This document shows, piece by piece, positions 1 to 64,000 of a DNA stretch of 64,000 nucleotides; position 1 is the first letter of the stretch; each line of letters begins with the position of its first letter. The notes beneath the pieces are model-generated. The model made no database searches, had not been told where the DNA came from, and saw only the letters and a list, made by a program, of their open reading frames with translations. The stretch comes from Octopus vulgaris (taxonomy: Eukaryota). Made by a program: the position numbers and the translations under genes. The stretch spans positions 85,808,001 through 85,872,000 of the forward strand of contig OX597816.1 in the NCBI GenBank assembly GCA_951406725.2. Direction: 5' to 3'.

Positions 1-271
1 AAAAAAGTTTTGTATTTTATTAAATTGGGAATATAATATATAATATAACTGCTCCTGATAATGTTCAAGAAAACAGAAATCTAGGTTTAGCAATTTCACT
101 GCTGCTGTCGGACAGTGTAAGTGCGCTACCGTTTGGCCTCTCTGCGGTTTAGTACATTATGTCTGTACGAAATGCTGTATCTGGAGGCATATCGCAGTTT
201 CATGATTTTCTGTATATCCACAAATATTGAACTAAATATCTAACTATAGCCATCGACGGGTTGTAGGAAGT

Positions 272-458
272 CTACTCCTTAATAACAAGCTTATGTATTC
301 TGTCGTATGGCGTATGACCTATGGCAAATGTCTTTTGTTTGCTTCGGGCCAAACAAAATCTTGTGAGTCGTCTTTGTAAACGAAAACTGAAAGAAGCCCG
401 TCGTATATATATATGTGTGTGTTTGTGTGTGTGTAAGTGTGTGTATAAGTAAATATAA

Positions 459-495
<37 letters not shown>

Positions 496-730
496 CATAC
501 ATATATGCATGTATATATTTATGTATGCAGGTATGCATGTATGTATGTATGTATGTATGTATGTGTGGGTGAATGTCCAACCCAGCCCAATTGATAACCG
601 GTGACTGATAGCATAAGTACCAGGTTAAAAAAAATATGTACTGTTGTCGATTCGTTCGACTAAATCTATTCAAAGTGGTGCTCCAGCATTGCCACAGTCT
701 GAATTATTGAAGCAAGTAAAAGACAAATGA
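272..730 (+). mobile_element. tRNA-derived SINE family A, degenerate copy with internal (TA)/(TG)/(TATG) microsatellite
   Basis: Matches other copies in the window: ...ggcaaatgtctt...gggccaaacaaaatcttgtgagt...aaactgaaagaagcccgtcgtatata, and the 3' block ataagtaccagg...gtcgattcgttcgactaaa...gtggtgctccagcat. Confidence 0.7.
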
Positions 731-859
731 AGGTAATACTGCTTCTGCCGTTAGTGTCGAACACATTTTTTGAAACAATTGTTAGTTCATTAAGCAACGT
801 ATTTTTAAAATTATCCAATCTTTTTACGTAATGATATTTGATTTACACAGCCAATAATT

Positions 860-1030
860 TTGACAGGAGGGGTGCAATCGATAACAACGCGCCCATTACT
901 TGACTGTTATTTTATCGATCATGAAACAATGAATGAAAGTGTTAACCTGGAGGGGATTTGAAAGCAGGAACTAAAGAGATTCAACAAAGAGATTTTTCCC
1001 CAAACTCTATCGATTGTGTCAGCTGCCTAC
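860..1030 (-). mobile_element. tRNA-derived SINE family B (Nin/Deu-like central domain), degenerate
   Basis: Diverged match to the ttttatcgaccccgaaaggatgaaaggcaaagtcgacctcggcggaatttgaac motif seen in many copies in this window. Confidence 0.5.
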
Positions 1031-1875
1031 CTAGTGTATTATTTTCATAATACTAGGTTCAAGCATTTAGACGAATTCCTGGTTGATAATACGAATTTAT
1101 GAGGTTATGGTGAATTTATTATATAATTTAATCGATAATATGATGCTTAGAGGTACGAAAACACTATATTCGGCATGAGAAAATATTTCTTTGTGACATA
1201 TAATTCTTTAATTTCAATTCCCTTCAAAGTAAGCATTTAAAAATAACTGTTTTAGGGCTATACTCTTGCCTTAAAATATCATTGAATAGATTAACGTTTT
1301 ACTATCTTCAATTCACGAACAATTTTCTAATCAATGGAACCTCGTTTTCCCTAAATATAAGTGCAAATCATCCCTGTCGTTCGTCTTTTTAAGAATTGAA
1401 TCCTCTATCGTTTTTATGTTTAAAACAAAAACATGTTTGCTGGCAATGTAAGGAAATGCCGCTTTGTTTCGTCGCCATTGTAAATATTCTCAGGGGAAAA
1501 TTTTTAACTAATTCTTAACCACACAATCTTAATTCAGACTTCTAGCAATTAATACAATCGATGCTTTCTTCGTCATGAGCGAATGTATTCACGTCATTCA
1601 CTCATCGTTTCCACATGTTAAATGAGTTCTCAATTAGTGTAAAGATCTCTTTATTCATAAGTTTTCTGAAATCTTTCTTTTCACACAATAGTGGATCACT
1701 ACATAAAGTATTGTTTTCACGAACATAGCCAAAGCAACTTTGCATGTGTGTGATTTTACCAAATCGCGTAACATACACCACATGTCAACATTAACAAGTG
1801 ATGGTTTTTCATTTCTAAGAATAGTTTTTGTGTTTGAAGAATACGTATAATATACGTACATGCATGCATCTACAT

Positions 1876-2680
1876 TCAGGCGTGGCTGTGTGGTAAGAAG
1901 CTTGCTTCTCAACCACATAGTCTTGGGTTCAGTCCCACAGCGTGGCACCTTGGGCGACTGTCTGCTACTATATGATCTCGTGAGGGCGCGTGGCTTAGTG
2001 GTTAGGGCATTCGGCTCATGATCGTAAGGTTGTGAGTTCGATTCCCGGCGACGCGTTGTGTCCTTGAGCAAGACACTTTATTTCACGTTGCTCCAGTCCA
2101 CTCAGCTGGCAAAAATGAGTTGTACTTGTATTTCAAAGGGTCAGCCTTGTCACTCTCTGTGTCACGCTGATTATTCCCGAGAACTACGTTAAGGGTACAT
2201 GTGTCTGTGGAATGCTCAGCCATTTGCACGTTAATTTCACGAGCAAGCTGTTCCGTTGATCGTATCAGCTGGGACCCTCGTCGTCGTAACCGGCGGAGTC
2301 TTTTTTATATGATCTCACAGTGACCAAAGCCTTGTGAGCGGATTTGGTTGACGTAAAATGGAAGTCCGTCGTATATATATGTGTTTGTGTGTTCGATTCT
2401 ATCTATCCATCAATATATATATGCATGTTATGCATATATATATATACATATCTCCTACAATAGCATCAGGCCGTCCAAATATTTGTGAGTGGATGTTGGT
2501 AGACGGAAACTGAAAGAAATTGTTGTATATATGTGTGTGTGCAGCACCACCGCTTGACAACTAATGTTGCTTTCTTTACGTCTCTGTAATCTAGTGGTTC
2601 GGCAAACAAGACCGATAGAATAAGTACTAGGATTAAAAGAACGCTACTGGTGTCGATTCATTCGACTAAATGTCTCCAAA
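1876..2680 (+). mobile_element. SINE family A copy interrupted by a nested SINE
   Basis: Head ggcgtggctgtgtggtaagaagcttgc...gggttcagtccc (A/B-box-like). Sequence resumes at 2317 with gaccaaagccttgtgag; 3' block gaccgatagaataagtactagg. Confidence 0.8.
1980..2305 (+). mobile_element. Full-length tRNA-derived SINE (family C) with 11-bp TSD
   Basis: A-box TGGCTTAGTGG, B-box GTTCGATTC, CORE-like tgtgtccttgagcaagacactt, T-run end. TSD TATATGATCTC at 1969-1979 and 2306-2316. Confidence 0.9.
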
Positions 2681-2716
2681 TGTCTTCAGTTCTTTCAATA
2701 TCCCCCACCAAACAAC

Positions 2717-2717
<1 letters not shown>

Positions 2718-2808
<91 letters not shown>
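2718..2808. repeat. (ATT)n microsatellite, 3' tail of the adjacent R4-type LINE
   Basis: Direct reading; abuts the LINE 3' end. Confidence 0.9.
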
Positions 2809-4232
2809 TATTGTCTTTGCACAGCTTCTAACGCTAGAGATGTACTAAGGTACCAGGTGTTCACTACCAGTGAACTAAGGTAACATCCCTTATTTTTCAA
2901 GCACCACCCAGAGTATTCGATCGGTTCCAAGCAGTGTTATTTTCTGCAAGTGCTCCACCCTTATTGCAGCCCCTATATATGCCATGTACCTTTCAAGATT
3001 TTTACTCACTGTTCCTAGGGCTGTGACTAGTAATATGCCATACGGTTTTACTATTTACTTAACAAATTATGCGCGTATCACTTTCTGATGTGTTGTCTAT
3101 TCTGTATTTGATGTAATTCGTTCTTAGTACTTGCTCTTGGGTTATAAATCAATTTTTAGTCATCCATAGCCATGCTTTTCTCTGTCTGTCTTATCTTCAG
3201 AATCCCTATGAAATTGTTCATGCATTATTTTCTTTATCCACCTATTTTCAGTTTCTTTCATTCTCAAGTGCTTTACAGTGCTTTATCTTTGCAATTCTCC
3301 ATCCTACACAAGCCTGACCACTAATAATAGTGGTTCTGTGATATTTTTAATAAATCATGCTATGTTTTTTTCTTCTGCTCTAATGCTGTGTTAGCATCCA
3401 ATCAGTCCTTTCCCTTCTATTTTGCTTGGTACATACAGTCTGTATGTGTCGCTTTTTGGGTGGAATATCCCATATCTAGTCAGCAATTTTCTTGCCTTTC
3501 TGTCTAAGCTGTTTAGTTCGTCTACTACCCATGCGATTAGATAGATTTGCTCTATATCTACAGAGTGAAACTGCCCAAGTTTTGATTGCTTCAGTCTTGT
3601 TCCATCCGTTTAATTTCGACTTAAGGATCAGTCTTAGTCTACGCAAGTACTTCACCTTAAATTTTTCTGTCATTTCTTTGTCCATCTATATATTCATTTT
3701 CAGTATCCCAAGTACTTATAGCCCGTCTCTTCTATCTGCTTCATAACCTCCCCAGATGTTATAGCTAGCCCGTCCATACATTTGATTTTGCCTCTCTTCA
3801 AGCCTAACACACTACACTTTTTCAGTTCGAAATCCATTCTGATATCAGCACTGAACGTATGCACCATATCAACGATGGAACTGACTTGGGATTCACTTTT
3901 ACCATACAGTTTGAGGTCATCCACGAATGACAAGTGGTTGACATACATACACAAGTCTGACCTTCTCACTTCCAATAATAGTGGTTCTGTTGTATTTTTT
4001 ACATATCATGGTATGTTGTTTTCTTCTGCTCTAATGCCGAGTTCGCATCCAATCAGTCCTCTTCCCCCTCTTTTTCTTGGTACATACAGTCTGTACGTGT
4101 CACTGTTTAGGTAGAGTATCCCATATATAGTCAGCAACTTTCTTGTTTTTCTGTCTAAGCTGTTTAGTTTGTCTACTGTCCATGCGATTAAATTTGAATA
4201 CATACCCAGTCTTTGCTTTCCTCAGAAACAGT
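2806..4232 (-). mobile_element. R4/Dong-type non-LTR retrotransposon 3' fragment (RT + REL), rearranged
   Basis: ORF pieces NHLSFVDDLKLY...KKC...KRGK...YKYLG; YLRRLRLILKSKLNG; LDRKTRKLLT...RLYVPRKRGGRGLI. The segment at ~3320-3550 is duplicated at ~3975-4200. Confidence 0.85.
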
Positions 4233-4249
4233 GTTAGCCATATGCACAC

Positions 4250-4293
<44 letters not shown>

Positions 4294-4361
4294 GTTATTA
4301 TTATTATTATTATTATTATTGATTAAGATGTTGCTGTTGTTTTTGTTGTTATCGTTGCTGT

Positions 4362-4406
<45 letters not shown>

Positions 4407-4475
4407 CGGCGACGACAACGACGATGATGAGGAGGAGGAGGGAGAGGAGGAGCAAGAGGGGGAGAGGAGGAGGAT
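4250..4475. repeat. Compound (ATT)n/(GTT)/(GAT)n/(GAG)n microsatellite
   Basis: Direct reading; explains the poly-I/N/M/H ORFs. Confidence 0.9.
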
Positions 4476-4924
4476 GGCGTTATTTTGACTCTCGGCCATG
4501 ATAGCATTGTTTCCGCAAAAATCTTCGATGTATTAGTTTTTGCAATCGATCCAATATAGAACGATTTGTATATTGTGACATTGGCAATATCTAACAATGC
4601 TCGCGTAATGGAAACACGTGTCATTGTTTCTATCATGGAATCCTGAATGAAAAATATGTCATGGTTCTACATTGTTATTGCCTTTCTAATACAGAGATTA
4701 ATTAGATTAATTAATTCCTTAATTACCATATGCAAAAACGCACCTGCACACCCATGTCTGTGTGTATGTATGTATATACATATGTATATATGTATATATT
4801 TTCATGTATATACATATAAAACTATAAATTTACGCATACACAGACAGACGCATATACATACGTATACACATACACATATGTATATATGTATAAAATACAC
4901 ATATGTATGTATGTCATTATTTCG

Positions 4925-5645
4925 TTACACATAAAGATTTCTTGCCGACAGAGAAAGAGTCGGTTTCTAACCTAGATCAAAGGCTCCTTCATTGGAATTT
5001 CAACATCAACGAGGTATTTTGTATCTATGTATACATGCAGGTTTGTATGTTTCGTTTTACGTATGTCTTCGCATGCATATACTTGCATATTTAGACAAAC
5101 TCATATAAACTTAAATGATAAACACCTGGACAGTCTTACATATTTTTACAGTTCCAGTGATCAATTGGATCTGTAGTCACCTTTCTGGTTTTGATAAGAC
5201 TAATTTCTCAAGATTGGTATTTAGGCAGTTTGTTCCATATACCAGTGCCCCAGTAATTACAGGTATAAACCTGAATTTGTAATCTGGATTGAGTAAGTGC
5301 AAATTTCGCAATAGTTCAGCGTAGGTATCCTCTTATTCACTGATCTTCAGTTTTATGTTAACATCCCCAGAGCAACTAATTTCCACAGCTGTACACAATT
5401 TCTCTTCTATATTCCAAATCACTATATCAGGTCTATTGTGCTTCTATTTTACTGGGAGTTTTAGCTGGAACATTCCACCAGTACTCCTTTTCATTATAAG
5501 TGGCTATGGCTTCTAATATACTGGGGGTTCTTATTTCTTTGTTACCCGTGTTATCCTTTCGACGGATTTTATTACATAGTGTTCTAGCTACAACATCAGA
5601 TCATATCGGTAGATTATACTGTGATGACATTTTAGGATACCTACT
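4925..5645 (-). mobile_element. 3' end of a second REL-endonuclease LINE family
   Basis: Minus-strand translation ...EYWWNVP...KHNRPDIVIWNIEEKLCTAVEISC...IPVITGAL (PD..E REL motif) with stops and frameshifts, followed by a 3' hairpin and (CATA)n tail. Confidence 0.8.
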
Positions 5646-6337
5646 TATGATATGGGTATATGAATGTATGCATGTACGTTCGTATGTACGTATGTACGTA
5701 TGTATGTATGTATGCACACAACAGTGACATGTGATTTGTTCATGATTTAGTAGATGTACCATAGTTATTTATGGAATTTCACAGATTTTTTACATTAATC
5801 TATATCCATAGATTTGTAACCTAATAAGTGTGTAAACATATTTTTCCCATGAATCATGTGTTGTCATGAGTATATGCTATGCTTATTATTCTATAGACTT
5901 AGAGAATGAGGCATATGTTTATGGGTTATTTGTCTACAACTTACTTTAGACTGACAATAAACCTCTTCAAAGAGGGATAGACATAACACTTGGTTTTCTT
6001 CAGAGATAAAAATAAACGAAACACATATCTATATCTAGTGTAGTATGGATACTAAAAGAGAGCTAGTGAACAACCCCATATTATATCGGGGACGTTGCAG
6101 CAGATCTACCCTCTGTATTATGGAAAAATTAAATATATCATAACATGGAGAATGAAAGATTTAAATATTTAGGAGGAAAATATCTCCTATCTTATGCACA
6201 ACAAACATTTGATACTTCGAAATTTCAAGCATGACCCTCGACTCTGCTAGCCCTCCAGTTCGTGTTAGTGTTTCGATATCAATTATTTGTGCGTTATGCT
6301 TTATAACATTTTAGAACATGTACACCGCTCAACTTAC

Positions 6338-6362
6338 CGCTCCATGGCCCGAGATTTGCATT
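6338..6362 (-). other. Candidate 25-nt microexon
   Basis: atttcacAG|aatgcaaatctcgggccatggagcg|GTAAGT; all three frames open; no homology recognised. Confidence 0.25.
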
Positions 6363-7098
6363 CTGTGAAATGCCATAAATAATTATCTGCATACTCTCCA
6401 ACATGAAAAAGAGAAGGTACGTTTCTGGTGCGTGTGTGAGTGTGTGTATGTGCGTGTGTATGTGAGTATGCGATGTTTGTGTGTCTGTGTGCATGCATAC
6501 ACTCTCATGTGTATGTATATTTATATGCGTGTGCTCGGGCATTCTCGCATGAGATAGTTAATGCATTACTTAATCAATGAAGAATGCAATTTCTTGCAAG
6601 ATATAGAGTTAATGTAAGGAATTAACAATTCAGATAAGCTTATAAGTCACCTCTTGTGATTTGTGTATTTATTTTGAAATCCCGTTGTGTCTCGTATGCA
6701 CTCTTGTAATATCATCCAAAACGGAAACTACTTCAGACACTTCCAAAAGGACACACATTAACAATCGTGAATTTCTCTTCACTTGAGACACTTGATTGTC
6801 CTTTAAACTAAAGTACATATATAAAGTTCGTATTTGTGTTTGGTTCGCAAGATTTTTTATGTGAATTTATGAAAAAAATGATATTGAACTTTGGGAGGGC
6901 CATTATTCCGTTAATAATAAACACATGCACTGTTTCGGTCCTTTATTGTTAGTTAGTTAGCAAATGGGTTAGTTACTCTGTTAATCAATTTATTGATTAG
7001 CTGTTTTTACTAGTTTTTCATTTTCGTATGTTAAATACTTTGGTCAAACAGTTTATCGTTCCAATGTTCAGTATTGTTAGTATTGTCATTTCTTTTTC

Positions 7099-7144
7099 TG
7101 TCAAATAATTATTTCATCGCATTGTTCCAATCTCTTCAGTGACA
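7099..7144 (-). ncRNA. Minimal type I hammerhead ribozyme motif in a pLTR-like repeat fragment
   Basis: TGTCA-CTGAAGA-G-ATTG(gaacaatg)CGAT-GAAA-TAATTA-TT^TGACA: 5-bp stem I, intact core, palindromic stem III (ATAATTAT), AUU cleavage triplet. Confidence 0.6.
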
Positions 7145-7234
7145 CGTCTGTCTACTTCCATATGTATGTATGTATATGTTTATATGTAGATAGACAGGCG
7201 GATAGATATATTGATATATAATGAGATATATATG

Positions 7235-7400
7235 TGCAGGAGTAGCTCTGTTGCTAGTAGTTTGCTTACCAACAAAAAGATTCCAGGTTCAGTCACACTG
7301 CGTGGCACCTTCGGCAAGTGTCTTCTACTACAAACTTGGGCCGACCAAAGCCTTGACAGTGAATTTGGTAGACAGAAACTGAAACAAGCCCGTCGTGAGT
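7235..7400 (+). mobile_element. SINE family A 5' part
   Basis: gcaggagtagctctgttgctagtagtttgcttacc...ggttcagtcacactgcgtggcacc...aaactgaaacaagcccgtcgt. Confidence 0.8.
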
Positions 7401-7401
7401 A

Positions 7402-7432
<31 letters not shown>

Positions 7433-7921
7433 TCACATATATATACATATGTGTGTACACCTATGCGTTTAGCTTATATAAAATCTAAAACAGCAAATTG
7501 ATATTTTTAAAATTGATAGTAATATATGTGTAATCAAGAAACAAGCACCAATGATTACATGTGCAGCTTCTGTTATTTCTATTATGACTCGTACTAGCAA
7601 TCTCTAGGTCACTTTCTAAAAGTGCAGCGGAATGTACAGTACTGTGCATTGTTGCACCAGCATTCTTTAGGTCGCTAATATAGCGATATTCAATTTAGCT
7701 TCGAGCAGTAAGATACTTTGAAACATTATACAAATAACGTTAATATTTTTCTGTTGGAGAATTTTTCTTTTAAAATATAGATTTTTGTGCTTGGCAAAAT
7801 ATACGCAAAGCAGATTTTAAAATTTCAGTCTTAACTCTGGGCCGTATAACCTGAAATCATCATATTTGAGTATAGATTAGTTTGTTAGTTTCTTTAGCTA
7901 AATGCTCTTTATTTTAATCAG

Positions 7922-8009
7922 CACAGATATTTGAAAAATGAAGACGCCATTAGACATTGAACTCAGTATAGAAACGAAGCACGCCAAATGCGTCAACGTA
8001 TTTCAAGAA
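7922..8009 (+). other. Candidate exon containing a possible start codon (MKTPLDIELSIETKHAKCVNVFQE)
   Basis: T-rich tract + cAG at 7920-7921; ATG at 7938 open for 24 codons to gaa|GTAAGT at 8010; lies in unique sequence; no recognised homology. Confidence 0.35.
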
Positions 8010-8823
8010 GTAAGTTTTCTTTTTATATCATCACACCTCTTTTGCCAATTACACAATGATTTATTACCAAATGCTGCGTATTCGCAAAGACAGGAATAAA
8101 AAAATTACCATAATTTTAACTCTGAAAATATACCTTTTAACGGACTTCTCAAGTTAAACCTCAATAAAAATGTCAAAAGTAAAACAGTGTATTTAATTAC
8201 TAAACTATAGCTTTAACACGTTTGTGTTTATATTTTTTCCCACAATGATGGTCCATTATTTATCTCATGGGATTTTCAACGGGTAATTTATATTGAATAC
8301 CTGTATATTGAATACCTGAATAATTATACAGAGGTTAAAAAAATAAATTTTCTCAGTTAAGACTTTATCAATCTTCAAGAGTCAGTGCTTGTATAATTAA
8401 TGAGAATGAAATAATATTAAGAAATCTCGTTTTCGAATAAAATACAGGGCAGCGCGAGATGAAATGGATTCCTCAAGAAATTGCTGGTCCTGGAATTGAA
8501 AGAACGATCTCGCGATACTAACCAGTGGGTTATAGGCCTTCTGGCCTCCACCAACCTCCACACAGATGCTCGCAAGCACGCGCACACACACATACATTTA
8601 TATATATGTATATATATAATTTAGCGTACACTATATAAAAATAGGAGCCACTCATATATTCTTGCCCTGAAGACACGTGGCTAAGCACGTTATAAATTCC
8701 ACTACGCCAAGTGTCTTCATAGGAAGAACCTGTTAGTAGCTCTTATCTATATGCAGTGCACATTAAATGACACACTAGATGTAGTAGATTTTTGTTGATC
8801 TTACTTTAACGCACCAGTAAACA

Positions 8824-8857
<34 letters not shown>

Positions 8858-10479
8858 CATTGTGTATGCATGTTTGTATATGTGTATGTTTGTGTGTCTA
8901 GAAAGAGATATTCAAGGGTGTGTGTAAATGGATATGTACTATTCTGGCCTACTGTAGTTGTTAAAGTCAGATTACATTACATAATCAGCTTTTACAGGAA
9001 CAAATATACTATTTTCCTGTCACTAGTCAAATGACCTTGTGCTATACGAAAAATATACACAAACGTTAATTCATACATTGTTTACTTATCTAAATGATGA
9101 AGTCTCTATGGGTAAAGTGTGTATATTTCTGTGAATTAATTTGCTATTGATATCAGGTAGGTGCCATGATATTGCAATAATTTCTGTTGGTGCCCAACAG
9201 AATATGTATTTCTATGCGTGATAATTTGAAATAAAATTTCGGGTGTACTAGTTCTTTAAACGGTACTAACACCGTTTAAAGAGAGTCGTGTAGTTAAATT
9301 AAAATTAGGTATTAGGAGAGAATAAGCAGTATTTCAAAAAATATAAGGGAGGCGCAGTTCTGCTATTTCAAATTTGAATTCGGTCATGCAAGAGTAGTAA
9401 CCATGAGGATTGGCTCATATTGGCATCATGTCTCTTAATTATCATTTTAGCTTCACATATATGAGAAACGTTTGTACTTGGCTTAAAAGGCCGAATACGA
9501 ACATAATACCTTTTTAATTGTTATATATATCAACGATCTAACCCATTATCCGATAGCAGTCCCAAACTCAATTTTCTGAAATTCTGGCAAGTTCTATGGT
9601 TTTTCAAAGGTAGATTAATATATCCCCCAGTACGATTTCATTAAGCCTGCATAGCAGCAACTAGCCAGAGATACAATTGACGGTTACCTGGAATGCGAAG
9701 TAGAGAATTTTCTTGACGTCATGTTTCCCGTAGTACGGTACACTTCATACTTCGATCAAGTCTCATATTATATTATATTATATTATATTATATTATATCA
9801 TATTATATTATATTATATTATATCAAATACAGTACACTTCATACGCCGATCCAGTCTCCGGTTTATATTACCCGAATAGCTGTCTAGTGGGTTTTACATT
9901 TTTGACTTGGATTGAAAGCTGACCTACGAATATAAGATATTTCAAATTTTAATTGATTTGTATTGTCAAAGTTATTTCATTAGTCTTATGTAACGAGAAT
10001 TTAAGGTCTATTAATTTTTAATTATTCAACTATCTCACTTTCATAGAGTTCTGAGAAAGAAATTTTAAGTTTAGACTCAAAATCATGTGAGTCGGAGCAC
10101 CCCAGGTTTTCATAGCGCAACTTGTGGTGTAGAATAATTGATGAGGTTATGAATTTAGAGTATATCAACTATAGTTCAATATAATGTTTGAACTCACGGC
10201 ATCATATCAACTTATTGCATTATTATTGCATAATAATCTTAACATATATTACTAGATACACGTGTGAAAGTCGTATATATCCAAGTCAGTAAATAATCTT
10301 TATTGAAGTCTAAATTCGGCATTTTGTGAGCTGAGATGTGCAATTAATTGGGCAAAATATATCTTTTGTTAGCGAAATGAACACTTCCTGATATTATAAT
10401 TGGAAGTGTAATAATTTGAAATTAAATATAGTAAATCTTTACGTAAACATTCTATATCTCTTTTCACTTAAAACGGTGC

Positions 10480-10650
10480 GCTGGAAAAATCGTTAACACG
10501 CCGGGAGGATTGCTTAGCAGCCTTTCTTCTGTCGCTACGTTCTGAGTTCAAATCCTCCGAGGTCGACTTAACTTTTCAACCTTTCAAGTTCGATAAAATA
10601 ACTATTAGCTGAGCATGATCGAAATTGCTGGCCCTGAGCAAAAATTTGAA
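10480..10650 (+). mobile_element. SINE family B, degenerate
   Basis: cgttaacacgccggg...gcttagc...ctgagttcaaatcctccgaggtcgact...ctttcaagttcgataaaata. Confidence 0.65.
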
Positions 10651-12424
10651 ATTAATATAGTAAAACAATTAAAATTGATTTGTAAAATCGATTTTTATTG
10701 TTTGACTTTGTAAGAGTTAATGAGGTTGATGAAAAAGAAGTGAAAGTAAAGTAGGTAAATGCACAGAACTCAATAATAAGAGGCATTAGTCTGTTACTCC
10801 TAGGTTTTTCGCACTCTGTATTGATTCGGTCAAGCCACTGCATTATCTCATGTCATGTTTTGTCGTTTACTGAAGTTTGTTTTATAATACAGACAAAAAT
10901 AACCTATACATTAGATAAAAAGAATACAATGATTTTAGTGCTCTCGCAAAAGATTTCAATTATCTGAATGCATAGTTATGCCAGTTAGATGTGGAATGGT
11001 CCATTATTACAAACAAAAGCAATATATCTTTTGAACACCAATACATACTACAGAATCATATAACCTTATAAGCAAAAAGGTTTCTTGTTGAAAGTGTAGA
11101 ATGCATCGTCTCTTTCATAATATTAAAACCAAAATCATTCCAAACAGAAATTTTGATGAAGGCAACAGTTGATTACATCGACCACAATACGTGACTGGAA
11201 TGTTTTAGAAGCCAGCCAGAGAGAATTAAGGGTAAAGTTGACCCCGGCGTTATTTTAACTGAGAACGTAAAAGTCTGGAAGAAATAAACCATAGCATATG
11301 TATGATTCATCCAATCCACCAAAAGTATCGTAAACTTAATAATACATACATACTTACTTAAATACAGAGTCAGACACATGCACCCACATACACGCAAACA
11401 CACGCGTACACATGCACATCCATGCACACATAAACACACATGCACACACACGCGCGTTTGTTGTGTGTGTGTGTGTGTGTGTTTATTCTGTCTGCGAAAA
11501 CTCACTGTTGTCACTACGAACGGATTCTGGTCTTATTCGAAATAAAATGAAAGTAGTCCAATTTTCCCTTGTTTGGGTCATTTTGCCTCATTAGATTTGT
11601 TACAAACACATAGATTTCAGCTTTTAAATTTTTTAATACAAAGACACCTATTTTAGGAAACGCTAAAACTGAAAAAATAAATACATAGTACTTGACTGGT
11701 TCAAATTCACCCAGAAACAAAATTCATAGTCGATTTCACTAACATTTCAACTCAAATCTTAAATTAACATTGCTAGATAACTATTACGTGGCATTAAGGC
11801 AAATGAAATTGTTGAAGAATCCAGTTGCCTAAGCGGACACTTGTATATTTGTCGATTGAATCCTTCATGTACGTTAAACAAAATTCGATCTAATTATATA
11901 AGGTAGGTGAATAATCCAAGAAAAGTTATTTCCTATGTGGAAATTACAAATGTTATTTAAGCATATGAGAAGTAAACATTGTGCAGGGAAGAATTTCATA
12001 GGTGAAATAATTGTAATACCTTATTGGAAACTCTGTTTTCGTTGAGGAATAGGTGAACATTTAGAATATAAAATGATTGAATCTAGTAGTTTCTAAGGAA
12101 ATATTGAAAGAAATTGAATTCTTTGTTCTACAGTTCATATGATCTGTGCCCGCGGGAATTTTCTTCGTTTCAGTCTTGTGACGATAATCAAATACAAAAG
12201 CATTCAATGCAGAAAATATTAGCACAGTTTTAAAAATTCCAGAATAAGAAGCTCATTCAAATTACAGCTGTCCTCCAGGTGTTGCTATTCACTGAGGTCT
12301 GTTTTTGCTGTTACTTTGCACCAATCTATTCCTGTTCAAAAGCATCAAAGACAAAAGAAATTTCAGCAGGCAATGCGTTCTCTATCTTCGAAACGTCGAC
12401 TACAGAGATATATAACTCACCGTA

Positions 12425-12601
12425 CAGTTCTATATTTAAACGATGAACAATAATGTACATTATTTATATTATTTACATTCACGGATATTTGTCCTCATCT
12501 TGTTTCTTAACACAACATATCAGCTGGTATACCCTCCAGCCTTCGTCAGGTGTCTTGCGGGAAATTTCGAACCTGGGTTCTCATTCCTAAGGTGTTTTCG
12601 A

Positions 12602-12642
<41 letters not shown>

Positions 12643-12865
12643 TCACTGCCTGGAATCGAACTCGGAATCTTGGGATTAGTAGCCCGTGATCTTAACCAAT
12701 ATGCCATATGCCCATGAACAATTATGGAGTGAATTTTTAGGATTTATAGGGTTTTATAAGACATAAAATTCCCTCCATAATTGCTAACGGGCATATGGCG
12801 TAGTGGTTAAGACCGCGGGCTACTAACCCAAGATTCCGAGTTCGTTTCCAGGTAGTGACCTGAAT
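12425..12865 (-). mobile_element. Foldback tRNA-headed element carrying a degenerate hammerhead (copy 1)
   Basis: Inverted tRNA-like arms at 12638-12737 and 12765-12863, then (TAA)n, then GACAC-CTGACGA-A-GGCTG..CAGCT-GATA-TGTT-GTGTT and an AT-rich tail; homologous to 41298-41655. Confidence 0.75.
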
Positions 12866-12871
12866 AATAAT

Positions 12872-12938
<67 letters not shown>

Positions 12939-13165
12939 TGCGTGTGTGTGTATGCGTGTGTGTATGTGTATATATAAACGTGCATACACAATAAGTCCGA
13001 ATATTAAATCTTGTAACTTTTGAAGCATGTTACATCACCCTATGAGGCTGTGTGATGCATCTAATGTCATTACATCGTTCCCCTAAGGAGCAGTGCAGAT
13101 GCAAGCCGAAGCGAGTGTTATGCTAAATAACGCTTCTAGTTCCACTCCGTCTTCTGTATCAAACA

Positions 13166-13231
<66 letters not shown>

Positions 13232-14332
13232 TTGTATGTATATATATATACACGCATATGTAAGCACTGCTGTTTATGAAAGCAAGAAGCCAAATTTATG
13301 CAATTATTTTCTTGAAAATGAAGTTTCGGGACTTCATGCAACTTGTTCCAAACTCCCGGATGTTGTTGACGCTGAACTTGAAACTGATTTGTTTGGCACG
13401 TGTTTAAATATATCATCATTCATTCCGAGCTAAAATGAAAATATTAGATATTTTCTTAGTATATATCATTTTGCTTGAGGCGATGTACGCAATTTTAGAG
13501 TGGTATGCCGCGACGAATGCTTGATCATGAAAAGCAAAAGTCGTAAAACCCTGCATCAAAGCTTTAGAATCAAAAGATTGTAAATGTCACCAATCAGCAG
13601 TAGATTTCCTTTCCGATATTGAACATATTGTATCGAAAATAAACCTTAAAAAATAAAACATAAAACAAAGAAAAAATTGAATATAGATGCGAGTAATATA
13701 TGCCGAAGATATAGGAGAGAATTATTGGTAGAGATGAAAAAGTGGAATATAGATAAAATAAACTTCTAATAAAAGTTCTCACTGGGCAGAACTTACAGAA
13801 AAGACTACAGTAGTCAACTACATCTTATTACTAAGTCCTTTTTGCTATCGAATGCAACCAATTTTCTGTTGAGAATTGATAAGAACATCAAAGCACGGAG
13901 CTGACTAATCGACATTTTACTTCGATTATGAATTGAAATTTAATCGTCAGATAATCATTGAAAGATTTCTGTTCTATCTATTTCTTGTTCTTATATTTAT
14001 TTGGTTTCTAGGCATTGTTCTTTAATCTTAATGCTGTTATATATATTTAAATTGGCTTCGAAATTCGAGGATTATTATTTCTTTGTGATAATCAAAAGAC
14101 GATTTACTTTCCCGGTAGATTTTTTTCAATAAATTTAAGCTCATATATACAGTCATTGTTTATATAGAAATATTATTTTTATAAGTGGATGCACAAATAC
14201 ATACATATGCACACATGCATACACATATGAATTCATAACACTGGTGAGAACCACAACGTAACAAAAGGTACTCAACACTCTTCAGTAGTGTATAACAGCA
14301 TTTCCTCAAATGCTTGTTTACGCAAATAGACT

Positions 14333-14371
<39 letters not shown>

Positions 14372-14376
<5 letters not shown>

Positions 14377-14500
14377 CTTGGTCGCTTAGCCAGCGGGGTG
14401 GCGTCATTTGAAGGCTGAAACAATGCGAGGCGTATTGTGACCAGCGATGTGTAGCAACCTCTGAAAGCCTGGTCGGTCACGGTGATCACGGTGACGGTGA
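14372..14500 (+). repeat. ~125-nt GC-rich structured repeat in (TA)n (copy 1)
   Basis: Clearly homologous to 32280-32398; several hairpins; tcacggtga-type tail. Confidence 0.75.
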
Positions 14501-14551
14501 TATATATATATATATATATACGCGAGAATGAAGCAACAAGAATGGATAGGT

Positions 14552-14642
14552 TTTTAGTACAATCGTTTCATACAAGGACAGGTTTTATTAAAAGTTGCAA
14601 AAATTACAGCATATAAACGTGTCCCGTACTCGTCAGCTAAAA
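14552..14642 (-). ncRNA. Type I hammerhead ribozyme (PLE pLTR, sense copy)
   Basis: TTTTAG-CTGACGA-GTAC...GTAT-GAAA-CGATT-GTA^CTAAAA; extended stem II; self-complementary stem III. Confidence 0.85.
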
Positions 14643-16136
14643 TACATGTGAGTTCTCTAGACATCCTAGTGGTTGAGGCTATACTCATGAAGTAATGTAG
14701 ATAATTAAGTAACATAAACAGATTTCAAAAGTTCATTAAAGTTCTTTAAAGATGATGTACAGTCTTATCACAGAATTTTAAAAAAAGTCTTAATAGCATC
14801 ACAGAGAAGGTGACCCAATCCATAGTGCACATATGAATTTCCAGAGATATGATGAGGGATTACATACTCACAGAAGGCAAAATTATCCATTGTTAATTAC
14901 AACGAGGTGGGTTTCAATTCCTGCTTATTAGCATTACAGAGAGGGTGAATTAATCCTTTGTATAGATGCACAATTTCCAATGGTGTAGGTGTAAATTTCC
15001 AAGGAATTTCATATTCACAGGCGATAAATTTATCAATGGTTGAACACAATGAGGTAGGTATCAATTCTTGCTATATGATTAGGTATTTGCCACATTAATC
15101 AAATTACTGCTATTTACAAGAGGCTGTAGCTATTTAACTTTTAAAGGCTGAAGGGCTTACTAGAGCTGTATAGAATAGAAAAGGGAGGGGCATAGAAGAA
15201 AAGAGAGAAAATAAAAGAGGAGGGAGCAAAAAGGAGGGGAAAGGGGGACTCAAAGAGAAGAGAAAAGGAAAAAGAGAATAAGAAGAAGAAAAAGAAAAAA
15301 GAGAAAAGAGAAAGAAATAGGGAAGGAAGGGAAAAAAGAAAAAGAAGAAAAAAAGAAAAAAGAAGAAAGAAGAAAGAAAAAGATAAAAAGGGTTCTAGTT
15401 ATACAGAAGAATTAGTAGACGACAAGTCTGGTTTTAGTTTACAGGCATCTAGGAATTAGAGGAGAATATTATTCTTTGACCAGTTAAAATAGCTAATTTA
15501 TTACTGTTGAAATCAGCTATGAATTTAAAGAGAATCTAAAGAGATAACACAGTTAGGGGTTTCGGGGTCAGATGCTAAAATCACCAGAAAATACATTAGG
15601 GAAAACTAGGTATAATCTTATCAAAAAGTCATTAAAATTTACTTACTTAATTTATTAATTTTATTGTCTTAAGGAGTTGCCGTTATTATTCATACATTGA
15701 CGGACTACAGGTCAAATCTTAGAAGATCATTTAAAAGGTGTTAGGGGATTGTCTATCATAATGAAGATAATCATATTATCACCGAGGGAATAGTCTCATT
15801 TATTTAATTTTGAAATAGAATAATGGGTCTATAGTAACTCATTTTAATTAATTAGAGTTATGCTAATTAAATTAGATTAAGTTAGGAACTAAAATTAAAA
15901 ATTACAATTAAGATTTAAAATTAAGAATTTAAAAATTTAAAAATTGTGAGTTTGAAATTAAATAAAGCCTCAATTAAGCGGCGAATAAGTGCTATTCATT
16001 TCCCTGTTCTCAAAAAACTGATGCAGATATAGGAAAAAGATAACTGTAGTGTGAGAACTCTTAGTTATCTACTTAAAGCAGTGCTATACCAGTAGAAATC
16101 AGGTTATATCTATCTATCTAGTTACGAATATTCTAA

Positions 16137-17014
16137 TCATTTAAAATATTTTAAAGTCTTCAATTTAGCGTGGACACAAACTTGACCTAGTTCGATATGG
16201 TTATTCAATAGGTTTCTATGTTTTCTATGCTTTAGAATTTCATATGTCTCCATGGAGCATAGTTGGCAACCAACCCTACTATTTTTATACGGAATTGCTC
16301 TCCTAACTATTTCCCAATTAAGGTTATAATTTTTATTATTATTTTTGAGTTCCCAGATTTTGTTTGAAAGTGTGGTGGTACCAGCTTTATGACGTAATTT
16401 AAAAGTCGAGATGTGATTTCTAACTCTAGCTAAAAAATTAATTGTACATCCAATGTAATAATATTTGTTATTCTCCGTGGATATGGTACATTTATAGATT
16501 ACATTATTTTCTCCACATAGACCAGGTGCCGGGCATTTTGATTTTATTCTACACTTACACACAGGAGGAACACCTTCAGGCTTTGGATTATTCTTGGGTA
16601 GATGTTTTAGGTTCCTGTTATTTTGATTATCATTTCTATAGTTGGTGCTGATATCTAAAGTATTGCTATTATTTCTTGATCCTTCTGTTTCATTATTTAG
16701 ATCTAAAGTCCTACCATGATTTCTTATATTATTGGTAATGTTAATATTATTGCTAGTCTTTTTATCCGACTGCATATTGTTGTTATAGATATCACTAATA
16801 TTTTCATTCCCCTTATTTTCTCTATTTTCCCTATTTCTATTATTTCTATTATTAACATTATTACTTCTACTAATATCGGCATTGCTATTATTACTATTAA
16901 TGTTAATGTTATTAGTCATTCTGTGGTTACTAATTTCACCTATGTTTTGATAGTTACTATTGCTGCTTTTATTGTTGGTAGTATTATTACAATTGCTATT
17001 GGTATTCATGCTGA

Positions 17015-17060
<46 letters not shown>

Positions 17061-17810
17061 TATATTTCTATCTTTCCTGGCTAGTTTAATGTTGTTATTA
17101 TTAATCTTAGCTATTAAAGTGGACATATTTGGGAGGGTTGAATAAGAAATCCTAACTGTTTTCCTAGAAATAATTCTATGATATCTATGAGAGATAGGGA
17201 AATTTTTTCCAGAATCACTTTGAATTTGTTCTGTATATCTGATTGTATCGCACAGTTGAAAGGAATATTCAGCCATAATATATCTTTTTTATTAAATTTA
17301 GGGTTCGTAGAATTATTACTATTCATCTCACCGGAGTTATTGTATTTATTACCATTATTTTTATTTTTATTTGTGTGCATCTTAGGTTTATCTACTTCAA
17401 TACTATCCGAGTTACCTATGTTCTGGTCAATGTTTCTATTTGAATTGTTGGGCCTGTACGCTAGACTATCGTTTACCGTTAGTTTAATTCTACTTTTATT
17501 TCGGGCTTGGTCTTTATTGTTGCTTACGTGATTATTGATAACTTCATTATTAGGAATACTTGAGTTCCCCTTATCAACGAATGTAATCTTTTGGTTGTAT
17601 CCAGCCTTAGTTAACGCCGCATTATAATGCTCAGAATGGGAGTTAAAAATATCCTTATTGGATGATAATTTTGAAATTCTTAATGAAATATTTCTTACTA
17701 AAGATTCTATAATATTTGGGGGATGATTTGATAATTTATTTACGTAATTCGTGATTTCACCTTCCTTTCTAAATGGGTAATGTAGTTTGGAGTTAAGGTC
17801 TAGCGTAGTT
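16137..17810 (-). pseudogene. Naiad-like PLE ORF C-terminal half: RT thumb, Asn-rich linkers, Zn-knuckle and GIY-YIG endonuclease
   Basis: ...YPFRK...SNHPPNI...RISKLSS...WLNIPFN...ISYSTLPNM...CKC..CP..GLC...VIY...YYIG...R..H...TTLS..IW.LK...C.LC..E...LLN...C.H. Open except for one frameshift in an A-run near 17205. Confidence 0.9.
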
Positions 17811-17828
17811 CTAGAGAACTCACATGTA

Positions 17829-17919
17829 TTTTAGCTGATGAGTACGGGACACGTTTATATGCTGTAATTTTTGCAACTTTTAATAAAACCTGTCCTTGTA
17901 TGAAACGATTGTACTAAAA
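17829..17919 (+). ncRNA. Type I hammerhead ribozyme (inverted pLTR copy)
   Basis: TTTTAG(17829)-CTGATGA(17835-41)-GTACGGGACA...TGTCCTTGTAT-GAAA(17902-05)-CGATT-GTA^CTAAAA. Confidence 0.85.
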
Positions 17920-18062
17920 ACCTATCCATTCTTGTTGCTTCATTCTCGCTTATAATCACCCCACATTACTGTATTGTTAAATCAGTATAGTTTTTTTTGG
18001 TGCATCTAAGTTAGGTACCATATTCAAGTAAATTCATTTAAATTAACTTGAATCTTTATTGC

Positions 18063-18097
<35 letters not shown>

Positions 18098-18099
<2 letters not shown>

Positions 18100-18779
18100 T
18101 AATCAATATAGGGTGGCAAAAAAAATTTTGTAGAATTTCTTTGCCACCAGCTGCCTAGTGGGAAAAAATTAAATAGTCATAGACCATTTATAAGTTCAAC
18201 ATCACAATCAAGGAACGGCCATAATAGGCCATTCACCCACTAGAAATAACAGCCAAAGCTTCAACCGCAAAATAACATTAATTCCGCAAACCAGGAGAAA
18301 ATTAAAAAAACATTTACCCTGTAATTTCTTATACGATGCACCGTTTCATCTATTGTTTAATGGTAAACTAACCTGATTAAATTAAATCAAGCCAATCTTC
18401 CATAGGCCCTTAGATTCGTCAGTAAGAAATAGCCAGATCGGAACAGATATTTTCACGAGGCACTTCTGTCCCTGCCTCGGCAATATCTGACCTAAAATTT
18501 TCAAATCATCGCACTCGCGCCAAATTTATCGGCAGCAAATAAATATAAGCCGCCGATTCCATTACGGAATCAACCATAAAATTCATAATTAATCAATATA
18601 GGGTGGCAAAAAAATTTTGTAGAATTTCTTTGCCACCAGCGGCCTAGTGGGAAAAAATTAAATAGTCATAGACCATTTATAAGTTCAACATCACAATCAA
18701 GGAACGGCCATAATAGGCCATTCACCCACTAGAAATAACAGCCAAAGCTTCAACCGCAAAATAACATTAATTCCGCAAA
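18098..18779 (-). mobile_element. Non-autonomous retrozyme-like element: 490-bp unit plus 192-bp terminal redundancy
   Basis: 18098-18290 is repeated at 18588-18779 with 1 substitution and 1 homopolymer indel; no ORF; internal intact hammerhead; many hairpins; abuts (TA)n. Confidence 0.8.
18324..18430 (-). ncRNA. Intact type I hammerhead ribozyme
   Basis: ATTTCTTA-CTGACGA-ATCTA...TAGAT-GAAA-CGG(TGCA)TCG-TA^TAAGAAAT: 8-bp stem I, canonical core, 4-bp stem III, GUA triplet, predicted cut between 18332 and 18331. Confidence 0.9.
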
Positions 18780-20421
18780 TTGACTTTTGGCATGATGGTA
18801 ACTTGTGGTATCGATGCCTAATTTTGCTCGTCTTGTTAGTGAAAATACTTTATCTCCATGATACAATTTTCACTATTGCCTCTTAGTGTGACATTTTTTG
18901 TAACACCATCATGTAGCACAATGTATAATCGAGAGCACAACCAAAAACTGGATTATAATGAGGAGCAAAATGACGATTAGATATGATAATTCATTGATAA
19001 TATCCTATAAATAGCAATCCAAATCGAATAACTTGCATATGCGATGGATGAAAACCTAATATGAAAATCAATGCTTATTTAAAATGGAAGGGAATGACTT
19101 ATAGATTACTGAAAGATTATCTCACTAAAAATGTGGAAAAATCTTGCCCAGCACGTCAAAGGTATCTTCATGTCATGATAAACAAACGTTATCTATTTGA
19201 TTGTGATAGGAGATTATTTACGGTGTTCATCTTATAGTGGAATAATATACGCATATATTTCAAATGAAGAGAAAAATGGTTCATGCAGTAACAGATCATG
19301 CACATGATTCAATATAAAAACGTAAATTGTCATGGAGCCAAAGAGTATTATCACAAAAATGAAAACGAACAAACAGTTATTATTAAATCTGAATATGTAA
19401 GAGACTAGTAAACGTCATGCATCGTGCGCCTATAGCGCATTGATGACACTACAACGAAAATCTTCCCTTTTAAGCGAAAGTTCTTCAGCTGCCTTGCCTG
19501 TCTTGTCCAACTAGCTAATGATATCGTTCCTCTATTGCGTTATTTGTCAGCCTCTTGGTCTGCTACTCCCATATCTTCTTTCCATATCTACCTCTGCCTG
19601 AGCCAACGAGGGAATCTCTACACGGTCTCTCGATCTGCTAGAGTCAGCAGGAAAATGAAACCCAACTAAAAGTATGTTGGAAAAATTATAGAACAGACAG
19701 GTTGTTTGTGATTACACATTTAACTCTGAGTTACAGAGACGAGAGCCGCCTTGGAAGAAAAAGAAATGATAAAATAGCATCTCGGTTCATTTCTAACATG
19801 AATGTAAGCATTGGGTAAGGATATAATATTTATAGAATTATACTTCACCTTCATTACACTAACAAATTATACAAAATACTATCTAGTAAATTTACGAAGG
19901 GAAAGCACAGATTCTCTAATTGAAAATTCTTCATCTCTTTCTCTCTCCTCATCTCTCTCTCTCTACCTTTTCTCGCTCAACACACTCACATACACACACA
20001 AACACACACACACACCAGCGCCACCACACCACACAAAGAAACATGTATGTATACATGCATAGATTATTTGAAGTGGTGTAAAGATTTTATATATTAAGGA
20101 AAACGTGGCAGTTAGGATTTGGATACAGGTACAGACGTCATGATCAGACTCACAAAATTCGAAAAAAATAGCTGACAGAGCATTTTACGCCGGTAATAAT
20201 ATTAACGATTTGAAATTCTTAAGTAACTGTGTTTTGAAACCTAAGTATAATTGACACTATAACTAATAAACGAAAAGAAAAGAAAATTTCCTTATAAAGT
20301 AATGAGGGACAGCATACTTTCGAAAAGAGAGACACGTGACGATTTAACGTTAGTATATACATGTGTGTGTGTGCGTGCGCGCGCGTGTCTATATACACAT
20401 GCACACACTCATATATATGTA

Positions 20422-20695
20422 TACAGGGAGTGATGAATAAACTGTGATCTAAATTACGCAAAAATGAAAATAACACTGACATCGCATATATTTATCAAAA
20501 TTACAAATAAGTGTCTTGGAATACTAAAGAGAAAATTTATTCAATCAAATTACCAATTGCTTCAACCACGGCTTCTGGATGGTCTCCTTGTTTAAGATGG
20601 TGAATGCTGCCATAATCCTTGCCTTCAGTTCATCTTTGTTGTTTCAAGGAGTTTTGTTGCTCTCTCGCTCAACTGCGCCCCACACATAATAACCA
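20422..20695 (-). mobile_element. Tc1/maT-like DNA transposon 3' relic
   Basis: Translation YYVWGAVERESNKTP*NNKDELKARIMAAFTILNKETIQK (region after the SPDLNPLD motif); TIR-like TA-cagggagtgatgaataaa end. Confidence 0.65.
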
Positions 20696-20704
20696 AGTAC
20701 GCTG

Positions 20705-20840
20705 CTTAGTTTATCGTCCTCGTGAAGATGAAAGGCAAAGTCAATCAACTTCGGCAGAATTTGAACTCAGAGCGCCAAGACGAACGAAAAGCCGCTAAGC
20801 ATTTGCCCGGCCTGCTGACGATTCTACCAGCTCACAGCCC
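20705..20840 (-). mobile_element. SINE family B 5' part
   Basis: gatgaaaggcaaagtc...ggcagaatttgaactcag...ccgctaagcatttgcccggc. Confidence 0.75.
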
Positions 20841-22226
20841 TTGTGCAATATCTAATATTAATTATCATTCTCGCTACGAATCATTACACTAGTCTCCACT
20901 AAAACCCTTTTGCAAACAGAGACATTGAACTTTTTAAGCCAATAATGTTTCTCAATATATATTTCAACATTTTACATACGATTATGCTATCCATCAAAAT
21001 AAATAATACTACACAAAATTTGATATATTTTCTTCGCGCATGTAATATTGAAGTGCACTGCAACAATTTTACATATCACAAAGATTGTATAGTTAACAAA
21101 CGTATCTGTGTTTAATTTAAATATATAGCTAATCCTATAGAAGAATGTAATCGTTGAAAAAAACAAAACACAGATGCCCTCTCGGAAATTTAGAAAACTG
21201 TAACTGTCATGTTACTACAGTAACGTTAACTTTGACATCAGCACCACTGAAAGAACTAAATTAAATGTTATAGAATATGCAATAAATTTCAGCATTGAGA
21301 TTAAAGCAACATATCTGAAAGTAATAAATTATTCGTTGGGAAGCACACACTATTTAACTTTAACTACGTGATACACATCTAGCAAACTTAACATTTAACT
21401 CTTACATGAAAGAGATTATAAAATTAAAAATATATAATTCTCATAAAGCGTTCAGGAACTGCCTGAAAGCATATACGATGAAGGTATTTTACTTGGATCG
21501 TATTGCATTAAGACAGGTTTCTGAAACTTATTGATTTTATAATCCCGGATAAACTTGAAGCTATACAGCTGAATGTTTGCAGTATCACCTTGATATAAGC
21601 CCTTATATTTTAGGGTGTTACATCCTGGGTAAGATTTACAAGTTGTAATTATTAGCTGTACTCGAAGAAATAAACGATAAAATTAGGACATAAAGAATTA
21701 GTAGCTGAAAATCTAATTTATGTGCTAAAGGAAGGTGTGATTCATGTCTGAAGGCAAGGAATAAGTATGATTATATTAAATGAGCAATTTGTACTTCCCT
21801 TCCCAACTATACTATGAATCCCTAATTCACTTAGTTTATTATGGTCGTAATATCTTTGAAATACTGCATTCTTTTTGATGTTGACCGCTTTGTGTGCAAA
21901 CACACTACTAACCTCACAAAATTAAATCTAACATTTCGACATTTCTCTAACTGAAATCGTTTTTACATTTAATTGTTTCACCTTGCGCGATGATGATTTG
22001 TTTCGCTGTAAAATCTAATTACTCTTACAATATTTGCCATTTGATAAAACAAATACGTTACTATTGACTTAGTTTTTTCCTTTCTACTTAGTTATACGAA
22101 TTTTAGCAGTACTTTAGATACAAGACTCATTAGCACGAGTTCTACATTTTGTAAAATCCTGAGCTTTCGATTAATATTTACAGTGGAACGAAGCTTGAGT
22201 GCGGCATCTCGGTTGCTACGTATCAA

Positions 22227-22274
<48 letters not shown>

Positions 22275-22284
<10 letters not shown>

Positions 22285-23200
22285 GCATATATATCTACAT
22301 ATATGTACATAACTACATATATATATGCATATATACATGTAAATATGGGTACAGGACACAAACAAACGTTTTACACAATAAGAAACGAAGACATAAACAA
22401 AAACATGGAAATGGACTTTTATTTTCTTCAAACAACGAAAAAACAGAGTACAAGACATACAACCCAAGGAATATTCCCCTTCTTCAGTTGCCCCTGCTGC
22501 GGCTACTCCGCATTTCGAAAGTAAGGGCAAGATGCGACTTCTTGAAACAGTCCTTCCCGCAAAGAAAATTTAATAAAATTTGGGATTTTTTGCGGAGGGG
22601 TAAAAGTGGTAACAAGAACAGGACAGTAAAAACAAAACAAGACAGTAAAAATAATATAAATAAAATCAGTAAAAGACAGGACAAGAAGAATATCACAGTA
22701 AAAACAAATGATGAGGGCTGTTAAGCCGAGACGAAGAAAAAATTACTTTGAACGCATTGAGAAAACGGCTTACGAGAAGGACAGGATAAGCCGTGTTGAC
22801 TTGTTGAAGGTAGCAGTCGGAAAGAAAGTTACCCTCTGGTCACGTGTCAGTGACGAGAGGGAGGAGGATGAGTAAGAGAGAGGGAAGAATAGGGAAGGGT
22901 AGGAGAGAAAACCAGAAAGGATGAAGAACAGGAGAGGGAGAGAGACAGACAGAAGAGGAAAAGTAAAATTAAGAGTGCGCATCATAATTATTAAGATAAA
23001 ACTTACTTGGAAGTGGATGCGTGGCGTTCGATCATATAATAACAAAATAGTATATAAAGCATATGCATATATACATTCATATATGTGCATACCTACATCT
23101 ATATGTATATATACATGCATATATGGGTACAGGACACCAAAAAAAAATCGTTGAACACAATGAGAAACGAAAACATAAAAACAAAAACATGGAAACGGAC

Positions 23201-23205
<5 letters not shown>
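22275..23205 (-). mobile_element. Partial-tandem, pLTR-like repeat with ~150-bp terminal direct repeats between (TA)n tracts
   Basis: atatgggtacaggacac...aaaaacatggaaa.ggac occurs at ~22345-22416 and ~23120-23200; no ORF. Confidence 0.55.
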
Positions 23206-23236
<31 letters not shown>

Positions 23237-23464
23237 AAATGCTTACTGTTGCAAGGCAATCGTACAATTGAATAAAGTTATAAGTGGAGGTAAACAAAAG
23301 TTCATCCAGAATTTAGAAGACAAAGAAGAAAATAGATTAGATATTTAATTGACAAACATCAGCTGACAAACATCAACTATATATATCTCTTCACTTACAG
23401 CTGTTAATAATTTGTACGTGTGTATGTATGTGTGTATATCTATATTCATAGATATGTGCGAGCT

Positions 23465-23529
<65 letters not shown>

Positions 23530-23681
23530 GTATATGTATATGTATATACATGTTTATATATGTATATATAAGTGTATATAAATGTGTATATGTATGTATA
23601 TATATATGATTGTGTTATGTGTGGTGGGTTGAGTGTATATGTGTGCATTTGTATATGTATGAACGGGTTCTTTTATTTTTT

Positions 23682-23736
<55 letters not shown>

Positions 23737-23823
23737 ATGTATATAGGTGTGTATATATTGTATATATCTGAGTATGTATGTGTATATATGGATGAAATAC
23801 GTCTGTGTGTGTGGTGGGACTGA

Positions 23824-23868
<45 letters not shown>

Positions 23869-25344
23869 CTGTTTTCATAGCCCGCTTACCAAATATTCAT
23901 AAAATTTACGTAAATTTTAATATTCTAATATTTCTCATACATTTTAACATTTTGCCTATATTGTAATATTGTAACAAGTACTCATATATATTATATATTG
24001 TATATTATGTGATATCTTATTTATATATTACTATGATTTTATTCCCTCTGACGTAAATGGGAGTACTTTATATTGTGAAAAGTAATGGTAATATTCATAG
24101 ACTTGGCATCCAGTTGTACTATAAATTTCGTTTCAATAATTTTACTGATTGTCAAATGTTGTATATCGTGTGGTATGTTATATGTTATAAATTATATGTT
24201 ATATATAATGTGTTATATATTTTATGTTATATTTCATAAACGGGTATTTATTTTAAAAGCTTATTTATGTTAACATTGAAATGTAATGTATGAGGAGTTA
24301 TTGGTATAAGGTAATAGCTTTTCGTATATTTTAATGTTTAAATGTTTTGCCCGGTTACTCCCACTTTAGCTATATTTCACAAAAATGAAAGTTCTTTCAT
24401 TTAGATGATTATTTCTTCAATTAGAAATTTATCTTAGAAGTATTCATATCGTAAGAACAGATTCCTCACCATATGTATTTATTTATTATCCTCTTTAGTA
24501 TTTAAGGCTCCTAAGACAATTTCTTCTTAAATTTTCCTTGAATATTTTCTTAAATTTGTTCTGCATTTTGACCCGATACAACGCTATTGTTTTTAAATAT
24601 TAGCTGACACTACTGTAGGACTGACACTAACCATAGCCTACTTATCATAGGGGTATTATGATGACATTCTTTTGTTAGTAAGTAATAACATCACACTTAA
24701 TTTATACCTAAATTATTTCTTTATTGATATAATTACGTAAGGATTTCCTAAAATTTCTTTTCCTTAACTAAATTTTATTGCTATTCTATTGCATAGATTT
24801 CAGTTTCTAACTAATAACGACTGTTATATGGATCATCCCATCAACGTTACCCTATAACGCTTATCTTTACTATCTCCACCATTAATATCCTTTTTGTGCG
24901 TGCATGTCTGTGTGTGCGTATATAGACGTGAGCGAGTATGTGCGTATATGGGCGTGTGTGTGTGTGCGTGCATAAGGGTATGTGCGTATATAGACGTGGT
25001 TCACTCTTTGTATACTCCCTTATACCTTTTTTCTGTATTGTTACCCGTAACCCTGTTTTTTCTTGTGCTTGTGCGTATGTAGACGTGTGTATGAACCTTT
25101 ACGGTGCGCGCGTGTGTGTGTGGGCTTGTAGGTATATGCATATGCATTTGGCGAAGGATGTGAGTGAGGATGTGTACGTTTTCAATTGAGGGTCGATGAA
25201 TGTATGCGCACGCTTACGCGAATACTATGAACTTTTTACCCCCTTACTTAGCGCTCATTCAAATAGCTCTTTTGTCTTAATAACAGTCAACGACACAGTA
25301 ATTTCCCATTGTATAACGGTCAATTTTCATAGTGTTTTCCCAAT

Positions 25345-25615
25345 GGTCGGATAACTGAATAGATATCGGCGTGGATTTCCACCTCGGCATTCGAAACTCG
25401 GATTTTGATCATGGCTACCGAATAATCGTCACATATTACATTTAAGATAAATACCTCTATTTACATAATATCGGTCTCTTTCTTTCTTTTGTTATCTTAC
25501 CGTTTTTACCAATATATATATATATATTGTAACAACACCAGCCAGATAACCGAAGAGATGGTGTTGTGGATTTCCACTTCGGCATCTGAAACTCAGAGTT
25601 TTATCTTGACTACCG
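25345..25615 (+). ncRNA. Tandem pair of degenerate hammerhead motifs
   Basis: Copy A: GATAA-CTGAATA-...GTGGATTTCCAC..GGCATTC-GAAA-CTCGGA. Copy B: AGATAA-CCGAAGA-GATG...GTGGATTTCCAC..GGCATCT-GAAA-CTCAGAGTT^TTATCT. Consensus core CTGAAGA. Confidence 0.65.
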
Positions 25616-25628
25616 AGTAATGTAACAT

Positions 25629-25731
<103 letters not shown>

Positions 25732-25762
25732 TTTATTTAAAGCAGCAGAAAATTCAACAACA

Positions 25763-25802
25763 CCTGTTACTCTGAGTTTCCCGTTGCCGTTCATCGGACA
25801 GT
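25763..25802 (-). ncRNA. Minimal hammerhead motif at the 3' end of the PLE (core CCGAUGA)
   Basis: CTGT-CCGATGA-ACG(GCAA)CGG-GAAA-CTCAGAG-TA^ACAG; near-palindromic stem III ACTC-A-GAGT. Confidence 0.65.
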
Positions 25803-26991
25803 TTTTGCTAGAATGGAAAGGATATGTCAATTCTATCCAGACTATTACAAACGCTACACCTTTAAAATAATGGACTTGTTTGATTGGCCTTATAGAAATA
25901 ACGGTCAATCTTCGAGCGATAAACAAAAATGAACTCAAAAATATATATATGTATATATATAAAAATTATAAAAATTATAATATTCGAGGAAAAATCCTTA
26001 CATTGAATAAAATACATATTGACCTTAATGAAGGAAATATAATTAATACATGGAAATTAAAAGGCATTAAAAATATTACACCGCAATACATATTCATATT
26101 AAAGTATACATATATATATCAGCATACACAGAAAGATGCGTGCAAACCCCATACATATACAGACGTATAAATATAAAGCTAAAATATACACACAAATGCA
26201 TGTATACATATGTATACGCAATCTAGTTCGCACGCAAGCTAAAATTATGGATGTTAACGTAGCGTTCTTATTTACGAAGCAAAGCTTAAGACATGAGTAA
26301 GTGAGGGAGGACGTAAAGGTGCATGTCTCTATACAAGTATCGTATAGTTCGAGAAAAAAACGAAAGAAAGGAAGAGAGAGAAAAAAGAACGAAGAAGGGG
26401 GAAGGAAAAAAGAAAAAGGAGGGGTGGGGAAAAACGAAATAAGAAAAATTATGTATACAAGCTGTGTAACCACGTTATTGACATATATATAGAGACAAGT
26501 ATACAAACACACAAGTTCAAGTGGATACATACACATACAGTCGTGTATGTGTGTGCTTAAGCACAAACATACGCTCACTTACACATACACAGAAACGCAT
26601 GCTTACAAATACATATTCGTGGCTATACACATATTTACATCAAATTTCTAATTTTTGACAACATTGCTTTTTTAAAAAAATGGTGAGTGTAATAATGAAA
26701 ATTATACGAAAGACATGTAAAATATAACACCCTATTTCGGATCATCTATAAATTAAAAATCAAAGTAAGCCTATACAATATAATAACATGAAATAAACTA
26801 AGCCGAAGGTTTTTCCTAAGGAATATGTAGAAATAAAAACAAAATAAAAAATATATGCATGAGACTTTGCTATACGGAATGAAATCTGCATAGCGCGAAA
26901 CAAATCCATCGTTGCGTTTACATACTAGTCCAAGAATCAAAATCAAAATTAATTTCAAAAATCAAAAACACAAAAAGACAAAATATGTACT

Positions 26992-29082
26992 CTATCCATA
27001 TGGTATATTTATGTTTGACATTTTAAATTTGGTTGCGTGCCTGCATAAGTTCATCAGCTCACTTCTTTGATTAAAATATAAAGTTTCTCTAACAGGCAAA
27101 GGTTGCATTTAAAATTATTCCTGTGTGCTCCATGCTTGTATAGTGCCGCTCTGTCCAGAATGCTCCATCTCACGTTGAAAGGTGGTGTTTCCTTTTCTTT
27201 TAGTCCCCAGACATATTTTGCTAGGCTGGTCCTCTTCCTTTTTTCTGGGTATCTAAATGAATTTTTATGCGAATAAAATCGTGTTTTAAACGAATTTTCT
27301 GAAGCCCCTGTATATATGAGCCTTCTATTTGTACCTTGGCTCTATAAACTACTTCTTTTACTAGACATTTCCCTTCTAACGGACAGGAGGATTCATTTTT
27401 GAAATTACATTTCTTAATGGGCTCGGCACCATGTTTAATCTCAATCAGATTCCTATTATGCTGGCTAATGTAAGAGGCGAAATCTCTGCAACAAGAATAG
27501 CTAACCTTCAGGGTTCTTCTATTAAATATTCTATAGAATTTATGGTCCTGTTTAAAATGCTTAGAGACTAATCTCAAAAATTCCTTACCTATATTAGTCT
27601 TTACGGCCAAACTGAAAGCCGGGTTGAACCACAAAACTTTCCTGGTCCTAGGTCTTCGCGCAGCATTATTATCAGCATTAAGCAGGTTGTATTGGATCTT
27701 CTCAGAGAATCCACTATTCCTTAATGCGCTATCGTAATAAGGTGCAGCATTATGGAATGCTGCCTCGTCCGAAGAAATTGAAGATATTCTTCTACCTACA
27801 TGGCTGACTAAGTTCCTAAGGATAACTGGCGGATGGTTCGAATCTTTGCTAATATACGATAGCTTTTCATCGGGCTTACGGAAAGGTTTAAACCTATCCG
27901 ACCTTACATTAAAATTTACGTCTAAAAATGTACACTATTCATGTTAGCATCTATTGTAACCCGTAAGCCCATCCTTTGAAAGAAAGCAATAAGGTCCTTC
28001 CTAAGTCTATCTGATTCATGGCCGTTTAGATTATGTGTGGCTATAAGGCCGTCATCCCTATATAAACCTGCATCTATAAACGGGAATTCTATTTTTAGAT
28101 TATGAAGAATAAAGGCTCCTATGAGCATACATAACTCATCCCCCTCGTATGCCCTCATCGGTACATCGAAAAGAGAATCCTCACTATTCTTAATCCAGGT
28201 GGAAACCTCGAAAAAAAGAAGTGATTTCCTCGCATGCTTAATAATATCAATTTCCGAGGTATCGATGCTGACATACTGCTTGGCGAAGTCCAATGCCCTC
28301 AGAAGTAACGTCCTAGATATTGACGGGTACAAGTCAATAATATCGAATTGTGTAAAACTGCAATTATTCTTATAGCTAATACCTTTAAACCACTCTATGA
28401 GTGACTTAATATTCTTCCAAATTCTCAAGTCTACTTCACTATCTAACTTAGTTAAAATACGGTCCAAAATATTTTTGCTAATAATACCTATCTCAGTTTT
28501 AGACGGATTTATCAATCTACATTTGGGGTTTCTATTAAAATTGGTTTTATGGTCTTTTAGTGTTATAAAAGTTTGTCGTGGGGAAAGATATTCAATCCTA
28601 TCGCTAAACTTAAGATCGTTAGCTATTCCTCTTGCTTCTAAATTCACCTCTTTGCGTTATCTTTTTTGTATGTATCTGTGACACTATTCGAAATCTGGCG
28701 CATATAAACGTCCTTATCAAGTGCATATAAGTTCCTTGTCTTATCAGAATTACCGAAGATCTTATTCGAGTTGTTAATCTCCTTAATTTTTTTCTCTCAT
28801 ATTTCTCTGTAATTGGTTGCTATATTTGCGGAAATTAATTTTCCTAATAAGTTCGAAAAGGTCTTTCTCGAAGGCTTCTAATTCCGGAATAGGTGGTGGA
28901 TTTCTGGGAGATTTAAGTCCGTATTTGTTTCCGTCGGTTTTCTGTTTAGTATCAAAGAAGAAGGCTTTCCATCTCAATCTTAGAATAAATTCTTCCGTTC
29001 TCTCTATAAGACCTTTGAGATATTGCTTCCGTGCAGGGTTAGGTATATTTTTCTGAGAAAAGTCCAGCGGGTAAAGTTCCAT
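26992..29082 (-). pseudogene. PLE reverse transcriptase + GIY-YIG ORF with frameshifts and stops
   Basis: N-term FSQKNIP...RLRWKAFFF; ITLKDHK..F...PKCRLINPSK; FDIIDLYPSI; LYRDDGL; WFNPAFS; CPLEGKCL...VVY; YTG...FKTRFYSH; CNLCLLEK; CRH. Confidence 0.92.
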
Positions 29083-29173
29083 CTTTTTAAGCTGTTTGTT
29101 CTTCCTACTTGTGCAGAGTCGCTCAAACTTTTATAAGGAGCGGGTTACACCGGAGTAAACACATAAATGTGAA

Positions 29174-29226
<53 letters not shown>

Positions 29227-29228
<2 letters not shown>

Positions 29229-29419
29229 GACGCCATGATAGATCGTTAGCTCCTACACGCAGTTTTTTCTCTCCTTGTTTTTTTTTCTGTGTATCTTTCT
29301 GTCGAAGAGCGTAGGCTCGAAACGTAAAATACTTTTTCTATTCCTGAGCACTATACTAATACATTTGTTTGTTTGTACTCCACCTGCCTACGTCTTTTGT
29401 TTATTTTCGTAAACTTTCC

Positions 29420-29420
<1 letters not shown>
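29227..29420 (+). mobile_element. Solo 3' pLTR fragment of the Poseidon-like family with hammerhead motif (29291-29332)
   Basis: TTT-CTGTCGA-A-GAGC(GTAG)GCTC-GAAA-C-GTA^AAATAC; homologous to the reverse complement of 58870-59045; flanked by (TA)n. Confidence 0.75.
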
Positions 29421-29453
<33 letters not shown>

Positions 29454-29999
29454 ATAACGGGACTTTTGGACAGTAATTCATAAATCTTTTAATGCACTTT
29501 TGTATGTGTGTGTGTGAGTGTGTGTGTTTGTGTATGTGTGTGTGAATGTATGTGTGTGTTTGTATTAGACAGTACATTTGAAAACATGAAAAACAAGCAT
29601 ACGAGATGGTCCGATCAAGCCTTACAGGGATAGTATGAGATGAATTAATAATACTTCTCTGCGAGTACATATTTCGAAGTTTTTAAGCTGGATAAAATAT
29701 TATAAGCATATATTAGTATGATGTAGTACGTTCATCAATTTCGAGGGTAACTTATTGGTATTGAACCGACGTTAAACATGTAATATTCATTTAATATCTA
29801 TTATAGTGTAAACGCTCTAACATTAATTAATTAATAATACTTTCTGCAGTTAATTTAGATTAGCGTAGTCTTATATTTCGAATTATTCCTACACATATGC
29901 TGAATATGTGGAAAATTTCGTATGAGACTTGCGACTAATACATAAAAATTCAAGATAAATTTAGGATGTTGGGAAAACCATAGTATTGTCTTTCACGGA

Positions 30000-30547
30000 A
30001 TATCCTAATGCATTTACATTAATAAACACTATTTCCTCCAATTTCAGTAACAGTTGAACTGTAACAGAAAAACCATTAGCTCTGCAGCAAACAATCGATG
30101 CTCAATTCTAATGTCAGTAATGAAAGCGTTTCAACTCAGCTTGGAAGAAAAAAAGACCCGCTTTAGTGAATCGAAAAGGACAATGTGCGACCACACGCTG
30201 CAAAATCTCTTCAGAGAAGATAGAAGAACTGGGTTCGGGAAAATTTCTCTTCCACCTTATTCTCCCGACTTTGCTCCTTTAGGCTACCATTTGTTTCGTA
30301 GTTTACAGAATCATTTGGGGGACATAACTTTCGCAAGCCAGGAAGTCGAAACTGACATTTCAGAGTTTTTCACTTTGAAACCAAAAGAGTTTTTCACTGA
30401 TGTGATTAAAAAGCTTGTAAATAGATACAGGGAAGTTATAGATAATCAGGGAAAGTACATTGATTATTATATTTCAATTAAATATAACATTTGACCACTT
30501 GTTTTCTTTATTCAAAATTCGGACAGAACATATGGGATGACCTGATA
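30000..30547 (+). mobile_element. mariner transposase C-terminal relic with 3' TIR
   Basis: LPPYSPDFAPLGYHLFRSLQNHL...LVNRYREVIDNQGKYI; TIR-like cggacagaacatatgggatgacctga-TA. Confidence 0.85.
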
Positions 30548-30590
30548 TAATTACATTATTTGTGAAGTCGTGTGTTGCAAAACTCGACAC

Positions 30591-30813
30591 ATATTGTTAT
30601 ATTTCATGTCACGGAATGGTCATATTGCCAGTTTAGCCAATAAGAAGAAGAAGAAGAAGAAGAAGAAAAACACACGCACTATATATTTGGTGTTATTTTT
30701 TGCTTCAGTGATATTTATAATTTTTACATTAATCTTAATCTTATTTCTGGCCAGTTCTTTCGTCACACTGCTGTGTCATGTCTGTAAACATGAATCAGAT
30801 AATAATGGTCCTT

Positions 30814-30855
<42 letters not shown>

Positions 30856-31734
30856 CTCACTTACTTGTGTCTCTCCTTACTAACGTATAGCCATTTTGTA
30901 TTTTTACATTAATCTTTCTATTGTATGTCTTCATTTGTCGCATGCTTATATCTCTATGTGCGTCTATGTTTATTTAGTGTCTATGGGGGGATGCCTGTAA
31001 TATTTGTATCTTCTGGTTATATACATTCTTGTAATTTGTATTTTGTTTTTGTTGTTGTTGCTTTTGTTCTAATTTTGTTCATGTGTTTACATCCACCCAT
31101 TATTATCATTACATATGCTTGTATGTATAGTATAACAACAATATTAGTAATAATAATAATAAATCTAATCGAAAAATAAAAAAAAAAAAAAAAAAAAAAA
31201 AGAATATACATATACATATGTATATGTATATTCTTTTTTTTTTTTTTTTTTTTTCGATTAGATTTATTATTATTATTACTAATATTGTTGTTATACATAC
31301 ATACAAGCATATGTAATGATAATAATGGGTGGATGTAAACACATGAACAAAATTAGAACAAAAGCAACAACAACAAAAACAAAATACAAATTACAAGAAT
31401 GTATATAACCAGAAGATACAAATATTACAGGCATCCCCCCCCACACACACTAAATAAACATAGACGCACATAGAGATATAAGCATGCGCAAATGAAGACA
31501 TACAATAGAAATACAAAATGGCTGACGGTTAGTAAGGAGAGACACAAGTAAGTGAGAAGAAAACAAAGGACCACTGATGCGGTCACAGGAGTGTGACGAA
31601 AGAACTTTGGCCGAAATAAGATTAAGATTAATGTAAAAAATAAATATCACTGAAGCAAAATAACACCAAATATATAGTGCGTTTGTTTTTATTGGCTAAA
31701 CTGGCAATATGACCATTCCGAAATATAACAATAT
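30591..31734. repeat. ~1.1-kb spacerless palindrome of a pLTR-like sequence
   Basis: Perfect palindrome at 31201-31234 (axis 31217/31218); arms align outward ~500-600 bp; hammerhead-like motif at 31568-31612. Confidence 0.9.
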
Positions 31735-31739
31735 ATATA

Positions 31740-32235
31740 TATATTTATACAGTAAAAGTAATTAAGATTCAAGTGAGTTCTGTTGAATTCACATGTATGA
31801 GGTACTTAACTTAGATGCACCAGAAATCTATATGGTATTAACCATAAGATAATGCGGGGTGATTATAAGCAAGAATAAAGCAACAAAAATGGATCAATAT
31901 TGTTTCGTACGAAGACACCTTTATTAAGGCTGCAAATATTGCAGCAAATACACGTGGCCCGTACTCAACAGATGAAAAAACATCTGAGTTCTCAAAACAT
32001 CTAAGGGGGTGAGGCTACACTCATGAAACATTCGGGATAGTTCTATAAAAATCAGATTTAGATGATAAACGGAGATCCAACGTTCTCTAATGTTGCACAG
32101 TCAAATAACAGGCTTTAAAAAAGTATTTAAAAAAACCTCTTCGTTTCACAGAAATTGAAAATGTAAATCCATCCATAATAATGATGAATGTTTGAATTCT
32201 GGAGATATGAGGAGAGATTTCATACTCACAGACGA

Positions 32236-32240
<5 letters not shown>
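31740..32240 (-). mobile_element. Diverged pLTR fragment related to the 14522-18066 PLE
   Basis: aacttagatgcacc...ggggtgattataagcaagaataaagcaac...cccgtactcaacag...gagttctc...gaggctacactcatgaa aligns to 14522-14690 and to the reverse complement of 17810-18066. Confidence 0.8.
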
Positions 32241-32279
<39 letters not shown>

Positions 32280-32283
<4 letters not shown>

Positions 32284-32397
32284 CCTGCTCGCTTAGCCAG
32301 CGGGGTGGCGTCATTCGAAGGCCAAAACAATGCGAACGCATTGTGACCAGCGATGTTTAACAACATCTGATGATCTGGTCGGTCACGTGATCACCTG

Positions 32398-32398
<1 letters not shown>
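32280..32398 (+). repeat. ~120-nt GC-rich structured repeat in (TA)n (copy 2)
   Basis: Homologous to 14372-14500. Confidence 0.75.
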
Positions 32399-32453
<55 letters not shown>

Positions 32454-32455
32454 CG

Positions 32456-33307
32456 AAACTAAAGCATGCAAAGTGAAGCCGCTTAGCACAGATTGACCGT
32501 GAATTCGGCTGTGCATGCGCACTAACTTTTAACGTTCTAGCTCACTTCCGCTGTTCACAACACTACTTGCAAGGAAGGTGTGTAGCATATGATGATCGTC
32601 GCATTGAAAATGACTAAGTTGAGCAAAGAATCTGCTTCAAATTTTACCTGAAGTCTGCGTTGCGATACCTACTCAGGGACCAATGCAAAATTTTCAAAAG
32701 CTTTCATCGTTCTCGACACAATCAAGAAGATGTGCAACTGAAACCCTAGTGTCTGTTTAGTCACCTGAAAGTAGTTTTGGTACAAACTTGGCAGACACGC
32801 CTCTCATACCTAAATCTTCAGTAATAATGGATTGAACTGAATCGTACCTATTCTGCACATATTCTGATAACTCACAGATGGCAATTCGACGATTTTCCCT
32901 CACAGCTGCATGCACATTCGCGATGTTTTTCTTAGGTCTGCTGGCTGCGGGTCTGCCAGAACGTTCGTCACTACTAACATGGTCTCGGCCATCTTCGAAA
33001 CGTCTGAACCACTCGTACACTTGTTTGCGGCTCATATACTCCTCTCCAAACATTTTATGAATCTTTGCCTCGGCCTCTGAGCAGGTATAGCCATGACAAA
33101 TTTCTCCGTCATGGAGAATGCGGCGAACACATGCTACGCACCTTTCTTCCAAGCGCTACTGTAAACAGTGAAAATGAGCTGGAATGTCAAAACTAAGATG
33201 CATGCACAGCAGAGTTCAAGGTCAATATTTGCCAAGTGGCTTCATTCCGTGTGCTTTAGCTTTGTTACTATGGCAACAGTCCGGATACGTATTGAACAGA
33301 CCTCGTA
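32456..33307 (-). mobile_element. mariner relic made of two inverted 5' halves
   Basis: Minus ORF ...MSRKQVYEWFRRF...ERSGRP...SAKFVPKLL (HTH and WVP-like motif); TIR TA-CGAGGTCTGTTCAATACGTATCCGG at 33307; 32456-32700 is a plus-strand homologue of the same 5' region. Confidence 0.85.
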
Positions 33308-35109
33308 TGCTATTTCTGTGATTTTTAAGTATAAAGACATACAGGCACGCACATTAAAACACAACACAAACACACAAACACAACACACACTCACTAACAT
33401 ACATGCACACACAAATATTATGCTCCTACATCCCGTTAGGGACGTAGGAGCATAATGCTTTGAACTTGTTGCATGTACTTATTTAAAAGGTTTCAATATA
33501 ATGAGAAGGGAAGTAAGTGACCAATTATATATTTTCAATGTCGATGTCACGTAATCATCGCTATATTTCATCCTTAAGTGTTCTGTATACGCTACTAACT
33601 AGCTCTTCGCTTTAAGTGATTTATCTGATCAAGTGTTGGATGTGGTAACATTACAAGTGTTCGGTGTTGTAAAGTATTTCTGGAAATGAATGTAACGTTG
33701 AAGATTAATATGATACCATATCAGAGGTAAGTGTTATTAAGTAGAAATAGGCAAAATTTTTCAAAGTCAGTTTATGTAGCACATTGCATTTCTACTCATC
33801 ATTCTTAGAAACACTGCGGTTGTTATTGCCCTATTGGTCGGTATTTTGCTACCCCCGATTAGTTGCAAATAATTTTGGCATAGTATAAAGCAGATATATT
33901 CTAAATTTATTCCTCAAGTGTTAAGTTTTTATGATCAGTAGGTTGCTTGTAATGAGCTTTGTATTTCCAACAGATCCTCTGCCTTTGTTAATTTACTTAG
34001 ATATTGTGAAATACACATTAACTAATCAAACCTGCGTGTAAATAACATCAATGTATTGGTTACTTTGTAGCGTAGACCTTAAAGTTTAGCGTTCAACGTC
34101 CATGAAAACGAGCGATTCGACGTGATGTAATATACCTTAATCATTGTAGCACTTTCATAACCATTCCGTTCGAATTAGTTTTAAGCAGGCTTAGTCGCGA
34201 GAGTTAATATTTTTCATGATATTAGTATGGATTATTAGATATCTCTAAAGAAATGTCGCTTATAAATGGTTTTAAGTTTTATTTCAAGGTATAGGTATGC
34301 TACTTATGCTGAGTTGCTTGCAAATTCAGTCCGGACTGTACTTTATTCAAACATTAAGGCCATGCACCACCACTACAAGTTTTCTGAAGATATAGTATAA
34401 TTAACTGGTCTTGTAATATTTGGTAGAGTGGCCTTCAGCGTCTTGCGATATACACAGTTTTTTTCTAAATTGGTTTACGTTCACGATGTTAAAGACATCG
34501 CCAGTGATATTAAGGAGGGTCATTCTTCAATGGTTGTTGTCCACCCGTCTACCTCTTTTGCTTTTGTAATGAGTCTAACTTGAACGCATCAACACCTCAC
34601 TTTTAGTTAGAAAGCCCTACACGTCCTACTTTCAGAAAGAAAAGACTTAGTCGATTTAATCTTTTCTGTAATCATTGAATTGTTGAGTTTTTAACTATCG
34701 ACATCTGGGGCTGTTTTGTTTTTGGCATCATCGTTGATTGTTGCTTGGTGGTGAAGAAGGCTAGTGGGAGAAGAATATGAATGAAAACAGTGGATTATAT
34801 AATGCATGCAACGTAACTAGTTTGCATAGTTACATCGCTGTGTTGCAAAAGAAATTACAAAAAAGACTCCCAATTTTATAGCATAGCAAAAACGGAATGT
34901 TGAATAAGGTTTCAAAAGTTTGTATTCTCATGGAAGCGACGAACACTCAATAAATAATGAAGATGAAAAACCTTCGTATATTTTTATGACACGCGTTTAG
35001 GGATGGATGAAACAGCTATTTTCCAAATTAAATGTGTATAGAAGGGATTTTGTGTTTAATACCTGAATTAATATGTATGACATTATGAAAATTTGTCTGT
35101 TTCCTGCAG

Positions 35110-35134
35110 CCATAGCACAGAGAGGAATCATCAG
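35110..35134 (+). other. Candidate 25-nt microexon
   Basis: tttgtctgtttcctgcAG|ccatagcacagagaggaatcatcag|GTAAAA in unique sequence. Confidence 0.3.
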
Positions 35135-35404
35135 GTAAAAGTGTTTCAAATGTTACAGAACACTTTACCGATTCGTTCTTCTATTAAGTGCATGAGAAGT
35201 AGATGTAGACATGGCGATAGTGAAGTTGATTAGATAGCAGACAGTTTGTTATATCTATATTTCTACTGTCACATTATATATCGTTGCAACTTCAACGTTG
35301 ATAATGAGAATAATTATGACTGATTTTTAAATAGGCATTTTTCCACGCCTCTTCTAGTTTTCCACTCTGGTATTTTTACTTTATTCAACATCATTTATTA
35401 ATAA

Positions 35405-35620
35405 TCCTTTTTTATTAAAGGTACCAGGACAGAAATTTCTGGGAGGAAATAGTCGATTACATCAACTCCAATACTCAACCGGTACTTATTTTTATCGACC
35501 CCAAAAGGATGTAAAGTAAAGTCGACTCCCGGATGAATTTGAACTCACAACGTAAAAACGGACGGAATGCTTCTAATCATTTTACCTGGCGTGCTTACGA
35601 TTCTGCCAAGTCGCCGCCTT
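35405..35620 (-). mobile_element. SINE family B, near full length
   Basis: ggtacttatttttatcgaccccaaaaggatg...gtcgactc...atttgaactc...ctgccaagtcgccgcct. Confidence 0.8.
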
Positions 35621-35769
35621 ACATCATTTAATAATAACACCAACTAAAACAAAAGCAATGATTAAAATTATTATTAATGATATTCTTTTCTTCTCTAGGC
35701 ACAAAGCCCGAAATTTTGGGAGAGGGGGCCAGTCGAGTAGCTCGAAACCAGTACGCAACTGGTACTTAA

Positions 35770-37030
35770 TTTGGCCATAATTGTTACATTCACTTGTGTC
35801 GCTACACCTTCCATTTCTCTTTTAAATCTTTGTAACATAATGTTGGAGTTCTTTGCTCCATATTTCTGCCTAGAAATTTCTTGCTCCTTCAGCATTTGGC
35901 ATATCATTTACTTGATGATCTTTTTCATTGTTCAATTGTTCATAGAACTTTCTTTCGTCGTTCTTGATGAGTCTAATCTGCTAGTACTGATTTTTTCCCT
36001 TGGTACCTGTTTATTCCCGACACTGTTTTGATATTTCTATTTAGTTCTTCTTTAACAGCTTCTTTCTCTCGCACTTCGTTCATGTCTCTCTCCTTCGTCC
36101 TCTTCTTCTCTATGATTGTATTTACTAGTCCAAGATCTCTTTCGAGCAGTTTAATTTGATTATCAAGCTTTCGTTCCCACCATGGAGATTTGACCTTTGT
36201 CTTTCTTTCCCTTGAAGCCATAAGCCTTTCTACAACGATCGAGATTGCGCAGTATACAATACCCTTTAAATCAGTCAGGTTTCCGATGCAGATTTTCGTA
36301 AACAGTTCGTCCAAATTTTTCACTACAATATATAGTTTTCGATTCTTCTTATTTGGGAGCTTATTTCTTTCGCTATTTCGTGCCTTATTCGGGTGTAGCA
36401 ATTGGCGTCTTTCTTCTTCTGTAAACTCTTTCCCTCCACAAAATTAAATTTACCTTCATCCGGACAGCTGTTTCTTTTGTGTGGATTTATTAGCCCCTCT
36501 TTTAATCCCTGTTCTTTTCCTGCTTTTAGCTCTTCATGTTCAGCGTAGTCACGCCCACAGCCTTTCACTATTGGAGAGATCTTCACTTCCAGATGAGGAT
36601 AGTCACAAGCTTTTGACGATTAAATTCTTTTGGTATCAAAAACTTGTTTCGTGATAAGGAAGATGACTTTTCTGCCATTAAGTTAATGCCATCTATTCCG
36701 GTGTTCAATTTTGATAGGTTCACTTCTGTAATATCTTTTCACTACAGTTATATTGTAATTTTGAATCCCTTTTCTCCCAATATTTGTAACAAAACTTGGG
36801 TAGCGACCAAATACTGCGCAGTGAGGCCCTTGCTGTGCGAGAGACCTTCTCTCGATGTTTGAGCCACCTGAGTACACTTGTGATGATTTTTCTGTGGCAT
36901 TACACTCCTAAAGAGGACTATGTTGGCGAGGGGTCACAACAACAAGTATTTTAATTAACGCCATATATCAGGAGCTGCCAGCTCAGGCTAAAGAGGTCAT
37001 CTTCCCTCTGTGGTCGATTTAACCCATGAA
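35770..37030 (-). mobile_element. R4/Dong-type LINE 5' fragment, decayed
   Basis: ...LTDLKGIVYCAISIV...SPWWERKLDNQIKLLERDL..., resembling the N-terminal region of the 50595-53310 element. Confidence 0.65.
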
Positions 37031-37186
37031 AACTTTCTGTTAGTTTCGTTAGCGACTTCAGATAGAGAGAGGGAGAAAAAGAGCGAGAGAGAGAGCAAAA
37101 GAGTGAGAGAGAGACGGAGGAGAAAAGGGAACACAACAGATTTTACTAGCTTAAATATTTTGTAAAACAAGACTGTCCTTACAGAT

Positions 37187-37251
<65 letters not shown>

Positions 37252-37882
37252 AGAAGACGTAGAGGAGGGGAGGGCACCATGAGGTTATAGCATTACAAGA
37301 AATAGGTTGAAGGTAATGATTAAGTATGCGAATTGTGAAATTCACCTGCGAATTCTTAACTTCAAAATAAATAACATGAAAAATACCAATGCATGCGAGT
37401 ATGTAAGACGAAGTAAAATGCATGTGAATTAGATTTTTCTTGTGTGTTTGGTTGGGTTTAATTTTGTTCGTGATTGTGTGTGAAAGCGATTCAATTTCTC
37501 AATATACCATAAAAGGTGTTGCTGCGTTTGATCATGCGAATCTTTGCTTAAATTCAGTTGACTACTTCTGTTCGTAGTTTGTGATTATGGTGCGCTTATT
37601 AGTAAATAAGAGTATCCAAGGCTAAAGTTTCTAAGCGTATAAAATTAAAATTGCATCTTGATGAACAATACTTCATATTGCATATGTGCGTGTACGTTAA
37701 TTATAAGCTTATATATATTACACATACAAACAACGCACGCACACACACACACACGCACACGCGCAAACACACACATACATATTTGCGACGGTCTTTTTTC
37801 AGTTTCTGTCTACCAGACCCACACTCTAGGAGCTGGTTGGCCCGGGGCTTTGCAACGCACGGAGACTGACTCGAAATCGTGT

Positions 37883-38294
37883 TATTTCTTTATTGCCCAC
37901 AAGAGACTAAATATAGAGGGGACATACAAGGACAGACAAAGGGATTAAGCCGATTACATTGACCCCAGAGCGTAACTGGTACTTAATTTATCGACCCCGA
38001 AAGGATGAAAAGCAAAGTCGACCTCGGTGGAATTTGAACTCAGAATGTAACGGCAGACGAAATACCTATTTCTTTACCACCCAGAAGGAGCTAAAACACA
38101 GAGAGGACAAACAAGAGAGACAAAGGGATTAAGTGGATGATATCGAGACCAGTGGGTAACTGGTACTTATTTAATCGACCCCAAAAGAATGAAAGGTAAA
38201 GTCGACCTCGGCGGAATTTGAACTCAGATCGTAGCGGCAGACGAAATACCGCTAAGCATTTCGCCCGGCTAACGTTTCTGCCAGGTCGCCGCCT
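37883..38294 (-). mobile_element. Internally duplicated SINE family B copy with 18-bp TSD, nested in a family A SINE
   Basis: TSD ACTGACTCGAAATCGTGT at 37865-37882 and 38295-38312; two ~185-bp tandem units; host SINE pieces at 37785-37864 and 38313-38355. Confidence 0.88.
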
Positions 38295-40198
38295 ACTGAC
38301 TCGAAATCGTGTGATTGGAGAGCGAACTTCTTACCGCATAGCTTCTCTTCACCTATACATATATTAATATCTCGCTTAGACATTGCGATACTAGTCTCCT
38401 GGGCACTGCATTTTAGAAGTTCCTTGGAAGCTATAAAAAATTGCACAAGCACTCAGCTCTCGTTGCAAGAACAGTTGTAAGCTAATGAAGTTCGTTGCAT
38501 AATTTACTGTTCTCGTATGATTTATTTAATTTGAAGCACACACACTCACACACACAGGCGCCCCACACTATATTGTATATTTGATTAAGAAGTCTTCTTC
38601 ATTATTATACATTTATAAATTCAAGTCGCAGCTGCAATTGCCTTCTAATGCACAAACTATAATCACACACTACGCACTGAAAGAGTCAACTGAATATGAA
38701 CTAATATTATGTATCATACTATAATTCACATGTGTCCCGTGTATTCGTGGGTACTTTTGTGAAAGCATATATCTAATAGAATTTTCATGTGTGTGTATGA
38801 TAATGTCTTTGTCTCTTTGCCAAATTCTCCATGTCACAATCACAATTCATCAATATGTTTTATTTGTCTACATAAAATCTCTATGCAAACAGTAATTTTG
38901 TTGTGACTATTATAGCTGTCTTACATCACCGTAACTAACCCAGTCGTTTAGAGCGTGCTATTGTCTATTTTCAATTACTTCCGTGTATCATAAAGAATGT
39001 TAGAACAGGTATTATGTTTCTAGCGCAACAAACGATACCGTCAAAGTTATATAAGTATAAATTCTCTTAATGTTACCTAATACTTCCATATGATGTGATT
39101 AAAGGAAGAATCGCCTATATGTATGTGCCCTTTTGTGCAATTTGTATATCTATTCATATATATCTATATCGATATCTATCTATCATTGTGTGTGTGTGTG
39201 TGTGTAGCATTACTGCATCGGTTCTTAATTTTGTGTGACGGTTTTTGCTTCGCAATAACGGCAAAGAATATATTTCACCATTGCTATGTTTGTTACACAA
39301 ACGCCGCTGTAAAGAACGAGAGTGAATGCATACATACAATTACGAGTAATTATTGTAGAAGTTTCCAATCCCAGTCATCGCAATGTTACTTTTATCCAAC
39401 CGCCTGTTCTCAATGGAAAGTAATGAACATTCTTTGTCTTTTATGAATTGCAGGGGATTACAATCTACATAATAAGCTACCATAAACACTCGACATCAAA
39501 CACATATAGACTAGGAAAGATACTTGCAAGAGCGCGTTAATTCATGAATATTATAGTTTCAACATATGTCTGTAATGCTTGTCGGAGACAACATATCAAA
39601 CTGAAAATTTTTATACTCCCCAGCTACTATCTTAGTATTTATAACGTATAAGGTACCGTTATGATGCGTGTGCAATATGATGGTTCTAATGATAAATGTA
39701 TGCATTCATTTGATCATAATCTACATATTAATGTCATTTAAACTTTAATTATTGTCTTGGCTGATATTGATAAGAATTATTATTATATATGGTTTTGTGG
39801 TTAATCCTGCTTTACCATGTACTGAGCAGAGATATTACGTTACATCAAAAGGTCGCTGTTACTCTGCTCATATATGATAGAAAAAAATCCATTAGACAGA
39901 AAATGATTACCGAAACGTCATAAACATCACAACGTACATTATTCGATGATACATAATGAGCAAATCAACGTGGACTCTCGCCATAATACTTCCCTTATGT
40001 TAGAAATAGCAGCTAAATTTTTCTCAAATCATGTATTCCACTCACAGGCAAAGTCAGTACATGTTACATAATATAATCATAGAAGATCATAAGAAGAACG
40101 AATCAACAAGTGTCTGCTTGACCAGCGTTGAAACAAATCAGAAGATAACAACAATTACGGGGTGAGAGCTCTAAGCAGTGATGTGTATAAATGGTATA

Positions 40199-40305
40199 CG
40201 AGGGGTGTATGAAAAGATTTGAGCCTTGAAGTCTTGTACCTTCATCAGAGGTCTTGTATCATATTTTTTTTTTTTTGAGGCTCAAGATTTTTCATACACC
40301 TCTCA
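40199..40305. mobile_element. mariner-type MITE (~107 bp)
   Basis: TIRs TA-CGAGGGGTGTATGAAAAGATTTGAGCCT / AGGCTCAAGATTTTTCATACACCTCTCA-TA. Confidence 0.85.
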
Positions 40306-40716
40306 TACAAGCCTTTCACTGTGTTGTCTCATGGAGAAAATTTCTCGCTGTAAATATACTTAAATCAGCTCGCAGCGCCACTTATTCACACTGTGGTATA
40401 AAAGTATTTAGGAAAAATATCTTCATTGATGAAATTTGAATATCTGCTTTTCTACCTTGAGTTATGTTGACGATTAAATGGTTTAAACTAGGATATGTTG
40501 TTACCGATAAAGTTAGGACCTAGTCGAGGGTGGTAGATAAATCTATAAATCTAGATATGTATATATATTCAGCCATTGGAATTTGAATAGAGGTGTCAAC
40601 AGGAGAATGTCACTGTTTATTACTGGACATTAGCCTGCGATTGGTCGAGAAAGAACACGCAGTGTCACAGTTCCATGTTGGTATTTCAGCGACAACAATT
40701 ACTTATGCATGTGTGC

Positions 40717-40774
<58 letters not shown>

Positions 40775-40775
<1 letters not shown>

Positions 40776-40922
40776 GCTGTGTGGCTGTGTGGTAAGTAGC
40801 TTGCTGACCGACCACATTGTTCCGGATTCGGTCCCCCTACGTGATCTCTCGGGTCTTATATTATAACCTCGGGCCGAACAAAGCCTCGTGGGTGGATTTG
40901 ATAGACGGAAATTGAAAGAAGC

Positions 40923-41012
<90 letters not shown>

Positions 41013-41280
41013 TTGTATATATATGTTATATATATATACACACACACACATATATATATATGCTTATGTGTGATTGTGTGTCTGTGTTTGTCCACCCGCG
41101 ATCGCATGACACATACGTTGGTATGTCTTCGTCTCTGTACCCCAGCGGTTGGCAAAAAGAGACCGATAGAATAAGTACTAGGCTTACAAAGAATAAGACC
41201 TGAGGTTGATTTGCCCGACTAAAGGTCGTGCTCCAGCATGACCTCAGTCAAATTACTGAAACAATTGAAAGAATAAGGTA
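40775..41280 (+). mobile_element. SINE family A, near full length
   Basis: Head gtggctgtgtggtaagtagcttgc, internal microsatellite, 3' block gaccgatagaataagtactaggcttacaaagaataag...gctccagcatg. Confidence 0.85.
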
Positions 41281-41297
41281 AAGAATATACATATAAA

Positions 41298-41378
41298 CTC
41301 GCGCTCTTAACCCCAAGATTCCGAGTTCGATTCCAAGCAGTGACCTGAACAATAGTAATAATAATAATGATGATGATC

Positions 41379-41433
<55 letters not shown>

Positions 41434-41655
41434 TAATAAAAATAATAATGATGATGATGATAACATCGAAAAATACCTTAGGATTGAGAACCCAGGTTCG
41501 AAATTTTCCCAAGACACCTAAAGAAGGCTGGAGGGTATATCAGATGAAACGTTGTGTTAACAACAAAAAAGATGAGGACAAATAACCGTCGAATATAAAT
41601 AACATAAATAATGTAAATAATGTACATAATTCCTCATCTCTTAAATATAGAACCA
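41298..41655 (+). mobile_element. tRNA-headed hammerhead element (copy 2)
   Basis: cgcgctcttaac (inverted head remnant)-cccaagattccgagttcgattcc...gtgacctgaa-(TAA)n-...GACAC-CTAAAGA-A-GGCTG..CAGAT-GAAA-CGTT^GTGTT-...aaatatagaac. Confidence 0.75.
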
Positions 41656-41962
41656 GGTTATGCCTTTCTTTCGCTGGACTCAGATCTCATTTGTGGACCT
41701 ATGTAGAACGAACTTCAACTAACTATTCTGTTTATACATCTGTGCACACCTTCCAATGTGTGCTTAACTGAGGCCTCAAAAGACATTTAAGACACACAAA
41801 GGTAAGAAATTAATTGTAGCTCCTTGTGATCCAAATCAGATATCCAATCTATGTTAGTCTTTATTCAATGCACTGTCTGGTTTTAAAAGCCACATCAGAT
41901 ACCATGATGAGTATACAGTGCACGTACAATATGTGGTCAGACTCTGCATAAGGAGTAGACAA

Positions 41963-42000
<38 letters not shown>

Positions 42001-42158
42001 CTAATGTAGGATAAAATTTTTCTCGGAAAAAAATTTTTATCAATGGCCAGCATATCAAAAAATACCTTTAAATGTTAAATTTATAAATAATTTACAAGAT
42101 AAGGGCAAAAGAAAAATTCTAATTTGGCATTAGAATGTTTCTTTTGCCCTTATCTTGT

Positions 42159-42202
<44 letters not shown>

Positions 42203-42538
42203 TACTGATAGATAGATAGATAGATAAATAGATTGATATATATACACATATGTATGCATATATATATATATATATATATGTTTGTGCGTGTGTGTCGAAA
42301 TATATGTTTTAGCTTTTATTTATTTATTTTTTTGTTGTTTCAGGGATTAGATTGCGACTATGATAGGGCTCGAATTTGAAGTACCTTAGTCGGAATAAAA
42401 GACCCCAGTGTTTATTTCTTTCAAAACCTGGTACTTATTTCCTTAGTTTTCTTTCCCTAGATGCTAAGTTACAAGGAAGGAATGCACAAGAACACTGGTT
42501 GCTAGGCGGTGGTGGGGGACAAACACATACACACACGC

Positions 42539-42572
<34 letters not shown>

Positions 42573-43442
42573 TCATACACACACCTACGTACATATAATA
42601 TTCAGACACATATAAATATCTAAGCATGCGCATATATGTATTAGGTTTGTGGTAGAGTGTATTATATGTTGCTATTTGTGGTTGCTCAGACAAAATATTG
42701 CTATGTATGTAATACACACATTTATTTATTAGAGTATGATTATAAGCTATTTTAATAATTCCAATCTGAGCAGAAGAAAAATGAATAAATTATATATAAA
42801 TAATATAAAACAATAATTAACATCAAACAATTACAAGAATTGGAGGAAAATGAATTAAGAATAATAGTTTATGGAAATCATGTACACGCAATGTCAGCAT
42901 TTTTCTGATTAGAGAACAAATAATATTAGCAATAAAACCTTGATGAACATCAATATATTTTTGTTTTAATATTTGTTGTGATTTTACCAAAATATTCATA
43001 ACGGGGAAATTTTATTAATAACAGATTAATTTTCTATATTTATACGCTTATGAAGGCAATATATATTTTATTAAATTATTTCTTGAGTACAAATGTTTAT
43101 ATTCTGATTTCAATTCCAACTCGAATCGTACTGGAATTTTCACCTTCGAGATTTGTTAAAATAAATAGCAATTAGAATCTTAAGCCTGTAAAATAGATCA
43201 TTTCCATTCTTCAACATATTCATGCGTATCTCTGTTTTCGTGTGTTCAATATATTTTCTTTAATTAACATGTGAACGTTGCCATTTTCCTAGCTTGTTTT
43301 GAATTTGTGTAAAGTTTGAAATTTCCTTACATGCAAAAGGCGAAGGAATTCGATTAAAATATGTGTTAGTCGCTTTGTTTTTAATATATATAACAATATG
43401 CCCTTACACCCAGCATGTTTTCCGGCTTATAATGAAGATAAT

Positions 43443-43761
43443 TTTTTAATTATTTATGCACCATTTCCAAGCCTAGCCAGGATCATGGGCCCAGTTTCCC
43501 GGTCTCTGTGGCGTATGTGTTCCCCCCAGCTGAACGAGACGCCATTCCATCGCAGACTTACTCAAGAAACAGGAAGAGAGAGTGAGAGAAAGTTGGGGCG
43601 AAAGAGTAAAACAGGAGTCATCATCACCCCGCTGCCGGAGTCTCGTGGAGCTTTAGGTGTTTTCGCTCAATAAACACACACAACGCGAGGTCTGGGAACC
43701 GAAACCGCGATCCTCAGACCGCGAGTCCGCTGCTCTAACCACTGGGCCATTGCGCCTCCAC
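43443..43761 (-). mobile_element. Full-length tRNA-derived SINE (family D) with 12-bp TSD
   Basis: Head GGAGGCGCAATGGCCCAGTGGTTAGAGCAGCGGACTCGCGGTC...TTCGGTTCCC; TSD AATGAAGATAAT at 43431-43442 and 43762-43773. Confidence 0.88.
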
Positions 43762-44516
43762 AATGAAGATAATGCTTTCGATTACGTTTTGGTACTTTTG
43801 TTTTCTGTCTCTCTCATAGAAGAGATAGGTATGAACGATGCACTGGTAGAGATGATATGAGCGACTAGTCTACATGCAAATTTCTTGATTTGTACCTGTT
43901 TTAAAATGTTGTATAATGTGTAGAATTTTTCATATATTCATTGAAGTAATTTGGTTTGAAACTAGGATTTGAAATTCCATTATTTATATCAGCTCGAACG
44001 AAAATGATATAATCGTTGATAATTGATATTGTTTTGTTGGATTCGAAACTATATCACTCAGTTGAAAGAGGTGATATTGAATTACGTTCTAAGCTTATAT
44101 TTTTATATTAATTACTCAATTCACAAGCTGAAATGTTTGTAATATGTTTTCAGCATCATTTAATAGTCCAATTTTATGTGTCCGGTTGCGAGTTACGATT
44201 TCCTTTTCCTAATTACGACTTGTTTAAAAGTACACTTTGAACGCAACTAGCAGTGCGCAGCATTCTGTTGTTTGATGAGGAATTTTTATTTTCCATTTTT
44301 CTTTATGTCCATTATATTTTATGTAACTTTCTGTGGGCTGTGTTACACATGCATTATTTCGAATCAAGTATTTTCTTTTGATATGAAGTTTCCATTAATA
44401 AAAAAAAAACATGAAATTATTTATAAAACAAACCATTTTACAATATATATATATATATGTATGTATGTATATAGCCAGCTACTTAGTTTGTTCTATCTCT
44501 CCTGTTTGTTGCACCG

Positions 44517-44589
<73 letters not shown>

Positions 44590-44754
44590 TTGTATTTTAC
44601 TTCTCTTAGCCACCAGGTTCCGGCCATGCTGGGACACTCTTTTAAAGAATTTTCAGTTGAATGAATTAACTCCAGTAATTTTTAAACCTGGTACATATTC
44701 TGTCGGTGGCTGTTTCCGAACCGCTAGGTTACAATGACGTAAACACTCTAAGAC

Positions 44755-44814
<60 letters not shown>

Positions 44815-44972
44815 CACGACAGGCTTCTATCTCTTTCCGTCAACAAAATCTTTATCCAAGGCTTTGGTCGTCTCAGATGTTATAACCGAAGTCACTTGCT
44901 CAAGTGGCCACGCGTTGGGAGTGAATCCGGATCCATATGATAGCGAGGCAACATATTTACCTCACAGCTATT

Positions 44973-44975
<3 letters not shown>
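44590..44975 (-). mobile_element. SINE family A, degenerate
   Basis: cggccatgctgggacac...cctggtacatattctgtcgg...cgaaccgctag...acgacaggcttct...caaggctttggtcg; preceded by (TATC)n. Confidence 0.7.
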
Positions 44976-45050
<75 letters not shown>

Positions 45051-45164
45051 ATAAGCTGTAAGGCTTCGATTTCGAGTTCTCTGCTTTCCGATAATTTGTT
45101 TGGTGTGTTGAAATGTGAATGTTATGGCAGATGAATTTTAAGATTGACCAGTTCCGTTTCATAT

Positions 45165-45375
45165 ATTGGTTTCAAATTTTGGTACTAGACCAGCAATTTC
45201 GGGAAGTGTGTAAGTCGATTAGATCGGCCTCAGTGTTCAACTAGTACTTATTTTATCGACTCCGCAAGGATGAAAGTCTAAGTCGACTTCGGTGGCATTT
45301 GAACCCCTTAACGTGAAGACGATGAAATGCCGCTAAGCATTTTATCCTGCACGGTAAAGCTTTTGCCAGTTTGCA
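45165..45375 (-). mobile_element. SINE family B (further decayed plus-strand copies at ~45820-46030 and ~46050-46270)
   Basis: agtacttattttatcgactccgcaaggatgaaag...gtcgacttcggtggcatttgaac...gccgctaagcattt. Confidence 0.75.
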
Positions 45376-46770
45376 TCGTGAGAATATTTTATATATCATA
45401 CATTATATACCTTCGTTTTCCACAAAGACGTGTATTGTCATGTTTGGAATTATATTTCTTATTTTAATGCTGTTATCTAATGTAAACTGTATACATTTTG
45501 ATGTCTACTGACAAAAAAATTCTAATTATGTAATTGTTCTATGCCTAGACTTTGTTAGAATTTGAGCGTAAATTGAATTTTTTCATTTGAAAAGCGTTCC
45601 ATTCCACGAAGATACCTTTATATTCATATCAGCAATTCATCTGCTATTCTTGTAATTATTAAAATATATCAATTTTTTTTAAAAAACATCTTTTGTTCTC
45701 ATACAAAAATGCACACGCCATTAAAAAAAATGTACTCGTTAGTGCTAAATATATTTCTCTTTTTTGAAAGTCTATGATGTACTTGAAGTATAATCAGACG
45801 AGAATAATTACAATGAGGCAGCGAGCTGGCAATATGGTTAGCTCGTCGGAAATATGCTTCGCGATATTTCTTCCCGTTTTGTGTTTTTAATTTAAAACCC
45901 ATTGCGATCGACTTTGAACTTTATAATTTCTTTGTCGATAAAAAATGTGTACCAATAATGTACTGATATCGATGTAATTGACTGGCCCTATAACGTAAAA
46001 GTCCCAGGCCTTGTTTTTATAATAGAAAACAAAAACTACATCAGTTACTAATGTTGCGACTTGGTAGAACTTTTAAATCCTCAGAAAAATGTTTTACAGT
46101 ATATCTTCCAACTCATTACTTTCTGATTTCACAATCCACGGAAACTTACTTTGTCTTTCTTCCTTGCGGGGAGCGATGAAATAAATATCAGCTGAGTAAT
46201 AGGGTCAATGTTGTCTACTGTCCCTTATCCTAAAACTTCTGCCTTTGTGCAAATGTATGTAGCAGAATAGAAACACATACTTATTTTCCAATAAACTCTT
46301 CAGAGCTGATCAATGAGAAATCAATATCTTTTGGATATATACTAATAGTAGAAGGAACATTAATCTGTTTTCATCAAGAAATATATATTTAAAACGGACT
46401 GGTAAAAAGAAAAGATGACAGCATCAGTCACCTTGTCACTAACTTATACCTCACTGATAACATAAGTTGTTTTGTTCATAATAAAATACAAAATATTTTG
46501 AAACATGTTCGTTGTAAGTATACATTTTTGAATTTTGCAGAAGCGATTAATTTTGATTTTGATATGTGGAAACTTTTGACAATTTGGCATTATATGAAAT
46601 GCTTTATGGAAAACTATATCTTAAACAAATGATATTACAGTATGTCTTGCTAACAATGCTTTGCGTATCGATAGTTACATCATATGCACAAAGGTTTTTT
46701 TAAGATATAAGGATGATAAGTCAAGGAGAAATATAAAATCACACACAAACACACACGCACACACACACAC

Positions 46771-46828
<58 letters not shown>

Positions 46829-46888
46829 AGGAGGGGAGGGTGAAAGTGAGAGAGAGATACATACACCCATGAGGCCTTAATAACCGCG

Positions 46889-47119
46889 AGATACCTCGAT
46901 GTTACTGTTGAAAATAACCTAATCTAGAGTACCCACATAAATAGCTCAGTCGACATAATCCGCAGGGCGTACTCCTGGATCCACAGGGCTTTCTAGTGTG
47001 GAGCTGCACCTACTACTATCCTTCTCTTCTCGACTTTCGCCTCTCCTCACCTTGAATACTGCTGCCCACTATGATCTCTCTCCACGAAACAACATATAAT
47101 CAAATTTGAACGACCCCAG
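46889..47119 (+). mobile_element. CR1/L2-type LINE RT C-terminal fragment
   Basis: RYLDVTVENNLI*STHI...IHRAF*...LLFSTFASPHLEYCCPL*SL...IIKFERPQ (PHLEYC..W motif). Confidence 0.8.
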
Positions 47120-47205
47120 TATCACCACCGCAGACGATGACCAAACTAGTATCATCGACACCAATAGAGTGACCGGCCCCGCACAATATATTGCCACCAG
47201 CCGAA

Positions 47206-47510
47206 TTATTGTTTCCGCACTCGCCCTATTAACCAGATTTAGCATTTTCGGACTGCCGTCTTTTCTCCAAGATGACTGTACAGCTCAAATGTCGACGTTT
47301 TAACACTCTTGTCGAGATCCAGAGTGAATCGCAGAAGGTCCTCAACTCGCTTCCAGAAACGACTTCCAGGTTGGATTCCAAAAGTGTCAAGAACACCGAG
47401 ACCGGTGTATTGCTGCAAAAGGGGATGATGTTAAAACTTTGGAGGTAAATAGGTTATTTTAAATTAAAGATAGCTAGTCCTGGAAACGCTTTGATACCAA
47501 CTCCTTTATG
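47206..47510 (+). mobile_element. mariner transposase C-terminal relic
   Basis: PHSPY*PDLAFSDCRLFSKMTVQLKCRRFNTLVEIQSESQKVLNSL...FQKCQEHRDRCIAAKGD. Confidence 0.8.
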
Positions 47511-50500
47511 TATGTAGAATAAATGTGTAAATGAAGAAAATTCAAACTTATTTTAGGTTCTTTATTCACTTGGTTGTATAATTTTATCTATACCTAACAC
47601 TCTACAACTATATAAATATCAAATCCGAAGCAATTTTGTCAGTTCAGCTCTTTTTATTCTCCTTGATAAAGATGTGCAATGGCAGCTTCTTAATTCACTC
47701 TTAAACACAATCTTGCAGTATTTTAATAGCAGACTCTGATGTAAAATTCAGAACGAATCATTTACCCGCCGTAAGAAACGGTAAACATCGTTAAAAGTTG
47801 TTGTCTTCCTACAGACAAAATCATTGTTCTTCATCGAATCAAGTTTGAAAATCACAATATAGGATTTTAGAAGTTTTCCGATAATTACCAGCTTGTGTGT
47901 TTGATGAGTGATTTTAAGAGTCCACAAATGCAAACTGTTATTTGGTCAGATTTCTTCCATAATAACTCTGCCAGAAACACGCAGCTTTTGAAATAGCTAT
48001 GATCGATAGAATCCAAACTATTTTGTCAACAAGTTTTTGATCGAAGATCAATCTCTTTTCCTTGGAGTTTCTAAAAGTCCGTATATACTTCAGTTGCACA
48101 TGCCTCGTAAATCTTTCCAGAACTTTGTGTTAAAGATATTTTGGAAAACTGGAATGGAACTAGGGAGAGCAACTAATGATTTCCAACTGAACAGTCTTAT
48201 TCTTGTCACACAATTTCGTCTGATGGATAGCTTGTATTCTATTGTAATCTGATTTACTTTATTTCTTATTTTCGTTTTTTCTTCTTTCAATTGTAATGGA
48301 ATCACTACGAATGTGGAAATGTCTATACAATTTTATGTACAACGTTATATGTATGCACACGCACACATACATATACATGCAAATGTACACACGCAAACAC
48401 ACAAACACACACACACACACACACACGTATATATAAACACTCATGTTTGCTTATATAAGTGTGTGTGTTTGTGTATGCCTGTCTATGTATCTGTACGCTT
48501 TTAGTTTTCTGTTGACTTTCGATACTTAACTAAAATTTCTGGTTTTGTTTCTCTGTAGACATCTTTGAATCACTATCATTTAAATTCTGCGATGGCTTTG
48601 CAGTCACGTAATTAGACATGAGGTAGTTGATAACGTGTATTAATCGTGTCGTTCCGATAGCGGATATTTCTGTCGTGTTTCTGTATATGTTTTTGTCTTT
48701 TGTTTTTAGCGAATATTTATTGCATCTATCTACTTTCCCTTACTTGTTGGCATCATTTCAATGTTGGAATAGATATTTATTATAAGATACACGATTTAAA
48801 AATTTATTATATGATATAACATTTAAAATCCAAATGAAAAGCATTTCAGTATATAGAAAATAGGTTATACTGATCTGCCGGATCCCTAGAAAGGATTGTG
48901 AAAATATGAATGATTTAAATAATATGCTATCTGATCAATGTTAACTCTATACCATAGAAATTTTAGAATTGCTTTAAGATTGTTTTCTTGATATATTTCA
49001 CAGTTGCTGATGAGAACTTGAATAATTAGAAACGGAAGAAATGATGACGACATATTGGCGTATGTTTAGATTATTTGCAAGATTAATATATATATATAAT
49101 ATACTATTAGATTACCGTATAATAAATTTCCTCATTTCTGCAAGCTTTAATTTAACATATCTTACTGTCATTTTCCGGTGTCATAGAGTTACATAAAATA
49201 TTGACGACTCATAGCTTCCATAAATATTACAATATTGTGTAGTTTTGTAACTTCTACTGAAGTATAGGCTACGATTACAATTGATTTGTGAAGAATAAAT
49301 CTCAATAACACTTACTGGTAATATTTTAAATTAAATTCTCTGTTAACACAGTAAGATTTCACTCTATAATGAAGCAAAAATGAATTCAAGAGTAGTTAAT
49401 TGAAGTGAAATTACAAGTAATCAAACTTCAGTTAGAAGAGACTACCAGCAATAAAAGATAGACAAGAAGTGCAATTTAAATCAGTGCTGCGTGACATAGT
49501 TTCGTGTAAACTAATGTGAAGAGTAATATATAAAGTGTACCCCCGGAAGAAAGTAGTAAGATGTAGTAGTGTACAGTCTAACTTAATGGAATATCTAGAA
49601 ATGGAGTTCAATGCTGCGTGGAACTGTATATAATCGACTGTGAGATAATTCAAACTCTACTTGACGAAGACAAATTCAATGTACAGCTGCACAGGTTCAC
49701 TTAATAACATTTAGAAACGTTTTAGTTTGCATAAATAACTTAATGCATTGTTATTTAATAGACTGTAATATAAGCTACGAGTATACTCGTTTACTAATCT
49801 CAGCAAGTTATATATTTCCATCAAAGGACACTAACAGTGTTATTTCAAATTATTGTTGTATTTAGTATGCTTTAAATAAACGCAAATTCTTTGACCTCAG
49901 TCCCCCACTTAATTCAATTAATTTTAAATGCAAATATGAGAATAATTATAACACATTTCAATTAAAATTCAGAAAATACGTGTTTTCTTTTCGAAGGACC
50001 GGAAAAAGGTTAATCTGTTTTCCCGACACATTTGAGATGTGGTTGAGTTTCTGGTTTAAGACATAATCCAGCAGATTTTGCATTCCAGTGTATGATTGTG
50101 GTCACAGTGAGCCAACGTACACGTATTTGATAGGTTTGAAAGTTCAAATCCCTTTCTATATTCTATTAAAATGGAGGCAAATTTAAACATTGAAAAAGAA
50201 ATAAAGATATTTTGTATGAATGTTAGGAGACAGCGCGTGTATTTTTTCCGTCTCTCTTTATTTGTTTCTCTTTCTTTCACTTTATTTCTTTTTTTCTCTC
50301 TCTCTCTCTTTCCCTCTCTCTCTCTCCTTTTCTCATCAAATATGCACTAGAATTAAGACGAAAGAATGAGGTGAATGTGGCAGATATTAGAGAAATATTT
50401 ATTTAAAGTAGTGTGAGACGGAATTAAAATCAGTGAAAAAGTCATAACGATGCAGTAGAAATATTCACAAAAGAAGGAATGTTATACTACCTTATTTATT

Positions 50501-50594
50501 CTGATATTTAAATCACACCGAAGATTGTGTGTCCGGGCATCATCACCTCAGAACCGAGTAGAATAGAAGACATGAGGCCCATGAACAGCAAGGC

Positions 50595-53310
50595 ATCGTA
50601 TGCTTTGGGTTAGGTATCTCATTAAACTCTCGATTTCGATACTCAGGCAGTCATCCACACTTATCAGTCCCCTTCCTTCATTTGCTATCTTCATGTATAG
50701 GCGATCAGTGTCTGCACGTGGATGATGGGCTTCATGCATCGTTAGGAGCATTCTTGACTTCCTGTCCGTCTCCTTTAGCTCCTGCTCTGTCGAGTTCAGA
50801 ATTCCAGCGCCATACCAAACCACTGCGTCTACGTGCGAGTTTATTGCTGAAATTATGTTTCTGGCATTCAGCTTTGAAGCCAATATTTTTCTCACTCGCC
50901 GCAGGTACATTTTTTTTTGTCTTTTGCTTTATGTTGTCGTGTTTGATTCCATCTGTTTCACGTATCCCCAAGTATTTATAGAGGGATTTAGGCTGAATGG
51001 CCTTCATCATTTCATCACTTGGCAAACTTTCCTCGTCTCATCTCTATCGTTGCACATTTTGAGCGTCTAAACTCTATCTTAATATCATTGGAGAAAATCC
51101 GCACAGACTGGACTAGGCTGTCTAGTTCTGCCTCAGTTATTGGGAATAGCTTCAGGTCGTCTATGATGAGCAAGTGGTTTGGTTTTCTGTTACCTGTTCC
51201 CAGATCATACCCTAACTTCGTTTTCTGTATTATTTCACTGAAGGGGAATATTCCCAGCACGAATATGAGTGGGGACACATTATCCCCCTAGAAGATTCCT
51301 CTCTTGATTTTCACTTCTACTAGTACTTGCTTCTTTGCTGGCAATTCCGTTCTCCAGTATTTCATGCTATTCCATAAAAGGCTTCTCATATCCTCTACTG
51401 TTCCATACATCTCCATTATTCTTAATATCCAGAAGTGTGGTATCATATCGTATGCTTTGCTTTAGTCACCCCATGCAACGCTCAGGTTTGTATTTCTTCT
51501 CTTGCCATTCCTGATAATTAGATTATCAATTAAGAGCTCATCCTTCGTTCCCCGGTTCCTTTTTCGGCACCTTTTGTGCTCAACGGGTAGCAGTCCACTT
51601 TTTTCCACTTATCTGAACAGTTCACCGGCCAACGCACCTGACATTAATTTCCACGTTAGCAGAAAACATGTGATCCTTTGCACATCACAATATCATTCCC
51701 TTTGTCATCCAGCTGGGTAATGGCCCTTCCTGAAAGTACTCTACTAGCTGTTGTGCTATCCTTTCATGGAGCCCTCTCAACTTCTTCATCCAATAAGTTT
51801 GGACCCAATCCAGTCTTGTGCTCTTCCAATTTGAGAATTTTCTTAACTGTGTTTTTGTCATTTCTGTAGTTATCTTCATGTCTTCTTGGACTTCTCAATT
51901 TCTGAACCTATATTGGATATCATGCAGCCACTCCGCTTCATCATTATGCTCTACTGGTTGGTTCCAAATCCCTCTCCAGAGAGCCTTACTTTTCTCTACC
52001 TCTGGTGTCATTGTTACGTGTATCTGCCCATCTAATTCCTGAAACAGTTTTTTTCTGATTTGATTCAAACAATGTTTTGTCTGAACTGTCTTTTTCTATT
52101 TTCATATCATTCCAGTAATGCTTTGATTGCCACTATTCTTTATATCAATTCTTCCAATATCAAATCATAACCTTTATCTCTTATTCCATATGTTCTTTTC
52201 AGCATTATTGTTATGCTTTCCTTCTGCAGTTCCCTTCTTGTCAATCGTTCAACTTGTCGTGTCTTGTTAACTTTGTTTCTCACAAATTCGACTACACCAA
52301 TATGGTTCCCTATCTTCTCTTTCTCCTTTTCTTTTGTATCCATTTTATTTGCAGTAACCATAGTTGCAGCTCAAATAATCTTGTTAGTTTCAGTTATATT
52401 TGTCGTCTGGAATAGCCCAAGAACTGAATCTATCTTTTCGGTTTCAACCTTGAGCTTGCGTCGGTCAATGTACCTCAGGTTGAGGGGTACTTGAACCTGG
52501 TCTTCTCTAATATATCAGCACAGCGCCCTCACTATGTCTTGTATTCTTGTGATATAGCTTTTCCTATTACTTCTGCTTCATTTGCTGAGAATGCATTTAC
52601 ATTTACACTTTGCTCTATTTCTTCACAGTCGCCTTTCGTTTTTCTGTTGTCACTGGATATGTTATATGTTGGTGAAATATTATTTCTATCTTCTACTTCT
52701 CTTTTTATCTCTTCTATTTCCATGTTTGTTAACCACCATTTTGCTCTTATTGCTCTTGCCTAGTTGGCTAACCATTGCTCACTTGTTTCGAAGAGTCCTA
52801 TCTCATTCCATTTTGCTTTCATTCGTTGTCGGAAACCCCTTCTGCTGGGTTCACTCCTGATGCAGCATGCAATTACTGTTCGGTTTGCCTCCTTATCCCA
52901 CCTTCTTTGCTTCTTCTGTCTTTGATTACAAGCAGTCTCTGGATAACGACCGAACCTGCGCTGCTCAATAACAGGCAACCTGCCGGACAAAGGGATTTCT
53001 CCTTTGAGTCCATACCATTATTTCATACATTTGTATTAGACATTTTCACTCAAAATTCATTCGCGAGTCATTTGCTTTTATCCCAGGCATGGAACACTTT
53101 GACACTGACAGTATATCGGCGCTGAATTCTTCTGCCCTTTGAATTCTGGATTCTTCTGAATTCCTCTGCCCTTTGCCGGGTTTTGCTTATAATCCCGCAG
53201 GGTCTCCCGTTCTCACCAAGCAAGCTCAGTGGTGTTGACGGTTTAGTCGCAGACGGCTCGAGGTTTTAACAACGCCGCTTGTTAATCATTCTGGGTAATT
53301 ATCAATCTAG
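50595..53310 (-). mobile_element. R4/Dong-type LINE from the 5' end through RT, internally deleted
   Basis: N-term WDKEANRTVIACCIRSEP.RRGFRQRM..W; ...SPLIFVL...NHLLIIDDLKLF...YKYLG...YLRRVRKIL.SKLNARN...RLYMKIANEGRGLI; 5' end abuts (TAA)n. Confidence 0.9.
53163..53278 (-). ncRNA. Candidate HDV-like ribozyme at the LINE 5' end
   Basis: Helix order P1 (GCGGCGTT/AACACCAC), P2 (TCTGC/GCAGA), P3 (GAC/GTC), P4 (TTGCTT/AAGCAA), J4/2 GCAAA. L3 and P1.1 are non-canonical. Confidence 0.4.
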
Positions 53311-53311
53311 G

Positions 53312-53415
<104 letters not shown>

Positions 53416-53814
53416 ATTATTATTATTATTATTACTAGTAGTAGTAGTAGTAGTAGTAGGAGGAGGAGGAGGAGGAGGAAGAGGAGTAATAGCAGTATTG
53501 TTGTTATTATTATTATTATTATTATTTAGTAGTTTTATTTTTATAGTGTGCTTTCACTTCACTACCGAGCGCAGCTCTGTGTGCCATGTGTATGTGCTGT
53601 GGCTTGCTCTGGTGCTCTTATGGATACTGTATTGCAAATGTTTTGCGTAGGATGTGTACAGTGCACAATAATACAATTTTCTATACGTTATTTATACGTG
53701 TAAGTTTTGGTATTTTTGATATTTATTGTCTGAATATTTTTTATCATAACTAATGCGCTCACTATGATTGGAATTTTTTCTGCTTTTCGATTCCACATTC
53801 GAGTTACCTCTATT

Positions 53815-54270
53815 ATTATTATTTATTGCCTTTGCACAGCTTCTAACGCTGGAGATGTACTACAGTGTCAGCTGTACACTACCAGTGTTGCATTTTTTAC
53901 ATACCATGCTATGTTGTTTTCTTCTGCTCAAATGAAGTGTTCGCCTCCAATAAGTCCGCTTTCCCCTCTTTGTCGTGGTACATATAGACTCTCTGTGTCA
54001 CTTTTTGTGTGGAGTGACACATATATAGTTATCAACTTCCTTGTCTTTCTGTCTACGCTGTGTAGGTTGACATGCGATTAACCTGCTCCATATCTCAGTA
54101 ATGAAACCGCCCTGGTTTTGATGGGTTCGATCTTATTTCGTCCGTTTAATTTCGACTGAAGGATCAGTCTAAGTCTGTGCAAGTTCTCCAAAGTTTTCTG
54201 TCATTTCTTTCTCCATCAATTTATCCATTTCCAAAATCGCCAAGGACTTCTAGCCCGTCTCTTCTATCAG
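53815..54270 (-). mobile_element. R4/Dong-type LINE 3' fragment, same family as 2806-4232
   Basis: Shared 3' end tttgcacagcttctaacgct.gagatgtacta and shared RT C-terminal sequence. Confidence 0.85.
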
Positions 54271-55398
54271 GTCGTTGAATTTTTGAATTTCAGAATTCCG
54301 TTGTTGCAATAAAAGTTGTATTTACGTATTTGGGTAATATATTAACGTTTTTAAGTTTCCTTGAGATGTTTGTTTGTCTGTCCAGTTGGAGAATACAGTA
54401 GGGCGTTCGCAATGAAAAGGATGTTTACATTTTCGAATACGCAGGGAGAGTCAAAAAGAAAGAAAACAATTTAAGTTAAGTTAATTTTTTTGGCTCAAAA
54501 AGCAAATCGCAAGGCCATATAGGGGGACATGGAGTTATGTACAGGGTGGTGTTCATGCAAAGAGTTCAGGCCATTTCTGGTCAAGAGAGACTTTGAACCG
54601 AATTTACAACGTTCCTAATATTCTAACCTCTTAAAGCAATGCTTTAGAAATTATTAATTTACCGAATTGAATCTTCCGATACAGATAACAGTGACACAAA
54701 ACAATTATATGAGGCTAAATATACACTCGTTTCGCTAGCATAGTATTCCAATCAAGGAGGAATTCCACCTCCCAATGCTGTTCAAAATTCTATTGAACCG
54801 TTAGTAATTATAAAGTAAAAAGATCAGAATTGGTGACTTTCTCCATCTCTACTAACTAATATCCATTTGGTTAAAATAGATTGTTAGCATAAATTTTTGT
54901 CATGCGCCATACAAATATAACGAAACATTCATGAATTTATTAATACTAAAATATTGACAATAACTGAATTTCTAGCCTATGTGTGTTTCAAATTTATGGT
55001 TCTGGAGTCACGAAAGGAATCCGTGTTTATGCTCATGAAGTAGATGAAAATATCACTTGTTCTTTGAATGGTAGTCGAATAGGTGCTAGTGTGCAAAAGT
55101 TTCTCCCCCCGCCTTTTTTTGCTTTTGTTTTTTCAGAAATCCAATCAAATCTTCGGGTAGTGTTGGATAATTGTATTTCTATTTGTTTGGAAATGTTTTT
55201 GATCACATATATTGAAATTGCTTCTGTTATTCTATCGTTCAAATAACCGCTACAGTGACTCTGAGAGGTCGATTGAACATCTATAAATAACATACACAAC
55301 ACATGCCAGAGTCTATTTCTGTGTCTGTGTCTGTTCCTGCCAAATTCTAAAAAAATATGTAAGAATATATATTTAACTTCACATACATACTTACACAC

Positions 55399-55452
<54 letters not shown>

Positions 55453-56325
55453 GTACGTTGTAATGTCTTGTATGTGTGTATATATTTATACACATACACC
55501 TACACACACGCATATATATACATACACACAGATAAATACAGAGACTTGGAGAGAGAGAAGGAGAAAGAGAGAGAGTTAGTGAAGCATGTTATATTTATAT
55601 AAACATATGCTTCCCTGTTTGAAATATCATAATGTTATGCTTTTTGTAGCAACAATAATTCTGTTACTCTGAATTATATTATTTTTCACCAGGTTAACAA
55701 TGATATAATTGCGTCTACAATGCTACGTTTATGTGTATACATCTATTTTCATATTTTCTTAGAATGCTGGGGAAAAAATATATGTGTGAAATTTATGTGT
55801 GAAATTTATGTATAACTGTATGTAAGAAGAAATAACCATGAGTATTCACAAAATATTTTAAGAAAGGGAACTACAAAAAATATTGAATATATTTTTTACT
55901 GCAGAGCACAAATATGTTTTCACTTTAGTGAGAAAAGTATGTACTAGATCATGTTGTACATCAGTGACATTTGTTGCTAATTTTTACGTTTGCGAACGAT
56001 GATTTTATGCAGAAGACATGTATTTTTTGAAATAATGTTAGTTTCTTTCTCATGTATTGTAGCTGCTCAATTTCATTGATAATTTTTTTTCAGTATTTCA
56101 TATAGTATTTTGTATTTTCATTATATATACATCAATGCTTGTTATCCTATTCAAATACATATTCAAGTTAGCAGCGTTTTCTCACTTTTACCACACATAA
56201 TTTACTTGTCGCACATTTACCATGAGATTATAGTTAACTTCAACAAATCACACACTTCGTTGTAATATATAAAAAATGTGTTTCATAATCCAAATGTAAT
56301 TGCATATAGATATAATATGAATAGA

Positions 56326-56365
<40 letters not shown>

Positions 56366-56367
<2 letters not shown>

Positions 56368-56548
56368 CAATAAAGGGTTTAGCAACGAATTGCCTTACCA
56401 ACGAATTGCCTTGGCAATTCGTTGCTAAACCCTTTATTGCTTAGTATTACTTAAATTTTCCTCGAATGAGGCTTTTACATGCCGAAGACTACTTGGTGTA
56501 ATTGATAATTATTCCAAATTAATTAATTTCACCCTTCATTATTACGGA

Positions 56549-56550
<2 letters not shown>
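56366..56550 (+). repeat. Short insertion in (TA)n starting with a perfect 29-bp inverted repeat
   Basis: Arms 56366-56394 and 56413-56441; the loop holds a partial third copy CAACGAATTGCC. Confidence 0.8.
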
Positions 56551-56599
<49 letters not shown>

Positions 56600-57167
56600 T
56601 AATACTAATAATAATAATAATAATAATATGAGAGAATATTATTCTAAACTTATAGGGAAAAATTCAATTTAGAAATAGTAAATCAAATTTCACAAAAATT
56701 ATATATATATATATATAATATAATATAATATATATGTATATATATTATATTATATATATTATGCATTATATATTATATTATATATATATTATATATTATA
56801 ATACGTCCAATACTTCCAGAAAAATTATTCGTATTACATTTCAAAGAAAACGTTGATAGCCGCGGCAATGTCACGACGATTGTAACTCTGTACTTCTCGT
56901 ATCTTCACCCTATATATATGTGTGTATGTGTGTGCAAGCCCCCCCCCCCACACACACATACACAGACGCAAGCACGCACGCACACATTGAGACACATATA
57001 TGTATGAGTATATATACCACATTCTTTACCAATATATCGTGCGTGTGTTTTGTACGTATGGGTTTGTGTGTTTGTGTTTATGTTCGTCTCTGCCATTTTT
57101 ATGTATGAAATATTGGCAACAGAAACCAAAAACTGTATTTTCCATAAATTTAATTTGCGAACTGTTT

Positions 57168-57960
57168 GTCAGGACCGAATGACACATACTCATTTGTCAT
57201 TCTCCTCGTTATGAATTAGGTACGTCAATTATTGCACCTCTAGAAACTGCAAGAATCATCCGTGCTGCTCACCAGTAATGTCATAAAAGAAATATAAAAT
57301 ATCGATGATTTCCTGAGTGCATAAGAAAATTAAGTCACGGAATTACTGGGTAATAATCAAGTGTTCAAGTAAAATATTTTACGAAGAGTAGTATAATATT
57401 AGTTTAAGTGAAACCCACGTCTCAATACACAAATGTTTGAGATGTAGAAATGTAACCGCAGAGTAGTCGAAAATTACGCTGAACCACCCAGTATGTAATG
57501 GCTATGTTGCGAATACATTGAATATTATACAGCTGCAGTGGGTCTTTTTTTGTGCTTGTGTCCGTTTCTGGAAACTAGGTCTTCATTCGTGGATCAGAAA
57601 AGAAAAAGAGGATTCTGGTCCTTACAATTCAGACATTGCGTCTCTTATGAAGGAGTGAATTGGCCAATCAAAATGAAGATTATATAATTTGATAAGGAGT
57701 GGAAATATGTAGATACTTTATGACCTTTTCTTGTAGGATGCCATCGCTACCATTTCAGGTAGCGATGATATTTAATACATCGCATTGTTGTCCAATGCAC
57801 TGCTATCCAATTCATAAAAAAATTGTTTATATCTTCTATATACTACATATGTATATATGAGATCTTTGACACGTACACATATTACATATATATAGATGTC
57901 AGGACCGAATAGTTTTAGGACCGAATGCAGATATAGGACCGAATATATTTCAACTTTCCC
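57168..57960. mobile_element. Possible DNA transposon relic with subterminal AGGACCGAAT repeats
   Basis: AGGACCGAAT at 57171 and three times at 57901-57945, ending ...caactttccc; no clear transposase. Confidence 0.35.
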
Positions 57961-58856
57961 TCTTGAAGATAAATGAAGACGAACAGGACAGGTGCGTCCT
58001 TTGGTGCACTGATTGTTATAATCTATGGCTTTGGTTTAGTCATTTTTCTTTTTATCTCTACGATCTGGTTGTCTATTAAAATAGATGAATTTTTCCTTCT
58101 TTCGTTCCTATTCCTTTATTAATCCAAATAAAATGTGACTTGTGGAGAATCCATTTCAGAATGATATTAAATATATCTCCAACTTATTAAACAGAAAAAA
58201 TTCAAATTGCAAAATGATATTTAACGTCAAAAAGATATCAATGCTTAACTGTTGATATTGTGAAAAAAAGGGGGAGCGACACAATAATTCTTAAGCCAAT
58301 TGGATTGTATGGCTCTACATTTTCCATAAATTTAATGGAGGTTGAATGTCCCTCGGTTTAAAAGAGAAAAAAATCTAGAAATTTATGAAGCGGCTCCGAA
58401 CCAACTATAATTGCAGACTTCAATCTATACTATATTATAGCCAAATGAATCATAAATCAATGCGCCAACTTTCAAAGGCGAAATTATTTAAAATTAATGA
58501 ATCTAGCCTACTAAGATATAAAGACGAGAAATGATTTTATTTCTTTACCTAATATATTATACCTATTATCGATTCATTTATTATGTTTAACTACATAGTT
58601 TAAACATATTTAAGATGACTCGTATAAAATTTCATAACAGGAAAATGATTCCATTACTTCGCAGAATTCAAATAGTCAGACACTACGTCTAGTGTGAATA
58701 TGATGTGCAAAAGTGAATACAAGTTTTGTAATTTGGAATAAACTGAAACCATGGAAAATCTAAATCTGCTGCGTCAGGTTGGCATTTCAATTGGAGATGG
58801 CTTTATACTGCATATACAAACATACATGCATGGATTCAAACATACATGTATATAGT

Positions 58857-59990
58857 TGAAATGTGCAGAAAAACAAAACACGAACACAAGTGTATGAACA
58901 ACAAGCAGGTGTATTAGTTTGACGCTCGTCGAAGTGAGAAAGTATTTTACATTTCGAGTCTACGCTCTTCAACAGAAAGGAATAAGAGAAAACAAACAGA
59001 TGGAGAATAAAAAAAAATTGTGGGTTTAGCGATCAAGCATGGTGACCAGTTGGGAAAAACATTTGACAGGAGGGGTAGAAAGAAAGGGAGATAATAAAGT
59101 ATTGGTGATCTCAACATGAAGGTGCGCGTGCGTGGGTGTGTATGTGAGAATATGTAAGTGTGTATGTGTGGATAGGGGCTAGTAACTTTGGCGTGTGTAG
59201 GTGTGTACGTGTATAGGTGTGTGCGTGTGTGTATGCGTCTGTAATTTGTGGACGTGTGGATGATGGTGTGTGGGTGTGCGGAGGATGGTGTGTAGACATG
59301 CTTGTGTGTGGTGTGGGTGCTGAGAAGTGATCAGTGCTAGTGTGTATGGTAAGGATGCAGGGAAATTATCAGTGCTAGCGTGTGTGGTGTGGTGGTATGG
59401 TATCGTAGGTGTGTGTGCGTGGAGTGGAGTGGGTGGAGGGGGTTTCAATAAAGAGAGAAAGTGAGTACGAGTGAAGAGAGGAATTAGTTGTTAGAAGAGG
59501 AGAATAGGAGTGAAGAGAGGAAGTAGGTATCACACGAAGGGAGAAAAGGAGGGCAGTGAGATGAAGTGACAAGGGGAGTTGAGCCTCTGTGGGGCAAAGG
59601 AGAGAAGAGAGAAGATTAATTTCTGTTCACGGCGAAGGTGGAAGTCCAGATGGCCCCTGTGCGGAGATAATCCGAACAAAGAGAGTGAAGAGAAGTTTAG
59701 AGGTGCCAGGAGGGGAAGAGCCTGGGAGCATGGTTAGTGTCGTGGATGTGAGAGGGGAGGGAAGCTACTGGGGGCAAGGAAACGGTCGAAGTATTTTGAG
59801 ATGAATTCCGTGAGGCAGTTACAGGCGGAGACGATGGGGCGGTCAGGTTTGTAGGGCTTGCTGATTTTCGGAAGGAAGTAAATGGTCGAGATGCATAAGG
59901 TTGGATGCGGTGGGAGGGACACGGAAGAGGTCAAGGATAGCGGAGGACACAGTCTGTTGGTAGTTAGGCGTGGGGTTGGAGGGCAGATGT
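58857..59990 (-). mobile_element. Poseidon-like Penelope element, internally deleted
   Basis: IYFLPKISKPYKPDRPIVSACNCLTEFISKYFDRFLAP (RT N-term) joined to ...RREQKLIFSLLSFAPQRLNS (GIY-YIG C-term), followed by a pyrimidine/CA-rich 3' region with a hammerhead. Confidence 0.85.
58942..58985 (-). ncRNA. Minimal hammerhead motif (core CUGUUGA)
   Basis: TTT-CTGTTGA-A-GAGC(GTAG)ACTC-GAAA-T-GTA^AAATAC. Confidence 0.6.
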
Positions 59991-61042
59991 GAATAGAAAG
60001 AGAAGAGATAGAGAGAGAGTGAGCGATCGCATACTACATTGTTTGCTAGACACATTGCTTTGCAATTACTACGACACCTGATGTGCGATACATCATGCAC
60101 CTATGCAGACAATTTTCAATTGTCAGTGGGTGTACGATAATGTAGAGCATTTGATCACTATAGACAAATAATTTGTGTTGGTTGTTCAGTTAGACATGTC
60201 AGACCCGTCTTTCCTGGTACTAAAGTCAACCACCATATTGAATGTATATGTACATCTGCATTTATACATTCATGTACGCAACACATAACAAGCTTGTGGT
60301 CTCATATATCAAGGGTTTTCCTGAGTGGAGAGCTACCTCTGAAATTTCTCAGAAGCCTTCGTAGGTCGGGCTGCTAATTCACCATCTAGCATCGCAAAAT
60401 AACTAATTTACACAATGTATAGCATTTCCGTTCTTTGTTTCTACTGGATGTATTTAAAATGTATGACTCTAATAGAAGAGACTATAAATTGCTTTTATAC
60501 AATATATAGGTTTAATTCATAAAAATGTTGGGCTAAATTAATGAGCTGGTAAAACTCCATCTATTACAGAGGAATATATTCAACAAATACCAAAGTTTTA
60601 ATTTAAAATGTAAGTAAAGCACGTTCTTCTATAAGCTTAATAAGAAATGTAGCTCCTGACATCAATATTTTCCACTGCTTAAAATTTTCACCGATTTCTT
60701 AGAAAAATGTTTCAAAATACATTAAATTAAGGAGTGAATTGAACTAAAATATTACTTATTATTTATTCGTCGACGCAAATTAGACGTCATCCAACCTGGA
60801 TCTGGATAACAGATTATTTGTTGCATGTAATCATCCTACCTGCTTGTCTTTCTCTTTCTCTTTCTCTCCCTCTCTCTGTGTCTGTCTGTCTCTCTCTCTG
60901 TCTCTCTCTCACTACATTCTTACATAAAAACACGCAAAATACACACAGACATATATACACACATAGATATATACACATTTGGTGATGTATGTATGTGTAT
61001 ATGTGTGCATATCTATATTCAATCACACACATATATCCATGT

Positions 61043-61076
<34 letters not shown>

Positions 61077-63295
61077 GTATATATCTACATAATTTGGAAA
61101 GCACTGTGTATTAAGCAACAATATTTTATCTTACATTACATACACAGCAATATTTTATATTAAAGTAAATGTCACAATAGTTCTCGATGATCTCATGTTG
61201 TTCTAAAGAAAATATTCGCACAGTTAACATATGTGGATAGATAATGGAATGTTTATATACAGCTGACAATATATATGTTTGTGGCAGAAACCAGGCTCTA
61301 ACGTATATTTTCAAATGTTTCATGCACCATTGTCAGAGGGGAACATCATGCTTCAAAATACTTTAAAAAGTATTCTAAACATTAAAATGTATTCTACCAC
61401 AGTTTCATAGGCTGCTCGTAGATAGATGGTGCCATAGCATTTCATTTTCTTAATAATTATTCTGGAAACTTTGCAAGGGAGGTTTGGCTTTGTGTATGTG
61501 TGTGTACGTGTGTGGTGTGTGCGTATGTGTTTGTTTGTGCGTGCATGAGTACATATGTGTGGGAGCGCGTGCGTGTGTTTGTGTGTGTGTTATGAAATAT
61601 AGATTGGAACGGGCAGTCGAGAGTGAAGAAATTCTACAATTATAAGTTACTTCTTCCACTGACATCCTTATCGTACACAGACAGTGATATGAACTGGCAT
61701 CGTCTAGTAATGTAAGATATATCTCAATAATAATATAGTTATCCTTTAATTCCATGAATGTTTTCCTAAGATAGATGCTCCAAATTTCCTCTCATTCGTT
61801 AATTCATTTGACCATTTTCTCAAATTTTTCTGTGTTATCTCAGAAAGCACCATTCACATTCAAGGTCAAAATATCATTTTCCGCCATCTTGTCCATAGTC
61901 TCGCAAACATTGACTTCTATAAAATCAACGACTATCAGCCCTAGTTTGATTTTGTTCCCCTCAACACTCCTATAAAAATGAGCCACCTATTATTGTCTTT
62001 TCTTCTGTTTCCACCACCTCTGTCACCCTCAACAAGATTTTGAGACTCCTCATTCAAGCTGTACAGAATTGCTTTTCTTACCTTTTACCAGCATTTCACG
62101 CTAAACTGCCCTGAATTGCTATTCTGTTCTCTTCCCCGCACTCAACCACCCATATTCGTCCACTATCTCTTACTGCGCATATTTAGTTCGTCCAGTGCGA
62201 TCTTACGAACGACACCCTCATTCATTATAACTCCTTACATTATTGAAGCCCATGTGACTTAATGGTGCATTCATTCCATCCATCTATTTTTCTATTTTAT
62301 TTTGGATCCTCTTTTAGTTTTCGGCCCTGTTGTTATACGTAGACTTTTAGTATCAACATCGATTCCCTTGGATGACCCAATTACCATAACGTCCACATTT
62401 CAGCCACTCATCATTTCCAGTAAGGGATCGGGAAGAGAGGTTGCAGGGGATGTAAACAAAAAACGGGTTTTTCGGCACATTCGGTGGTCACGGTACTTGA
62501 TTCCACGCAAAAAATCCGAAGTTTTCATTGTCTTCCTTAGTGAATCGCATGCGCGTGTACTTCGCAAGATTTACCGAAGTTTGTACTTGGGACGGGGGAG
62601 GAGAAAACGTAGTTGGAATGAAAAGAGGAAGAAAATAGAAAACAATACTTTTGGTGGGCTTAAGTGTAGGTGGTATACAATGAAATATTTTCAGGTGATC
62701 GGAGGCTTTTATAGCAGTGATACAATTAGGAAATAAGAAACAGTATGTTTGTGATCAAGACGTTGTAATATCGTGGTGAGGGAGTTTGTGGTGGTACAAC
62801 TAGATATAAGGGCCTGGGAAAAGGAGGTGCAGGTTCTGCTCAAACAACCTCTAAAATTTTTCAGACGTGCTAACTAGAAATGTGTACCCAATTCATACTT
62901 GGCCTAGTTTAGAAAATAGTGTCTAAAAATTGATCTGTATTGCTTGAAAGTTAGGTTTGTACTCAAGACAAGAACACAGGACAAAAATAAATAAATAAAA
63001 AATTCAGAATGTTTACTGATGAAGCTGGTCATAAAATCCCTAAGGGAATTCCCTAGGAAGATTTACAATTGAACTAACAGCATGACAAGCAGTATGGCCA
63101 CTCCTCAAAACTAGCACAGTTGATGACCAATTAAACTGCAGAATGAAAAGACCTTCAATGTCCAGCTATCTACATTATTCATTTTCTCTGAATATTACAA
63201 CTGACCTATCATCAACATCGTCATCATCATCATCATTGCCATAATATTCTACTGTTGCAACCATAACCACTACTACTATCACTCTTTTTTTCTCA

Positions 63296-64000
63296 CCACT
63301 GTCCACTTCCCACACAAGAGGTAATAACACTTTGGACCTGCTCTTTACCAGCACTCCTGCAACTGTTGTCTGTGTTACGACGAAAGAACCTCTAGGCGAC
63401 TCCGATCATGTTATGATCGTTGCCAGTCTATCTCTTATAGGCAGAAGCAAGAAGCACCACCACATTCAAGCCACTCACTTTGACTGGAACAAAGCAGACT
63501 GGAACTGTTACCGAAAGGAGTTAAGATGCCCAAACTCGTTTGAATTTTATGATTTAGGGGACGTCAGTACTGTCTTTCCAAATATTCTCAATGCAATCTG
63601 GGCTGCATGTGAAGCTTCAGTACCGCGCAAGCGCTCTAGAAATAAAAACAGTGCAATTTGAAAGACTACAGCAATTCGACTTACCAAGAAATTGCGGGGC
63701 TGAACAGAAATACTGACAGCATAAACCAGATGAGAACAGAAGATGCAACAGATCAACCGACCGTCTCAAGCAAGCCAAAAATGGCAGTGCTTGAGTTTGA
63801 ACGACGTATAGCAACTAGCCCTGACAGCAAAGTGTTCTGGAAATATGTACGTTCGAACAGACCTCATGCCTCAGTTAGCCCTCTTTGCAATCCCCACACA
63901 GGTCGGATCACCGATGACCCCAAGGAATGTGCTGAGCTTATTGCTGAATGCTATGCTGGTATTTTTACTGCTGAAAATCCCAGTTTACCTTCTTCATCAA
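63296..64000 (+). mobile_element. CR1-type LINE: APE endonuclease C-terminus and linker, runs off the window
   Basis: TRGNNTLDLLFT...LGDSDHVMI...FDWNKADW...KVFWKYVR...TDDPKECAELIAECYAGIFT. Confidence 0.85.

Follow-up and report, generated by a model that had tools for sequence, protein, structure and literature searches.

We consider it likely that the locus at positions 12425 to 12878 of the window, meaning the whole stretch of 64,000 nucleotides of Octopus vulgaris contig OX597816.1 analysed here, is a single insertion, head-to-head, of a pLTR that belongs to a coding Penelope/Poseidon retrotransposon, and that the tRNA-derived segment of this pLTR is a Pol III promoter, probably of the whole element. 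A more far-reaching proposal, which we hold to be possible rather than probable, is that of an autonomous coding retrotransposon transcribed by Pol III from end to end off a captured tRNA promoter, with a 2.5-kb ORF purged of terminators; its first terminal repeat would itself give rise to thousands of SINE-like copies, and no separate SINE would be needed. The class of element and its insertion pattern are both known; the single unusual feature, indirectly supported, is that a Pol III promoter of tRNA origin may drive a coding retroelement.

Layout of the window locus

An earlier note on this DNA had described here two tRNA-like heads pointing outward from a 27-bp spacer, one of them continuing into a second B-box-like motif and a hammerhead, and had proposed a PLE-mobilised SINE with divergent Pol III promoters. 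The features of the locus, together with those of a second copy in the window, are the following:

12425..12748 (-): long arm, Penelope/Poseidon pLTR with full 3' tail, 85-90% to the family majority
12425..12460 (-): "tail" (bounds approximate) between two 3'-end clusters, likely two RT start sites, a meaning taken from the available text of PMC11167929
12426..12584 (-): first ~53 codons of the element ORF, frameshifted in the window copy
12509..12554 (-): minimal type I hammerhead in the ORF, damaged (GATA for GAAA, TGTT for CGTT)
12564..12573 (-): GGTTCGAAAT, the supposed second B box, coding (Q-V-R-N)
12604..12638 (-): (AAT)n tract, (AAT)11, separating the head from the start codon
12638..12713 (-): tRNA-like head 1, with A box 12696-12706 (decayed) and B box 12653-12661
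12714..12748 (-): ORF stop TAA (12744-12746) and 3' spacer, with the inferred start site ~6 nt above the head
12749..12752 (no strand): true arm-arm join, 4 nt, from arm alignment
12753..12878 (+): inverted second arm, with ORF stop 12757-12759, head 2 at 12789-12863 and a short (AAT)n
12796-12806 (+), within 12789-12863: A box of head 2; its B box, 12840-12848, is damaged
41300..41653 (+): second copy, with a 12-nt inverted head remnant (41300-41311), 5'-truncated head, (AAT)n, ORF start and tail
41513-41558 (+): damaged hammerhead of the second copy, CTAAAGA for CTGANGA

Both heads, at 12638-12713 on the minus and 12789-12863 on the plus strand, do point outward as the note had said, and its order for the minus arm (head, (AAT)11, GGTTCGAAAT, hammerhead and an AT-rich tail ending at 12425) is also that of the copy at 41300-41653, which has the CTAAAGA damage and an inverted remnant at 41300-41311. 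The 27-bp spacer, the product of an ungapped view, turned out to be element sequence, namely the ORF end on both arms, the real join being 4 nt long, and the second "B box" dissolved into four codons of the ORF. The two window arms align at 90-92% up to the ORF stop codon, that is, they extend ~40 nt above the inferred start, and this copy therefore came from the downstream pLTR; it belongs to the ~15% of arms that reach the ORF end and is not itself a head-initiated copy. In the second arm the hammerhead part is missing and (AT)n follows, the element reaching about 12878; a target duplication was looked for and not found here, the right end of the window copy being lost. Rfam and ARAGORN gave no matches on the window, and for this reason both window heads are regarded as degenerate.

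Elsewhere in the window, positions 27224-29130 (-) hold a near-complete ORF, without a Pfam match, of a second Penelope-like element that we take from its motifs to be Neptune-type, and a third PLE-like ORF fragment, with an Asn-rich insert, lies at 17117-17830 (-). A 1.1-kb imperfect palindrome (79%) at 30591-31734 is unrelated to this Penelope family and is possibly another head-to-head PLE end pair, and a 330-bp imperfect palindrome at 41959-42285 adjoins (TA)n. Judging from motifs, the ORF fragments at 30051-30491 (+), 32760-33155 (-), 63245-63999 (+) and 50551-50928 (-) are presumably of mariner-like transposases and LINEs.

A coding Penelope element

Exact matches to one 24-mer of the unit number 5547 in the 2.8-Gb genome (reversed control, 0), far more than chance allows, and 33 of 103 unselected arms contain it without a mismatch, which gives a rough estimate of ~17,000 terminal arms. 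Among the first 28 other loci, L029 has remnants of RT and GIY-YIG immediately upstream of the head, and a search with this stretch yielded 20 loci; the ORF end leads straight into the head in the majority of them. On the other side, among 28 loci in correct orientation (the mis-oriented L252 and L258 being excluded), 13 have the hammerhead-bearing core ahead of the ORF and running on into its start, and a 14th has the same with an insert. The majority reading of 44 stretches is a 2639-nt unit with one 835-aa frame that begins ATG AGA ACC CAG GTT CGA AAT, in the order head, (AAT)n, 835-codon RT/GIY-YIG frame, 35-nt spacer and next head. As in a pLTR, one sequence flanks the ORF on both sides, standing ahead of its start and again beyond its end, and the "second B box" and the hammerhead lie within the first 55 codons. 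Since the hammerhead part runs in frame into the ORF start and the head comes directly after the ORF end, the unit is the autonomous element's pLTR. Head and hammerhead are thus no chance neighbours, both being in the pLTR and contiguous with the ORF end and the ORF start, and the autonomous PLE with the same end, which the note had advised searching for, exists as the 835-aa RT/GIY-YIG frame collinear with the unit. The TAG of the A box, also tried as the ORF stop, proved wrong, the stop being ~35 nt upstream.

The 835-aa majority frame contains the motifs DKG, YVDD and VYSIPCSCG..YKGETCR, and the element ORF matches RVT_1 at E 2.4e-10; a PDB search with the protein gave RT matches only, and weak ones. 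We take the C-terminus to be GIY-YIG from its motifs; Pfam GIY-YIG had no match in the protein, and a relative is named "predicted GIY-YIG superfamily endonuclease". A protein that is 70% identical carries the label Octopus sinensis. Domain order and the absence of a Neptune-type cysteine linker, which we assume to be a Poseidon criterion, suggest a tentative placement in Poseidon. Copies are ~85-93% identical to the majority, and no intact young copy was seen among those examined. The PLE clades, Poseidon included, are described in PMC8557442 (available text), from whose supplement, covering Naiad, Chlamys and Hydra and with line breaks that can hide matches, two short motifs of our element are absent.

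On one contig, G000:C31, at least nine near-identical insertions share an identical truncation point, suggesting amplification within a larger repeat. A second LINE, which we take by its motifs to be R4/Dong-like, has repeatedly inserted in the (AAT)n tract of the element, parting head from core; it is found there at L011, L030, L058, L077, L103, L147 and L189, and accounts for many headless or coreless arms. A head-only SINE was also considered, given that a sense core is missing within 800 nt at 14 of 70 loci, and it found no support: 10 of the 14 have an inverted partner or an upstream ORF, and at several of the 14 the (AAT)n tract has taken up insertions of other elements.

The hammerhead in the ORF

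The majority over 128 arms reads GACAC CUGA(U 68%/A 29%)GA A GGCUG..CAGCC GAAA CGUU GUGUU, at codons ~11-25 of the majority ORF, so the claim of an intact family hammerhead with AACGTT, damaged at different positions in the two window copies, holds. The full motif is kept in 36 of 99 arms longer than 110 nt, and conservation at the core positions is on about the level of the remaining unit, as is expected of dead copies. The U/A polymorphism at the free core position 7, family-wide, is a conservative Asp/Glu change in the overlapping ORF. Read from the sequence, a monomer has no room for stem III (ACGU), which can pair only between two molecules, and cutting would be expected only from a dimer or with a protein assisting. 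The available texts of PMC4209133 and of the review PMC6765202 describe a dimer requirement for such hammerheads, and that of PMC11167929 reports for PAc that cleavage needed protein and was dispensable for insertion in vitro.

Inverted arm pairs

The analysis of pairs used 70 loci with an exact A-box match, which came, following the order along the chromosomes, from the first 100 of 1150 matches. An inverted partner arm is present at 50 of the 70, and a partner that reaches the A-box region at only 15 (arms stopping at the head start). Joins differ between copies, and the partner may be truncated at any point of the 300-nt unit; hence a pair of divergent heads is no built-in feature of the family, contrary to what had been suggested as a possibility, and what stands of that claim is the likely Pol III promoter. 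Among the 31 pairs with both ends, 26 have one long (..AGAACTG) and one short 3' end, five have two short ends and none has two long ones. At least 8 bases are common to both ends in 24 of these 31 pairs, mostly 12-13 (mismatched controls, 3%), which indicates that each pair is one insertion with a target duplication. Head-reaching long arms carry either 3' end, so that plain copying of one arm from its partner does not account for the pairs, and two primings are inferred.

Head-to-head arms, variable joins, unequal 3' ends and ~12-bp duplications are together the standard Penelope insertion, and the divergent promoters are its by-product. In the text available of PMC8557442, an inverted 5'-truncated copy and a one-sided 30-40-bp tail are standard for PLEs, and in that of PMC4209133, PLE hammerhead pairs lie on opposite strands, 100-700 bp apart. 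Tandem short pieces are only occasional in our element, the arms being mostly inverted and coding.

The tRNA-like head and the 5' boundary

As in a SINE head, the tRNA-derived segment has both boxes, the A box TGGCGTAGTGG at 8-18 and the B box GTTCGATTC at 53-61 from G1, which, as read from the letters, is tRNA numbering. Compared with 30 genomic tRNAs of six amino-acid types, the best scores against shuffles were those of Arg(TCT) (z 8.7) and Arg(TCG) (z 7.9), suggesting a tentative Arg isotype; the head has no acceptor stem and no cloverleaf fold.

Most arms stop where this head begins. Of 70 arms anchored at the A box, 59 stop at most 16 nt above it (one of them, L137, being an internal deletion), against 1 of 21 in a control anchored at the ORF end, 35 nt further up, where the median reach is 342 nt (p 2e-11). 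The core-anchored sample of 77 rows has 32 without a head match and 45 with one, and the latter end inside the 77-nt head in 9 cases, at its start in 31 (one double count) and beyond it in 5. Among ORF-start copies that pass the (AAT)n, two of three begin at the head (L257 and L266) and one in the upstream ORF end (L250). Contigs from four other organisms (three studies) lose the consensus at the same point, the loose-end consensus ending ATATGCCCACGGG. Many joins read ATATGCCC-AC/GT-GGGCATAT, that is, a fold-back on the 10-nt palindrome GCCC-AC-GGGC, and these joins place the template end ~6 nt above G1, 13 nt above the A box; a distance of ~13 nt above the A box is the typical start spacing of SINEs. 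With no partner detected at the palindrome, 45 short arms still stop at the head start. We suggest keeping in mind that this sharp 5' boundary, which coincides with the palindrome, marks the end of an RNA or a turning point, not a polymerase.

Avoidance of Pol III terminators

On its sense strand the 2639-nt majority unit has no T4 at all, with 2.7-4.5 expected (P 0.007-0.04), and per copy the observed/expected ratio of T4 is 0.14 over 73 element stretches, compared with 0.8 over 20 stretches of a control LINE that is TAA-targeting and of like composition. At NNY codons where T would create T4, C is used in 8 of 8 (p 0.007) vs. 178:182 elsewhere, a count that is not independent of the T4 absence. 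According to the available text of PMC8466645, TCTTT, TATTT and T4 are the minimal Pol III terminators, TCTTT being a partial one in mammalian cells. A test of pentamers with four T in five, chosen after the T4 result, gave 3 in the ORF vs. 13.2 expected by synonymous shuffling (0 of 2000), and 4 in the whole unit vs. 13.7 expected by dinucleotide shuffling (P 0.002). One TCTTT is left, at ORF nt 231, just past the tail. The Neptune-type ORF of the window has 15 T4 in 1.9 kb, and a 714-nt PLE fragment has 1 (2.9 expected), neither with a pentamer deficit; the T statistics of the element come from one majority sequence, set against two families and this one fragment, with no tRNA-less Poseidon family among the controls. 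Since T avoidance over 2.5 kb would not be selected by short SINE-like transcripts, Pol III likely reads the whole unit.

Transcription model and alternatives

In the mechanism that we favour, Pol III would start ~13 nt above the A box, at GCCCACGGGC, and without T4 could read through the 2.6-kb unit. By analogy with PAc, the element protein would then prime two cDNAs, each from its own position inside the ORF start. Where these cDNAs copy the first pLTR of the RNA, they would both run off the RNA 5' end and yield ~300-nt SINE-like arms, and such arms may be joined through microhomology or by a fold-back at the GCCC-AC-GGGC palindrome; where they copy the downstream pLTR, they would continue into the ORF end, as in the window copy. 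Three raw RNA runs (related or same species, apparently unstranded) contain thousands of reads of the element with equal mate directions, 80-85% of which enter unlike flanks, with no start pile-up; these reads look like passive transcription of scattered copies and do not test the promoter. What whole-element Pol III transcription leaves unexplained is the translation of an uncapped Pol III RNA, and there is also an upstream ATG-GCG-TAG within the head.

This translation problem disappears if there are two promoters, with Pol III making only short pLTR RNAs, and hence the SINE-like by-product, and the protein and the long copies coming from Pol II read-through, an explanation to which we give perhaps one chance among several. 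It would accommodate the arms that reach the ORF end, the window copy included, and the TCTTT just past the tail; on the other hand, the avoidance of T runs spans the whole ORF, where short transcripts would not select it, and the ORF-bearing L257 and L266 begin at the head. In part, it overlaps with the explanation that we prefer.

Somewhat less probable, and in our view unlikely, is a Penelope transcribed by Pol II with a passively captured tRNA or SINE head, in which the 5' pile-up would be the Pol II start or the turn-round at the palindrome. That PLE promoters sit in the pLTR (PMC6765202 and PMC8557442, available texts), that many joins do fold back on the palindrome, that the ORF requires a translatable RNA and that the RNA reads resemble passive read-through all agree with it. 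However, the 45 short arms without a detected palindrome partner still end at the head start, and the tRNA-exact spacing of the boxes below the boundary and the depletion of T runs over 2.6 kb are left unaccounted for.

The model of the earlier note, an independent non-coding SINE or retrozyme with divergent Pol III promoters that a PLE mobilises in trans, is very improbable and already largely refuted: Penelope machinery was rightly recognised, but the separate non-coding SINE is the autonomous element's own pLTR. Most copies are indeed ~300 nt long and begin at the head, terminal arms outnumbering ORF-end arms by ~4:1 on a rough estimate, but the unit matches the autonomous element collinearly over its full length, the comparison turned up no sequence specific to a SINE, and the joins vary between copies. 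Least credible of all is that the tRNA-like fold is a processing signal in a longer transcript, with an RNase P-like cut at G1. In its favour, G1 is the largest single class of apparent 5' ends (12 of 70), but the head has neither acceptor stem nor cloverleaf, several of the ends at G1 arose by fold-back, and in many arms up to 6 nt above G1 are retained.

Relation to known systems and significance

Among the closest likenesses of the octopus element is PAc (Poseidon_Ac of Anolis carolinensis), which in the available text of PMC11167929 has a single RT ORF with C-terminal GIY-YIG, a pLTR hammerhead overlapping the ORF start, an inverted truncated partner arm, and two 3'-end clusters inside the ORF start that bound the tail; there, RT starts at these two sites inside the ORF, which itself starts at the hammerhead. 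In PAc the hammerhead C3 and G8 precede the start codon, whereas in the octopus element the whole core is coding, and that text describes no tRNA-like head or Pol III promoter for PAc. Metazoan PLE hammerheads (PMC4209133) are likewise type I and minimal, with an extra unpaired base before stem II and a monomer without stem III, and the main text of that paper, as available, has neither tRNA nor Pol III.

Schistosome SM-alpha, as the review PMC6765202 presents it in its available text, also has a Pol III-type promoter followed by a type I hammerhead; it is non-coding and often tandem, in contrast to the octopus unit, which is the pLTR of a coding element and lies head-to-head. The non-LTR retrozymes (bioRxiv 10.64898/2026.07.22.740005; PMC7229834; both as available) are short hammerhead sequences related to PLE pLTRs, but are tandem, head-to-tail and non-coding, unlike the inverted and ORF-collinear octopus arms, and the main texts at hand do not mention Pol III. 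The octopus unit is accordingly not made of tandem head-to-tail non-coding monomers as retrozymes and SM-alpha are; nor is it, like a SINE, non-coding, non-autonomous and distinct from its partner except at the 3' end, its core being the ORF start.

By the usual view, the products of Pol III are short non-coding RNAs, and autonomous retroelements rely on Pol II or Pol I. Within the open-access literature, which was the scope of the search, we found no PLE described as having a tRNA-type promoter. The 5' ends of the arms and the target duplications also allow Penelope integration to be read from the genome, as two primings within one ~12-bp staggered cut. If the proposed transcription is true, the element would be a natural 835-codon ORF on a Pol III transcript, raising a testable question on cap-independent translation, and it would show a route by which SINE-like elements can arise inside their own motor.
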